Of a DNA stretch of 64,000 bases, positions 1-64,000 are shown one piece after another. The stretch covers positions 110,422,001-110,486,000 of the forward strand of contig OX597815.1 in NCBI GenBank assembly GCA_951406725.2, read 5' to 3'. Every line of letters starts with the position of its first letter. Positions within the stretch are counted from its first letter, which is position 1. Position numbers and translations under genes: made by a program. Origin of the DNA: Octopus vulgaris (lineage: Eukaryota). The notes below the pieces were generated by a model. The model was not told the origin of the DNA. It made no database searches and saw only the letters and a list, made by a program, of their open reading frames with translations.

Positions 1-239
1 GAAGTTGACCCTCCCCTAAAATTCAGAACTCACAACGCAATCCACGAGGTTGGGAACTGTCCTTGTCATTGGGACTATGTTAAAAATTGTTGTTAAATGA
101 TGCAATTATTATTGTTACTGATTTAATTTGCTGTGGATATTCCCTATTCGCACATACACATACTTATATATGATCAAAGTCGATCCAGCTTGTAATCATA
201 CATTTTTTTCCTCTAAAAGTACATCATGTAACAGGTATG

Positions 240-1952
240 AATGAAGTTTCTCATAAGGTCATCAGACAGTGAGCTTCCAGATGACACTGAGAACATTAGC
301 AACATACTATTTTCGGCATCCTGAAATGGATCGGTCGTCCATCACTCAGTTCTGTGCAGATTTGTGATGTTACCTTACTGAACCCACATACCCTTAGTAG
401 GATCGATGTGATTAGTGTGACTGAGTCGGAAAAAGAAACCAAGCAAACTTGGTGACCGAGAAATTTCTCCAAGAGCAGGTAAGGCTTACAAAATGTGGCG
501 GACGTTCTGTAAAGTCTTTCAGGATGTTTTGAAGAAATCTACGAGTGACATGTGTGACAGTATCCTTTCCTATGAGTTATAGAAGGAATAATTTTAGTAC
601 ATGCCTTGTTTTGGGGACAGAGAATGAAACAAAACGGCAAACAGTCTTCACGAGATTCACATCCCGTCATACGTCTGTACATGGCCCAACAAGTGTAACA
701 ATTAAGAGCATTTCACTTGATATTGACTGTTGGCATATTGTCAACTTTGTAGCGCAATCTAAGGTGTTCCTAAGTGGGAAAGTGACAAGAATTGATATGC
801 GGTTAAGCATATCAGGATGAAGTTGCACATCCTTATAACCCCTGAAGACTACTGAGCCATTGTAGAAATGTGTTTCGTCGTAGGCACAGAAGCACGAGCA
901 ATAATCACGACGGTCTAATTTGTGACGTAAAATGTCACTTAAAGGCTCTCTGCCTCAAGGAGCAGGAATGTTAGTGAACGACAGAGACCGATACAACAAA
1001 AGAATTGGTAATAGAAGCAGATGCCGTGGTTCCTTTTCAAAATGCACTGCTAGTGGAAGCATCGGAAATAGCGGAAGAAACGCCTCATCCTTGGTGCAGT
1101 AGTGGGTAATGTTGAAAACTATCTCAAGAGGACCACCCTGTCCCCTTGCAGCAACAGAAAACAAATAAAGTCTGGGAAGGAATAAAAGGGCCTTTCGAGA
1201 AAAAAATTTAAAAAGAACGATGAAACAGGAATTTGATGACAAAAAGCAAAATACCATCACCTCAATCTACAGAATTGCACGATGTCCACGATCGAGAAGT
1301 TGAGCAACATCTACCTCAGATTAGAGGTGTGCATCAATAAAATCAATAACCAGGGAGATGTACTATATGAAGATAAAAAGTTAGAGCCTTTATACAGAAG
1401 ACATGCTGCCGATAGAATATTGGGGAAAGCTATATAAAAATTTACCACAGCATGAAAGTAGATGGGTGTTTTTTTATATATACGAAGCCCAGTATACCCA
1501 TCATGACTACCCGTCTGATAAGGGTACACTTGGCACATGCATAACAACCATATGTGCGCGACATGGTGATCTCATATCAAGATAAACAGCACATGACCTT
1601 GCAGGTGGAGCTCAGTTAGAATTTTCTTCTAGTCGAGTAACCCATCCCGCTCAAAAGGTCCCTGAATAAGGGTTGCTTAAGGATGTTGAACGAACCACCC
1701 GTGTTTCCAAAGGTGAATTATCCAAACCTCTAAGAATTCCTTTAAACACACGGCTATGATGCTCTTCCACTACTACTGCTTGTGATCAGAGATGCACATA
1801 TCGTCAGCCACTAAGGGACATGCTCAACTGGTTAATTTGTGGTATTGAGCAGAATATTTGCTGTAGCCCAAGACAAAACAATGTACATGATAACACTTCC
1901 AGTCAGTTAAGATCAGGAGCCTTGAGAGCCACTGTCCGGTACTGCATCGGGG

Positions 1953-1954
<2 letters not shown>
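240..1954 (-). mobile_element. Highly decayed non-LTR retrotransposon (probably CRE-like), 5' part plus RT remnant; 5' end abuts (TAA)n
   Basis: Minus-strand translation gives ordered remnants LLFLPRLYLFSVAARGQGG, IPAP*GREPL, FYNGSVVFRGYKDVQLHPDMLNR, VTRRFLQNILKDF and HHKICTELSDGRP. These resemble CRE-clade RT motifs (HPPAP, F.NGSAGG..G..PQHLKDM, RRFL, GVQQGDP). Many stops and frameshifts. Confidence 0.4.

Positions 1955-2017
<63 letters not shown>
1954..2017. repeat. (TTA/TAA)n microsatellite, one flank of the Dong-like insertion
   Basis: Direct reading. Confidence 0.95.
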
Positions 2018-2018
<1 letters not shown>

Positions 2019-3155
2019 TTTTTTTTTTCTTCTTTCAAATTTTCTTACATTTCTTGCCGAGTGTCTTCCCGACTCCTAGGGCAAAGAAACTCATAGTGTA
2101 TATTGGTAGGCCATTAAACCAAACTCAGTAGTTCGTTCATTTTTTAATTTTTTTTTTAAGTTAAATTAAAATACATGAGCAGCAACAGTTCTCACATCGA
2201 CAATGCTCTTCTCAATACGTGTGATGTACCAGTTAAGACAATCTTTTGCACTTCTTGCAGGGATGGTAAGCCAGGGATCATTCTCATATAATTTTCGGTT
2301 CCCTTCTTGATCATTCCTAGTGCTCCTACGATCACTGGTATTGTAACCGCCTTGAGATGCCACATTTTCTCAATTTCAATGAGTAGGTCTTTATATTTTC
2401 TGAGCTTGTCAAACTCTTTCGCTGAGATATTATGATCACAGGGGATGCTCATGTCGATCAATAAGCAAACTTTATTGTTTTGGTCTTTCACAACAATATC
2501 TGGTTTATTGGCCTTGATGGTTCGGTCTGTATGTACTGGAAAGTCCCACAGAATGGTTACATTTTCTCCTTCAGTTACAGCCTCAGGGTGGTGATTATAC
2601 CACTTGTCGGCAGTTTTGATATTGTAATGCCGACTTATTAGCCAGTGGAGATATTGGCCAACTCTGTCATGTCTTAATTTATACTCCACTGGTGCTAAGA
2701 CTTTACATCCAGAGATTAGGTGGTTCACTGTTTCAATCATGTCGTTGCAGAATCGGCATTTTGGGTCTGCTCCATTTTTCATCACATTGGCCTGGTAGTT
2801 CCGGGTTGATAGGCTTTGGTCTTGAGCAGCCAGGATGAAACCTTCGCTCTCTGCTTTTAGCCCTGAGCTCCGCAGCCACTGATGGGTTTGCTTCTGGTCA
2901 ACATCAGCTTGTTTGCTGCGGGTCACATATTTGCCGTGCAGAGGTTTCTCCTCCCACCTATCAGCCAATTGCTTGTGCGCTTTTTTCATTGCCATCATTT
3001 TCACCTTCTTTGCAACAATAGTTGCCGTACTTCCCTCGGGTTGTTCAGTTTGGGTATCCTGCAAGAGATCAATAGCAAATTTTTTGCTTTCCTTGATGAT
3101 AGAATGAAGCTTCTTTCATCTCTCGTGATTTTCCACGAGCTTTAGCATCCAGTCA
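2018..3155 (-). mobile_element. 5'-truncated R4/Dong-clade LINE inserted in (TAA)n
   Basis: RLE-type C-terminus, 3' UTR and short A-run ending in TAA repeats; (TAA)n on both sides. Confidence 0.9.
2192..3064 (-). CDS. C-terminal part of R4/Dong ORF: CCHC zinc knuckle and PD-(D/E)xK restriction-like endonuclease (partial, no RT)
   Basis: Motifs KPLHGKY, AAQDQSL, CRFC...HLISGC, RHD, KPDIVV...IDMSIP, KLRKYKDL and PVIVGALG. Frame extends upstream to ~3154 through one TGA at 3116-3118. Confidence 0.9.
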   Translation of the reverse strand: MQDTQTEQPEGSTATIVAKKVKMMAMKKAHKQLADRWEEKPLHGKYVTRSKQADVDQKQTHQWLRSSGLKAESEGFILAAQDQSLSTRNYQANVMKNGADPKCRFCNDMIETVNHLISGCKVLAPVEYKLRHDRVGQYLHWLISRHYNIKTADKWYNHHPEAVTEGENVTILWDFPVHTDRTIKANKPDIVVKDQNNKVCLLIDMSIPCDHNISAKEFDKLRKYKDLLIEIEKMWHLKAVTIPVIVGALGMIKKGTENYMRMIPGLPSLQEVQKIVLTGTSHVLRRALSM

Positions 3156-3173
3156 TTATTATTATTATTATTA

Positions 3174-3213
<40 letters not shown>

Positions 3214-3215
3214 CA

Positions 3216-3273
<58 letters not shown>
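3155..3273. repeat. (TTA)n microsatellite
   Basis: Direct reading. Confidence 0.95.
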
Positions 3274-3476
3274 GCTGGCCGAATCGTTAGCGCGCCGGGC
3301 AAAATGCTTAGCCGTATTTCGTCCGTCTTTACTGTTTGAATTCTAATTCCGCCGAGATTGTCTTTGCCTTTCATCCTTTCAGGGTCGATAAAATAAGTAC
3401 CAGTTCACTATTGGGGCTGATATGATCAATTTGCTCCCTCCCCCTAACTCTCTGGCCTTGTACCAAAATTTGAAAT
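3274..3476 (+). mobile_element. tRNA-derived SINE family A with (TTA)n tail
   Basis: A/B-box-like head and core GCCTTTCATCCTTTC.GGGTCGATAAA.TAAGTACCAG, shared with more than 10 copies in the window; tail 3477-3573. Confidence 0.85.
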
Positions 3477-3481
3477 TATTA

Positions 3482-3575
<94 letters not shown>

Positions 3576-4367
3576 CATTATCATTTTGACAGAATATATG
3601 AAGTTGTTAGTGACTAGAATTAGATAATTTACGGATATGATATTATGTCACACGTTTCTTTGTCCAACAGCTATTTGAATTTAGTTTTACATTTCTTCCT
3701 AGTGAATTCTGTAATTAAGGATGCATTATACACTGCCACTTATCTTATCGGTTCTATCACTATATTACCTATATTACATCTTCATTAATATAACTAGAAT
3801 GCTTAGAAATACGAAACAGTTTCTTTTTTTTTTTTTTATAAATCCCCCATCATTAAATCTGCCCTTTTTTTTTTGTCTCTTCTAGCTGCTCGTAATCGCT
3901 GACATCAGTATATCCATTGAATATCCATTAACAATTTTGGTGAATATCTATCAGATATAATCTACATTATAAACATGACTTCAAGATAAATACTCTATTA
4001 TTATAAAATAAAGGCATAAATAAATATTGTTTAGATAGCTATCTTCATGAAAAGCATTATGGTTATCATTCCATCGCTATTACGGCCCATTTCTACAGTA
4101 TATCATTCGAACGTTGTATTTTAATTTCTTTAACCTTACTACCACATGTCTTATCTATTGTACACTTCTCCTCTCTTCCTTTCGTTTTTATTTGTCTTTA
4201 CATCACCTAAATCTTTTCATTCTTTTCTTCATTGATTTCTTTTTTCTACTTTTATTTATTTATTTATTTATCTGTTTTATTCGATTACCGCTTTAGCTTC
4301 CTCTCATGACATATCTCCTTATTTTTCTACTTTCACTTTATTTAATGTTTCTTATCTCGCATTGTAA

Positions 4368-4419
4368 CCTCTTCTTCTTCTTCTTCTTCTTCTTCTTCTT
4401 CTTCTTCTTCTTCTTCTTC
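4368..4419. repeat. (CTT)n microsatellite
   Basis: Direct reading. Confidence 0.95.
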
Positions 4420-4659
4420 CAGATTTCTTTCTTTCTTTATTTATTTATTTAATTATTCCTTTCTACCGTTTAATGAAGAACATGCAGCTGTTAAAGAAAT
4501 AGAGAGAGAACAGTTACCATTTTGGGAATCGTAGTGAGAGTTATCGACGGTTATTGATATTGTTCCACATCGTAAAAAAATACATAATAGAAAATACATT
4601 TTAACCATAGGCTAACTTTAGTGGAGCAGACCTCTTACCAAAGACATTCCATTTACTCT

Positions 4660-5000
4660 AACCTCGAACCGATCAAAAGCTTGTAAGTGAATATGGTAGA
4701 CGGAAACTGAAAAAGCCTATCGTATACGTGTGTGTATGTGTGAGTGAGCATGTATGTGCGCGTGCGTGTGTATTTGAGTCTGTTTTTCTTTCACCACCGC
4801 TTGACAACCGGTATTGGTTTGCTTACGTTCTCGTAGCTAAGAGGTTCGGCAAACAGAACTTAGCGGACGTACAAAAAGAAACCAATAGTATAAGTATCAG
4901 GCGTAAAAAATATATATAAGTACTGAAAGTTTGACTGGAAGTTCTTCAAGGCAACGCCCCAGTATGACCGTAGTCTAATGACTGAAACCAAAAGATAGAA
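4660..5000 (+). mobile_element. SINE family B (internal microsatellite, CR1-like 3' tail), diverged
   Basis: Matches the full copy at 53508-53920 (ggtagacggaaactga; gcttgacaaccg; cagtatgaccgtagtc..gactgaaac). Confidence 0.8.
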
Positions 5001-5024
5001 GATACGTATGATTTTAACACATTA

Positions 5025-5389
5025 CTTGCAGTATCGCCCGGTGTTGCTCGGGTTTGTTTCGACCCTTTAGAATTGGAATTTTTGAAAAGTAAAATTTTAC
5101 GTAATGTATCTTGTTATTCTCTTTAAATGAACATTTTTCTGGTTGAAATACACCGAAAAATGGCAAGACAGCAGTCAAAAAATCGTTAAAAAATTGGGAT
5201 TTTCATAGAATTTATGATCTTGATATGGTCCCAATTTGAATTTTATCTTCTACGGAATGAAGAGCAAGCCTTCTTCTATCATACTCTCAATTTTGGTCAA
5301 CTTGCGCCGCAGGGTCTCGGAGGAGATAGTGTTAGTTGAAAGCTACCAAACCTGCCACAAACAGACAACTTCAGTTTTATATATATAGA
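5025..5389 (-). mobile_element. Non-autonomous Helitron
   Basis: Minus strand starts A|TCTATATATATAAAA and ends with hairpin CCCGAGCAACACCGGG then CAAG|T (CTAG variant); A|T target, no TSD. Confidence 0.8.
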
Positions 5390-5937
5390 TTAGCGTCACC
5401 TGAATCATTTGTGTCAAATTTGCGAAACCTCATTAATTTTATGTATTACCATTGATACTGTCAACGGCAATGAGTGAAAGAATCTATCAAGGGTGGTAGA
5501 CTACAGAATTACATTCGTTGCTGTATTTAGTTATATTTTTACGTTAACTGTATTCAGTTATATTTATTCCTGCGAATAAAGTTGACCAGGAGTTAAGCAA
5601 TATAAACATCTCATACTTTGAAACTCAACTGCCTAGAATTTAATTAGATGAATAAAGCAAATTTCTCTTCTATCAATAAGAATTTTGAAAATGATACCAC
5701 CACATCATTTTCACTTTGCCATTCCGCTTTCGAACTCGGCAAATACCAATGAACTATTTATGTTGATATATTCATGTTATCATCTTGGGCTTGTGCCTAA
5801 AGCAGAGATCTAAATTTCTGTGACGCTCTGTTACATTCTTCTGATTTCTATTCCTACGGGTATCATTGTAAGCTTTTATTCTTCTGGGATCGATGGAGAG
5901 GTAGCTGTAGATACGTAACCGTGTATTACAATCCAGC

Positions 5938-6133
5938 AAATTTTGGCACAAGGCCAGCCATTTCGGGAGAGAGGTCAAGTCGATTACATCGGCCCCATTG
6001 TTCAACTGGTACTTATTTTAGCGACCCCCGAAAAGATGAAAGTCTAAGTCGACCTCAGTGGATTTGAACTCAGAACCTAAAGACGGACAAGCATTTTACC
6101 CGGCGTGCCAACGATTCTGCTTAGCCTGCGCCT
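5938..6133 (-). mobile_element. SINE family A
   Basis: Reverse complement of family A core and head. Confidence 0.85.
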
Positions 6134-6446
6134 CACCACCTAACAAAATATTAACATGTTACAGCATATATTCAAGCCTTTACTGACAACCCAATGCCAG
6201 GGCCTTTACGTGGTTTATAGAATTTTGTAGAAATAGTTATCAAATCTCTCTCTATATTGCAAATTTAAAATAAAATTAAAAGACACTATAGATAATGGCG
6301 TTTAATCAGAGATTCCTGCAAAAAAAGGTGTCCTGGTGTTAAGTAACAAAAACATCTCATCCTTTGAATCTCAACTACTTAGGATTTAATTACACGATTA
6401 AAGCAAATTTCTCTCTGCTATCAATAAGAATTATGAACATTTAGAC

Positions 6447-6818
6447 AAGTTGTTCTCAACCATTTTTGTACATTTGGACCTCTTTGATTACTCTTTTATT
6501 CTAGTGGACCCCAGAATAGCCTTTCGACGTTTAAAAGACTTTCAAAATTCCTATTTTATTTTTCACGCATTCACTTGCGTAGGTTTGCAATAGCACTCGC
6601 TGAGAGAACATGTTTCAGTGGCTGGAAACCTGTTAAACTATGTAAAAGTTAGAGAGACAACCTAACTGCTTTCTGCAATCAATAAACCTAAAGCAAAATG
6701 TTTTCATGAATCGTTACGATACTACTGTAGATTCCCAATATACTATTTTGCTTGTGTGGAACCCCCAAAACTTACAAGGACCACAAGGGGTCACATGAAT
6801 CCCAGTTGACAAATAGTG
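6447..6818. mobile_element. hAT-type MITE
   Basis: Degenerate CAGTGGTTCTCAACC-type TIRs; 8-bp TSD atttagac (6439-6446) / attttgac (6819-6826). Confidence 0.65.
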
Positions 6819-7162
6819 ATTTTGACTAATATTCCATTTATTTTCAAAATAGCGCTGTTCCAAACAGTAATCCATTAGTCTACATATTTAGTTATTCATA
6901 GATTATATATAAATCAGCAACGGCTTATTTTCAGTGAAGAGTGGGATATGCATGATCACACTTTCGCTCTCCGACAACGTCGTTATTGACATAATACTCT
7001 ATTCATAAATATAATTTCCGTTGACGTTTGCTGCAACGTCTATAATTTGCACGTGCCAGTGAATTGTGACTCTTAATATGGTCTTGCGCATGGAAAGTGC
7101 ATCAATGGCATTACTGTCGCAAAAACATGCTCGTATATAGCAGCTGACGTTGAAACATAGAC

Positions 7163-7540
7163 ACAATGAGCTGGCAGAATCGTTAACGCGCTTAGCGGAA
7201 TTTCGTCCGCCGCTGCATTCTGAGTTCAAATTCCGACGAGGTCGACTTTACCTTTCATCCTTTCGGAGTCGATAAATTAAGTACCAGTGACGCACTGGGG
7301 TCGATGTAATCGACTTAATCCGTTTGTCTGTACTTGTTTGTCCCCTCTATGTTTAGCCCCTTGTGGATAGTAAAGAAATAGGTATTTCGTACGTCGCTAC
7401 GTTCAAATTCGGCCAAGGTCGACTTTGTCTTTCATCCTTTCGGGGCCGATAAATTAAGTACCAGTTACATACTGGGGTCGATCTAATCGACTAGCCCCGT
7501 CCCCCAAAATTTCAGGCCTTGTGCCTTTAGTAAAAAGGAT
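7163..7540 (+). mobile_element. Dimeric SINE family A
   Basis: Core occurs twice (~7240-7315 and ~7415-7492). Confidence 0.85.
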
Positions 7541-7576
7541 GTATATATATATATATTGTTTATGTTTATGTTTTCC

Positions 7577-7613
7577 AGTTTCAGCTCTTGAGCTGTGGCC
7601 ATGCTGGGGCACC

Positions 7614-7617
<4 letters not shown>
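7577..7617 (-). mobile_element. Isolated ~45-nt CR1 3'-tail mini-element
   Basis: GGCGGTGCCCCAGCATGGCCACAGCTCAAGAGCTGAAAC matches the LINE tail at 42193-42231. Confidence 0.8.
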
Positions 7618-7653
<36 letters not shown>

Positions 7654-7719
7654 GGGTGCATGTGCTTATGTATATATGTATATATATGTATGTGTATGTG
7701 TGTATGTATCTTTGTGTCT

Positions 7720-7930
7720 GTGTATCTCTCCTATTCTCACTTTATACCAACCGGCGTTGGTGTGCTTATGTCCTGTAACTTAGCGGTTCAGCAAAAAAAT
7801 ACTGATAGAATAAGTTCCAGGCATTTATGACAAAAAAGTACTGGAGCCTTTTCGTTTGTCTCAAAATTCTCCAAAATGGTACCCCAGCATAGCCGGAGTC
7901 TAGTGACTGAAATAAATGAAAGATAAAGAT
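7720..7930 (+). mobile_element. SINE family B, 3' half
   Basis: taacttagcggttc...gatagaataag...cccagcat...gactgaaat. Confidence 0.8.
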
Positions 7931-7940
7931 ATATATAAAA

Positions 7941-8330
7941 GAAGCGACAACCAGAAGTCCTTCTGATCCAATGGTTCCACAAAAGAATGGAGCCCCTACC
8001 CCTATGAACAACCAGGCTGATAAGGATAGGGAAGATGAAGAAGGAACAACTAGAAGTCCCTCTGATCCAATGGTCCCACAGAAGAATGGAGTCTCACCTC
8101 TGTGGACAATCAGTGGAATGTAAGGACTACCACCAGTATAGAAAGGAAAGACCATGAGCAAAAACATAAAATAGAAAAAAGAGAAGGAAAAGAAGAAACA
8201 ACCAAAACCGAAACCCAAAACCACCAAACAAAAAAACACGACCCAGATATGGAGGCTCCAACGAAATCCACCGACTCTAGAGGAGATGAAAAATTTGGAG
8301 CAAAGACGAGGACGTGCAAATTTTACAAGT
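7941..8330 (+). pseudogene. Orphan coding fragment with internal 33-codon-spaced repeat, probably LINE ORF1 linker ending at a CCCH-type zinc finger start
   Basis: TTRSPSDPMVPQKNG occurs twice with only synonymous differences; 1-nt frameshift at ~8095; ends KTRTCKFYK. Confidence 0.55.
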
Positions 8331-8359
8331 GCATGTGTGTGTGTATCTTATATATATAT

Positions 8360-8732
8360 GTGGAGGCGCAATGGCCCAGTGGTTAGGGCAGCGGACTCGC
8401 GGTTTCGATTCCCAGGCCAGGCGTTGTGAGTGTTTATTGAGCGAAAACACCTAAAAAGCTCCACGAGGCTCCGGCAGGGGATGGTGGTGATCCCTGCTGT
8501 ACTCTTTCACCACAACTTTCTCTCGCTCTTACTTCCTGTTTCTGTTGTACCTGTATTTCAAGGGGCCGGCCTTGTCACTCTCTGTGTCATGCTGAATATC
8601 CCCGAGAGCTACGTTAAGGGTGCACGTGTCTGTGGAGTGCTCAGCCACTTACACGTTAATTTCACGAGCAGGCTGTTCCGTTGATTCGGATCAACCGGAA
8701 CCCTCATCGTCGTAACCGACGGAGTGCTTCCA
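8360..8732 (+). mobile_element. tRNA-derived SINE family C (Arg-like head), young copy with small head deletion
   Basis: GGCGCAATGGCCCAGTGGTTAGGGCAGCGGACTCGCGG head; near-identical to 14158-14547. Confidence 0.9.
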
Positions 8733-8760
8733 TATATATATATATATAGAATAATATATA

Positions 8761-9084
8761 GGTTGAATAAAGTTAAAATATAGTCTGGTTTTCACGTCTT
8801 TTATTATGGTATTTTAACAAATTAGCGCTTTCATACATAGTGTACTCAACAGATTTTAAATGTGTTTAACTGACAGTTGAGTTCTTGACAACTTTAGTAC
8901 CTCTTAGAACGCTCCAACTAGCTGAATTTTAGAGCGTTCTAAGAGGTACTAAAGTTGTCAAGAACCTTACTGTCTGTTAAACACATTTAAAATCTGGTGA
9001 GTACACTATGTATGAAAGCGCTAATCTTGTGAAAATACCATGATAAAAATGTAAATACCAGACTATGTTTAACTTTATTCAACT
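8761..9084. repeat. ~324-bp palindrome: inverted duplication of a Penelope-type terminus with a hammerhead-like motif in each arm
   Basis: Arms 8761-8914 and 8932-9084 are reverse complements around a 17-nt loop; TA flanks. Confidence 0.9.
8990..9027 (+). ncRNA. Minimal hammerhead-like motif (core CTGGTGA, A6G); mirror copy on minus strand at 8819-8856 (CTGTTGA, A6U)
   Basis: aat-CTGGTGA-gtacactatgtat-GAAA-gcgc-TA-atc; palindromic stem III. Confidence 0.6.
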
Positions 9085-9485
9085 TATATATACATATATA
9101 TGCATATATGTGTGTGTGTGTTTATATATGTATGAACGTATATATGTATAAGTATTTTTGGGAAAACTGCCAGTGCTGCACTCCACCGTTCTTCGAGGTA
9201 TATTCGTGTGATCTTTTCAGAAGATATGAATTGTGAAAGACAGTGGAGGCGTTATTTCCAGACATAACACTTCTGCTAACTTTCAGATTTGCAACTTCGT
9301 AAGTTTATACGTTATGTAAGTATATGATATTCTGACTAAAGAAGAAATTGATCACAGACTGTTTTCCAATAAATATTTACTCTATATCTCAAAGTTCTCT
9401 TTTCTTTCGACCCTATTCACGAACATGTATGTATGCATGTATATATGTATGTGCGTGTGTGTATATATGTAAACACACACACACA

Positions 9486-10293
9486 CAGTGTGTGTTCCGG
9501 TTAAATTTGACAGTTTGTTAAAAATAAAAAAAATTTTTAAATTAAAAAATATCAGCTTGATCATGGCTGGGAGTAAAGAGTTTACTCGAAATATCGGCCC
9601 TCAGCTTCCACCACAAACTCAACGAGGCTCCGAAACCTGATGCATGCTTTCCTCACTTTGTTCCGGGAAAGATCTTCGAACAGCTTGATCTTTGCCAGTA
9701 GTTTGACCATGGTGTTCTAGGCAACGTGGGATTATAATTTGGGGAATCCGGAGGCCAAAAGTTGAAACTCTTGAAGTCGCAGAATTTCTCCGATAATCAC
9801 TTTTGATTCTTTCCAGTGATATAGCGAGGAGTTAAATCCAACTTCCACACATGACCGTGCAGTAGAAACCCTCTGTAGCCAGGGATTGACCACAGTCTCC
9901 AACGGCTTCATATAGCTGTCTAAACTGAGCCTAGGGCTTTGATCAAAGATGTGGGGATGAACTCCATTGTGCGGACGCAGTCAGAATGCCTGCTGTGTCA
10001 CTTCTTGCTGGTTACAGCTTCGTAGTTTCCATTGCTGCTGTCTATGTCACATCTTACAGCCGTTACACTGTGCACGGAGCATTGAGCAGCAGTTGTGATA
10101 CTCAACGTGAGTATTCGATACAAATAACGCTTTTCTAATAGTCATGTCTTCCAGTCCTCCATGTCAGCTAACATTTTCTCCACTACAACTTTAATCTTTA
10201 TGCTCTCCAAAACCGTTGACTGTTCACCAATACATCAAGCTGATCCTGAAAAGAAGGGGCATGAAAATCATCAAATTTAGACCGAAAACACTG
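9486..10293 (-). mobile_element. Internally deleted Tc1/mariner element (maT/DD37D-like)
   Basis: TIRs cagtgtgtgttccggttaaatttga and the reverse complement of tcaaatttagaccgaaaacactg, followed by TA. Minus-strand remnants PHIFDQ..RL..DSY, LETVVNPWLQRV and FWPPDSP. Confidence 0.8.
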
Positions 10294-10419
10294 TATATGC
10301 ATACACATATATTTACATACGTATTTATATGAATATATGAGCATTTGATATATATGTGTTTATGTGGTCCATTTACTATTAGTTAGAACTATACTGTTAG
10401 TATATCATCTAATACAAAT

Positions 10420-10900
10420 GCTGCATTATTCGGAATCTGAATAATATTGACAGGATTTGCGTGAAATTTGTTCCTTGTACACAAATTGAAGAAATGGTAA
10501 GCATCCACTACCACGCTTGCACTTTATAACAAAACTTTCGAAAGATTTTTCACTCAAATGAATTGAAAGACTTCGTGACTTGAGCTGAAAGTCTAAGATA
10601 TCAAGGGCGACAACTGATTCAAGCAAGTGTTCTAGAAAATGGTGTCAGATCAGTTGTAATTTCTGTTGAGAGTTACGTTCAGTATACCTCTTTCCCTGGC
10701 CAATATTAGACGGTAGGCTTGGTATCAAAGGGCTTCCTGAGATCGTACATTGGACCTGGACAATTAATTCGTTGCAGTTAGATTGTAGACAGTTGAAATA
10801 TGTATACTATTTACATTTATTTTAGAAAGTAATTGCAGTTTATGCTACTATATTTCATACACGCTTCACTGCCTTACGTCAGCAGCATGGTCAGTTACAT
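10420..10900 (-). mobile_element. Decayed Penelope-like GIY-YIG endonuclease remnant
   Basis: IVYIFQ ... LEHLLES ... SRS..IHL...FESFVIK resembles the PLE C-terminus. Confidence 0.45.
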
Positions 10901-11152
10901 TATCCTGTACATTCCCTTCAAAATTTCAGACACAACATCGGCGGCAAACCGGAACAATTTGTGATTGTGTGGCATAACTGATGAATAAATATGTTATATG
11001 CACTTAGTGAACTTATAAATAACATACCTGGAACACACATTCATACATGCACACTCATATCTACGTGGTATATGATCCTATATACATGTATATGGATATA
11101 AACATAATATATACGTGTGCGTATGTATGAGTAATATATATTTATATATATA

Positions 11153-12228
<1,076 letters not shown>

Positions 12229-13864
12229 TATAAATATGTATATATCGTTTTTTACATATTCTTATGTGTATATATGTGTATATTTTTCCTTTTTTTATCT
12301 ATATTTAAATCTTATTTTATATATATTTTTAAATTACACATCTTTTATTTTTTATGTATATATGAGCTGCTCCGCGTCGGACGCTGAAATGATATTTAAT
12401 CACTCTATGGAGCATTTGGGTATCGGTTTAGCGTCTGGCACGAGATAGCCTACATCATGACATGCAGAATATCTTAAACCTTAATTGCTAATCTATCTAA
12501 GAAAAGAGAATCTCCAAAATAAACCTTGGGGCCTTGGAAGTACCCGGTTTTGTCAATTCTGATGTCACATCGGCGAAAGTTTTGTAGGTCAATGGGTGGG
12601 GGTAGTGCAGTGCAAGTTACACCCACTGAAAATTATTTATCTGCCCAGGTACTTCTTGTACATCAAATCTTAATAAAATCATCGAATAAGTTCGCAGAAA
12701 TTGAAAAATGCGCTTGCAACTTACTTTGAAATGTCTCAAACAAATTTAGTAAATGGTAGAAAAACGGCAGTAACTTAGTTGCCAACCCAGTACATATATA
12801 TATATTCAATTGTATTGGATGAATACACACACATGAATGATAAAGATTAACGAGTGGAAAAAGCTGGTAATTGCATAGACAAGAGTGTGGATATAAACAA
12901 GTAAATAGGAACAAATGAGCAAAAATGTAGATGGTTGTGCGGGTACTAGCTCCTTACGGCCGTTTCTGCCAAGAGGCAACAACATCTTCCAGGTTATCTC
13001 CATGACTTCAATGTTATGCAGAGATGAACAGACAAGGCTTGGATAATGGATATGCTCCTAGGCTTCTTCAGAGCGTCTAAGTAGTTGTGGGTGGGGCTAA
13101 CACATATAGAAGTCAGTTAAGAATAGATAAGGTGTGCTTATCCTTTTAAATAGAGTAAGAATAAGAATGAAAGCAAAAACAAGAATGCAAGTGAAATATA
13201 GCAGCGTACAATAATGTGGGCATAGCAAGGGGAAATAAAGTATTTATAAAGTATTTATAAAATCCATGGTATTTCATCCAGTGGTGGATAGGTGAATAAA
13301 GTCAAGTCCCTTTCAAGGGGAATTTTTGCAGGAGGGATACTTTTAGGCAGTATTTCAGTATATTGGATAGGTATTATCCCTTAGTTAGTTTCTCAACCTC
13401 TAACTCACACAGAAATAGATATATATATATATATGTATATATATATATTGACAAGTAATATTGGTAGTCACTTAAACATGGATGTCCGTTCGAGCGGACA
13501 CTACTGCGATTTTTTAAGCCCAAAAGGACATTTCCTCTAGCTGGTTAACGAAGCACAGCTACGTCCAGTGAAATTGCGAGCAGGAGAGCAAATCTCTACC
13601 ATCGCCTAGCGACGGGACCAGTAAACCTTAACAGGCTGCCTAACATACTAGAAAGGCAAGTCAAATACACACACACACACACACACACACGCATATATAT
13701 ATATATATATATAAGATATTATGAGACGTTTTGGTATTCAGAAGATCCAAAATGGCAGGTAAGGCTATGTAAATGCTACGGAAGGTCCGTACTTAGACTC
13801 CCGGTTCAACAATAGTATGAGTGAGAAGTCGTATGTATGTATGTATGTTTGTATGTATGTATGT

Positions 13865-14153
13865 CTCAAAGACTTCTCCATCGGCACAGAGACTTGGGAG
13901 ACATTTGCTGCCGACCGCTCATCCTGGCGCAGCACAATCACCACAGGAGCAAAGACAGCCGAGGAGAGACGGATTCAGTCAGCAGAACAGAAACGCCAGA
14001 TGCGGAAAGCCAGAGCCACCTGCACCAATAGCACAGCCCCTACCCACTTCTGCCCCACCTGTGGGAGGGGCTTTCTTGCCCGGATTGGCCTCACCAGCCA
14101 CCTCCGGTCTCATATCAGCAATTCCACCAAATGATGTCAATGGTCATCTTCGA
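13865..14153 (+). mobile_element. RTE/BovB-type LINE 3' end with C-terminal C2H2 finger
   Basis: WETFAADRSSWR ... CPTCGRGFLARIGLTSHLRSH*, then short 3' UTR atggtcatcttcga. Confidence 0.9.
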
Positions 14154-14157
14154 GTGT

Positions 14158-14547
14158 GTGGAGGCGCAATGGCCCAGTAGTTAGGGCAGCGGACTCGCGG
14201 TCGTAGGATCGCGGTTTCGATTCCCAGACCGGGCGTTGTGAGTGTTTATTGAGCGAAAACACCTAAATTTCCGCGCGGCTCCGGCAGGGGATGGTGTTGA
14301 TCCCTACGGTACTCTTTCACCACAACTTTCTCTCACTCTTACTTCCTGTTTCTGTTGTACCTGTATTTCAAAGGGCCGGCCTTGTCACTCTCTGTGTCAC
14401 GCTGAATATCCCCGAGAACTACGTTAAGGGTACACGTGTCTGTGGAGTGCTCAGCCACTTACACGTTAATTTCACGAGCAGGCTGTTCCATTGATCGGAT
14501 CAACCGGAATCCTCGTCATCGTAACCGACGGAGTGCTTCCACTTCCA
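14158..14547 (+). mobile_element. SINE family C, full length
   Basis: tRNA-like head with A/B boxes; (cttcca) tail. Confidence 0.9.
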
Positions 14548-15175
14548 ATGTATGTATGTATGTATATGTAGGTATGTATATATGTATGTACACATATATC
14601 TATCTATCCATATCTATATCTATCTATCTATATATCTATATCTATACACCCACACACACACACACAAAGCAAATTTCTCAGCATACAACGATTATCAAAT
14701 ATGTTTGTCTTGTTTTTAGTACTTATGTCATTCTACGCTCAAACTCTGCTACAGTAACACCGAATGGAAAAAAAAACAGTTTATAACAAGCAATTCTTAC
14801 AGCAGACGATAATTAACAAATTTGAGCATTACTGTTAGTATACAAATGTTAAAATCATGTCCAAGGGAGTAACGCATCATGTAATCTAAAGAATACAGTC
14901 TATTTCATTTCCTTTGAGAGGACTACCACGTTTAAATTCAAAGTATTTTCAAACGAGATGGTGGTTTGAAAATGGGTGAGTTAGAACAATCTATAATCCA
15001 GTCTCTTAATACCGAGTTAATATAAAATATGCACCGAATAAACTTGTAAACACTGTAATGACCAAAACCAATTTAAAACAAGAAAAAAGAACGAGAAATG
15101 TTCAAACCTGAAAGATAAACACATATCGTTCCCTCTTATACCCTTTCCTTCTCTCTGACCGTCTCTCTCAATACG

Positions 15176-15179
15176 TATG

Positions 15180-15213
<34 letters not shown>

Positions 15214-15284
15214 TGTATGTATGTATGTATGTATGTATGTATGTATGTATGTATGTATGTGTGTATGTATGTATGTATGTATAC

Positions 15285-15332
<48 letters not shown>

Positions 15333-15388
15333 GTGTGTGTGCTTGTGTATATGTATATGTATATGTGTGCATATATATATATATATAC

Positions 15389-15430
<42 letters not shown>

Positions 15431-15594
15431 TTGTAGTATGTGAATATATATGTGTATATATATATGTATATATGTATGTATATATATATATGTATGTATG
15501 TATATATATATACATATACATACATATAAATACATATATATATATACATACATATGTATATACACACACACATATATATTTATTCATATACATG

Positions 15595-15638
<44 letters not shown>

Positions 15639-15660
15639 ATATATATATATATATACATGG
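15176..15660. repeat. Compound (GTAT)n/(TA)n/(TG)n microsatellite
   Basis: Direct reading. Confidence 0.95.
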
Positions 15661-15967
15661 AATATATGATTTTGTACGCATATAATCTTTGAAGGAACAT
15701 ATTCCATTGTAAACATAATTGATATATACATATTTTGATTTCTAGTAACTACAGCTTGTGATTAATTATTGCCTTGAGAGTATATTGGGAATTCAAAACC
15801 TTAGAATTAGCCATTGATTAATATCTAAAGAAAATATATTATGGGTCTGTCTGTATGTATGTATATATGTATGCATGCTTGTATGCATGTATGTTTAGAT
15901 GTGTGTATGCAATATAATGTATGTAATATTCGTATGCAATATATACATGTGCATGCATGTGTTATAT

Positions 15968-16013
<46 letters not shown>

Positions 16014-16041
16014 GTATAAATCCATGTATGTGTTTGTATGC

Positions 16042-16112
<71 letters not shown>

Positions 16113-17439
16113 TATATATCATACGGTCCGACGAGTTTTTACCAGCGGGCTAGTTCGATTTTATATATTTACTTTCGCTTTCTATTTCACAGAGTATTTG
16201 ATATTTTCATCATAACATGTTTTCCTTCTTTGCTTCCCATTTTTATATTATTTTAAATTGTATACCTGTTTTGATCGTTCTTCGCTTTCCAAGTTTATTC
16301 GGTGCACATCGGTTGTTAGGTCTGCTATGAAGATATACAATTATAATTTTCCCCCTGAATTCCTTCCCCAAACTAACCTATTTTAAATATATCTTCGTTT
16401 CTTTTGAAAGTCTGCGGTATGAAATGTGGTTTGCACCCCCACCTTCTGCTCCGCCTTCCTACTAATCTCAGAGCAATAGGTGACCTTTCGTGCATTATGA
16501 ACAGATGTTCTTCGGCACTTGAAAACGTTTCGCGGAAATAAGATTATCGCACTCCACAGAATCGGAAACAAAAGCTTAATTGCTAATCATATGTATATCG
16601 ACTTTCCTCAGCAGTCGTTTTAGACCTCTGTCTGTCGTCAGAATTTTCTTCAGACTCCGCCCCGTCCGCTAAGAAGACCGACAATTCTATGTTATCTCTA
16701 CGAAATGTTTTCCCTTCTCCTCTGTCAACGAACTTTAAAACAATTACTCTCACCGCCACAACCACATCGGCACAATCTACTTTAATCATTCACCACCGAC
16801 GCGACACGACCCTACACTTCTCATAAACCTTCACATTCCAAACTTTATATACAACCAACCTCTAAAGTTTTCCTCACCTCTAGGCTGTTAGCTACTTCGA
16901 TCAATGAAACTTTATCTGTATCCTACTCTTGACTCAACACTTTAAACACCACCACACCAACACCAATGTCACAACAGAAAAAAAGAATAAGAAAAAAGCC
17001 AAAAGAAAACAAAATATTACTACAACAACAGTATTATCGTATTTACACTAACTATTCTTCATTTAAAACATATTAAGATCTACATTTTCAGTTTAAAGTA
17101 TTTAGACAAAATATCTCTGTTAAAAGTTTTTAGACAAAATATTCCTGTTAAAATGTCTCCTGATATACTTCGGTATTAATTTTTTAAACAATGTTTTGCA
17201 GGTGAGGGATATATATCCAATTGAATAGATTCCCGTGGATACTTATTTCTTCGATTCCAAATAACCAAAAGGTAAGAACTTCTCTAATAGTATCTGAATA
17301 AACAACAAAATTAAATACTGTAGGCTTTCGTTTTCACTGTTTTTGTCGAAGATGAAGATCTCCGTGTCTAATAGAAGGAAAGAAGAATCATATCTTCAAT
17401 AAGGCGGCCTAACTTGAATGTTTGCAGTAAGTTGGACTT

Positions 17440-18300
17440 CGTTAGAGACACCTAGACACTAGAAGGTGATTTAGCTTGAACAACCGATTAAGTCTACCAT
17501 GTTAGAATAAGGAATATCTTTCTAACAGTTTTTCATACGATTTTAAATTTTATTTAGTTATATATTCCCTTTGATTAACCTAAGACTATGGTGGAATATA
17601 GTCAACCTGTTTCCCAAAACGGTTCTTCGTTAGACCAAACAGGCGATAGTCAGAAGGCTGGGATGCATGGTCAATGAAGGACCACTAATCAACCCAGCTT
17701 GTCGGTTCTCTGATTTGTCACCTGAGATGTATACACTCAGACATTGTCATGGTGAATGGGGATCGTTTACAGATTTTTGTTCAGTCACTTCTTCCTCATG
17801 GCTTCCCAGAGCTTTTTATAGGTTTAATCATATCTCTCGCAGCTCACGGTACAGCCACATTCTATAAAATAAATAAAATCACGTTTATGCTTACTGCTGG
17901 CTCTCAAGCTTGTCATGCTTTGGAGAAAAAGTATGACGCTATTCCGTGGGCTAAGCTTTCGTTTCTGAATCGTAAAATATGGCCATATTTGATCGCCTCT
18001 AACCAGATCGAAAAAGAAATCTTGTCTTGATAGGCTTCAGACACTTTTAACAGATCAGAGTAGACATCCAACCTGTCTTTCAAATCGGCTGCAAACTGCC
18101 TAGGTAATCCCTTTGCACACATTTTCCGATACACAAAATCTTCTGCAATCTTCCATAATGCAGTAACTACAATCCAGTTGCGTAACTTCACAGATTGTGT
18201 CCGCACTATCACTTCATCCTTACCTGGTGACTCATATCAATGGTCACAGTTGATGGATTCAATATAGAGCTTGGAAGTCCATCACTTATTCCTTTTCAGG
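17440..18300 (-). mobile_element. Decayed mariner (DD34D-type) transposase
   Basis: YRKMCAKGLPRQ (compare RKVCARWVP), later HHDN-like and PSDYRLFG remnants; frameshifted. Confidence 0.75.
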
Positions 18301-19974
18301 ATTTTGTCTTTGAACTGTTGTCATGATGAGTGATTCACTTCACGGATTCAGTCGAATTTATCGTCTTTAGTATTTGTTTCATCGACATCCAACTGTCGAA
18401 CTGCTATTTACAGGAGATAGATGAGGTGCAAACACCAGCCTGTGTGAATGTACATGCACCCCCACCTTATGGAATGAACATCTTACAGCTTCGGTAATTT
18501 GTAGTATATTTTCTCTGTAAATTCCATGAAACGGAGAAGTCAATAATAAAAGAAATTCAACCCTTTTATAGCAAGGTTTTTAGGAGTGCCAGCACTTCTG
18601 TAACGCGGAGCATGCCTGTATTTGAAGGTTTCTGTACAGTTAATATAAAACAAATTCCACCTACTTACTCACCACTGAGGCTATACTCGCAGACACTGGA
18701 ATAAATACCGTGCGACGGTACCGAACAAATAACCATGTAATTTCGAAGCGAAGTTCTTCATCACATAGCAATGTCTATGCGGTTTAGCAGAAGCACACAT
18801 AGATACGACTTAACCCAAATTAACTTTAACAAATATAAAATTTTCTAAGAAATTAGTGAGGGTCAATTTTGGTAAATAGCAAAAAAAAAAAAAAACAAGA
18901 ATTGCATACACCGAGCTTTATAAATTATTTTGTTCTAAGGGTGAGGCGATATCAGTTGTTTCACACATGGAGCTTTACCGGGGAACTTCGAATACCACTT
19001 TGTGAACGTTTCACAATATAAAACATAGCTCTGAATGAAGTGACATTGAGAGTAGCAATAGAGTAATGTATCATATTTTACAGTTCCGTTCATTTGTTAA
19101 TATTTTTTACTCAGATTACGCACAAGATTGTTATTTTTTCTATCTGAAGTGGCTGAACATAGTTTAAATGTTATTTGCAACAAAAGCATTTTTCAGAGAT
19201 TTTATATTTTTTCATTTCTGTTGTCACCTTAACAAAGATTTGTAAATCTGCACAGAATATGTAGTCAACCCACAAAACGTGAAATGCAAATTCAAATATA
19301 GTTGAAGTTAGTTCGTCTTTTGTGGGGAATGCTAATGAGCATAAACCTTGTCCATACATAAATATTTACGTATATATACAGTTTAATGTCTAAGTGAGTG
19401 TAAATATTATTGTATAAAACCATTTCAGCAAAATATTTAAACTGTATTCTTACGGAGTTAGATGGCAAAGCAAAATTGCTGTGGTCCTTATTTGATAGCT
19501 CAGTTTAAAATTTGTATATTCTACATAAGGGAGCTTTAATTTCAAGATATGAAATGTAAAACTGTATTCAAAAGCAAAGCCTTTATTCACTGTGCTTTCT
19601 CTAATGAATAGGCTTATGAAAATGTGTGTGAGTGGGAGAGTCCACGTCTGTCAAAGTCGACTATGTTTCTGCACATGTTTGCGCAGGCCTGAGCAAGTTT
19701 TTTTTCAGGAAGACCAGCAGTTACCCATACAATTCAAGTCTCACTCGATGCAATTGGCAGCCTGTTAAAAATGCACCGGCAATTTTTATAGGCTGCCAGC
19801 TTGGATTAATATGACATGTTACTTGCATACGCGCACGCCCACTCATACACATAGATATATACACATACTAACACATACATATACAAGGAAACAGTCATAT
19901 GAATACACATGCATACATACATACATACATAATACATACATACATACAAAAAAACATATATACATACATACATA

Positions 19975-20360
19975 TAGGGTGTAGCTGCGTAGCACTTCGG
20001 GCAAGTGTCTTCTACTATAGCTACGGGCCGATCAAATCCTTGTGAGTGGATTTGGTAGACGGAAATTGAAAGAAGCCCACCGTATACATACGTGCGTGTG
20101 TTTTTGTGTGTGTGTCTGTCTGTCTGTATGCCTGTCTGTCAATCTGTCTGTCTGTATTTGACCCCATCACTGCTTGACAACTGGTGTTGGTGTGTTTACG
20201 TTCCCATAACTCAGGAGTTCGGCAAATGACACCGATAGAATAAGTACTAGACTTTTAAAAAAATATGTCCTGGAATCGATTTGTTCAACTAAAATCCTTC
20301 AAGGTGGTGTTCCAGCATGGCTGCAGTCAGATCTCTGAAACAAATAAAAGAATGAAAGAA
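19975..20360 (+). mobile_element. SINE family B
   Basis: gggcaagtgtcttctactatagc ... ccagcatggctgcagtc. Confidence 0.85.
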
Positions 20361-20994
20361 TTTTAAAAATATATATATGCATGCATACACGCATACTCAT
20401 ACACATATATACATATACATATCCATATGCATATAAACACAATTACGTATAGAGCTAGAAACAGTCAACCGTATGAAATTACAAGCGATATCAAACAACT
20501 ATCAGAAGAAATTTGCAGCTGTAGAAATATTACAAAAACTTAATCATAACACACACATATATACACGCACACACTCATACATGCGATTGCGCTCGCATGT
20601 TCAAGAATATAACTAGTCAAAATCACACACTCACGGACGTACGCACACACACGCACACTCACACACACGCACCCGCACACTTATACATGTACATTAAAAG
20701 CGTTATAACTATGCCCTGCACTGAGTAACAGATATATTGAAAATTATGATCATAACCAATCAACAAAAGGCATTCACACAATAGCATATGCAACTCAATT
20801 CAAGTAGGTGGGGTTGCACTGAATGGCATGCAGTAAAATAGTTTTGATGCATTGAAATGTGTATGATAGATGGAGACTGCAAACAAAAACCTAATGTTAA
20901 ATATTTGCGAAGAAAAAGAAATGAAGGATTATCGGAAATTGACGGAAAATTAATTTTTTAAAGCTTATGTATAAAAAAAAGCATACATTGGCAC

Positions 20995-21120
20995 ATACTT
21001 GCGGAAGAGCGTAGGCTCGAAACGTTAAGGACTTTTTCACTTCCCGAGCGTTATACTAATACATCTATTTGTTATCTATACCACCTGTCTTCGTCTTTTG
21101 TTGTTTTGTGAATTCTCCCT
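20995..21120 (+). mobile_element. Penelope-type terminal fragment with degenerate hammerhead
   Basis: gaagagcgtaggctcGAAAcgtt; same family as 45390-45495 and 52243-52460. Confidence 0.6.
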
Positions 21121-21203
21121 ACATACATACATACATACATACATACATACATACATACATACATACATACATACATACATACATACATACGTACATACAT
21201 ACA

Positions 21204-21233
<30 letters not shown>

Positions 21234-21234
<1 letters not shown>

Positions 21235-24200
21235 CAGCTAGGAGCGACAAGTAGCGTATTTGGCGTAGGAGACTATTGAAAATACGGTGGATAGTATCTC
21301 CGGCTTTGGAACCACAACTATCAACCTTGTTAAATAACTGGTTAATCTTCAGATAAATTAACTAAAGTAGATGAATTAACAGATGAATTCACGATCGTAG
21401 TGATTATCTACTGAAACTTGAATTTACCTTGCAGCGAGTTACTATAAAGTACATGGCGGACGCAACATCAACAACACTACAACCGAGGAACAGAACGAAA
21501 ACAGCTCAACAGGTAAACAGATTCTTTCTATCTGTAGCTATAGAAGAAACCGTAATTGCAAAACTCATTTTATTTAGAGTTATGAATTGAATACCGATTT
21601 ATTTAACTGCTACAAAAGCGCGAAGCAAAACTCTGCTGTAGGCTATATGAATCGATTGAAATCATTGAGACGATCTACATCCAGAATTGAATAATTTTAC
21701 AGTGAAACAATTACGCCTACAAGCAACATCTGCTGAACATAGGAAGAAAGGTAGTGACTGTAACTTTATTAAAAGGGATCAGAAATTAACCTTCTTCTCA
21801 ACACTATAAACGAAAACGAAAACTTGAACATTCCAAAAGATTCTATACTGCCTGTCAGCCAAACTACATTACTGGCTAAAGTAACTGATCCCTGTCCGCC
21901 CTACTACGAGTATGTTAAATAGCAGGCTCAACCGCAACAATCATTGTAATAGTACTAGTCAGGATTATATATTGGTGAAATAAGCCCTTACTGAAATTTT
22001 ACGAGAAAAATAACTTTGACTTTGAAGTACTCTCTCGAGGAGAGAGTATTCTCTAACGAACTAAGTAAAAAAAAACCGTGAAACGGTATTAAAAGCTGTT
22101 AACGAAATTGCAATAACACAATCTCAGCAAAGCAAACAGCTGGGAAGATGGGGATCTCGGGATGTGCTGAGCAATTGTTGATAAACAAAACTGTAATGTC
22201 AAAGGTGCAGTAGCATAGAAAGAACTTAGTTTCAATGTGGCTAGACTACAAGAAAGCCTTTGCCTTTGTTCTCCACTCATGGATGCTAGAAGCCCTTCAA
22301 ATTGCTAAAGTTCCAGTGTGCATAGTCAGAGCTGTAGCTGGCCTGACTTCATCGTGGGCCACCATTTTGAAATTTAACACAAAGAGTGACTATATTATCA
22401 CTGACAGAATACACTATCGCAGAAGCATATTCCAAAGGAACAGTCTCTCTGTGATGTTGTTTATACTTTCTGTAAATCCTTGTCATGCATGTTAAGGTAG
22501 TCTGTAGGATATCTCACTGGTTCACAAAGAAACAGAAAAATTAAATTTACACACCGTTTCTTAGTGAATGACTTGAAATTATACGCAAAGAATATGCACG
22601 AGATAAATAAGAGCTTGGCCTGGTTTCAACAATCGCAAAGGATGTAGGGTTGGAGTTTAGTCAGGATAAATGTTGCTATACGGTTGTGAAAAGAGGAAAA
22701 ACTGTAAACCAGACTAGCAACATCTTTATCAATGACTTAACTATTGTCCCTATATCTGATGAGGAAAGTTACAGCTATCTAGGAGTAGATGAAAATATAT
22801 CTTAAAATGGCACCTGTACCAAAACACGAATCACTATAGAATGTTACCACCGGAAATAGGAAATTTGGACCTCAGAACTCTTTGCATTCAATAAAACAGT
22901 AGCCCACAATGTGCTTGTAGTGCCAGTACTCATATCAACATTTGGGCTGCTTGATTGGATGCTTGATGAGATCCGAACTATTGATGTGAAAACCCGGAAG
23001 AGACTAACAAGTACACATAATTTCTACATCAACCGTGACGTAGACTGCCTTTACCTAAAACGAAAACAAGGCAGCTGAGGTTTAACATCGATTCAAACTG
23101 CCTTTGAAAGTCGTATCATATCCTTCCGGTAACATCTTTTAATCATCAAGTGTCGAAGTGCATCCCTTGACTAAATTTGCATATATGAGGCTGAGACTTG
23201 GAAAGCATATCCTAAAGCAGCATTCCTTGTCTGATAACCTTAAATACATGCCCAAAGAAGTCACACGACTCAATCGCAACATATAATCAGATGAAAAGAT
23301 GAGCCTATATGAGCAAAAAGCCATTCATAAGTATATTAGTAGAAAGCTCCTACGTGATAGTAACATTGATCCTCAAAGCAGTATATCATTGAGCAACAAC
23401 CGGATTATTACCTCTTACTTTGAAAGGTATATGTTTGCAATCCAGGAACAGGAAATATCAACCAAATACCTGATGCACAAAAGGAACAGAGATGCAGGAA
23501 AAGCAGTGAAATGTCACAATCGATGCAGATTTTGTGGAGTTAACATCGAAGATATCATCCATATCATAAGTTGTTGTCCGAAAATGTCATCACGGTATAA
23601 TCTAGTGATGAGACATAATGATGTAGCTAGGATACTGTATAAAGCGATCTGTTGAAAAGATAATCACGAGGACAGAGAAATAAGAACCTACAGTATGGTG
23701 GAAGCCATAGCCACTCATAATAAAAAGGAGTACTGGTGGAATGTTCCAATGAAAACCTCAATAAATTGTAAACACAATAGACCTGGTATCATGATTTGGG
23801 ATAGAGAAGAGAAACTGCACAGTTGTGGAAATCAACTGCTCAACAGATGTTAACATAAAGCTGAAGATCAGAGAAAAAGAGAATACTTACACTGAACTAT
23901 TGATAAATATGCAGTTGCTCTATCCAGATTATAAGTTCAAGTTTATACTTGTAATTATTGGGGCACTGGGATACGTAACACACTGCTTAAATACCAGTTT
24001 TGAGAAATTCGGCTTCTCAAAAGCAGGAAGGAGAAAGCTGATTCGAAGACTACGGATCCAAGCCATCACTGGAACTGTAAAAAACTGTAAAGCTTTCCAG
24101 AAGTTTATCATTTATGTGTATATGAGCATGTCTAGATATGCAAGTATATTCATGAGAAGACATACATAAAACAAAAAGAAATACAAATCTGCACGTGAAC

Positions 24201-24300
24201 ATATATACATGATGTTGAAATTCCAATGAAGTAGCCTTGGTTCTAGATTAGATACCGGCTCTTCATTGACAAGAAATCTTGAAATAAAACTGAATAAAGA
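21234..24300 (+). mobile_element. R4/Dong-clade LINE, both ends retained, internally deleted and decayed, embedded in (CATA)n
   Basis: N-terminal YELNTDLFNCYKSAK..VGYMNRLK; RT motifs WLDYKKAF..HSW, RSIFQRNSLS, FLVNDLKLY and YSYLG; CRFC..HIISCC..RHND; RPGIMIWD..VEINC; IIGALG. (CATA)n at 21121-21233 and 24303-24452. Confidence 0.9.
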
Positions 24301-24459
24301 TATACATACATGCATACATACGTACGTACATTCATACATACATACATACATACATACATGCATGCATGCATGCATGCATGCATACATACATACATACATA
24401 CATACATACATACATACATACATACATACATACATACATACATACATACATACTGATTT

Positions 24460-24890
24460 CGCCAGACTTTTCTTCACCACATACTGAAAATAAGCTGGTC
24501 CTCACTTCTGCCACTAAGGTGCTTGCTGGAGCAAGGATCTCATTAATCCAAGCCATGCTTATTAGGAATCAACTTATGCTGGGAAAGAGAATAAATAGTA
24601 AGCCGAAGAAAAGATGCAAAGACTCTTTAAAATCAAATTTTGAAATGCCTTAAATTATGTTACAAAATTTTTGAACCACTTTTGGCAGATGGAGAAGCAT
24701 GGAAAATGACGATTTGGAGCGCTGTTAAAGATTTTGAGCTTGGCAGAATTAAGCATGCTGAAATGAAAAAGAAATTTCGTATAAGTCTGATTAATATCAA
24801 TAGAGTTTCGAAGCTTACCCAGTCCTTCTGTAAATGTTCTTTATGCACAAAGGTTTACATATCTCACGCTGAGTAAGATATATATGAAAT
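24460..24890 (+). mobile_element. Decayed RTE/BovB-type LINE 3' part
   Basis: HILKISW, IQAMLIRNQL, GKR..SKPKKRCKDSLK, AWK..IWSAVKDFE, CKCSLC. Confidence 0.75.
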
Positions 24891-24957
24891 ATTGGAATTT
24901 CATTCCGACCGATCTTCACCATACATACATACATACATACATACATACATACATACA

Positions 24958-24989
<32 letters not shown>

Positions 24990-25024
24990 AATATTACGCG
25001 TGTGTGTATATAATTATGTACATA

Positions 25025-25224
25025 ATTCTTTTCTTTGTTTCTGACTGCGGCCATGCTGGGGCACCGCCTTTAGTCGAACAAATCTACCCCAAGACATTCT
25101 TTGTAAGTCTTGTACTTTTTCTATCGGTCTCTTTTACTGAACCGCTAAGTTACAAGGACGTAAATACACAAACATCGGTTGTGAAGTGATGGTGGGGGAC
25201 AAACACAGACACACAAATACATGC

Positions 25225-25269
<45 letters not shown>

Positions 25270-25392
25270 AGGCTTTGGTCGGCCCGAGGCTATAGTAGAA
25301 GACACTTGCCCAAGGTGCCACGCAGTGGGACTGAACCCGGAACCATGTGCTTGGGAAGCAAGCTTCTTACCATACAGCCACTCCTACGCCTG
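25025..25392 (-). mobile_element. SINE family B
   Basis: Reverse complement of head and tail. Confidence 0.85.
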
Positions 25393-27707
25393 TGTATGTA
25401 TAAATACATGTACTCATAGCTATGCATTCTCCACGTGTTCCTTATGGAATACTTGGGGAGGACCAACAGCTTCCAGAATGCTTTCGCATCGTTATTAAGA
25501 TTGATTGGCAGAAAGAAATATTTACTGCTACTCACACTTTCCAAATAAATATATGAATTTGACCCGAATGCTCAAAGCTGCCTCAGCTGAAGGTACCAAA
25601 GGCCCAGATATTGTTGTCGAACTTAGTAAAGGCTTAAGTCACCCACTCTAGAAACAGTACAATTATTTATTTGAGCCCACAAACTTCTGTTCATGTTTCG
25701 CTTTACAAGTTCCATTAGCAAAATTTAGTTAGACTCGGGGCTGTTTTATAAAATTCTTGACCAATCTACCCAACTTCTGGATCGAACACGAATCTATGTG
25801 ATTGCGTAATGAATATCTTATTGTTATGGCCATGTCTGTATGCGTGCATTTTTATGTGCATTTATATATGTATTTCTCTACTTATGTATTAATGTACATG
25901 CATGTATATAAATATACGTTTTTTTTTACTGATCGGATTCTAAAGTACAACCCTCTCGCAGTTAAATACATTAATGAGAGTAGGCAGTGAGTCAGATAGG
26001 CGTGTTTTGCTTTATTAAGCAGCTACGCAAATATTGATGGATTATAGTTACTGTTCGATTGGTTGTTAAATGAACAGAATGAGTCACCCAGCGAATTTCA
26101 TTTGATCATTGTGATTTGTTCATAGTTTTTCTGACGTCATAAACGACAACCGTCCCTCGTTGTATTTTTACCGAAGATTATGTCTGGGATTTATTGACAA
26201 TAATGGCATAAATAACAATATCAACTCAATGAAATGTTGGATAAAACAGACAACGATTTTTTTTTATCGCTCGATAGAGGCAATCAGTTCTAATCGATTC
26301 GACCTATGACTCAATTTCAACCAATTTGCAGCTACCAAAATAAGTTATAGTTTAGTGTATGTTTTAAACAGTAAGCCCCAGTATAGTACTTGTCATATCG
26401 AGTATTAACATACCTTTAGACTTAACTATTATGCATCTCCTTCAGTTTAGGACTTGGAATCTATGATTTTTACAAGTATGTCATTAGTGATGTCTCGAAG
26501 CGGGAATTTCGATTTCGGCGCAACATCAGTGGTTATATGTATTAATTTGAGAACGTTCTTATTTCTATGCATTTTTATGTTGCATAGCTTAACTTATCTT
26601 AGTATTGGTTTTTAATGTTATTATCGTTAATATTACTAGATTATTTTTTCTTCCTTCGCATTCTTAATATTGTTGTTGTTGTTGTTCCGTAATGTTATTG
26701 AGAAAAATGAAATAACGACGTGATAATACCTAGTTTTGGTTGGTGTTCCAAGGCGGGATCATACAAAATCAACTAATTAATAAACCTACGATCAGATAAT
26801 AATTTACAGTGACCTCGAGAATAACAGGCAATACTTATCAGTTAAAAGAGTTGTGAACTTATATTTATACATTTATTGCTAGTTTTGGTGAGCCGGGAAC
26901 TTATCTATCTAGCGGCATATATATGTGTGCGTGTGTGTGTGTTCATATGAATATATATATATATATATACATATGCATATATGTATACATATATGCATAT
27001 ATATATGTGTATAAATATATACACATATGTACATAAATATATATATATATATATACATCTATGTATATATATATATATGCATATGTTCATATATGTATAT
27101 ATATATATACATATATACATATATATGTATATATATATATATGTACATATATGTATATATATATATACGTATATACATATATATATGTGTACATATATAT
27201 ATATATGTGCACATACAATGTATATATATATATATGTGTGTGTATACATGCATTCATACATATATACACTAATACACTCACACGTTTATGTTTGTGTGTG
27301 TAGTATGTGTGTATATGAGTGTGTTTATATGTGTGTATGCGTGTACGTGTTCGTGCGTACGTGTGTGTATATGTGTGCGCATGCGAGTGAATGTATAACA
27401 AAAAAAATAATAAGTGAGTTAGTAGTTATAAGAAAAACAAGAAAATAGACTGATAAGCCAACCAACTTGAAACTAGCAACAAACTTTCTACATTAGAAAT
27501 ATGAATACTCATGTATTTTTGTATAATAAAATCTCCCCAGTGTTATCTATAATAAACACTTGGGTAATTTAGTTATTACCTTTTATTTGGAAAGGGCGGT
27601 GCTGGTTGAATCACTTATATTTACAACTGAATAAGAAAATAATCATCACACGTTCCTCATAGTCTAAATTTAGAGGGAATTTTATAAATATATGTGAGCG
27701 AATACAT

Positions 27708-28010
27708 ACTCTTTACTCTTTTACTCTTTTACTTGTTTCCGTCATTTGACTATAGCCATGCTGGAGTACCGCCTTTAATCGAGCAAATCGACCCCATGAC
27801 TTATTATTTGTAAGCCTAGTACTTAATCCTATCGGTCTCTTTTGCCGAACCGCTAAGTTACGGGGACGTAAACACACCAGCTTCGGTTGTCAAGCGATGT
27901 TGGGAGGACAAACACAGACAAACAAACATACACATACACACACATATATACATATACATATACATATATATATACGAAGGGCTTCTTTAAGTTTCCGTCT
28001 ACCTAATCCA
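27708..28010 (-). mobile_element. SINE family B (3' part, (AAAGAGT)n tail)
   Basis: tactcttttactctttt acttgtttc.gtcatttgac. Confidence 0.85.
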
Positions 28011-28086
28011 AAGGGGTTTCAAAAGTGTACATGCAGGAGAAATATGTAAGGTCCTCGATTGGAAACTGTTTAGACAGAGAATCAAA

Positions 28087-28146
<60 letters not shown>

Positions 28147-28151
28147 TCTCT

Positions 28152-28192
28152 CTAGTTTCAGCTCAGAGCTGCGGCCATGCTGATGCACCGCC
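28152..28192 (-). mobile_element. Isolated CR1 3'-tail mini-element
   Basis: GGCGGTGCATCAGCATGGCCGCAGCTCTGAGCTGAAACTAG. Confidence 0.75.
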
Positions 28193-28209
28193 GTTTTATA
28201 TATATATAT

Positions 28210-28374
28210 ACGACGGGCTTCTTTCAGTTTTCGCCTACTAAATCCACTGACAAAGCTTTAGTCGGACCGTGGCTAATGTAGAAGACTCTTGGCTAAGGTG
28301 CCACGCGGTAGAACTGAACCCGGATACATGTGTGATCGGGGAGAACCTTCTTATCACACATACACGCCTGCGCC

Positions 28375-28376
<2 letters not shown>
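28210..28376 (-). mobile_element. SINE family B head
   Basis: Matches 53508-53670. Confidence 0.8.
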
Positions 28377-28406
<30 letters not shown>

Positions 28407-28464
28407 TGTATGTATGTATGTATGTATGTATGTATGTATGTATGTATGTATGCATGCATGTATG

Positions 28465-28519
<55 letters not shown>

Positions 28520-28529
28520 TTTTCAGAAT

Positions 28530-29340
28530 GAGATAAAAGTCCAAGGCTGTGAGATATTTTAGAACATTTATAAATAAGTCTTACAGCTGTTTCCTGGATA
28601 TCTTATATATCCCTTCATCGGAGACGGTGTGAGAAAATGGTTAAGCAACAGTTATTTTAGATAAGATATGAAATAGAGAGTGAAGAGGAGGAATGAAAAT
28701 AGATGTGAGATATGCAAGGATATTGCATCTGTAGATGCATTATTTAGGCAGAATTGTATACATATAAGATTCCAATACCTTGCGTGTAAGTTCCAATATG
28801 ATTTAAAATTCATCACTCCAAGTATAGAGTTTGTACACAGTGTTATTGAGTGGATTTAATAACACTGAGTACAAACTCTATATTTGGAATGATCAATTTT
28901 AAATCCTATTGGAACTCAGCGTTGTGTTGTCACGTTAATAATTCTACTATGCAGTCATGTTCCTACAAGTACGCAAATTTCTTCGTAATTAAATGCATCT
29001 GGGTTCCATTCTACCATGATTCACCTAGGGAATGTGTGTTCTATAATATCCAAGAGTCAATTCTAACTTTGTCTTGTCCACTGAGCAAACTCAGCCATAT
29101 TGGATGCACTGTGTACCTTTCAAGGGATATTTAAACCGTCACCTTGTTTAACATCGCTACCTTGCCTTCGGCTGTTTCTAGTATAGAGTTCTTTGTTTCC
29201 AAGCATTTAATACTTGATTCTGGTCTCAAAACAACCTGTGAACGATAGCTCTTTCTTTTCACTTACAATATTGGCAGCCTTGTAATAAGGAGGTTTGTGA
29301 AACCTTTCTTCTTCTGACCAGTTCGAAACAGAAAACATGT
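28530..29340 (-). mobile_element. Decayed Penelope-like element: GIY-YIG remnant plus 3' terminus with hammerhead
   Basis: VDKTKLELTL..RTHIP and EHDC remnants lie upstream of a hammerhead on the same strand. Confidence 0.55.
28577..28626 (-). ncRNA. Minimal type I hammerhead ribozyme, U4C variant
   Basis: gtct-CCGATGA-agggatatataagatatccag-GAAA-cagctg-TA-agac; stems I, II and palindromic III all pair. Confidence 0.7.
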
Positions 29341-29370
29341 AAAGACATACATATATGTATAGATCTATGA

Positions 29371-29399
<29 letters not shown>

Positions 29400-29434
<35 letters not shown>

Positions 29435-30311
29435 TAATAAAAGTGAAGTTCAATCTTGCTTGCTTACTTGCTTCCAATTTTACACAGCCAAACTGGCACA
29501 TAATGGGAAAATACAATGAATTATGAGTCCCTTGAAATGTTAATACAAACGGCATGAAACAAGTTTCGCGTAAATCGGACAAGAAGCTATTGAGATATCC
29601 GGTGTTTGAGGGTATAAATCCCCAAAACGGTGTATATTGGGACAATTCTGAAAGGGAAGAAACTCTAACCTTTCGATTAGACACAGTGACTTGACGATGA
29701 AAAAATACGATTTGCTTTCTACAGTAAATGTTTCTATGTTCGCTTTTGCTAAGCACAATATTTTAATTATTTAGACATATTTTTTAAGTGAAAGTGATTT
29801 CAAAATAGTTGTTTGTACAGTAAGTATTCATATTTTAGCTTCTTTAAACAGATAATATTTTGATGTTTTTTAAAATTATTTTCAAGTGAATACCATTACA
29901 AAAGTCTTTTGGCATATTTAAAAATATTTTAAAGTGAAAAGGACTTTAAAAATACGGTAAATATTTCGTAAAAAACACGTGTAAAGTAACTTTCTCCATA
30001 GGTTTTTTCGAATGCATTCAACGTATGTCACCTCCAAAGATTTAGTTGCTATTTCTAGCACGCCCTGCAACCACGTAACAACTATTTGCGATAAAGGGCC
30101 CGAAACAACTGTTGTTTGGTAGCAGTCTGTGCAAGAAATAGCAGCCAAATCTTTCCTTTTCTGGGGAAAGGAGCCATTTACGCATGATTTCGATATCACA
30201 TTCGTTTAAAGCATGCAAAACAAACTGGAAGAGAAAAAACCCATGAAATAAAATTCCGTTACGGGGAAACTCAGACTTTCCCGGTGACCCAACGAGTTAC
30301 AGGTAGACTAG
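29400..30311 (+). mobile_element. Non-autonomous Helitron
   Basis: 5' (TA)nCTAATAAAAG; 3' hairpin ccggtgacccaacgagttacagg then CTAG|T at 30308-30311. Confidence 0.75.
30038..30152. mobile_element. Small MITE nested in the Helitron
   Basis: 23-bp TIRs agatttagttgctatttctagca / tgcaagaaatagcagccaaatct (20/23 match). Confidence 0.65.
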
Positions 30312-30400
30312 TACACACACACACACTCACACACACATGCATGCATACATATATATATATATGTATGTATATATGTATGTATATATGTATGTATAAACAA

Positions 30401-30447
<47 letters not shown>

Positions 30448-30672
30448 TATGTATATGCAAGTGTGCTTATATATTCAAATATATATTTGGTTATGTGTAT
30501 AAATGCATAGATTTTTCTATCTATTTATATATATTCCACATGTATACATACATACCGTGTGTACAAGCTTACATGTATACACACACCTATACACATATAT
30601 GAATATATATACATATATACTAATATATATATAGAGACACACACACACATATATAAATACATATATATATAA

Positions 30673-30716
<44 letters not shown>

Positions 30717-30811
30717 ACAAACAACTACACACACGTATACATACATACACACATACATATATACATACATACATACATATACATACATACATACATACAT
30801 ACATACATACA

Positions 30812-30845
<34 letters not shown>

Positions 30846-31347
30846 CACACAGATATGATATAGTTTATTCACAAATATCACAAACATCCTGCAAATTTTT
30901 ACTATACTTCATTTATTACACTTTAATGTATGTCAAATTTACATAAATTCAAAAGCACTAACACATATCCTTTAAAATTACAAATATATATTTAGTTGGC
31001 CCCTTTTTTTTTAATATGTATTTCGTGTGTGTTTTAATATGAGAAATTTGTCAACGCAAGGATTCCAATGTAAGGAGTCTCGTGAATATTCATGAATAAT
31101 TTTGCTTTATAAATGCAAATATATTCACTTTTACCAACTTAATGGATGAATACGTCTTAGCACGTGTGTACAGTTTCTTGAAATTCAATAAATCAGGAAG
31201 AGTGCAAACACGCAGATTTCATCCTGAACGCCACAAAACGATACTGGCAGTATATAGGTTAGAGCTATAAAAATAGGTAATTATGTGTGTATATATATGT
31301 GTGTACACATATGTGTGTACGTGTGTATACGGTCATATGTACATCTG

Positions 31348-31398
<51 letters not shown>

Positions 31399-31418
31399 CT
31401 CTATCTCTCTCTCTCTCA

Positions 31419-31473
<55 letters not shown>

Positions 31474-31500
31474 TACATAAACATATATATATATATATAC

Positions 31501-31533
<33 letters not shown>

Positions 31534-31562
31534 CATATATACATAAACATATATATATATAT

Positions 31563-31596
<34 letters not shown>

Positions 31597-32066
31597 GCAG
31601 TCACCTACAAATACATGTACAAATATACATATATACATAATATATACATACATTTAATCCAAGATGCTACAACATATAAAAGTAATTATGTATATAAGTT
31701 AAGGAATGTACAGCTATATATCTGTGTGTGTGTATTTGTTTAAGCGCTCACACAGATGCACGCACACACACATACATATACACACACAGCTATATCTAAG
31801 CACAGAGCAAAAAGAGCAGAGATAAACAGCTATGCAGCGGGTGGGAACATATAACATTCAAGCACTTCACGGAATTTTATCTATATATTTTAGGTTAATG
31901 TTTGTTTTGCGTTTCTATGCTGTGCAAGAATTTTTGACTAAAACTTTATGAATTTACCAATTGCAGAAAACCTTGTACTTATGAGTTACTGATGTAGTTT
32001 CTTGAGTATATAAGCATTTTATTTATTAAGACCCATTTTATTCTCATTGTGTATGCAGTCCTCCTC

Positions 32067-33268
<1,202 letters not shown>

Positions 33269-33289
33269 ATATACACACAGTTTTTCCTT

Positions 33290-33454
33290 CGTCTTCCTTT
33301 TCTTTTGGACTATCCTGTGTCTCCTGTTTGTAAAGGAGAACTTTGCTGGAAACGTAAAACAACTTTTCTTTCCTTCCCCTGAGCGTCTTATTAATACTTC
33401 GCATGTACCAAGTCCTTGTGTTGTTTTTCTTGTCTTTTTCTCTCCGTTTCTATT

Positions 33455-33460
<6 letters not shown>
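33290..33460 (+). mobile_element. Penelope-type terminal fragment with degenerate hammerhead
   Basis: gttt...agaactttgctgGAAAcgTAaaac followed by cctgagcg, related to the 21000 family. Confidence 0.45.
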
Positions 33461-33534
<74 letters not shown>

Positions 33535-33666
33535 TGTGTGTGTGTGTGTGTATGTGTGTGCGTGCGTGCGTGTGTGTGTGTGTATCTATATATATAATTA
33601 TTACCTTTGAGGTTTTTATTCCCATGCTAACGGCATAAGATCGGTATTTTAAATAACGATCTTATC

Positions 33667-33720
<54 letters not shown>

Positions 33721-33986
33721 ATTATTCATAATATAAGAGTAAATAATTATTAGTTTTAAAAAAGCCAACAATTATTTTCGGGTAGATTTCGGTATATAAA
33801 TATCGGTATGTAAATAACCCTAGACTTTTGCTTTCGTTATTTTCCCTTCTGTCTTACATATTTATGTATTACATAGATATGTTGTACGTGGAGTCTTATT
33901 TGTAGAAAATAGAAATAAACAGTCTTTGACTGCTGTTTCTAATTTTGCGGTATGTGGCTAAGCAACCTGTTGCTTGCCCCTTCTTA

Positions 33987-34056
<70 letters not shown>

Positions 34057-34106
34057 GATATGATATTTTATTCATATATATATATATTATATTATATTAT
34101 ATATTA

Positions 34107-35310
34107 TGCAGGGTAGGAAAGCAAGACTTGGAAAATAATAGATAATTCACCAAATTGTTTATATTACGACAACCAGCAACCTGACATAAACATAATTTTA
34201 ACACAAGTTTATAGGGGTATAAAGAGACAATTTATTCAATATGTCTGCCTTCATTGTCCACCATAGCTTCACACGCCGCCTGAAGGCATCGTAACTTTTC
34301 ATAATGAAGTACTCAGACATGTCCTACTTTTCCCTCGGGATTTGCTTAAAATGATCAAAACTTGGATGCGAAGCTCTGTTGGTAGAGTACTCCAATTTCT
34401 TTATACGGCATAGTCCAGGGAGTTCAAGTCTGGGTTGGAAGAAAGCTAGAAGTCAGTGGGCCAAAAGTCGGTGTAGTTGTATTCGCAGAATTTCTACCCT
34501 TTCTTAGCCTTATGAGCAGGAGAACCATCTTGGGTCCACACATAATTACCGATGGAGTAGTTAGACTTCAGCTAAGGCAAAATCTTACACCGCAGGATTT
34601 TATTATAAGCGCCAGCGCCCACCTTTTCACCAGACTTGAGAAAATGGAGAGGCATCTTTTTTTCCGTCAGACGCCACAACTCGCAGTATCATGACTTGAG
34701 CTGGGGGCTTGATCCTAAAGACGCCCTTTACTTCAGAAGGTGACTTACCAATGTATCGATCATTGCGAAAATTTTAAAACAGCATGAACGGTAAAGATAT
34801 TTTCACCTGAAAAGATTTTGAAGGTTTGTCCATTACACTCTTTTTGGCTCTTTCCTGCCTTTTGGCTCTTTCATGCCTTTTGGCTTTCATTGCATGAGTC
34901 AATAGGTGTCTCGGGGTCCTCACGTATGACCTCAAGTGTAATTCAGTGTGTACAACATTTCTGATGGTCTCTGAATCAACTTTCATTTCCATGGACAGTT
35001 TTCTAATTGATGTAGTTGGGTTTTTCGAAATTTTGGCTTTGCGAGATTTAATAAATGCATTATCCTGTTTTTTATTTAAGTCTCCACTTCCTTGCTTCCT
35101 CTTGATTTCTCCAATATCCAGCATTCGGTTCTTAACGTTGTAGACAGTGCTCACAGAGGCTCCAACAGTCTGAGCAATACGTCTAATTGCAACCCCTGCA
35201 CGATGCAAATTTGCAATGCATTGTCTCTTGGGCTCTTCAGTGGGCATGTTAGATCGTATGACTGGAACTTCTGCTCAGATTAACTCAATCTACCTCCACC
35301 CTGAAATAGA
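34107..35310 (-). mobile_element. Tc1/mariner element (maT/DD37D-like), decayed
   Basis: Paired-like HTH ORF followed by frameshifted TQDGSPAH and FWP....SSNPDLNSLDY; TIRs not confidently identified. Confidence 0.8.
34774..35247 (-). pseudogene. Transposase N-terminal DNA-binding domain
   Basis: IAQTVGASVSTVYNVK..GSG; NPTTSIRKLS; 18-bp tandem duplication encodes KRHERAKRQERAK. Confidence 0.85.
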
Positions 35311-35689
35311 AAACAATGTTTTAGTATTTACGCTCAGGAATATATGAAAAATAAGGCTTCCAAAATATTCCAAGTGAATAAAACTCTTAAATGGTAAGAT
35401 ACCGGGTTGTGTTAGCAATAGAATGCACATATAACAATTATATACGAATACCAACATTGATACTGGCAGAAGGATATTTAGGTTATGTATACAACTAAGT
35501 GAACCCAACTGAGTATATCATCAGCTCTCGGGCTAATTAAGAAACGCACATTATATTAACTATACGGTCCATAATAGACTTCGGAACACACGAGGGGCAG
35601 GTTCCGACAGCCCACCAGATCACCTGATATCGGCCTTTCCTGGCCTTGTCAATAGTGAACGCCCAGACGCTATAGATGGCAGCGAGGTA

Positions 35690-36135
35690 GCTCTGCTATC
35701 GATATATAGAATTATAGTGCCAGAACAGGCACTGGTGTCGCGAATAGTCAGTGGGTTTATCAATAATATAATAAAAAAGGAAACGAAGTAAGTTTTTGAC
35801 GATGAATAGCTACTGCATAGTCCCGAAAGATTCACCGTCCCACCCTTTTCATCGAAAATCATGACTATATATTGCAACAAACCAGGGTTCAAAAGCACAC
35901 AGCGTTTTAATATTTGTTCAACGAAAATTACAAAACTACATGCCGTGGATTTAGATGTATTCCAGAAGAGCCTGTATAACCAACTATGTACAATTCCAAA
36001 CGAACCAATGTCGTACGACGAAACGCAACTGAGAACAGCGGCATGAAACGTAAGGCGAAGCAGCACGAATTACACTAGCGATGTTCCAGTGCAGCCGCAA
36101 CCCTCGGTTTCAAAGTAATAAAAGAATAAAAGAAT
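35690..36135 (+). mobile_element. Old CR1-type LINE 3' remnant
   Basis: TIYCNKPGFK..RFNI...LHAVDLDVF..IPNEP..QLRTAA aligns with the C-terminus of 41604-42167; degenerate tail. Confidence 0.75.
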
Positions 36136-36400
36136 GCACGCTCACACACGTAACCACGTCGTGAGACAAATACTCACGCATATGCAAGTACGCTCTCACG
36201 TACACAAGCAAATATATGCTCACAGAAAAATACCTATAAATATATATATTGTGTATGTTTATGCGTATGTATGCGTGCATGTAAATGATGTCTATGTTCG
36301 AATATATTCTATGCTCCATTTACTTTCATTTTAGATTATTCTATTATGTGAACATGAATGCAAAGTGCATTTAGAGAATATATGAATTTGCTAGTAGACA

Positions 36401-36415
36401 TCGCCCTCTAGTGTT
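36401..36415 (-). promoter_or_regulatory. Candidate CTCF site
   Basis: tCGCCCTCTAGTGt matches the CTCF core in repeat-poor DNA. Confidence 0.35.
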
Positions 36416-38177
36416 GGAGTCACCGTGACCACACTGTGTGCACTAGATGCCCCACAACAAGCCTATTTAGACGTTTTATCTGTGAAGTAACACTGAACAA
36501 ATCTTTGAAGCTTTCATCTTGCTGCAGGCTGGAAAATATAGCAGTATTACTTTCGGTCAATTAACGCAAACGGTTTATTTTATATCTTATATTTTTTTTA
36601 TATAACTAGAGAATATATAAATAGCAGAAAAGTAGGTGGAGCTTGTAAAGTTTGTAGTCTAATTAAGAATTTTGTTTTCGATTTTTGTGCAAGCGTTCTA
36701 TTGCTTTAGTAAATACAGGATATAAAATGAAATGTATAAAGAAAATGGACCAAAAGACAATATATAACATAAACTGAAGCTCTAAACATTTCCTATACTC
36801 ATTACGAGATCCAACAATTAGTATAAACCCCTTTTACTGTCCACTTGAAATAGGTTTCTCCTATCCAATAATCGGGTTATTGCATTTCAATATCGGTTAA
36901 CTCTTTAGTGATTAAAGCTCCTTTCTTGTTATCCTAAATGGGACCGAAAATGAAAAGGTTTAGTTTAGTACAAGTTGGCTACACAATATTAAATTCTCAT
37001 AAGTACGTTAATAAATTATAACTGTTCTAGAACTGAGCGCTTAATGTTATGAAATCAAAAGTTGTTATCAATACATATGATATAATTGTCTTCCTTTTGT
37101 TTTCCACTTCGTTTGAAGATATACTGAAAACTGATAATGATTTCTCTTTGTCTGTAACGGAATCAAATTCTGCCTTCATTGATGTTCTGGAAGGTGTCTT
37201 TTATTAGTAATTCTAACACAATTTGTATAGTAATATTCATAAATTTTTCTATGGTAGAATTACTTAATGTACTACTCAATGCCTTGTTATAGTCAGTTCT
37301 AAGACATTACGTCACGGGTTCAAACTTATCAAAACTGACAAAGCTGTTCACACTGATACCCGGAAAACAGATAGAGGAGAGAAGATGTGATATGCAAACA
37401 GCTGTAACTGAGGAGCAGAGGACGTCATTGTGTTGATAGCAGATGTAGCTGGGAATACGCGTAAGTAGTGTAATGAGTAAACCTTACTAAACAAATATGT
37501 TCTTTTCAGCTTTTAGGTTATTTAAAACGTTTTAACAATCATTTTTATTTGCGACATGAAAATACATCATCATTGAACGGGTGTTGAATATGGAACCGTG
37601 GTAAAACAATATATTAATTTTCTCTGACAGGCAAAAGTCACAACCGTAGTTTCCCTCTTTATAAGGTTTGGCATATTGGAATATGCTCCAAACAATTACA
37701 CAGTCACTAATATAATCATCTTTCAGGGATATACGTATTTTGATAAACCTGTATCCAAATACTCCTTCGGATTTCTATAAGAATTTACATACTGATTAAA
37801 ACAATTGCAAATTATTTTCTGTTAATCAGATATAATATTTGTAGAATGATTTATTACTTGTAAATTTTTTCTGACAATAAACTATAAAGACTGAAGATCA
37901 TGAATTATTACATGAGCAATTTTACAGGCTAAATCTGTTGCAACACAGGAAGTATTAGATGTGGATGGTTTTTTTGAGAATTTTACTAGTGATATTTCTT
38001 GTTTCTCTAGCAATATTATGTGAGCTGCTAAGGTGGCGAACCGGCAGAATCTTTAGCGTTCCGTGCAAAATGCGTAGGTGTATTTTGACTGTCTTTGCAT
38101 TCTGAGTGCAAGTTCCAACGAGGTCGACGTTGACTTTCTTATATATATATATATATATATATGAGTGTGTGTATGCG

Positions 38178-38209
<32 letters not shown>

Positions 38210-38399
38210 TATATATGTATATTCGTCGCTTAAAGTTGACATATACATATATATATATATATATATATAAGTACTAGGTTAAAAATAAAGTCCTGGCTTC
38301 GGTTTCTTTGACTAGAACCTTTCAAGGTGGTGCTCCTGCATGGCTGCATTCAAATAACTGAATCAAGTAGAAGGATAAAAGAATTTATATGTATATATA

Positions 38400-38570
38400 C
38401 AATTTCAATGTGGAAGGTGTTTACAAGCCATTTAAAAAAACACTCAACACCCCTTCCCCTTGATTCATTTCAACATTTAAACTTAATTTGTGTGAAAATA
38501 TTTTCGTCATTTTGAAACTGTGACCTGTTCACTGACAAAATTTAGTGCTGCATCTCAGCACGAAATTTTA
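38400..38570 (-). mobile_element. Penelope-type terminus with G3-C8 hammerhead variant
   Basis: tttgtca-GTGAACA-ggtca...tgac-GAAA-atat-TT (38487-38540). Confidence 0.55.
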
Positions 38571-38649
38571 TATTACAATTGAAAATCGGAATTCGTTTTT
38601 CTACTCAAGTTTCATGCCGTAGCGATCTCCACGCAAAAGATTAGAATTC

Positions 38650-38795
38650 TTTTCTACTCTAGACACAAGACCCGAAATTTTTGGGAAGGGTGCCAGTCGA
38701 TTGGATTGACCTCAGTACGCAACTAATACTTAATTTATCGACCCCGAAAGGATGAAAGGCAAAGTCGACCTCGGCGGAATTTGAACTCAGAACGC
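38650..38795 (-). mobile_element. SINE family A
   Basis: ttatcgaccccgaaaggatgaaaggc core. Confidence 0.85.
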
Positions 38796-38935
38796 CGCAT
38801 TGTAAAAGATCCCAATTACGTGAAACTCGAGTCGCGAGACAAGGTCTCTTTTTCTTTTTCCATTAAAAAAAAAGGTCCATAAACTCTGTAACCTGTTTGA
38901 GCACTTCCTTCTCATTCAACTTTAAGCGACGAACG

Positions 38936-38973
<38 letters not shown>

Positions 38974-39000
38974 TATATCCTTACCATCTATCTATCTATC

Positions 39001-39031
<31 letters not shown>

Positions 39032-39073
39032 GTATATATATACACATATATATATACGTATACATATACATAC

Positions 39074-39107
<34 letters not shown>

Positions 39108-39133
39108 GTACACATATACATATAAATATACAT

Positions 39134-39183
<50 letters not shown>

Positions 39184-39211
39184 ACGTACACATATACATA
39201 TAAATATACAT

Positions 39212-39273
<62 letters not shown>

Positions 39274-39284
39274 TTATATATATT

Positions 39285-39490
39285 TTCTATTCCAGGCTCA
39301 GGGCCAGAATTTTGGGGTGCTGGGCTACGTTTATCACATAGACTCCAGTGTTTAACTGGTACTCAGTTTATTGTCTCAGAAATTATGAAAGTCGTAGTCG
39401 ATCTTAAAGGAATTTGAACTCAAAACATAAAAGACGTATGAAATGTCGCTAAGCATTGTTCAGCGTGCTAACGATTCTGCCAGCTCGCCA
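39285..39490 (-). mobile_element. SINE family A, diverged
   Basis: aactggtact...gaatttgaactc...aacgattctgccagctcgcc. Confidence 0.8.
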
Positions 39491-39497
39491 AGCTATA

Positions 39498-39682
39498 CCA
39501 GCCGCCGAACTGGTAAGCACTGCATAGTACCAGCGATCCCGAATAAAGACCCATTACTACAACATCTTGCCTTTCAAGGGTCCACGACTATTCAACATTT
39601 TTCCAAAACAACGTTAAGTATTTACAGGGTGTAAATGTAGCGGTCGCCAAGGAGAGACTTGACCTATTTTTATCTGAAATAC
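39498..39682 (+). mobile_element. CR1-type ORF2 C-terminal fragment
   Basis: RRTGKHCIVP, FKGPRLFNI and RLDLFLSEI match 41880-42070. Confidence 0.75.
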
Positions 39683-40245
39683 GTTTTTTTTTGGTTTCCT
39701 GTACCCATATATGCATGTATATACATGTAGATGTAGGTACGTACATATATGTATGTATATATGCATTTGTTTTATTTATTTATTTGTTATATATATATAT
39801 ATTTACATATTCGATTCGATTCGTTTGGTTTCGTTTCGTTTCTTCTTCTCTAAGCTTGTTTTTATATATATTTATATATTTATATATATTTATGGCCAAA
39901 GGAAAGCATGGACATACAGCCTACAAGAAGCTCTCAAAATCTTTCCAGCTTGAACTTCAATAAGGCAAACTGGAAACAAATTGAGAAAGAGATCCTCAAA
40001 CAAAACTGGCCTGAATGTCTCTGCTCGCCGGACATCGACATGAAACTTCAACAATTCATGTCTGTAATGCAAGCCATATGCTACAAATGTGTCCCAGAGA
40101 GAAAGGCCACTGTACACAAGAACAAAATCCCCAGAGAGAGGAAAATTTTAATGAGACGGCGTACAAAAATTTCAAATCGCCTAAACAAACAAATTGAAAG
40201 CAGTGAAAAGTCCCGCCTGAGAATAAAACTGTTGGAGATTGAAAA

Positions 40246-41607
40246 ATGTGTCTGCAACTCTCCCATGAAAAGGAAAGAGCAGACAAAGAAGCCTGGGCTA
40301 TAGACTACATAAAATCTAACCCCAGAGCTTTCTACAGGTATGCTAAAGAAACAGCTACGGTACACTGTAGGTTAGGGCCACTCCTTGAAAAGGATGGCAC
40401 ACTCACAGGAAAACCAATGAGGGTAAGTGAAATACTGAATGAGCAATTCAAGAGTGTTTTCACTCCACCCCTTGGGCATTTCCAAATCACCAATCCAACT
40501 GACTTCTATACCACTGCAGATATAAAATCAGAGGCAGCGACGATAGATCACATCGATATAAAGGAAGACGATGTAATAAAGGCTATAGATGAAATGAAAA
40601 CAGACTCAGCTACTGGCCCCGATGGATTCTCGGCAATCCTTCTAAAAGTATGTAAGAGAGTCCTAGCAAGACCACTGCAGTTCCTCTTTCAGAGCTTCCT
40701 TGCAGCTGGCAAACTTCCAAGAAAACTGAAGGAAGGTAAAATATGCCCTATTCATAAAGGAGGTAGCAGAGCGGAGGCCAAGAACTACAGACCTATCTCT
40801 CTGACCTCACACATCAGCAAGGTCATGGAACGAATAGTCAGAAGGAAACTAATCACCTTCCTTGAAGAAAATGACTTGCTGCCTGACACCCAACATGGTT
40901 TCCGACCAGGAAGAAGCTGCTTAACTCAGCTCCTACAACACTATGACTGGGTGCTGAAACAACTGCTCAACCACTCAAATGTGGAAGTCATATATCTCGA
41001 CTTTGCAAAGGCCTTTGATAAAGTCGATCACGGAATGATATGTCACAAACTGCGTGATCTTGGCATAGTTGGAAAATTGGGAGAATGGCTTCATGACTTT
41101 CTGAAGAATAGAAGTCAGGTGGTAGCAGCCAATGGGGCCACTTCCATTAACACGCAAATAGTGAGCGGTGTTCCGCAGGGCACTGTTTTGGGACCACTAC
41201 TGTTCATAATGGCCCTCTCAGACATGCCCTCAGCCACGCAGAGAGCCACGATCACAAGTTATGCAGATGATACAAAAGTTTCACAGGCAATACAGAACCC
41301 TGAAGACACTAAGCACCTGCAATGTGAGCTGGACGAAATATACAAGTGGGCCGAAAAGAATAGCATGCAGTTCAATGCTGAAAAGTTTCAAGCTTTATAC
41401 TATCAGCATGCAAAACTGAATGCAATACCCAATGAATACACTGGATCCGGAGGGATTGCAATCCCAGAGGCACAATCAGTGCGTGACCTGGGTATTCACA
41501 TGAGTGATGACGCGACCTTTCATGTACATGTTGCTAAACTGACAATGAAATGTAGACGGCTGGATGGATTCTTAGAACCTTTAGAACAAGAGAACAAGAA
41601 ACCATGA
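40246..41607 (+). pseudogene. Reverse transcriptase domain of LINE ORF2 (frameshifted at ~40250 and ~41560)
   Basis: GPDG, NYRPISLTS, QHGFRPGRSC, YLDFAKAFDKVDH, SGVPQGTVLGP, YADD at 41260-41271, RDLG. Confidence 0.95.
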
Positions 41608-42167
41608 TGGTCCTCTGGAAGACACTTGTCCTAAGCCACTTTGACTATTGCTCTCAGCTATGGTCACCATCCAGTGTCAAGTTGATCACAGAACTTGAGG
41701 CGATCCAACGAAGCTACACGAAGAAGATAGCCTCTGTGCAGCATATGAACTACTGGGAAAGACTCAAGATATTAAAGCTCTATTCCCTGGAGCGTAGGCG
41801 AGAAAGATATGCCATAATATATATCTGGAAGATCTTGGAAGGACTTGTCCCAAACTTTGGCATCGAGAGTCACACAAATGCCAGAACCGGACGCCACTGC
41901 GTAGTACCAAGGACTCCAAATTTGCCATCAAGATGTAGGACAAGATACTGTGACAGACTGGACTTCAGAGGCCCACAGCTCTTCAATATCCTCCCGAAGA
42001 ACCTGAGGGACCTGCATGGTGTAGATGCGGATGTCTTTAAAGTAGGACTGGATCTCTTCCTGTCAGGTGTCCCGGATGAACCAACTTCACGGCAGGAGGT
42101 GCAGATGAGGGCAGCTGCATCGAACTCTCTCATGCATCAGATGGCGTTTGCTAAAAAGCATCCGTGA
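41604..42167 (+). pseudogene. LINE ORF2 C-terminal region
   Basis: DYCSQLWSP, YWERLK, LYSLERRRERY; CR1-type. Confidence 0.9.
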
Positions 42168-42261
42168 GGTAAAATCGTGTAGCAAACCAAATGGCGGTGC
42201 CCCAGCATGGCCACAGCTCATTAGCTGAAACTAGAAAAATCAAAATCAAAATCAAAATCAA

Positions 42262-42295
<34 letters not shown>

Positions 42296-42299
<4 letters not shown>

Positions 42300-42643
42300 A
42301 TATATCGTGCTTATGAGGTGTTTGGCGGGCAATTTCACTGGCCTTGTACATACGTGCATATATATGTATGTATGGACGTTCGTATATGTAAGTATAACGT
42401 TTGTTCTGCATATATATATCTGTATTTATGTACTTTGATATAATCAACCGATGACGGCAAAGCTTATTTAAAGCAAAGCTAGAAATCCTGGATCTTGAAT
42501 TATTTAATAATATTTCTTGCTAGTCTATTTTGTCCCTCTGTCTTATCTCATGGTACGATATGAACATTTAGCGTGGTTTTTAGAGTCAGGCTTTTGACTG
42601 CTATTTCGGCATAGTGGTGTCTCTCAGACACCCTTATTTTTAG

Positions 42644-42646
<3 letters not shown>
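42296..42646 (+). mobile_element. Penelope-type terminal fragment between (TA)n tracts
   Basis: Contains a hammerhead followed by an AT-rich tail. Confidence 0.55.
42444..42498 (+). ncRNA. Minimal type I hammerhead ribozyme, U4C variant
   Basis: tcaa-CCGATGA-cggc...gcta-GAAA-tcctgga-TC-ttga. Confidence 0.65.
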
Positions 42647-42691
<45 letters not shown>

Positions 42692-43338
42692 CATTTTTAA
42701 CATCACACATCTATAAAAGACTCTACCTTAGGTGAACACGACGGTATTTTGCCTGTCAACGGTGTTTATATATTAAGTATGAAACATTGAGGTGTGTTTT
42801 GATTTACTGCTGTTTCAATTGCGTACTGGTTTTCCTTCAGGGTTTACTGTAATCAAATTTGTCATAGATTTCTTCGAATGTAAACTTTTTTTCCTTAATG
42901 GTTATTTTTTTACTCGTTGTATTAAATTGCCATAATTTTCCTCTTACTTTCCCTTCTAGTTTTACTTTCCTTCTTTGTCTTATATGTTTTCCTGTTCTCC
43001 TCTCCTTTCTTCGTCATCGTTTCCGTTTTCTTTTACTTCTTCTGCCCTTCCTTTTTTTTATTGTAATCTTTCTCCTTCTGTTACCCGTTCTCCTAAACTT
43101 CTTCCACTTTAAATAATCGGTGATTCACAATCATTTCCTTCTGTACCCTAGTTTCTTCTTTTCGTTGACCATACTCTGCTATGCCCTTTCATTCTATCTT
43201 TCCCATTTTACCCACCTTCTTTCACTAATTTATTTCCCTTCACCATCCTTCTCATTTTATACATTTATCTCTCATTTTGATTCTTCACGTAGCTTTACTC
43301 TCCGTGGCAGTCTTACAAACCATCCAAAATCAAACCAT

Positions 43339-43750
43339 CTCTCTTTTACTCTTTTAATCTTTTACTTATTTCAGCCATTTGACTGTGGCCATGCTGGAGC
43401 ATCGCCTTTAGTCGAGTAAATCGACCCCAGAACTTATTCTTTGTAAGCCTAGTACTTATTCTATCGGTCTCTTTTTCCCGAACTGCTAAGTTACGGCGAC
43501 GTAAACACACCGGTTGTCAAGCGATGTTGGGGGGACAAACACAGATGCACAAACATATACACACACATACATACATATATACCCACACATATATATGACG
43601 GGCTTCTTTCAGTTTCCGTCTACCAAATCCACTCACAAGGCTTTGGTCGGCCTGAGGCTATAGTAGAAGTCACTTGCCCAAGGTGTCACGCAGTGGGACT
43701 GAACCCGGAACCATGTGGTTGGTAAGCAAGCTACTTACCACACAGCCATA
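43339..43750 (-). mobile_element. SINE family B flanked by ~65-bp direct repeats
   Basis: Near-full copy; flanks 43274-43338 and 43751-43814. Confidence 0.9.
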
Positions 43751-43914
43751 ATTTTGATTCTTCACATAGCTTTATTCTCGTGGCAATCATACAAACTATC
43801 CAAAATCAAACCATTTGCGAACAAAGTTCTAGGGTTATTCATTTAATATCCGATATTGCCTATGATTAATTGTATATATCTTGCAAATTTACTTGTTTTC
43901 TTTTACATTTTATT

Positions 43915-44178
43915 CTTTTATTCTTTTACTTGTTTCATTCACTTGACTGCGGCCATACTGGAGCACCGCATTTTAATCGAAAAAATTCGACCCCACAACT
44001 TATTCTTTTCTGAACCTAATACTGATTTTATCGATTCCCTTTGCCGACCCACAACGTTACGGGGACATAATCACACCAACATCAGTTGTCAATCGATGGT
44101 GGTGGTGGTGGGACAGACATACACACAAAGGCACACACACATATATTTACATATATATATATATACATATATATACAT

Positions 44179-44242
<64 letters not shown>

Positions 44243-44247
44243 GTATA

Positions 44248-44341
<94 letters not shown>

Positions 44342-44385
44342 CGAGTGGATTAGGTAGATGGAAACTGAAAGAATCCCCTCGTATA

Positions 44386-44472
<87 letters not shown>

Positions 44473-44592
44473 GATGGGCTTCTCTCAGTTTCTGTCTACC
44501 AAATCCAGTCACTAGGCTTTAGTCGGCCCGACTCTATAGTAGAAGACACTTGTTCAAAGTGCTCCGTAGTGGAACTAAATCCGGAACCATGT
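43915..44592 (-). mobile_element. SINE family B with greatly expanded internal (TA)n
   Basis: Tail at 43915-44130, head part at 44470-44592. Confidence 0.75.
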
Positions 44593-44789
44593 CTAATTTA
44601 ATCTAATCTAATCTTAGGTTATTGATACTAAAACTATTTTTAGTAACATCAATACTTCCTAAAAACACTTTATTCATTCAGCTTGATGATTCCTTCAGCA
44701 ATAAGCAATAATGGTACCTGGTGAAATTGTGTATTAATGGTTCCAGAAGATAAAGAAAACCTTGCTTCGGATCGAGTTGGATGACGAAC

Positions 44790-45225
44790 AAAGGTGTGAA
44801 GTGGAGTGAAATAATATGAAGAGGCTAGGACAACGCAAGACTCAAAAGAAATCTAAGGAAGAATGTAAGGATGGCGAAGGTGAATGACAATGACCTTTTT
44901 GTATGCAGAGTCTGTGACAGACCATGCCTTTCTTTTGCTGGACTCAAATCTCATCTGCGGACGAATGGAAAACAAACCTCCACCAACTATTCTGCCTATA
45001 TGTCTTTGAACGCAATGTATGCCAGAAGGTATGCAAATCCAACTGAGGCCTCAAGAGACATTTTAAGATCCACAAAGAGCAGAAGTTATCTGCAGCTCTT
45101 GATGGTCCAAATGTAGGTGTCTTTTCAGAACATTGCCCGCTTTAAAAAGCCACATCAGATCCCATGATGGTGCTATGGTGTAGGTACAGGAGGTGATCAA
45201 AATCTGCATACGAAGTAGGCAACCA

Positions 45226-45228
<3 letters not shown>
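44790..45228 (+). mobile_element. RTE-type LINE 3' end with tandem C2H2 fingers
   Basis: FVCRVCDRPCLSFAGLKSHLR, then VCQKVCKSN*GLKRHFKIH; short 3' UTR runs into (TA)n. Confidence 0.7.
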
Positions 45229-45282
<54 letters not shown>

Positions 45283-45303
45283 TGATTGATTGATTGATTG
45301 AAT

Positions 45304-45342
45304 CTAGTTTCAGCTTATGAGCTGTGGCCATGCTGGGGCACC

Positions 45343-45346
<4 letters not shown>
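45304..45346 (-). mobile_element. Isolated CR1 3'-tail mini-element with (AATC)n tail
   Basis: GGCGGTGCCCCAGCATGGCCACAGCTCATAAGCTGAAACTAG. Confidence 0.8.
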
Positions 45347-45389
<43 letters not shown>

Positions 45390-45495
45390 AGGGAGAATTC
45401 ACAAAAAAAAAAGACAAAAGACGAGATCAGGTGGTGTAGACAACAAACAGATGTATTAGTTTAACGCTCGGGAAGTGAAAAAGTCTTTAAAGTTT
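45390..45495 (-). mobile_element. Penelope-type terminal fragment
   Basis: Reverse complement of 21020-21120. Confidence 0.65.
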
Positions 45496-45714
45496 ATATA
45501 TCTTCTCTTATAACGCCACCCCTACACTATGCAACCCAAACTTCCCTATCCAACCCATCCCTTAAACCCACTCCCACATACCCCACCTTTAACCCCACCC
45601 TCAGCCTAACCCACACCCCACTCCTGCTTTCCACACTCTCGCCTCCCCCACATCCCAACACCACCACACCACACCACACACCACCATACCACACAAAACA
45701 TCCTACGCTCTTCC

Positions 45715-47025
45715 ACAGCGGCAAGATGGCAGAATCGTTAGCGCGGCGAACAAATCGCTTGGTAGCATTTCTTCGGGTTCAAATTGAGTTCATATTCCGA
45801 TAATCTTTCGCTTCGACAAAATCAAGCACCATTCAAGTACTGGGGTCCACTATCCACGACCATCTAAAACTTCTGGCCTTGTACCAAAATTTGCAAGAAT
45901 TGTTATTATTAGAGACAATTATAAGGCAGTGAGCGAGCTGGCAGAATTTTTAGCAGGCCGGGCAAAATCATCTGTTTTAATGTTCTAAGCTCAAATTCCA
46001 CCAAGGCCGACTTTGCCTTTCATCATTTCAGGGTCGATAATATAAGCACCAGTTGAGTGCTGGGGATCAATGTAATCGACTCCCCCCTCTCACCACCACC
46101 CAAAATTTCAGGTCTGATACCTATAGTAAAAAGAATTAGAAATAATACATTTCTAAATCTCTCAGAGAGATTTATACTACAGCAGCACGATAAAGTGATG
46201 GTATGTTGTCAACTTAATGTGACAGTCCCATGAAAGGGAAGAATGCTACTGCTATTTAGCCCTAGGAAGCACCGTTTCCTATTGACCTTGACATATTTCC
46301 TGTGTCCTTATGTTTTCAAAGGGGAGATAAGCACCTCCACTCACAGGAAATGTGTCAAGGCCAACAGGAAACGGTGTTTCTTAGGGTTAAATAGCAGTAG
46401 CATTCTTCCCTTTCATGGGACTGTCACATTAAGTTGACAACATACCATCACTTTAAAAAGAATTATTTTTGATAATTATGAGACAGCGAGCTGGCAGAAT
46501 CTTTAGCAGACCGGGAAAAATGCTTAGCGGCAACGTTCTGAGTTCAAATTCCGCCGTGGCTGACTTTGCCTTTCATCCTTTCGGGGTCGATAAATCAAGT
46601 ACCAGTTGCGTACAGGGGGTCGATGTAATCGACTGGCCCTCCCCCCAAAAATTTCGAGCCTTGTGCCTATAGTTGAAAAGGATAATATAAGTACCAGTTC
46701 AGTACTGGGGTCGATGTAAACACCCAGATTTCAGGCCTTGTACTTACCCCAGATCCCCACCCCAGATTTCAGGCCTTGTACTTGCGGTAGAAAGAGTTAT
46801 TTTAGATAATTATAATGCAGCGAATTGGCAGAATCATTAACACACCGAATAAAATGCTTAAAGGCAATTTCATCTATTTTAACGTTCTGAATTCAAATTC
46901 CACCGAGGCCCATTTTGCCTGTTATCCTTTCGGGGTCGATAATATAAGTATCAGTTGATCACCGGGGTCGATGTAATCGATTTAGCCTATACCCAGAAAT
47001 ACTGACCTTGTGTCAAAATTTGTAG
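45715..47025 (+). mobile_element. Cluster of 4-5 head-to-tail SINE family A copies
   Basis: Heads ggcagaat at ~45728, 45940, 46493 and 46827. Confidence 0.85.
46191..46455. repeat. Fold-back inverted repeat, 114-bp arms, 37-nt spacer
   Basis: 46191-46304 versus 46342-46455; six mismatches, all transitions, in the inner part of the stem. Confidence 0.95.
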
Positions 47026-47731
47026 CCATTATTTTTCGACAATTATTTGCATTTCAAGTTAGCTTTATTTGTAAGTGGGATAATTATGTATTTGGTGTAC
47101 TCTAACATAAATCAGCAGTAGCTGATCAGCTGGTTTGTTGGTTTGTTTGGAGACGGTATATCTATGGTGGGGGTAAAGGGGGGGGGGGAGTGCCAGTTTT
47201 TCTGTAACTTGTGTGTAGGAGGGTATCATCATTTCGGGCAGGACCCTTCATAAAACGCTTCAGTTGTTCGCAAATGTGTTTAGTGTCGGTGGCGAGAGGA
47301 TGGGGGAGAATAATATGGCGTGCATGGTGGTGGTGGTGGTGGTGGTGTTGGGAAAGGGATGATTAAGTTATTGAAAAGAGAGTCAAACAACAGAAGAGTT
47401 GTGAGTGAAAGGGTGAGAGGCATAAGGCAGTGAAGTAGATGTATAGAAAAAAAGTAGGGGGGGGGGCAATCAGTGAAGGAAAAGAATGAAGGATTTTGTA
47501 ACTGTGTGTCAGCAAGGTGTGTTTTATAGCGGTTTACACCACAAACATACATAAATGCATACATACAACGCACACATACTTACGCACGCACACACAATAC
47601 GCACAAATGTATACACATATATATATGTGTGTGTGTGTGTGTGTGTATGTATATATATATATATATATTCATATATATATGGGTATATATGTAAATATAT
47701 ATATATATGTGTGCATGTATATGTGTATATG

Positions 47732-47781
<50 letters not shown>

Positions 47782-47783
<2 letters not shown>

Positions 47784-47956
47784 GGTCCCGGGTTGATTCG
47801 GGGTTAACCACAGTAAATAAGGTACTCAATACATAGCAGAGTAAAATTAATTTATTATATAGAGCTTCCTGAAGATTTCTCTTGAATGAAACAGAGCTTC
47901 CTGAAGATTTCTCTTGAATGAAACAGTTCTAGTCCTGTAGAAGCTCCTTCTATATA

Positions 47957-47962
<6 letters not shown>
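47782..47962 (+). mobile_element. Penelope-type fragment with inverted tail and duplicated hammerhead half
   Basis: atttattatatag (left) is the reverse complement of ctatataataaat (right); 32-bp tandem duplication 47861-47892 / 47893-47924. Confidence 0.7.
47894..47946 (+). ncRNA. Type I hammerhead ribozyme with canonical core
   Basis: gagcttc-CTGAAGA-tttctcttgaat-GAAA-cag(ttctagtc)ctg-TA-gaagctc; 7-bp stem I; predicted cleavage after GUA at 47939. Confidence 0.85.
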
Positions 47963-48021
<59 letters not shown>

Positions 48022-48042
48022 GGTATATACATGTAGACATGC

Positions 48043-48083
<41 letters not shown>

Positions 48084-48354
48084 AAATATATATATACATA
48101 TATACGTACATATATGCATACACACACATAGACACACGCATGCACACACGCGCACACACCCACACCCACACACACACAAGCACACAAGCACACAAATACG
48201 CACACGCGCACACACAAATATATACAAAAGTTTACATTTTTTAAGTCTTGCTGTACAAATACACCCACGTATAGAACTCTTCCTTTGGCATGTACCCGAT
48301 TATTATGTAAGTGACGATAATAACATTAATAGTTATTGAGAACGTAGCAACGTT

Positions 48355-48449
48355 GATGACTGATGATGACAATGATGATGATGATGATGACGACGACGAC
48401 GACGACGACGACGACGATGATAATGATGATGATGACAATGATGATGATT
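48355..48449. repeat. (GAT/GAC)n trinucleotide repeat
   Basis: Direct reading. Confidence 0.9.
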
Positions 48450-49152
48450 TTTACGGGAGCATTTCGCAGTCTACGTGTTGAAAGTACTATAGACAGATGA
48501 TTCAAACGGTCACTTATTTAAATAAACCGTGTAACGGCCGAAAGTAGTTGAGATTTATTGAGCTCCTTAATATACTTCTGATCTCCCCATTCTCTATGCC
48601 TCTCGCTTCACTCTTACCTCCTCGTTACAAATTTCACCTCTCTCCCCATTGTGTTCGTTAAATCCCTTCTTCCCAGACACACGTTGACTGGCTACGGCTC
48701 AAGAATATCAGGATAGATAGTCTACTGGCATTGTTGTTCTTACTGCCAGCAATTCAGAGCCCATTGGGCAATTGAAGTAGATATGCCGAACAAGGAATGT
48801 GATAACTGTTACTACCCGTCATTTCCCCTTTATACTGATATCCGAACTCCATAAAATAGAGCATACTGTAAAATATAGGCATAACAAAATACTCTTTATA
48901 ATATTAGAAATATCAAAAGGCAAACTTGCAACAATATGAAAAAAAAAAAGAAAAATTTTCGTATGCTGTTTCATTGCTAAAGTGAGTTTGAATGCGTCGG
49001 AATTACTTTTGACTTCAGTCGACGACTATTCAAATGTTATGGTAAGCCTATTTGTAGCTTGTCTTGTGCATCTGGACTGCTGTCGCTCTCTGTACATACA
49101 GACATACATACATATATGCATGCATACATACATACATACATACATACATACA

Positions 49153-49186
<34 letters not shown>

Positions 49187-49253
49187 CATACATACATACA
49201 TACATACATACATACATACATACATACATACATACATACATGCATGCATACAT

Positions 49254-49560
49254 ACTACATATGCAATCTATTACTAGAACTGTAAAAACTGTAAAACTTA
49301 CCAGAAGTTTAACATTTAAAAATATATGAGCATGTCTAGATATGTAACTATATGCATAAGAATACATACATAAAACATATAAATCTGCACATACATACAT
49401 ACATACATACATACATACATACATACATACATACATACATACATACATACATACAAAAATAGCTTGTTGTTGATGTTGACATTCCAATAAAAGAACCTTG
49501 GATCTAGTTTAGAAACCGGTTCTTTATTGGCAAGAAATCTTGAAATAAACTAAATAATGA
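49254..49560 (+). mobile_element. 5'-truncated copy of the (CATA)n-associated R4-clade LINE
   Basis: Aligns with 24048-24300; (CATA)n on both sides. Confidence 0.9.
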
Positions 49561-49679
49561 CATACATACATACATTCATGCATCTGAATGTATGTATGCA
49601 TGCATACGTACATTCACACTTACATACATGCAAGTATACATACATATATACATGGTATGTATGTATGTATATATATAAA

Positions 49680-49950
49680 TGAACGCGCGATCGGGTATTC
49701 AGTTCGATTATTTCTATGTCCCCGCGCATGATATAGCCTTAAGACATTTATTGGATGGCCGTTGACTCTCAAGAGTTCTCCCGCCCTTTGACGGGTTTTG
49801 TTTTTCCTCCCGCAGGGTGTCCAATAAACACCCTCCTCACCAAGCAAGCTTGGTGGGGTTGCCGGTTCAGTCGCCGACGACCCGACCATACAACAGGTTG
49901 TACTGGGTTACATGTTACCAGTAGCACTCGAAAGTGACCTGGTATCAACA
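49680..49950 (-). mobile_element. Structured repeat, probable RTE-LINE 5' UTR
   Basis: Serial hairpins; homologous to 12058-12228. Confidence 0.55.
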
Positions 49951-49997
49951 TACATACATACATACATACATACATACATGACATACATACATACATA

Positions 49998-50758
49998 CAT
50001 GTGGTCTGATCAATAAGTATCCCGACTGATGCAATAGTAACGAAGCTAAAGCACGCATAGTAACTCTGATGTGCATGAGCTCTAAGTTTCAACGATCTAG
50101 CTCACTTCCGCTGTTGACCATGATAGGGAAAGTTGAGCCGAGAATCTGCATCAAATTTTGACAAAGCTTAGTGATACGTATTCAGAGGTCTACGCAAAGT
50201 TTTCAAAAAAGTTTTCATTGTTCTCTACACAATCAAGGAGATTTTGTGCAACTGAAAACCTAGATCGTTTTTTTTTTTCTGTTAGCTGAACGCAGTTTTG
50301 GCACAAATTTGGCAGACACGCGTCTCACACCTAAATCTTCAATGATAACCGACTGAATTGAATTGTACCTAATCTGCACATCCTCTGATAACTCACGGAT
50401 AGTGATTCGCAGTACGCACATCTGCGATGTTTTTCTCAGTTCTGCTGGTCGGGTCTCCCAGAACGTTCATAACTATTGACATTTTTTCGGCCATCTTGAA
50501 AACCTCTGAACCACTCGTACACTTATGTGCGGCTCATACACTCCTCTCCATAAACTTTCTGAAACTTTCTGAAACGATCACACGCTACACACCTTCCTTC
50601 CAAGCACTGCTGTAAACAGCGGAAGTGAGTTGAACGTTAAAACTTAGTAACCATGCACAAAAGAGTTCAAAGGCAATCTTTGCCCAGCGGCTTCTCTCTG
50701 TGTGTTTTAGCTTTGTTACTATCGAAACAGACCGGATATTTATTGATCAGACCTCATG
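49998..50758. mobile_element. Non-autonomous mariner derivative with long inverted ends
   Basis: TIRs catgtggtctgatcaataagtatcc / ggatatttattgatcagacctcatg; transposase N-terminal remnants on both strands. Confidence 0.85.
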
Positions 50759-50760
50759 AC

Positions 50761-50811
<51 letters not shown>

Positions 50812-50926
50812 AAATTAATAAATAAAACACATGCATATATATATACATATATGTACGTACCTACATCTACATGTAGGTACGTACATATATGACAGAACGC
50901 ACGCATTGATTTCTAAGTAAGTTTGC

Positions 50927-51064
<138 letters not shown>

Positions 51065-52055
51065 TACATTTATATATACACACATTTATATAAGGATGTG
51101 TGTATGTGTGCATCTGTGTATGTTATTACTATGTTAAAATTTTCGCCATTATCGCTGTTTATATATACACCATTGTTTTATTAGACCTTCTTATAAAAAT
51201 AGCAGCCATGCCTCTTTCAGTTAAACCGTTACAAACGTAGAAAGCCAATGATACTTTACATACCCTTTACATACGACACATTCTGTATTTAAAACAAAGT
51301 CAGTTCATTCACGTATAAACTCACTCCGTACATATATAATGTCACTAAGCATCATCAACAACCACCACAACAAACGTCCGCAAGACAACGAATGTGCTTC
51401 TGCAGAGCTGTATGACCTAGCACACGGCTCGGGAAAGCTTTTTAACCAAGTACGCCAAAATATATGTATTTATGCCGACGTTAACACCTTAATTTGCAAG
51501 GAAGGAAATCATAGATTCTTTGAATTCAAAAGGTTTGTTGGATCTATTTTATTGAATCTATTTATATGAATCTATTTACACGTCAAATACATTGGATAGA
51601 TGCAGTGTTTCTATAAAATAATTTTCTGCCGTAACAAGAAAGGCATTTTTATGTAATTTTACTTCTGTCTAATGAGTCCTCCTTACCCCCATCCTTGGGT
51701 TAATTTACCCCGGTTCGTCAGCCCCCGTTCTAGGAACATCAGCAAAATCCCCGACAAAACATAACCTATAATATTTACGTCATAGCATGAGGAATTATTA
51801 GATAAGGGGGTAGTCTACCATAAACAATTTGGAACCCCGTTTATCACAGGTCTTCGCGACCGCGGCTGACCTGCAGGTAGGCAACAACAAAAATGTTGTA
51901 AGAATCCTTCACAAACTCTTAATGAATTTCACAATTGTGTAGTGGGTGTTTGTGTGAATTTAGGTGTGGTATGCATGTCAAAGAATAAATTTGTTCATGC
52001 AAATGATTTAGACATATTGAGTTGACAGCATAAAAAAAAGACTGTTCATAGGTTG

Positions 52056-52130
<75 letters not shown>

Positions 52131-52242
52131 TTGTGTATGTGTGCGTGTGTGTGTGTGTATGTGTGTGTGTGCGAATATATATATATACATACATACATAC
52201 ATATCTATTTACTACAGCTACAACACGAGACACATATATATA

Positions 52243-52460
52243 TAGGGAGAGTTTACGAAAAAAACAAAAGACAAAGACAGGTGGTGTACAAAACAAACAA
52301 ATGTATTAGTATAACGCTCAGATTTAGAAAAAGTCTGTTACGTTTCGAGCCTACGCTCTTCTACAGAAAGGTACACAGAAAAAACAAGGAGAGAAACAAG
52401 GAGAGAAAAAATATGTGTAGTGGCTAACGATCTATCATGGTGACTAGTGCCGGACATATA
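52243..52460 (-). mobile_element. Penelope-type terminal fragment with hammerhead-like motif (CTGTAGA, A6U)
   Basis: cttt-CTGTAGA-agagcgtaggctc-GAAA-cg-TA-acag at 52335-52370. Confidence 0.65.
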
Positions 52461-52749
52461 TGAATGTATTTGTGAGTGTCTGTGTATAGTTTAGGTTAGT
52501 TAAAACATGTTTGCAATAAGTGTCGCGTGGTAGAAATAAATGCAATTACCAAACTCTCATTCATAAATCCATTAATTATTTCGTTCTTTTTCATTTCCAT
52601 TTGTACATTAAGGTTCTTTGAATATATACGATGTATTTTAAGGTTAAATAACTCCGTTTACGTTTGTGTAACTGAGATACTTTGGTTGGCTTATATAGTC
52701 ATTGGTGTTACATTACTTTCTATATTCTATAACTGTCACAATATACTTT

Positions 52750-52890
52750 TCTAGGCTTGAAAGTTTTGTGGGGAGGGGACCAGTTGATTAGATCAACCCC
52801 AGTACACAAGTGGTACTTAATTTATCGACCCCGAAAGGACGAAAGGCAAAGTCGACCTCGCAGAATTTTAACTGAGAACGTAAAGACAGA
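52750..52890 (-). mobile_element. SINE family A
   Basis: Core match. Confidence 0.8.
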
Positions 52891-53025
52891 CAGCCATAAT
52901 ATACAAACATTTCTCATGGCACCAGTACACTGTTTACAGATGCTTACATTTTTTGTTCTCCGTAAACTTTTCACTGGTCCAGCTAGTATATATGAATGTA
53001 TGTATATTGGCATGTGTGCATGTAG

Positions 53026-53056
<31 letters not shown>

Positions 53057-53088
53057 TGTATGTATGTATGTATGTATGTATGTATGTA

Positions 53089-53158
<70 letters not shown>

Positions 53159-53507
53159 CGTACATATAAAAACGATGACCACTACGTGGGCATCCATATG
53201 CTAGAAGTAGATCCGCTATGGTCTTACCACTAAGAAAAGAATGTTCTCAAGAAAATTTTAGCAAACGCCAGAACGTAAGCGAGCAAGACAAATGAAAAGA
53301 AACAAAATATAGATTAATCACAAACTAGTTTCGCTATTACCACTTACGTAATTTTCCGTAGCTCGTCAGTGTGATCGTCTTTGCAAATATAATTTGCAGA
53401 ACTATACACGGAGCATTCAATTTTTCGCCCTTATATATATGTATGTATATGTATATATATGTGTACGTATTTGTGCGTGTGTATGTATATATAGATATAT
53501 ATATATA

Positions 53508-53920
53508 TAGGCGCAGGAATGGCTGTGTGGTAAGTAGCTTGTTTACCAACCACATGGTTCCAGGTTCAGTCCCACTGCGTGGCACCTTGGGCAAGTGTCT
53601 TCTTCTATAGCCTCGGGCAGACCAATGCCTTGTGAGTGGATTTGGTAGACGGAAACTGAAAGAAGCCCGTCGTATATATGTATATATATATATATATATG
53701 CGTGTGTGTGTTTGTGTGTCTGTTTGTCCCCCTAGCATTGCTTGACAACCGATGCTGGTGTGTTTATGTCCCCGTTACTTAGCGGTTCGGCAAAAGAGAC
53801 CGATAGAATAAGTACTGGGCTTACAAAAGAATAAGTCCCGGGGTCGAGTTGCTCGATTAAAGACGGTGCTCCAGCATGGCCGCAGTCAAATGACTGAAAC
53901 AAGTAAAAGAGTAAAAGAGT
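53508..53920 (+). mobile_element. SINE family B, full-length reference copy
   Basis: tRNA-like head (TGGCTGTGTGGTAAG; GGTTCAGTCCC), internal microsatellite, CR1-like 3' hairpin, (AAAAGAGT)n tail. Confidence 0.9.
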
Positions 53921-53949
53921 ACATATATATATATATACACGTCGATTTT

Positions 53950-54720
53950 CTCCGCCACTTTTTCTGAGAGAGTCGTTGGAGCAGAGTCCTAAGGCGCTAT
54001 CGGGTCTTGTCAGAGGCAGCCGTCATTATACTTCCCACCTGTATTCCCAAGCTTGACCTACTAAGATTATGGTTATTATCCAAACATCTCAATCTTTGTC
54101 TGACTTTAGTTTCATGCCGGTTTGCCCATTAAGACTCTGACCTGTGACTCTTGCAATATTCTAATCATCTGTAAGCAGTACAGGAGATATGACCTCTATT
54201 TGCGGAGGAGGGGCTCGGCCTGGAGAGACCTCTTAATCTCTAAGATACACACTCTTTCGAGTAAGGTTACTCCAGGAACGATTGAGGAACCCCATTTTGG
54301 CCGTTTATACTCGAGGATCGTACTCTTTTGATCATTCCCCAAACTTTATAACTTTAGGTGAAGATAAGAACGAAAACCGAAGTGAAGATTGTAAGGTTGG
54401 TATTTGATCCACTTCTGTGGATCAGATACTGAAAGTAGATCACTACTGTGCCATCACCTGCATTCTATCATCTAATTATGCCTCCTGTCTCACCTCATCG
54501 CGGAATTCAACCGCAATATACTTAAACTTCTACACTTGCCGAAATGCAGAATGTGTTGCTAAGATTTTCATGAGAATATCTGCGCGTCAGTTTATGCAGC
54601 ATTTATTCTCATCCATTGGAGCACTCGGCAGCGAAGCTATTCAGTTCATGCTTGAGATGACATTCAGAAGAGCTTAGCAGACCGATCAAAAACCCATCCA
54701 TTGTGATACCACTTTTACAA
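53950..54720 (-). mobile_element. Decayed RTE-1/Expander-type LINE 3' part
   Basis: KFKYIAVEF..E.RQEA, IFTSVFVLIFT, AKMGFL, LQAEPLLRK and SSLGIQV remnants. Confidence 0.75.
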
Positions 54721-54738
54721 TGCTTAGTATATATATAA

Positions 54739-55775
54739 TCTATATACAAAAGGCAATTTCTTGGTACATATACCAGAGAATCAATCTTCATGAAACTTTG
54801 CACAATATGTTAAACTAACATCCAGTTTAATTATAGGCTAATTGGATTTCAATAAAAATCGTCAATGGGCTCCATACGGGGGCTGGGATATTATATAAAA
54901 TGAGAAGGGTGCAAAAAGTATTAGGTTGAGAGAAATGTAGTAGTATAATGAGGGTGGCTGATTTTAAGAAAGGGGAGGAAACAAGAAGAGACAGAGAGAC
55001 AGGGAATGTGTGTGTTTGTGTGTATGTTTGTGTGTATGTGTGTGTGTGAGAGAGAGAGGAACAGAGTGGGAGAGAGAGAATGTGTTTACTGAAGAGAACA
55101 GCGAATTTTAATACTTTGCTCTTTAATTTTTACCTATCACTTAACGCATACGCTTTAGTGAATTAACTATCGTATGATCAGTTAAAACTTTTACAATATG
55201 TCCAACAACAGATGTTAAACTAATAAATGAAAGTGCTTTTATATTTGTTTTCAAACTCCACATTAAGGATTATTAAAACTTTACCAACGTACTGAAACAA
55301 TAACACTATAGATAACGTCTTACATTTTCTTCCATAGATAAATAACCTGTCGTTGTCGGGCAATTTTACCAATAGAATGTCTTACATAAATTTTTGTTTA
55401 TTCCATGTTAGACCATGCTTTCACCGAGAGATAGACCTCTTGATCAGTACAGATTTGTGCAATTTTTCGCTATGATAATAATCAACCATCAATCATTTGT
55501 TTCATAGTCGCACATCGTCAATCCTCTCATCCTTCCAACCATCCATCAATTCAACTTTGATATTACCTTACCATTACAATCAATCAATTTTATGATTTAA
55601 TTTTATTACTTGCCAGCATTTGTAAATCTATCCCACGTCACCGTGTATTTGTAAATCTATTTGTAACTTAAACGGGAACCGAACAGGGAACGGGATAGGA
55701 CATGAAATAGTGTAAATGGGAACGGGAATTAGAAATAACCCCCTTTTTCCGGGTATTACCGGGTAATTCAGTTAG
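54739..55775 (+). mobile_element. Non-autonomous Helitron, possibly composite
   Basis: A|TCTATATACAAAA start; hairpin ccgggtattaccggg then TTAG|T; possible internal old 3' end at ~55345-55372. Confidence 0.65.
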
Positions 55776-55794
55776 TATATATATATATATATTC

Positions 55795-57530
55795 TTTTAT
55801 TTATTTATGTGTTTCAGCCTAAAGCCTTTGGCCATGCTGGAGAACCGCCTGTATTATCACCTTTTCAATGGTCAATCTTATGTGATCCGCTTTTGGATAT
55901 TGATGCCCTCTTTTGAATTTCTTGCTGTGATATAGATTTATCTGGGACCTTGGACAGCAGGAGATCCATGGAGATCGCGCAGATGTTTTTTTACAAGGTA
56001 TTAAATAGCTGTGTACCTTTGAATTCTAAGCTATTTCAGTACATGTTTCTCACTCTAGATGGGATTAGTGGGACTTTGGAACTCTGCAGTTACGTTCAGT
56101 TCGAGGGCTGGCATAACTCACAATGTCAAAGTTTGGTACCAACCTCTCTAGAATCTTCCATATGTACATCACGTACATAACGTATTCGCCCCAGGGAGTA
56201 GAGTCGTAGCTCAGCTATTCCATTGATGCAGATTTTCTGGTACAGCAACGCTGAACTGCCTCGAGTTCTGTTATTAATTTGACATTGTGGGTTGACACAC
56301 AGTTGAGGGCAGACGTCCAGACGGCTAGAATAAATCTCCTCCGTGGAACCAGAATAGTTTCCTGGTCCCTAGTTGTGGAAGTTCTCAGAATTCATCCGAC
56401 TATTCGTCTGTGCATTGTCACCACCTTAATGACATCTACATGAAATGAGGCGTTGTTGCTCCTATCAACCTCCAAATACGAATTAAACCTCTATAATTGC
56501 CACTTGTTTTTGACCAAAATATTTTTGTTGGGGCATCTTAGCACAAGCTGGCTCATAATAGTGGCTTGGAATTTTCCAGCATTAAATTGCATGTTGTATT
56601 CTTCAGTCCATTTATATATGGCATTTGAGTGTTTCTGTATAAGATAAGCTTCGAAAAGTTCCTCGACTCTTTGTACAAATTTTGTGTTGTGGGTATAGCT
56701 AGCAAATGTGAATGTCTGTTTAACTGATGGCATACCCGAAAGAGCTACCATAAACAACAGCGGCCCCAAGACAGATCTTTGAAGCACTCCACTCGCTATT
56801 ACCATCTCTTTGGTGAGGGTCTTTTTCACTGCTACAGCCTGGCTTCTCTCTTTTAAGAAGTCATTTAAACATTCTCCCAGTTTTCCGACCATACTGAGTC
56901 ACCTTAGATTGTGACACATCATCCCGTGATCAATCTTATCAAAGGCTTTTGCAAATCGAGATGTATCACATCCACGTTTGAGCGATTTATTGCTTATTTC
57001 AACACCCAGTCATAATGCTGCAAAAGCGGAAGCCTAGCTGGATGTCAGAGAGCAAGTTATTATTATCTTCTTGGAATGTAATCAGCTCCTTCTGACAATG
57101 CGTTCCATGACTTTGCTGACATGTGAGGTTAGGGAGACAAACCTATAATATTTAGCTTCCGCTATGACACTTTTTTTTTTCGATAGGATATATTATGCCT
57201 TCCTTTAACTTTCTGGGCAGTCTTCTGTTTGCAAGAAAGCTTTGGAAGAGGATCTACAGTGGCCTTGCTATAAATAGCTCCTTTGCATTTCTTTAGGGAG
57301 ATCGCTAGGAATACATCCGAGCCAGTGGCTGAGTTTAAGCTCATTTCATCAATGGTTGATATTACATCAGTTTCCTCTATTTCGATCAAATCAATAATAG
57401 TCTCTTTGTGTAGAGGTGTAGTGCCGAAGAACTTATCAGACATAGCTATTTGTAAGTGTCCCGACGGATTTGTGAAAACACTTTATTGCACATTCATTAT
57501 TTCACTTATTCTGTGATACCATCGAACGTT
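55795..57530 (-). mobile_element. Older CR1-type LINE, same lineage as 39893-42265
   Basis: GKLGECLNDFLKERSQ, SGVLQRSVLGPLLF, DFAKAFDKIDH, MQFNAGKFQ; 3' tail at 55811-55849. Confidence 0.9.
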
Positions 57531-57759
57531 CAAACCTATAGGTGTATGTGTGAGTGTGTGTATGCGTGTGTATTGATGGCTGGTTGACTGTGTATATTTT
57601 TGTACGTTTATATGTATGGATGTGTGTATGTATGTAAGTATTATATATTTGTGTGTATGTATGTATGTATGTATGTATGTATGTATGTATGTATGTATGT
57701 ATGTATGTATGTGTGTGTGTGTGTGTATGTATGTATGTGGATTCATGTACACACATACA

Positions 57760-58470
57760 CAGAAACCCAAAGTGTTCTTCTAATTTGCTAAAAATGCATA
57801 AGGTCGCTGTTTCATCTGTTGGACCTTTGATAGACAAAGACTACACTCTGTATTGTGGTACAAAAGAAATGGCTGAGATTTTGCAGGAGCAATCCTCTCC
57901 ATTTTTAGCAATCGCAAAATAGTTAATCCTGAGAGCATCGGTGAAACAAATCCCAAGCACACTCTTTCCAATATCTCATGTGGCGCCTTGGATATCAAAG
58001 TAACTATTAAAAAATATATATGTAACTCAGCATGTTCCCCTTTAGAGATCCGGACACAACTGGTAGTACTTTTCGTTATTTTCTGGAGGAAAACACTTGA
58101 CGCTGGTTATATTCCCGATAACAGTTTTCACAAAGGGCAACAAATCAGGTGCTGTGAATTACCGACCGACCTTCTTAGCATCTCATACCATCAAATTATT
58201 TGAGAAAGCGGTGTGGTCTCGTGTAACTCGCTTCCTGGGAAGTATCGATCTACTTATTCTCAACCGAGATGGTTTCCGCAATAACAGGGACTGCCTATCA
58301 CTGCGCCTGCATTACTTTGCTGACATCTTAAAGGTTCTGGGAGAAGGTGCCAAAGTAGATACCATCATGACTTCAGCAAGGCCTTCGACAAGGTTGACCA
58401 CAGGGTCCTATAGAAGAAACTATCCAACTTTGGTGTCCGAGGGAAACTCTGAATGTTTTCTGGTGATTGA
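57760..58470 (+). mobile_element. CR1-type LINE RT fragment, different subfamily
   Basis: RNPK..VGPLID, NYRPTFLASH, GFRNNRDCL, DFSKAFDKVDH. Confidence 0.85.
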
Positions 58471-59057
58471 GAAACAATCCTCTTACCATAAAGCCATGCC
58501 TGCGCTTATGAACAGATTTTATTAATAAACATACAGTTTAGTTTCATTATAGAAAGTAATTACGCAACTGTGTTTATGTCCATGTGAGCAAAAAAGGTAA
58601 GAAAATGATTACGTTGTGAGATATTCAACATAGAAAGAATAGCCATCTTTTGTCCACCAAAAGATTATTATCATCTAGTTATTTATTGTTACTACAAAAT
58701 CTGTTAGATCTAAACTAGTCTGTCTAATTTGCAGCCCCTGCGCTGACAATGTGGTTCCACACAGCCCCAACACTTGCTTTTTATTTGTTTATTTTTTTTA
58801 TAATGTATATCTGTTTTCTATAAACATATAATTTAGCCTCGATCTCGTTAGTAAACAATGTGGTTGTGCAACTTGCGCCGTATTGAAATTATGTGGAAAG
58901 CATGTACGTGCAATCTCTCTTCTCTCTCTCTCTCTTTCTCTTTCTCTCTCTCTCCCTCTCTCCCCTGTTTTTCCAAACACGCACATACATATACTTACAT
59001 ACATAAACACGCATACATAAATACATACATATACATATAATTATGTACTTATATATA

Positions 59058-59142
<85 letters not shown>

Positions 59143-59681
59143 TTACTAACATATATATGTGCATATATGTATGTGTATATATATATATATATACATACAT
59201 ATACGTATACATACACACACACACACAGACATATATATATATATATATGCGAGTGTGTGTGTGTGTGTGTTGTACAGAACTAAGCCACAAAAAAAAAAAA
59301 GGAAATTTAAAAATTCGTGACTATTAAAACAGAGGGGTAAAGAAAAAACACTATATAAAATATATAATCACAGTAAATAAATTTAATAAAGGATAATGTT
59401 GGAGGAGGGGGTCTGGTTTGTCGAGAAAGCCTGCTGTTCACCGGTTACCATGCCATCTGTGCCGGAAAAAAAAAATGGTATCAGCCCTGGCGCGTTTTTT
59501 ATCAGCCCAGCTGCTTCTATCAAGCAAGCCCCACATGTATATTATTCCTGAAGCCCGTTTTCATAACATCCATGAATGCAAACCACTATAGCCAAGATTA
59601 CCACAAGCTACCTCTAAGCATAACCACCAAAACTGCAACCGTTACCATAAGTTCGTCAGATCCATCACCGCCACCACCACC

Positions 59682-59713
<32 letters not shown>

Positions 59714-59899
59714 CAACAACAACAACTTCACCACTGCCGGAGCCGCCACCGCAATCACTACTGCCACTACCCACTACTTAGACAAGCACCGCCGCCAAAA
59801 CTACCCAAAATTACAACGTCGTTGTCAATATTACTGTTGAAACAATCATCGCGGGGAGACCATTTTGCATGTATATATGTATATATGTATGCATGCTTT

Positions 59900-59937
<38 letters not shown>

Positions 59938-60009
59938 CGCGCGTGCGTTTGTGCCTTTGTGTGTGTGTGTGCGTGTGCGTGTGTGCGTGCGTGTGTGTGT
60001 GTTTTCTCT

Positions 60010-60220
60010 CTTATTCGTTTCAATGTTAAGGGTACGGTCATGCTGGGGCACCGCCTTGAAGTTTTTTCAGTCGGATGAATTGACTCTGATAATTGATTTT
60101 CCAAAATTCTGGTACTTATTCTATACGACCCTTTTGTTGAACAGCTAATGTTACATCAGATGTAAACACACCAACAGCGGTTGTCAAGCGGTGGTGGGGA
60201 ACACACAGAAAGACACACAC
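60010..60220 (-). mobile_element. SINE family B, 3' part
   Basis: catgctggggcaccgcc ... ggttgtcaagcg. Confidence 0.75.
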
Positions 60221-60259
60221 TTAAATGTATGTGTGTGTGGGGGTTAGGTAATTAGTAAG

Positions 60260-60301
<42 letters not shown>

Positions 60302-60302
<1 letters not shown>

Positions 60303-60700
60303 AGGCGCAGGAGTGGCTGTGTGGTAAGTAGCTTGCTTACCAACCATATGGTTCCGGGTTCAGTCCCACTGCCTGGCCCCTTGGGCAAGTGTCACAAAGC
60401 CTTGTGAGTGGATTTGGTAGACGGAAACTGAAAGAAGCCCGTCGTTTATATGTATATGTATATTTATGTGTGTGTGTATTTGTGTGTCTGTGTTTGTTCT
60501 CCCCCCCCCCCCCAACATCGCTTGACAAACGATGTTGGTGTGTTTATGTCCCCGTGACTTACCGGTTTGGCAAAGACACCGATAAAATAAGTACTAGGCT
60601 TACAAAGAATAAGTCCTGGGGTCGATTTCCTCGAAAAAGGCGGTGCTCCAGCATGGCCGTAGTCAAATGACTGAAACAAATAAAAGAGTAAAAGAGTACT
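60302..60700 (+). mobile_element. SINE family B
   Basis: Near-full copy with small internal deletion. Confidence 0.9.
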
Positions 60701-60708
60701 ATATATAT

Positions 60709-60759
<51 letters not shown>

Positions 60760-61146
60760 CAAATGAAAAGAAGAAGACAAAGAAAATTCTTTAACACATC
60801 TTTAATGATTCGTTACAATTGATTCTGTACCAACTCTACTGGTAACGCCAGTTTACGTAAAACTTCAAATGAAAGTTTACGTAACGTTTGCACTTTTAGA
60901 TATTCGAGAAGCACTTCGTCAAACTTACATCAAAGCTATGTTGTCGCATTACGCGTCTTCCAGACCTTTTTTTTTTTTTTTTGTGGTGGTGGGCTTATGC
61001 CGTCAGAAAAAAAAAACAGGAAAAGATCAGTGAAAGGTTGAGTAATTGGGTGGGGAATTAAGAGGAATGATACACAAAAGAAGATGAAGGAAAAGGAGAA
61101 GGAGGAAGAGGAAAAACGAGAAGACGAAAGTGAAGGAGGAAGAGGG

Positions 61147-61232
61147 GAAGAAGAAGAAGAAGAAGAAGAAGAAGAAGAAGAAGAAGAAGAAGAAGAAGAA
61201 GAAGAAGAAGAAGAAGAAGAAGAAGAAGAAGA
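61147..61232. repeat. (GAA)n tract within a purine-rich run
   Basis: Direct reading. Confidence 0.95.
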
Positions 61233-61524
61233 ACATAGATAGCAAATCGATTTATCTTGGCGTATGCTTGTTGTCGGTCAATGCAAACAGTTCCACTGCT
61301 ACCGAAATTCGTCTGATGGGTGAAAATTTATTTCACCACCAGACGCTATTCACCGGCAACAATTCAAAGTGAAAAAAAAAGAACATTAAATAGATAAGTT
61401 AACAATTACTCATTAATCAATAAACTTGCTTGCGCAATAATGAAGATATTTATGATGTTGGTGGTGGAGGAGTAGAGTGGTCAGTGGTAGGGTAGCATAA
61501 ATTATTAATTTAGGAGAATTATAA

Positions 61525-62120
61525 ACTATGGGTTCTGAGAAATTTCCAATCTAGAGATGCCTACACCATCATCCTTCTCTACTCTACTTTGAATACTGTA
61601 TCCAATTGTGGTTCCCCATACGGAACAACTTATGAAAGTAGAAGCATTCCAGTGGTCAATAACAAAAAAGATAGACGGCATGAAAGGCATTAATTTTTGG
61701 GATCAACTAAAACATTCAATCTCTAGTCTCTCCAACACCGCCGGGAGCGCTACATCATTTGTGTTATGTGGAAAATATTCCATAAATAATGCACAAATGA
61801 TGTTGGCATCAATTTTAAAATCCATCCAAGACTTGGTTCCCGTGCTATCCGCTCACTACAAAAATCGAACTCGGTACACATAGCAACATTACATCACAAT
61901 TACTTTACCTCAACCGGCCCAAATCTCTGTAATACCTTACCAAAATATGTCAAAACGGAAACGGATCCCATAAAATTGAAATGTTCACTGGACAAATTTC
62001 TTCAAAAAATCCCGGACCAACTTCCTACACCTGGATATATCTCCAACAATAATAACTATGGTGCTATTAAGTTAGATATGGCTTGGGCCTATAATGGCCG
62101 CAACCTATCAAAGTTATAAC
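61525..62120 (+). mobile_element. CR1-type LINE 3' part
   Basis: WVLRNFQSRD, EYCIQLW, SLQHRRERY, LDKFLQKIPDQ. Confidence 0.85.
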
Positions 62121-62242
62121 ATGTATAGTTAAATAAACTGTAAAGACGGAGAAATACTTAGTGATGCATAGGTATACATACACCCATACACAAACACGCA
62201 TACATGCACCCACGAACACCCCCTCACACACACACACACATA

Positions 62243-62770
62243 CAGGGTATCCCAAAAGTCAATGATGGTTTCAATTTTCAATAACTTCCTTAACTTTTCA
62301 AATAAATGCATAAAATTTTGGTACAATATAAAGGACACAATGGAAATTAATATGCATAAATCAAATTTTGCAACACCACCATATTACATATGAAAAATGA
62401 CATCGCTTAAATGGTAACCATTTTCAGCTTCGCACGCCTGTACTCTTTCCAAAACTTGCACTATAATACCCTCAAGAGTTTCAGGACCCACTTTTCTGAT
62501 TTCACTGTTGATGTTCTCCTTCAGTTGCACCAGTGTCTCCGGTTTGTTGACGTAAACCTTCCTTTTCAGGTATCCCAATAAGAAAAACTCCGCAAGTCTA
62601 GTCTGGGGAATGTGAAGGCCATTCAAAGTAGACCTCACGCATGGTTTCAGCAAGATGGGGCAACAGCTCATACCGCAAGAGAAACAATGCAGATGCTATG
62701 GCAGTGCTTTGGATAGAGAATAATCACCTGCTACGGCAATGTCACCTGGCCTTCACATTTCCCAGATTTG
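62243..62770 (-). mobile_element. Tc1/mariner rosa (DD41D) fragment with internal inversion
   Basis: TA|CAGGGTATCCCAAAAG end; minus strand FFLLGYLKRKVY; plus strand WFQQDGATAH...WPSHFPDL, consistent with D-41-D spacing. Confidence 0.8.
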
Positions 62771-62889
62771 TATATACATATACATAAACACATACATATA
62801 CATACGTCCATTTGTATCGCGCATGTATACATATATATGCTCATGAGGGAGAATGAGGGTGGGTGTAGTTAGGGTGAATATGATTAGGG

Positions 62890-63056
62890 TGATACGACGG
62901 GCTTCTTTCACTTTTTGCCTGTTACCACTTACAAGGATTTGGTCGGCCCGACGTTGGAGTAGAAGACTCTTGATCAAGCTGCCACACAATGGAACTGAAC
63001 CCGAAACCATGTGGTTGGGAAGCATACGTCTTACCACACAGCCACGCCTGCGCCTA
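62890..63056 (-). mobile_element. SINE family B head
   Basis: ccacacagccacgcctgcgcct. Confidence 0.85.
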
Positions 63057-63274
63057 AATATGCACACACACACACACACACACACACACTGACATACATA
63101 CACACACACACACACACATACACACACACACACACACATACACACACGCACTTACACATGCGAATATATATTGAAATGTGAGTGTAGGACAAAAGCTCCT
63201 CGGATAAAAACCCCATAATTAAAGTGTGAAAGAGGACAAAATCCTCTTGGTTATATCTTCCGGTTATATTTTCC

Positions 63275-63710
63275 TTTTTTTCATTTTTACTTGTTTCAGT
63301 TATTAGACTGTGGCCATGCAGTGGCCCCACCTTGAAGAATTTTTAGTCGAATGTATCGACGCCAGATGTTTTTTTCCATTTTACTCGCTGCAGTTATTAA
63401 ACTGCGACCATGCTGGCGTACCAAATTGAAAAATTTTTAGACGGCTGTATGGAACCAATATTATTATTTTTTTTTTAACCCTGGTTAAAAACACCTCTGT
63501 GATATATTTCGTTTTTCTTTATTTTCCTTTGCACTTCTCAAATCCCTAGACTGCAACCATGCTAGGGGACTAGCTTGAATAAGTCCTGGGGTCGATTTGC
63601 TCGACTAAAGGCGGTGCTCCAGTATGGCCGCAGTCAAATGACTGAAACATCACAAGGCTTTGGTCGGTCCGAGGCTATAGTAGAAGACACTTGCTCAAGG
63701 TGCCACGTAG
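63275..63710. mobile_element. Scrambled SINE family B fragments in both orientations
   Basis: Repeated tail motifs; plus-strand tail 63578-63648 fused to minus-strand head 63650-63710. Confidence 0.75.
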
Positions 63711-63774
63711 TGTGTATTATTATTTGATTGAACGCCACGCATCCATTCCCAAGTATATAAATATATCTATCAAT

Positions 63775-63886
<112 letters not shown>

Positions 63887-64000
63887 GGAAATCGATTTCA
63901 CCCTTGTGTACAAGTAAAAACTGAGATTGTGAGTCGTTTTGACAGCTATCTTTAGCATTCTGATGCGTGGCATCTTGGGCAAGTGTCTTCTACTATAGCC

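Follow-up and report, generated by a model that had tools for sequence, protein, structure and literature searches.

The stretch of Octopus vulgaris DNA analysed here, 64,000 nucleotides long and referred to as the window, carries at 21234..24300 of its plus strand a decayed LINE copy with both ends present, which is 82.6% and 86.4% identical to the majority sequence of its family. Its 5' flank is (CATA)n of 28.5 units (21120..21233, plus strand), the upstream half of the presumed target array, and its 3' flank is (CATA)n with CATG variants, 38 units in length (24302..24453, plus strand), so that both ends of the long copy adjoin (CATA)n as the earlier note on this DNA had stated. Since two tandem CATA units are found in only 1.4% of 39,840 random 40-nt windows, these flanks are far beyond chance. 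Farther out, at 21003-21107 and 24600-24800, lie pieces of other high-copy repeats, marked by deep contig pile-ups.

The anatomy of the element can be followed along the plus strand. The 5' UTR (21240-21400), like that of A2, can be folded into a long stem closing several hairpins, a stem without covariation support because the copies descend from one master. A frameshifted N-terminal Myb/SANT-like box of the R4/Dong type, without a zinc-finger motif, lies at 21542..21750, its type supported by HHalign against Dong-like N-termini. The positions 22110..22111 form the joint of a 913-bp internal deletion, which corresponds to positions 921-1833 of the 4057-bp majority sequence and covers the late N-terminal region and the front of the reverse transcriptase (RT); it is read as a deletion in the window copy because other genomic copies have about 900 bp extra at 22110/22111. 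The intact relative P0002 (Pfam RVT_1) reveals the missing RT front, as its residues 1-66 are unmatched in the window copy and residues 67-732 align to it in five pieces (35-46%). The RT remnant itself (22111..23100) contains several frameshifts, DYKKAF at about 22244 and, at about 22558-22575, an active-site motif changed from FFVDDL to FLVNDL. It is followed by a CCHC zinc knuckle (23524..23574), identified by motif alignment and by a zf-RVT match with an E-value of 0.033 that is under the Pfam cut-off, by the remnant of a restriction-like endonuclease (RLE; 23750..24115), in which the catalytic PD has become PG through mutation of the Asp, and by a 3' UTR (24116..24300) that ends in the family terminus ...GAATAATGA and has an internal CATA run shrunken in this copy. 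The earlier claim that the element keeps its N-terminal region, RT, CCHC and RLE stands as far as pieces of all four remain; with its deletion, its many stops and frameshifts, its mutated motifs and a divergence from the majority sequence of about 11.6% in the main block, the copy cannot be called nearly intact. It is a defunct member of an old R4/Dong-lineage LINE family with a single ORF, hereafter the CATA family.

The window holds a second, 5'-truncated copy at 49254..49560 (plus strand), which comprises majority positions 3787-4057 followed by a short CATA tract and shares 79.6% and 84.6% identity with the long copy. With (CATA)n at 49103..49253 upstream, (CATA)n on either side on the same strand and an internal run expanded to (CATA)16 at 49390-49453 (both features on the plus strand), it matches the description that had been given of it. 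Two further LINEs are present. A young canonical Dong copy on the minus strand (1954..3273), 5'-truncated, with an open C-terminal frame of 307 aa and (TAA)n on both sides, lies outside the CATA family and serves as an internal control. A CR1-like LINE remnant on the plus strand (40243-42167) has a 454-aa RT frame and a frameshifted 203-aa C-terminal frame, and ends near a short (TCAAAA)n; locus L357 is a longer copy of this LINE with an endonuclease-like front part.

A search of the genome with the 3' end of the family gave 3664 candidate copies, and the exact 30-nt family terminus occurred 658 times genome-wide (control pattern, 0). The majority sequence built from 19 long copies is 4057 bp long and has one stop-free frame of 1236 codons, which matches residues 6-1150 of protein P0200 and displays a single ORF with Myb-like box, RT, CCHC and RLE; given the C-terminal RLE and the Dong-type N-terminus, it does not follow the plan of an APE endonuclease element. 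Summed contig depth climbs steeply towards the 3' end, as 5' truncation predicts. In 44 copies the divergence from the majority sequence was 4.6-15.3% with a median of 8.3%, values biased towards young copies by exact-match selection. On the borrowed clock quoted in PMC13282606, which sets a JC distance of 0.09 at 25 Mya, this suggests a burst of the family roughly 20-30 Mya. Among named proteins, the nearest homolog comes from Octopus bimaculoides; it is broken and has 65% identity to the window piece and 83% to the majority protein, and the family is, judging from sequence similarity, common to that species. Contigs of two other organisms, B and D, match the window copy itself at approximately 98-99%, and one of them, from organism B, crosses the deletion joint; the insertion and its deletion are therefore common to close relatives. 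Among the matches listed, organism C gave family-level matches only.

The genome also contains a second old family of the CATA lineage (loci L091, L092, L093, L096, L100, L101 and L205), which has about 55% protein identity to the first and has the 3' terminus and the 3' CATA flank in common with it. The terminal 100 bp of the two are nearly the same, possibly owing to 3'-end exchange or to strong constraint on the RNA end. The 5' junctions of this sister family, known from 7 loci, were poorly delimited and are left out of all counts. Three protein searches of the animal's own genome, in which the best 150 of 20,446, 61 of 102,812 and 42 of 98,700 candidates were scored (in the second and third searches after a stricter initial screen), recovered broken copies of both families and no intact one, and the long stop-free matches examined were all TAA Dong. 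The family appears extinct in this genome, the searches being partial and their outcome evidence of rarity and not proof of absence.

Is CATA the target of the family? Of the first 72 places in the list of 658 termini we sampled 70, all on contigs C1 and C2, irrespective of their flanks; the two omitted were a close neighbour and an earlier locus. Mapping of the 5' ends against the majority sequence left 43 informative copies, truncated at positions 2501-3865, and 2 that run off the locus, while the 25 that end in or beside the CATA run of the 3' UTR were ambiguous and were set aside because this run could pose as a flank. In the 40 nt upstream of the 5' junction, at least two CATA units in tandem were found in sense orientation at 29/43 and in antisense at 1/43, and at least three units at 23/43 and 0/43, against backgrounds of 1.4% and 0.33%, respectively, in 200 kb drawn from 20 places. 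At 160-200 nt upstream, the signal had dropped to 5/43. The flanks are selective in their composition, with (CA)6 at none and (TA)6 at one of the 43, TAA at 0/43 5' flanks and 0/70 3' flanks, and (TAA)4 absent from the 5' junctions. An overlapping larger set of 110 copies, partly chosen by score, had (CATA)2 or more at 65/103 truncated and 7/7 full-length copies, with 4 in antisense, and among full-length 5' ends found genome-wide by exact 17-mers, 18 of 30 had an exact CATACATA within 12 nt upstream. The tabulated flanks thus agree with the earlier proposal of (CATA)n targeting, in that most truncated copies, with many different truncation points and in one orientation, have their 5' junctions in (CATA)n. 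The association is a family trait that goes beyond a mere tail. It is also imperfect: 14 of the 43 junctions are without (CATA)2 and 11 without even three ACAY words, which means that the preference is leaky or that the flank was removed by later rearrangement.

The young TAA Dong elements of the same genome provide a control. They form two families with intact frames of 1200-1350 aa and about 98-99.8% identity within each family, spread over many contigs (L106-L120, L208-L230); family A starts with GCTCC, like the 5' end of Bombyx Dong in a primer given by PMC3774820. After removal of 5 loci without a 3' end and 2 duplicates from the 38 examined, TAA was found at 31/31 3' ends and 14/15 truncated 5' ends and CATA at none, the 5' ends being cleaner than those of the CATA family (29/43). 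Among Dong-like metagenome loci, 21 had a 3' end that could be read, and inspection by eye showed TAA at 17 of these ends. Related elements in one genome therefore sort by repeat type, and the predicted difference in target specificity between this lineage and TAA elements is borne out. This bears on the notion that copies were inserted at random and merely survived in microsatellite-rich DNA. The genome is indeed rich in CATA arrays, with 22 in 200 kb or roughly one per 9 kb, yet the strand bias of 29 to 1, the decay of the signal within 200 nt, the fixed 3' register, the neglect of the commoner (TA)n, of which (TA)6 is about ten times as frequent in the background as (CATA)3, and the failure of TAA Dong in the same DNA ever to adjoin CATA make such passive accumulation hardly credible.

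A further explanation holds that the element itself adds CATA, as no more than a 3' tail, and that the 5' tracts stem from template jumps or from head-to-tail insertion beside older copies. Tandem arrangements do occur (L377), and at 5 of the 29 5' junctions with a CATA flank the upstream 400 nt contain family DNA. In the other 24 such DNA is absent, by which the explanation is largely refuted; together with the finding that none of 22 random CATA arrays touches the family, this means that the 5' tracts are not the tails of neighbours and that arrays abound without the element. In length, moreover, the 5' and 3' tracts are alike, with a median longest run of 3 units in each (p=0.12). A nested insertion speaks in the same direction: at L280 a full-length guest interrupts the internal CATA run of a host copy, and a few repeat units past the guest the UTR of the host continues, so that here a pre-existing run was invaded, host and guest differing at 32/281 and 13/107 aligned bases and thus being 11-12% apart. 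Taken together, we regard a tail-only origin as very improbable. Two related ideas were tried and dropped, namely that the element is the main source of the CATA arrays of the genome, ruled out by the same 0/22, and that insertion occurs near one end of the array, as long 5' tracts had suggested, which found no significant support in paired tests (p=0.12, 0.07 and 0.07). A readable target duplication was found by exact and fuzzy searches in 1 of 110 copies: at L022 more than 50 nt, made up of (CATA)n and about 50 nt of unique DNA, is present in duplicate, once on either side of the copy, as expected if the first strand was nicked within the tract and the second was cut far from it. No empty orthologous site was seen in the contigs and reads from four runs (3 reads from the raw-read run), none of which spanned the repeats.

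The 3' junction has a fixed register, with AATAATGA at the family terminus followed directly by CATA, and the first eight bases past the terminus read CATACATA in 51-61 of 70 copies per position. The final 100 bp, which separate the internal CATA run from the flanking one, are often duplicated or lost, with two or three termini in tandem at L054, L099, L293 and L299 and none at L032, L042, L044 and L047. As duplications are seen as well as losses, slippage between the two CATA runs explains both.

These observations can be read in terms of RNA-DNA pairing, in which a (CAUA)n read-through tail of the RNA would anneal to a nicked or slipped (TATG)n strand and so set the target, a weakly specific endonuclease supplying the nick. 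The match of roughly 73-87% per position over the eight nucleotides past the terminus, close to the family's own decay, would suit such pairing, as would the CATA run of the 3' UTR, at which many copies end as internal priming would give, and the lack of CATA at about a third of the 5' flanks. Against it, the tandem termini show that slippage accounts for loss and gain of the last 100 bp, some 3' junctions enter (CA)n (CACA in 4/70), and excerpts of PMC7998251 argue that the Myb-like box directs targeting in Dong. We consider pairing as the determinant of the target possible and rather unlikely, and protein recognition and RNA pairing can act together.

The reading that we prefer, and deem highly probable, is that the copies came to lie in (CATA)n in one orientation and register through the element's own protein, which recognised and nicked pre-existing CATA repeats, followed by target-primed reverse transcription. 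The location, orientation and register of the copies are direct observations. For the steps behind them we draw on what is known of R2 and R4. By this analogy, a single protein would bind (CATA)n, its N-terminal Myb-like box reading the repeat, and would nick the (TATG)n strand, always in the same phase; the nicked strand would then prime reverse transcription from the 3' end of the RNA. Frequent early stops of reverse transcription would yield the truncated copies, and the second strand would, again by analogy, be cut mostly inside the tract, in which case target duplications would be hidden.

The assignment of the family to the R4/Dong clade, as proposed earlier, is supported by its grouping with Dong-like elements and by the Dong-type Myb-like box that they have in common. 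In an RT tree of 48 rows and 338 columns (LG+G4), which contains no R4, R2, NeSL or HERO sequence, the two octopus CATA families are sisters (97/91) and form, with 20 other proteins, one branch with a stem of 0.49 and support of 100/100. Excluded from the tree were L122, for its shortness, and L100, L262 and one outgroup, which were gappy or redundant. The branch nests among Dong-like rows, beside P0120 and the Bombyx protein P0111, under a root given by the CR1-like RT of the window, a single long branch of unsure position. The nearest intact relative is P0200 with 46.6% identity; the Argonauta hians protein P0129 (GAB1597890.1), at 47.7%, falls within the branch and is not sister to the octopus families. 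P0002 matches a Bombyx Dong-like protein at an E-value of 1e-124, and P0005 matches solved R2 proteins at about 1e-31 in a different database. In support of a Dong-type N-terminus, HHalign of 14 sub-lineage against 13 Dong-like N-termini gave a probability of 97.9% and an E-value of 3.6e-13 (control 0.3%), three Dong-like rows in which the anchor motif was not found being left out. N-terminal zinc fingers are a feature of R2, unlike R4 and Dong, and no C2H2-like pattern was found in the first 420 aa of 15 aligned proteins, of which L091 and P0129 are without much of the N-terminus. The designation of the box as Myb-like is adopted by analogy from PMC7998251. An HDV-like ribozyme has been shown at the 5' end of R4 and Dong (excerpts of PMC3774820); a strict descriptor had no match here, young Dong included, a relaxed descriptor matched 15 of 30 shuffles, and Rfam gave no ribozyme match, its hits being microsatellite noise. 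From this tree, with its unsure root, we infer that the ancestral target would have been TAA and that the lineage likely switched to CATA.

Relatives of the CATA lineage were sought more widely. A metagenome scan, from which 80 of 393 loci were kept, placed only L121 and L122 in the sub-lineage, and no CATA run was present at these non-octopus loci, both on short contigs; in genome and viral collections, every sequence recovered was Dong-like or CR1-like. The Dong and CR1-like LINEs of animal type at L381-L389 come from contigs that bear bacterial-genome or viral labels, and most likely reflect contamination of those assemblies with host DNA. The protein clusters P0002-P0209 are young families of the sub-lineage in many assemblies, with 170-390 members and several 1153-aa ORFs on long contigs.

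Among known systems, Dong is the closest in design. Dong of Bombyx mori, DongAg, DongBg and Darwinula Dong1/2 have the same single ORF with a Myb/SANT-like box and no N-terminal zinc finger, the same RT, CCHC and C-terminal RLE, insertion into microsatellites with repeats on both sides and heavy 5' truncation (excerpts of PMC7998251 and PMC3812793). They differ in their target, (TAA)n in contrast to (CATA)n, and in sequence, as the CATA family has about 30% protein identity to Bombyx P0111, labelled by its sources only as 'uncharacterized' or 'RT domain-containing', and to the TAA Dong families of the same genome. R4 of nematodes belongs to the same clade and has the same domain plan (PMC7998251; PMC3774820), whereas it inserts at one site in large-subunit rDNA and not in a dispersed repeat. 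With regard to the target, the family resembles Waldo (WaldoAg1/2, WaldoFs1): PMC3812793 reports Dong at TAA and Waldo at ACAY microsatellites, CATA is the ACAT member of that class, and a few CATA-family junctions are (CA)n. At least three ACAY words were found at 32/43 5' flanks and 0 in antisense (background 3.6%), in agreement with the suggestion that an RLE lineage had converged on the target of Waldo. Waldo, which the cited paper's title assigns to the R1 clade, has an APE endonuclease, in contrast to the RLE of the CATA family, and the likeness is convergent. RLE elements of other clades use other microsatellites, as described in excerpts of PMC4640811 for the (TG)n-specific, NeSL-related Togen of fish and for microsatellite-specific HERO families, and variety of microsatellite targets among RLE elements is therefore already known.

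In octopus, the Dong-R4 class comprises 51 families and 92.7 Mb, with 5 families recently active (PMC13282606). The CATA family is probably among these 'Dong-R4' library entries, and those with recent activity are likely of the TAA type identified in this genome. Octopus Dong-R4 is named without a target in the examined parts of PMC13282606, PMC8967140 and PMC9115989; neither 'target' nor 'CATA' occurs in the main text of the first, nor 'CATA' in one of its supplements, and the excerpts of PMC3636483, PMC3774820 and PMC5035012 hold nothing on CATA targeting. In the literature searched, which did not extend to Repbase or Dfam entries, we found no description of a CATA-targeting R4 element. The earlier expectation of a new site-specific integration system needs qualification, as the partial searches yielded no active member and 'site-specific' is too strong for so common a microsatellite (22 arrays per 200 kb). 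With no active copy found here and a target about once per 9 kb, the value of the family as an insertion tool is limited. What stands is a real and well-supported preference for CATA in an apparently extinct Dong-lineage family, distinct from the conserved TAA target.

The (TAA)n target of Dong is very conserved, being used in most insects, molluscs and cnidarians (excerpts of PMC7998251), and the use of (CATA)n by a family of the Dong lineage clearly changes the target within the clade. The presence of the CATA family and its TAA relatives in one genome offers a natural comparison for target choice in RLE elements, whether by the Myb-like box, the endonuclease or RNA pairing. More speculatively, the CATA family may mark a large sub-lineage, derived from Dong, that abandoned the old TAA target and spread to a variety of new repeats, the AATAATGA at its 3' end then being a relic of a TAA-targeting ancestor; intact ORFs of 1100-1200 aa and young multi-copy families of the sub-lineage are found in many assemblies and in Argonauta hians. 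If this is true, its living members would be natural TAA/CATA protein pairs for mapping how an RLE element changes its target.
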